6,100 bases of DNA from a virus (taxonomy: Duplodnaviria; Heunggongvirae; Uroviricota; Caudoviricetes). The stretch's first letter is position 1. The number at the start of each line of letters is the position of its first letter. The position numbers were made by a program, and so were the translations under genes. The notes under the pieces were generated by a model. The model did no database searches and had not been told where the DNA came from. It saw only the letters and a list, made by a program, of their open reading frames with translations. The stretch is from IMG/VR virus record IMGVR_UViG_2657245050_000002. One strand, 5' to 3'. This document shows positions 1-6,100 of the stretch, one piece after another.

Positions 1-21
1 AAAAAAGCCGCACAGGCGGCC
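1..21 (-). terminator. Terminator-like hairpin (GCCGC-CTGT-GCGGC) followed by a T-run, immediately downstream of D; the T-run is cut by the window edge
   Basis: On the minus strand, positions 21..1 read G-GCCGC-CTGT-GCGGC-TTTTTT: a 5-bp GC stem, 4-nt loop and at least 6 T. It lies 21 nt past the D stop codon (42..44). The stem is short, so the function is uncertain. Confidence 0.45.
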
Positions 22-41
22 TTTAGTGATGAAGGGTAAAG

Positions 42-374
42 TTAAACGATGCTGATTGCCGTTCCGGCAAACGCGGTCCGTTTTTTAGTCTCGTCGCTGG
101 CAGCCTCCGGCCAGAGCACATCCTCATAACGGAACGAGCCGGACTTGTAGAACGTCAGTGTGGTGCTGGTCTGGTCAGCAGCAACCGCAAGAATGCCAAC
201 GGCTGCACCGTCGGTGGTGCCATCCCACACAACCAGCTTACGGGTAGTGCCATCCAGCATCAGCGGGGTCATTGCAGGCGTTTTCGCACTCAATCCGCCA
301 GGCGCAATTGCTGTATGAGCCGGATCACTGTTACCCAGCGGCTGGTAATGGTTAAACTCTTCTTTTGACGCCAT
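42..374 (-). CDS. D: Head decoration protein gpD, full length (110 aa), divergent allele
   Basis: The 110-aa [113 protein letters not shown] matches lambda gpD in length. The C-terminal half matches my recollection of lambda gpD almost exactly; about 10 substitutions cluster in the first 50 residues. A GAGG Shine-Dalgarno sits about 7 nt upstream of the ATG at 372..374. Confidence 0.9.
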
Positions 375-383
375 AACTGCCTC

Positions 384-439
384 TTATACCGGTAAAGCTT
401 CAGGTGTATTAAGTAATTCTTTATTGGTATCAGATGCCA
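384..439 (-). pseudogene. Orphan 3' end (about 17 codons plus stop) of a divergent C/Nu3-like gene
   Basis: The minus strand reads GCA TCT GAT ACC AAT AAA GAA TTA CTT AAT ACA CCT GAA GCT TTA CCG GTA TAA, i.e. [17 protein letters not shown]. This parallels the C terminus of the intact C gene in this window (...NPASDAVNDLLNTPV*). It has no start codon or upstream reading frame of its own and is followed by the RBS and ATG of the divergent D. Confidence 0.5.
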
Positions 440-559
440 CAGCATCAGCGGGGTCATTGCAGGCGCTTTCGCACTCAATCCGCCGGGCGCGGTTGCGGTA
501 TGAGCCGGGTCACTGTTGCCCAGCGGCTGGTAATGGGTAAAGGTTTCTTTGCTCGTCAT
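440..559 (-). pseudogene. D: Truncated lambda-type D 5' fragment (first 40 codons); translation would run out of frame into the downstream sequence
   Basis: An ATG at 557..559, 9 nt after the C stop, opens [40 protein letters not shown], matching the lambda gpD N-terminus. Homology stops abruptly after codon 40 at position 440/439. The frame then continues through unrelated sequence ([21 protein letters not shown]...) to a stop at 290..292, inside the real D gene. The ORF track lists this as 290..565 because of an in-frame ATG two codons upstream. Confidence 0.6.
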
Positions 560-568
560 AAACATCCC

Positions 569-964
569 TTACACTGGTGTGTTCAGCAAATCGTTAACGG
601 CATCAGATGCCGGGTTACCTGCAGCCAGCGGTGCCGGTGCACCCTGCATCAGACGATCCAGCGCAGTGTCACTGCGCGCCTGTGCACTCTGTGGTGCTGC
701 GGCCAGAATGCGGCGGGCCGTTTCCACGGTCATACCGGGGGTTTCTGCCAGCACGCGGGCCTGTTCTTCGCGTCCGTGAGCCTCCTCACAGTTGAGGATC
801 CCCATAATGCGGCTGTTTTCTGCCGCAACCGCAGAGGTGATCTGCGCGTTCACGTCCGGCTGCGCCGCGCTGGCGTTTTCGCCCTCCGTAGCTGGCACCA
901 CGTCAGTAACGTCAGCCTGCGAAGCAGTGGCTGAAACAGTTGTTGATTGAGTCTCTTTGGTCAT
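569..964 (-). CDS. Nu3: Scaffolding protein gpNu3, nested in frame in the 3' part of C (131 aa from the internal ATG)
   Basis: An internal in-frame ATG at 962..964 is preceded by a perfect AGGAGG Shine-Dalgarno at 969..974 and opens MTKETQSTTVSATASQADVTDVVP... The product is Ala/Gln-rich and acidic. A longer nested form starting at MDATRR (569..1174) is an alternative annotation that I cannot exclude. Confidence 0.65.
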   Translation of the reverse strand: MTKETQSTTVSATASQADVTDVVPATEGENASAAQPDVNAQITSAVAAENSRIMGILNCEEAHGREEQARVLAETPGMTVETARRILAAAPQSAQARSDTALDRLMQGAPAPLAAGNPASDAVNDLLNTPV

Positions 965-1955
965 TCGCCCTCCTGAGAGACGGGATTTACGTGCATCCAG
1001 TGCATCACGCATAACGGTGATCGCATCGGTGCTGTTGACAAGTTCATCAGCCAGTCCGGCATCAATGGCCTCCTGACCGCTGTACACTGCAGCCTCTGTA
1101 TCCAGCACAGCCTGCACAGACAGGCCGGTATATGCCGACACCTTCTGCGCAAACATCCGGCGGGTTGCATCCATCCGGGACTGCAGTGTCTCCCGGACGT
1201 CATCCGGAAGATGGCTGTAGGGGTTGCCATCCACCTTATGGCTGCCGCTGTAAATCAGCGTGATTTCCACACCCTGTTTCTCCAGCGCAGCACCGTAATT
1301 ACTGTGAGCCATCATGACGCCGATGGAGCCTGTCCGGGCGGTCTGCGTGACCAGACGCCGGGAGGCGGCACTGGCAAGCAGCTGACCTGCACTGCAGTTT
1401 ATGTCGTTGGCCAGCGCCCATACCGGTTTTATGTCTCGCACACGGGCGATGATGTCAGCACAGTCAAATGCTCCCGCCACCATCCCGCCTGGCGTAGCCA
1501 GCGCCCATACCGGTTTTATGTCACGCACACGGGCAATGATGTCAGCGCAGTCAAATGCTCCCGCCACCATTCCGCCTGGCGTGTCCATATCGAGCAGAAT
1601 GCCGTCCACCATCGGATCGCTGGCAGCCTGTTGCAGACGGGCGATAATGCCGTTGTAACCGGTCATTCCCGAATACGGCTGCAGCGCCCGTGTCCGGCTG
1701 ACCAGCGTACCGGACACCGGCAGCACGGCGATGCCGTTCATGACCTGATAACTGCGGGCCTGTCGTGGTCCGTCATCATCACCGGATAATGCCAGCGTCG
1801 CGAGTGCCTCCTGGGCAGTCAGGCTGTCGCCGGACACCGCATCCGTCAGGCGACTGATCCCAAGCTGGCCTGCAAGCGCACAAAAGAAAACCCGCGCATA
1901 AGCGGGTTCAAGCATCAGCGGCTCATTAAAAGCCATGCTGGCAATATGCGGGAGA

Positions 1956-1975
<20 letters not shown>
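569..1975 (-). CDS. C: Prohead protease / minor capsid protein gpC, carrying an in-frame 29-aa tandem duplication (468 aa here; 439 aa expected)
   Basis: The translation from the GTG at 1973..1975 reads (M)TAELRNLPHIASMAFNEPLMLEPAYARVFFCALAGQ..., the lambda gpC N-terminus. This GTG start gives the 20-nt overlap with the end of B that is typical of lambda. The track's 513-aa ORF starts at an upstream ATG (2110) that would overlap B by 155 nt, so I do not use it. The ORF is 87 nt longer than lambda C because of the duplication at 1410..1583. The CSAGQ motif that I recall as containing the catalytic Ser166 of lambda gpC follows the duplication. Confidence 0.85.
969..974 (-). promoter_or_regulatory. 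Shine-Dalgarno (AGGAGG) for the internal Nu3 translation start inside C
   Basis: The minus strand reads TCTCAGGAGGGCGAATGACC, with AGGAGG 4 nt upstream of the ATG at 962..964. Confidence 0.6.
1410..1583. repeat. Imperfect tandem direct duplication, two copies of 87 bp, inside gene C
   Basis: Units at about 1410..1496 and 1497..1583 align base for base with 5 mismatches (plus-strand 1436, 1449, 1459, 1483, 1496 against 1523, 1536, 1546, 1570, 1583). Both copies encode the same 29 aa, TPGGMVAGAFDCADIIARVRDIKPVWALA. The junction could equally be placed 1 nt to the left. Confidence 0.9.
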
Positions 1976-5656
<3,681 letters not shown>

Positions 5657-5682
<26 letters not shown>

Positions 5683-6100
5683 TCAGCAACCCCGGTATCA
5701 GTTCATCCAGCGCGGCTGCTTTGTTCATGGCTTTGATGATATCCCGTTTCAGGAAATCAACATGTCGGTTTTCCAGTTCCGGAAAACGCCGCTGCACCGA
5801 CAGGGGGATCCCGTCGAGAATACTGGCAATTTCACCTGCGATCCGCGACAGCACGAAAGTACAGAATGCGGTTTCCACCACTTCAGCGGAGTCTCTGGCA
5901 TTTTTCAGCTCCTGTGCGTCGGCCTGCGCACGCGTAAGTCGATGGCGTTCGTACTCAATAGTCCCTGGCTGCAGATCTGTCTCGCTGGCCTGCCGCAGTT
6001 CTTCAACCTCCCGGCGCAGCTTTTCGTTCTCAATTTCAGCATCCCTTTCGGCATACCATTTTATGACGGCGGCAGAGTCATAAAGCACCTCATTACCCTT
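5657..6100 (-). CDS. Nu1: Terminase small subunit gpNu1, partial (N-terminal about 33 codons lie beyond the window edge)
   Basis: The reading frame is open from the window edge (KGNEVLYDSAAVIKWYAERDAEIENEKLRREVEELRQAS...) to a stop at 5657..5659 (...LIPGLLSEYIEQSG*). This matches lambda Nu1 residues about 34 to 181. The GTG at 6088 used by the ORF track is an internal codon, not the start. Confidence 0.9.

Follow-up and report, generated by a model that had tools for sequence, protein, structure and literature searches.

A known natural allele of the lambda decoration gene D, very probably with an intragenic mosaic cassette

The reading frame at positions 42-374 of the stretch of DNA that was analysed (6100 nt, called the window below) encodes, to judge from its sequence matches, a functional and naturally common second allele of the lambda head-decoration protein gpD, which is here called type-2. 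The protein is not new: it has been catalogued, it is common and it is carried by isolated phages. As a whole the gene is very probably a known natural gpD allele with an intragenic mosaic cassette. A change of evolutionary history inside D is supported, and it is abrupt also at synonymous and non-coding sites.

The window and its genes

An exact-protein look-up identified the window as the complete contig AOQR01000068.1 of the draft NCBI assembly GCA_000397545.1. Its identity to lambda is 98% across most of its length, and its genes follow each other in the order Nu1-A-W-B-C-D. The gene E, which is found 55 nt downstream of D in loci with an identical D, lies outside the contig. The normal region measures 5840 nt against 6100 nt for the window; the surplus of 260 nt is due to two imperfect tandem duplications. 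The features are listed here in window coordinates.

1-6100, minus strand: the window, with Nu1 (partial), A, W, B, C/Nu3, a 40-codon D fragment and full D
1-41, minus strand: start of the D-E spacer, a hairpin and then a T-run; lambda-type at 4/4 class-diagnostic sites (TAACTTTACCC..CACTAAAGG)
42-374, minus strand: full-length head-decoration gene D, type-2 allele, 110 amino acids (PF02924, solved-structure match, exact RefSeq protein)
42-245, minus strand: D codons 44-110 and the stop codon (nt 130-333 of D), near-identical between the classes, Dxy 0.01-0.04
246-374, minus strand: D codons 1-43, the D part of the proposed cassette 1, with all 19 N-terminal class-diagnostic bases, near-fixed over nt 4-129 (r2 = 1.0)
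375-439, minus strand: type-2 3' end of C/Nu3 and 9-nt spacer with the D ribosome-binding site, the upstream part of the proposed cassette 1
255-612: tandem allelic pair, type-2 at 255-439 (185 nt) and lambda-type at 440-612 (173 nt)
440-559, minus strand: D' fragment, lambda-type D codons 1-40, continuing out of frame into a type-2 C-end remnant
569-1975, minus strand: C/Nu3 (head protease with nested scaffold), Peptidase_S49, with a lambda-type 3' end and a GTG start, holding an 87-nt duplication
1410-1583: second tandem allelic pair, 1410-1496 and 1497-1583 (87 + 87 nt, 5 SNPs), in the S49 protease domain of C

An Rfam scan of the window gave zero RNA families. The start codon of C, at 1973-1975 on the minus strand, is GTG where the lambda equivalent is ATG.

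Comparison of window D with lambda gpD

Window D was matched by the family PF02924 (HDPD) over residues 4-107 with a score of 74.8 bits (cutoff 29.1), and the solved lambda gpD chains 7vii, 7vik and 8xqb aligned with it gap-free over residues 1-110 (E = 3.3e-62, 90% identity). Lambda gpD (PDB 1C5E, 1VD0, 7VII, 7VIK) likewise has 110 residues and is encoded between C/Nu3 and E behind its own ribosome-binding site. A single-sequence AlphaFold2 model of D reached a mean pLDDT of 37.9, which is too low for use.

The deposited lambda D (J02459 5747-6079) served as the reference for an alignment with window D. Replacements were found at 11 of the 110 positions (T2A, T6E, T8N, Q13L, T23I, A32T, T42G, S43T, S44T, A49V and T80S), 10 of them within residues 2-49. 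Four of these (A2, E6, N8 and L13) are within the capsid-binding arm and six are in residues 23-49, whereas residues 50-110 are the same as in lambda save for T80S. The initial annotation had claimed such a concentration near the N-terminus, and the deposited sequence bears it out, the differences not being spread evenly. Its list of substitutions was right at all other positions, but the residue that it called S79 is really S80 and Q13L had been overlooked.

At the DNA level 27 differences were counted, 23 of them within nt 1-146. The clustering was significant for residues as well as for nucleotides (hypergeometric P = 0.0012 and 5e-6, respectively), and a maximum-chi-square permutation test of window D against lambda D gave P = 0.001. 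When all nucleotides were used the breakpoint in the latter test fell at nt 23, a position that reflects the dense cluster at the 5' end and not a block edge; with third codon positions it fell at codon 43.

Part of this count is peculiar to lambda, whose Q13 and S44 are in the minority: L13 and T44 prevail among wild lambda-type alleles. L13 is found in wild lambda-type alleles, in type-2 alleles and in the phi80-group outgroups, and T44 in wild alleles of both classes, the outgroups having S44 as in lambda. From the common wild lambda-type allele window D differs at nine residues (2, 6, 8, 23, 32, 42, 43, 49 and 80). In lambda J02459 (L001) the D codons 13 and 44 occupy 5783-5785 and 5876-5878.

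Two classes of D and their distribution

The sample consisted of 104 D genes with their flanks from IMG/VR, GTDB genomes, lambda and one complete E. coli genome. These genes formed two discrete classes, lambda-type (n = 68) and type-2 (n = 36), and over codons 1-43 none of the 104 was intermediate. The signature of type-2 is A2, T/S3, E6, N8, I23, T32, G42, T43, V49 and S80, of which V49 is polymorphic in both classes. The IMG/VR loci L027 and L028 encode a protein identical to window D, their genes departing from it by a single synonymous base (nt 186). RefSeq lists precisely this protein as 'MULTISPECIES: head decoration protein [Escherichia]' with 125 contigs on record, and the type-2 class is present at 95-99% identity in about 295 complete E. 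coli genome records.

Two isolated phages, Perceval (OV696612, Bievrevirus) and PhiR47_2 (PV340567), carry the type-2 allele with S3T as the sole difference. This indicates that the allele works in viable virions and that it was already known. The finding as such matters little, the allele being catalogued and common and sub-genic mosaicism being expected in lambdoid phages.

Extent of the divergent piece

About 2.9 kb around D from 72 distinct de-duplicated loci was aligned with MAFFT. The class-diagnostic bases are arranged in two blocks, at lambda coordinates 5694-5875 and 6080-6233. Block 1 takes in some 15 codons at the end of C/Nu3, the spacer and the first 43 codons of D. It begins 52 nt before D and is unbroken as far as nt 129 of the gene (codon 43); beyond that point only nt 171 and 238 are diagnostic. 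The C tail in this block reads GNPASDAVNDLLNTPV* in the lambda type, from which the type-2 form differs by a 12-nt indel. Block 2 comprises the D-E spacer and E codons 1-33, with MSMYTTAQLLAANEQKFKF..RESYP in one class versus MSVYTTAELLASTQHHFKF..RETYP in the other. In the window the upstream part of block 1 (375-439) matches strain SCU-482 (L002 6998-7062) and all type-2 loci, and it is detached from the rest of C in the contig.

In the conserved half of D the bases at nt 171 (synonymous) and nt 238 (T80S) are still linked to the class, with r2 = 0.94 at both, so that the boundary is a sharp drop in the density of differences and no clean switch. A mosaic boundary inside D had been proposed near codon 50 at the outset. 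Its existence is supported, but it is situated at codons 43-49 and the divergent piece already begins in gene C.

This arrangement would be explained by a recombination cassette of ~190 bp (cassette 1) that starts about 15 codons before the end of C/Nu3, crosses the spacer and stops at D codon 43. The cassette would have come from a more diverged lambdoid lineage, and the remainder of D would share the recent history of the surrounding head genes.

Mosaic history or unequal constraint

Between the classes dS was 0.34-0.37 in codons 1-43 versus 0.04-0.06 in codons 44-110 (Fisher P = 0.002-0.016). The cassette thus exceeds the remainder of D 6-9-fold in synonymous divergence, and the two parts of the gene have a similar dN/dS. 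This implies that the asymmetry results from different histories and not from relaxed constraint alone. Upstream of D the non-coding spacer and the C tail, including the 12-nt indel, are as divergent as D codons 1-43. For the gpD proteins of phi80, HK225 and an Enterobacter phage the identity to lambda is 0.65-0.70 over residues 1-43, against 0.66-0.70 over residues 44-110. Such an even divergence means that the N-terminal part of D is not intrinsically fast-evolving.

These results bear on an explanation that needs no recombination boundary at all, in which D is one continuously diverging gene under unequal constraint, with a flexible arm and adjacent loops that change and a trimer core that is fixed. 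The position of 10 of the 11 replacements within residues 2-49 would agree with it, as would the flexibility of the arm: the crystal chain 1C5E begins at residue 16, so that residues 1-15 are missing from it, and they are flexible in solution (PMC5701804). The class-linked bases at nt 171 and 238 could likewise be taken as signs of a haplotype that spans the whole gene. It is at odds, however, with a 6-9-fold excess of dS at similar dN/dS, with a spacer and C 3' end that are equally divergent and contain an indel, with outgroup proteins that diverge evenly lengthwise, and with zero intermediates in 104 genes, and we regard it as very improbable. The synonymous sites and the outgroups led to the rejection of relaxed constraint as the sole cause of the asymmetry. 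Some small probability remains for one ancient haplotype in which patches have changed faster locally.

At A2, T32, T43, V49 and S80 the type-2 allele has the same residue as the outgroups, which indicates that lambda is derived at these positions, about half of the sites. Among the gpD groups compared no donor lineage for the cassette was identified. Phages of the phi80 type were rejected as the donor: the nearest other group (phi80, HK225 and the Enterobacter phage) reaches 70-74% identity over residues 1-43, and the divergence of the phi80/HK225-group proteins is even over the whole length, unlike that between type-2 and lambda. The homologues of phi80, HK225, mEp237 and N15, with about 71% identity, and SHP of phage 21, with about 53% (PDB 1TD0), belong to the same family as window D, occupy the same position in the head operon and have A2, T32, T43, V49 and S80 in common with type-2.

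A recombinational origin of the cassette would fit the reassortment of the two blocks in natural recombinants, in which type-2 D is followed by a lambda-type spacer and E (SCU-482) or, in one case, lambda-type D by a type-2-like E. Pervasive mosaicism of lambdoid phages was reportedly described by Hendrix, Juhala and colleagues, with sharp steps between near-identical and strongly diverged sequence and with reassortment of modules through conserved linkers, both of which are also seen here. The modules in the present case are, in contrast, sub-genic (about 150-190 bp) and have their boundaries inside genes, at the edges of terminal arms, and not at gene borders.

Linkage of the C tail, the D arm and the E N-arm

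The type of the C end was perfectly linked to the type of the D N-terminus in the sample. Type-2 D was combined with a type-2 E N-arm in 31/32 loci and in 5/5 further genomes with the exact protein. The r2 with the D class was 0.85-0.94 across block 2 and 0.5-0.7 up to E codon ~125; in the upstream direction it was about 0.1 beyond 200 nt. Further into gpE, the replacements M113R, R117L, E120N and N225H co-vary with the type-2 D class (30-32/32 loci; L027-L106). The linkage values of the sample are from IMG/VR best hits that include many related E. coli strains and are not independent, so that the linkage may partly reflect shared ancestry and not selection.

The products of the linked segments are in contact or have been reported to interact. 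On the capsid the N-terminus of gpD forms a strand in a four-stranded sheet with the E-loop of gpE and the N-arm of a neighbouring gpE, the first 14 gpD residues being disordered in the crystal (PMC5701804). The N-terminal arm is the chief capsid-binding element of the gpD fold family (PMC7602432). An interaction between Nu3 and E was detected by yeast two-hybrid (PMC3224144), and in P22 the C-terminus of the scaffold binds the N-arm of the coat protein (PMC9965877).

From these data a mechanism can be proposed in which cassette 1 would mostly be accompanied by another short cassette, made up of the D-E spacer and the first 33 codons of E. Between them the two would encode the C-terminal tail of C/Nu3 and the N-terminal arms of gpD and gpE. 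Their combination may be retained because the arms must fit each other, and recombination in the conserved C-terminal half of D would occasionally split the two cassettes. Such a co-adaptation of the arms is put forward tentatively, its chance being distinctly lower than even. It is doubtful whether the C/Nu3 tail, the gpD arm and the gpE N-arm (with E residues 113-120) make up a co-adapted capsid-contact set that exists in two discrete versions in wild lambda-like phages and is kept intact by selection over about 200 bp of conserved sequence that recombines freely. The existence of recombinants that look viable, SCU-482 among them, implies that the combination of arms is not obligatory. Were the set nevertheless real, its two versions would be natural 'compatibility types' of the contacts between scaffold, decoration and coat proteins, and mismatched sets, as suggested by the contig and by SCU-482, would cost fitness in head assembly or stability.

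Lambda gpD is widely used as a display and vaccine scaffold. A second viable natural capsid-binding arm, usually accompanied by a matching gpE N-arm, would offer a ready test of the arm residues for binding.

Strain SCU-482 (L002, NZ_CP053247.1 766058-780493) was the sole complete genome among the loci examined with a type-2 C tail and D together with a lambda-type D-E spacer and E N-arm. In this natural recombinant the crossover is located between D nt 238 and the stop codon.

The 3' flank of D

The phages Perceval and PhiR47_2 have the type-2 C/Nu3 tail in common with the window. They continue beyond D with a type-2 D-E spacer and a type-2 E N-arm, whereas the 41-nt 3' flank in the window is lambda-type. 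On the D side the contig ends 3 nt short of the next class-diagnostic site, and the nearness of this end to a diagnostic site suggests a branch between co-resident prophage types.

The full D reading frame could thus be a chimera of two prophages, in which a type-2 5' part and body were joined to a lambda-type 3' flank by a switch near the D stop codon that does not belong to any one phage. The lambda-type bases at 4/4 diagnostic sites in the last 41 nt would be explained in this way, given that all other loci with the identical D protein have a type-2 spacer and a type-2 E, and a contig that stops 3 nt before the next diagnostic site is what would be expected at a branch of co-resident types. 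Yet the same order, type-2 D including S80 and then lambda-type spacer and E, is present in the complete genome of SCU-482, and on balance we consider a chimera somewhat less probable than a natural junction. The D protein is a bona fide natural allele, so that the allele finding is unaffected either way.

In HK629 and HK225 a terminator is annotated at the position equivalent to the hairpin in the D-E spacer of the window. A pattern scan for promoters and terminators in window 1-700 gave no match; the D-E hairpin was missed by the terminator scan because the contig end cuts the T-run.

The D' fragment and the tandem duplications

A truncated D with a lambda-type N-terminus next to the full gene had been pointed out in the initial annotation. 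The fragment is there, 440-559 encoding lambda-type residues 1-40, but it is probably not biology. It carries L13, the usual wild state, and its DNA is identical to that of 27 lambda-type alleles in the sample. In the protein look-up no record was found of the D' fusion reading frame or gene product.

The fragment is part of the first tandem pair, in which 255-439 and 440-612 each run from the 3' end of C across the spacer into D as far as codon 40. Exact copies of the 185-nt and 173-nt units are present in 7 and 26 natural loci, respectively. In the second pair the 87-nt units are exact in 6 and 1 natural loci; the duplication is in frame and adds 29 residues shortly before the CSAG serine motif. 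The 468-aa C that it gives rise to (RefSeq WP_020240604.1) is recorded on this contig only. In the other contexts of the exact D protein a normal 443-aa C is directly upstream (397 aa in L116), and Perceval and PhiR47_2 have neither the D' fragment nor the duplication in C.

The two duplications have the same geometry. In gene orientation the second allele sets in, in both cases, precisely at a base that is variable between the alleles, and the first allele breaks off when exactly 26 invariant bases have followed the last difference. Along the window each unit opens with 26 identical bases and closes on a variant base. At the junction between D' and the C end there is zero microhomology, and the tandem junction had no match in 5426 complete E. 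coli genomes, GTDB representatives, IMG/VR and JGI metagenomes. E. coli genomes contain up to 5-7 related copies of the head region. The draft genome would probably hold at least two related lambdoid prophages, and two variable patches would each have formed a graph bubble (k = 27 geometry) whose alleles were both written out in series with k-1 bases trimmed from each. We infer by this mechanism that the D' fragment is probably an assembly artefact. The 29-codon duplication in C is most likely not biological. One detail does not suit the artefact geometry: the contig ends 24 bases after the last variant, not 26. Structures that resemble serial bubbles number only two in 6.1 kb.

Both structures might instead be real and have arisen by two illegitimate recombinations between co-resident lambdoid prophages, leaving a defective prophage. 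Partners for such events would be at hand in the 5-7 copies of the head region, every unit is a natural allele, and damaged prophages are common (the split portal gene in L116 and the IS66 insertion in TW10828). Real recombination would nevertheless have had to produce the same improbable geometry twice, entry on a variant base having a chance of about 0.013 for both duplications together and the 26-base exits coming in addition. It would have done so without microhomology at the D'/C-end junction, with junctions that are absent from every other genome or metagenome searched, and in a short repeat contig of a draft assembly. An origin by recombination is accordingly judged unlikely.

If an assembly artefact is indeed the cause, a false D pseudogene has been created and a false 468-aa protease is now in RefSeq (WP_020240604.1). 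Draft assemblies could be screened for false duplications by means of the signature of a serialised graph bubble, in which allelic units stand in tandem and the offset is always 26 nt.

Observations in other loci

The best whole-window match (H106, E. coli TW10828, NZ_CP127262.1 1859663-1868214) extends over 8.5 kb where 5.8 kb would be normal; the extra length is due to the insertion of an IS66-family element (tnpA/tnpC) in the head-gene region. In L116 (GCA_000208585.2, AEMF01000001.1), which has the identical D protein, the portal is split into reading frames of 135 and 398 aa and C is shortened to 397 aa; this prophage appears to be a decaying copy. A lambda-identical D was found in L007-L023 (GTDB contigs), on low-coverage contigs of unrelated organisms, among them Pseudoxanthomonas, Chromatium, Kitasatospora, Shewanella, Paenibacillus, Bradyrhizobium and an Akkermansia MAG. 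They give the impression of assemblies contaminated with lambda DNA and not of prophages.

Follow-up and report, generated by a model that had tools for sequence, protein, structure and literature searches.

A short AT-rich patch at 384-436 lies among the GC-rich head genes of a tailed phage in the window, as we call the whole stretch of 6,100 nt analysed here, and it raises the question of whether such an outlier of composition betrays the genome from which it came. The preliminary description of this DNA took the patch for the orphan remnant of a C-gene tail that uses codons rare in the rest of the window, and held that it stems from a different lambdoid genome of lower GC content and not from a local duplication with drift. 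The question is therefore twofold, namely where the patch belongs and what its composition signifies.

Layout of the head gene block and composition of the patch

The minus strand of the window carries a lambda-type head gene block composed of Nu1 (partial, 5657-6100), A (3757-5682), W (3554-3760), B (1956-3557), C/Nu3 (569-1975) and D (42-374). C/Nu3 encodes an S49 peptidase with a nested scaffold (Pfam Peptidase_S49, E = 1.8e-43) and ends in its own lambda-type tail, NDLLNTPV and stop; its length of 468 aa is due to an internal duplication of 29 aa. D is an intact head decoration gene of 110 aa (Pfam HDPD, E = 8e-21). Between C and D two extra pieces are found, both on the minus strand. One of them, designated D' (440-559), is what a junction has left of a second D gene, of the lambda type: codons 1-40, identical to lambda D at 119 of 120 positions. 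The other is a stretch of 65 nt (375-439) that contains the patch and is made up of three parts: the remnant of a C/Nu3 3' end of the type found in phage Perceval (384-431, last 15 codons and stop, 31% GC, 100% identity to phages Perceval and PhiR47_2); the last bases of this Perceval-type C segment (432-439, TGGCATCT on the gene strand, codons ..L A S), whose limits follow from a three-way alignment of the junction and from blastn; and a 9-nt spacer from the C stop to the D start (375-383), in the sequence of which the Perceval-type D ribosome-binding site (GAGG) can be read. On translation, the open frame of D' extends over 290-559 and passes through the AT-rich patch out of frame. Its predicted product of 89 aa would join 40 aa of gpD to 49 frame-shifted aa, with the frame ending 85 nt inside D, and it matched no Pfam family.

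At the opposite side of D, directly after the gene, the minus strand holds at 1-24 a GC-rich hairpin (GGCCGCCTGTGCGGC) and then a T run (TTTTTT), cut by the edge of the window. This hairpin corresponds to the lambda D-E stem-loop, and a 'terminator' feature is among the annotations under the HK629 match; a pattern scan of window positions 1-700 made no terminator call for it.

The minus-strand sequence quoted in the preliminary description sits at 384-431, and the range 384-436 given for it holds five bases more. In a sliding comparison of 53-nt stretches, 384-436 had 32.1% GC against 56.7% for the whole window, 3.8 standard deviations under the mean, and tied for the lowest value among 6,048 overlapping stretches; only four stretches were equally low, all with starts at 373-384. 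The binomial probability of so low a value is 2.6e-4 per stretch, and about 0.03 when approximately 115 independent stretches are allowed for. Read in the C/Nu3 frame, the patch had a codon index of 0.36 relative to the six genes of the window, where the mean is 0.75; none of the 1,879 15-codon stretches taken in frame from D, C, B, W, A and Nu1 had so low a value. Its GC3 was 2/15 (13%) against 62.6% (binomial P = 1.3e-4). The patch is thus more AT-rich than its flanks, as had been claimed, and an outlier in both GC content and codon usage. The claim of rare codons fared less evenly: TTA, used twice in the patch, is truly rare, with 4 occurrences among the 1,963 codons of the window's genes, but AAT is common enough (20 uses, 31% of Asn codons) and ATA is absent from the C frame. 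CCT (6 uses) and GTA (7 uses) are likewise rare in these genes. The lambda-type C tail of the same window (569-612) is also a local GC trough, at 47.7%, and the sequence around it ranks as the second-lowest cluster in the window by GC content.

The native 3' end of a Perceval-type C/Nu3 allele

A blastn search with positions 375-445 against 50,697 phage records, of the kind proposed in the preliminary description, led to the source lineage of the patch. At 65 of 65 bases, positions 375-439 matched the C/Nu3 3' end of phages Perceval and PhiR47_2, in both cases under a Nu3/capsid assembly gene annotation, and the other matches in these records were at chance level (E = 0.6). Of 5,426 complete E. 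coli genomes, 227 also contained the 65-nt patch, annotated in each of them as 'S49 family peptidase' and with at least 99% identity in 217 of the 227; the whole C-D locus was found in 3,212 of the 5,426. With a degenerate peptide pattern of 11 residues, the tail peptide was recovered on 64 contigs, 35 from IMG/VR and 29 from JGI metagenomes, all of which have an intact C body before the tail. The 65 nt were identical on 60 of these contigs and the 9-nt spacer on 63. In the window, the patch shows the conserved C-terminal motif (..LLNTP..V, stop), followed by GAGGCAGTT and the ATG of D. A minority allele of C/Nu3, the Perceval type, naturally ends in this patch, which consists of 15 codons, a stop and a 9-nt spacer with the D ribosome-binding site and adjoins an intact D gene of the same lineage, its normal companion.

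The C/Nu3 3' ends of Escherichia phage Perceval (OV696612, Bievrevirus), of PhiR47_2 and of the prophages of E. coli CE10, IAI39 and Combat11I9 display the same 65 nt, the same spacer and the same downstream D allele as the window. In this group an intact C reads in frame into the tail, whereas in the window the tail is preceded by 40 lambda-type D codons; above 439, D' is read in another frame, and continuity with an upstream C/Nu3 coding sequence is lost. The patch in the window no longer codes for a C terminus, and the D' ORF passes through it in another frame, but it still supplies the upstream flank and the Shine-Dalgarno sequence of the intact D. Unless the join was created by faulty assembly, the patch is a remnant that does not function as a C terminus; if the join is such an artefact, the patch would be nothing more than the functional 3' end of an intact C gene. 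Its identity and composition hold in either case. As the end of an allele the patch is known and annotated; what is new is its junction, which rests on one assembly. The HindIII (AAGCTT) and AgeI (ACCGGT) sites in the patch, beside D, brought to mind an engineered linker or a lambda display vector, an explanation rejected because the same 65 nt occur in the 227 natural E. coli genomes and the 64 environmental contigs.

The foreign stretch is wider than the patch. Window positions 1-439 are 98.2% identical to Perceval; against lambda, 1-376 reach only 92.8% and 377-439 have no match. The following segment, 440-1495, is 97.9% identical to lambda, 99.4% to a prophage of E. coli 266917_2 and 93% to Perceval, and 1497-6100 is approximately 98.3% identical to all references. 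D' agrees with the window's own D at 105 of 120 positions (87.5%), and the first 120 nt of the latter agree with D of the Combat11I9 prophage at 119 positions and with that of lambda at 104. According to the mismatch map, D is of the Perceval/CE10 type over about 137-374, so the Perceval-type stretch covers about 137-439 and includes a D gene at 56% GC. The arrangement is that of a heterologous partial duplication of 185 nt, in which a lambda-type C tail and D' are followed by a Perceval-type C tail and a full D.

We also observed that 1-136, comprising the 3' end of D and the D-E spacer, is identical to lambda except for one mismatch at 87 and differs from Perceval-type sequences at 25, 26, 37, 40 and 41, which implies a homologous switch back to the lambda type somewhere in 42-136. 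As the lineage switches again at 1496, the window holds at least three parental lineages.

This layout would also match a tandem partial duplication, within one genome, of the segment from the C tail to D codon 40, one copy having drifted afterwards. The two copies, however, differ by 12.5% in D', by a 12-nt indel and by many substitutions in the tail, when the remaining window is only about 2% from its relatives, and each of them has its own widespread natural allele, to which it is 99-100% identical. A local duplication with drift is thus extremely improbable, as the preliminary description had maintained, and its view that the patch originates in a different lambdoid lineage agrees with the 65/65 identity to Perceval and PhiR47_2 and with the 227 E. 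coli genomes. A simulated or randomly altered sequence was rejected because the private substitutions of the window are no more numerous than in its natural relatives, with 16 of the 20 at third codon positions.

It is sequence identity, and not AT content, that points to this foreign origin, and the lower GC content attributed to the donor is not supported. The head region of Perceval has 57.2% GC against 56.4% in lambda; its C gene has 60.9% GC without the last 48 nt and 31% within them, and its D gene 56%. On all 64 contigs with the tail, C upstream of it has 60-63% GC. The patch does deviate from its flanks as a horizontally acquired low-GC segment would (32% against 57% GC), but no donor lineage of matching low GC accompanies this deviation, and the limits of the odd composition, which are those of the patch, do not coincide with the limits of the foreign segment, about 137-439 with its D at 56% GC. 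No lower-GC version of the tail was found in 185,579 species genomes, IMG/VR, JGI metagenomes or the 50,697 phage records.

A fragment of a lower-GC lambdoid genome, with composition as the trace of its donor, would explain why the GC (32%) and GC3 (13%) of the patch are outliers in the window and why the synonymous changes relative to the lambda tail (TTG>TTA, CTG>CTT, AAC>AAT, CCA>CCT and GTG>GTA) are all to A/T. Nevertheless, the two phages, 227 genomes and 64 contigs all have the tail in a C gene of about 61% GC, beside a D gene of about 55% GC, and the same-lineage segment of the window runs on through a D of normal GC. The degenerate peptide search of IMG/VR and JGI metagenomes returned neither a version of the tail in other codons nor an AT-rich context, the pattern DTNKELLN gave no confirmed locus with a Perceval-type tail in the 185,579 species genomes, and the remaining phage matches are those at chance level. 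We consider such a donor improbable; it is conceivable that an AT-rich phage absent from present samples contributed the tail long ago, given that five of the synonymous differences from the lambda tail go to A/T. The composition marks the allele and not a low-GC donor. As first written, the claim about the patch matters little, the patch being a known, annotated allele end whose AT-richness is no donor signature. In more general terms, a low-GC donor should not be read from a short outlier unless the donor is found.

Local GC troughs and the translation start of D

In lambda, the C/Nu3 tail (ending in ASDAVNDLLNTPV and stop) and the C-D junction (J02459, 5700-5750) are codon-for-codon homologous to those of the patch (D..N.LLNTP..V, stop). 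Like the patch, the lambda tail lies directly before D and constitutes a local GC trough; it differs in having 48% GC, in being four codons shorter (no EALP) and in a stronger predicted RNA structure around the D start. Likewise, C ends in a related tail in 19 species of Enterobacteriaceae, with a GC content of 0.40-0.54 in the tail (last 48 nt) against 0.56-0.62 upstream, and the terminal residues DL[LM]NTPV and stop are found in 18 of the 19, Cedecea alone being different. In 120 IMG/VR contigs the GC content is likewise lower in the tail, 0.40-0.52 against 0.65 upstream. All C-tail alleles that we examined form local GC troughs, and the Perceval-type tail is the extreme of this general pattern. 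The species with the common ending include members of Buttiauxella, Kluyvera, Trabulsiella, Citrobacter, Enterobacter, Kosakonia and Phytobacter.

DNA diversity in the tail is low in both alleles. The mean pairwise difference is 0.15% in the Perceval-type tail against 4.75% upstream and 1.9% downstream, and 0.36% in the lambda-type tail against 4.65% and 4.2% in its flanks, in sets that were chosen by the encoded peptide, a choice that partly forces the low values in the tail. Since it removes only non-synonymous variation, the synonymous sites of the C tail also look constrained. The last 16 codons of C appear to be constrained at the DNA level, as part of the region in which translation of D starts. 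The near-zero diversity had suggested a young, recently spread import, a possibility rejected because the lambda-type tail is equally low in diversity, which makes this a general feature.

The predicted RNA structure from -65 to +30 of D has an energy of -13.8 kcal/mol with the AT-rich tail, compared with -23.7 kcal/mol for the lambda type, and the fold energies of the AT-rich flank did not differ significantly from those of shuffled sequences (z = -0.1 and -1.3). Based on the low synonymous diversity, the position directly upstream of the D start and the weaker predicted RNA structure, we favor a constraint on translation initiation: the AT-richness may reflect a weakly structured initiation region for the very abundant D capsid protein. 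A short stretch of deviating composition in a phage gene can be a lasting local trait of one allele, as in the present case, where it lies just upstream of a highly expressed gene. A structured RNA or a promoter in the patch was rejected, with no Rfam family matched, no promoter or terminator patterns in window positions 1-700 and a fold no better than that of shuffles.

The lambda-type C-end/D-start region of the window (530-624, minus strand) folds at -23.7 kcal/mol with z = -2.07, 4 of 200 shuffles being as good, and contains a predicted helix that reaches from the end of C over the ribosome-binding site of D to its start codon.

The conserved end of the C peptide suggests a role in the protein as well. 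The lambda interaction map reports contacts of Nu3 with E, C, B and itself and gives no detail on its C-terminal residues (PMC3224144); we infer that the C-terminal motif might serve in docking to the capsid.

Two heterologous junctions and the origin of the arrangement

The junction at 439-440, where the Perceval-type C tail meets codon 40 of the lambda-type D, is blunt and non-homologous in the three-way alignment. The two parents have no base in common at the join, and CCAG occurs near it in both. The A at base 439 is found in the Perceval-type allele only, which has CTG where lambda has CCG. The identity profiles and the blunt join are those of an illegitimate-recombination joint, with an abrupt switch of lineage and no homology. 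The lambda-type segment that begins here (440-1495, minus strand, 1,056 nt) overlaps its neighbors at both ends, by 185 nt on one side, from the C tail to D codon 40, and by 86 nt plus one odd base on the other. The second overlap gives rise to a heterologous tandem duplication of 87 nt (1409-1495 and 1496-1582, minus strand), which is in frame, lies in the S49 peptidase domain of C and repeats the 29 aa TPGGMVAGAFDCADIIARVRDIKPVWALA. Its copies differ at four synonymous sites, which match natural polymorphisms of different lineages, and a 1-nt filler or mismatch is found at 1496.

The junction sequences of the window are GGTATCAGATGCCACAGCATCAGCGGGG and CCGCCTGGCGTAGCCAGCGCCCATACC. Searches of complete E. 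coli genomes, IMG/VR, GTDB species genomes and JGI metagenomes returned no copy of the 439|440 junction, and the junction of the 87-nt duplication was not found in E. coli genomes, searched with a 41-nt junction query, or in IMG/VR. The duplication had at first seemed a common natural allele, apparently present in 127 genomes at 99% coverage, but this was rejected: the similarity search had joined two non-colinear pieces, and the C gene in one such genome has the normal 1,320 nt, so the count is void. For junctions of tandem duplications a short, junction-centred query is needed, as a long one falsely matches genomes with a single copy.

Taken together, these data make it highly probable that the patch is the end of a Perceval-type C/Nu3 gene, AT-rich as an intrinsic property of its allele, which was stranded by a non-homologous join between related lambdoid (pro)phages. 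Illegitimate recombination, or a double template switch, between two such (pro)phages would have joined the lineages: a lambda-type piece carrying the 3' two-thirds of C, its own tail and 40 D codons would have been linked to the Perceval-type tail at 439|440, and the same piece would end at its other side in the second heterologous duplication, in C.

The arrangement rests on one assembly, and neither junction is present in any other sequence of the collections searched, which is also what an error of assembly or scaffolding would produce. Two normal lambdoid prophages, one of the lambda/266917_2 type and the other of the Perceval/CE10 type, could have given a chimera in which a 1,056-nt contig of the first was placed into the second, and if the diverged overlapping ends were left unmerged both tandem duplications would be false. 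It is in keeping with such a chimera that a single piece, 440-1495, overlaps its neighbors at both ends, that these overlaps are 87.5% and 95% identical and hence too diverged for automatic collapse, that E. coli genomes often contain several prophages of this kind, in up to seven places per genome, and that an odd base stands at 1496. The lambda-type segment and the one after it also start exactly 26 nt from copy-distinguishing variants, the former from the nearest one at 466 and the latter before that at 1523, which may be coincidence. However, de Bruijn assemblers join sequences through shared k-mers and 439|440 shares none, and the 87-nt duplication keeps C in frame, though this would happen by chance in one of three cases. 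As a contig-end signature of k = 27 the distances to the variants are not convincing, with 26 nt on one side of each junction and 0 nt and 12 nt on the other sides, which a simple picture of this kind does not fit. We regard a chimera as rather unlikely, and are somewhat inclined to accept both the 439|440 junction and the junction in C as real products of recombination. To the more specific proposal, a very recent double illegitimate recombination or template switch between co-resident lambdoid prophages that left a raw mosaic intermediate, its duplicated flanks untrimmed by selection, we would give about an even chance.

Novel joints in the mosaic genomes of lambdoid phages reportedly led Hendrix and colleagues to a model of illegitimate recombination. 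The window resembles such joints in its abrupt switch between two lineages without homology. Surviving novel joints are usually located at gene borders and without duplication, whereas the joint in the window cuts through genes, does not preserve the frame and still has duplicated flanks, which would suit a very recent or unselected product, or an artefact. Complex rearrangements by replication template switching (FoSTeS/MMBIR) have been described mainly for chromosomes. The window is similar to these in that two nearby junctions bound one inserted piece, both of them duplicating, with blunt or 1-nt-filler joins. If the junctions are real, the window would provide a rare view of a non-homologous exchange between lambdoid prophages that has yet to be trimmed, that is, of the raw intermediates predicted by the illegitimate-recombination model of phage mosaicism and rarely seen; if they are false, it would be a clear case of false tandem duplication arising in assembly from paralogous prophages.

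In the course of these searches, near-identical copies of the lambda C-D region were also observed on short or approximately 48-kb contigs of low coverage in assemblies labelled as Pseudomonas, Shewanella, Bradyrhizobium, an Akkermansia MAG, Kitasatospora, Paenibacillus and others, which most likely represent contamination of assemblies with lambda DNA.
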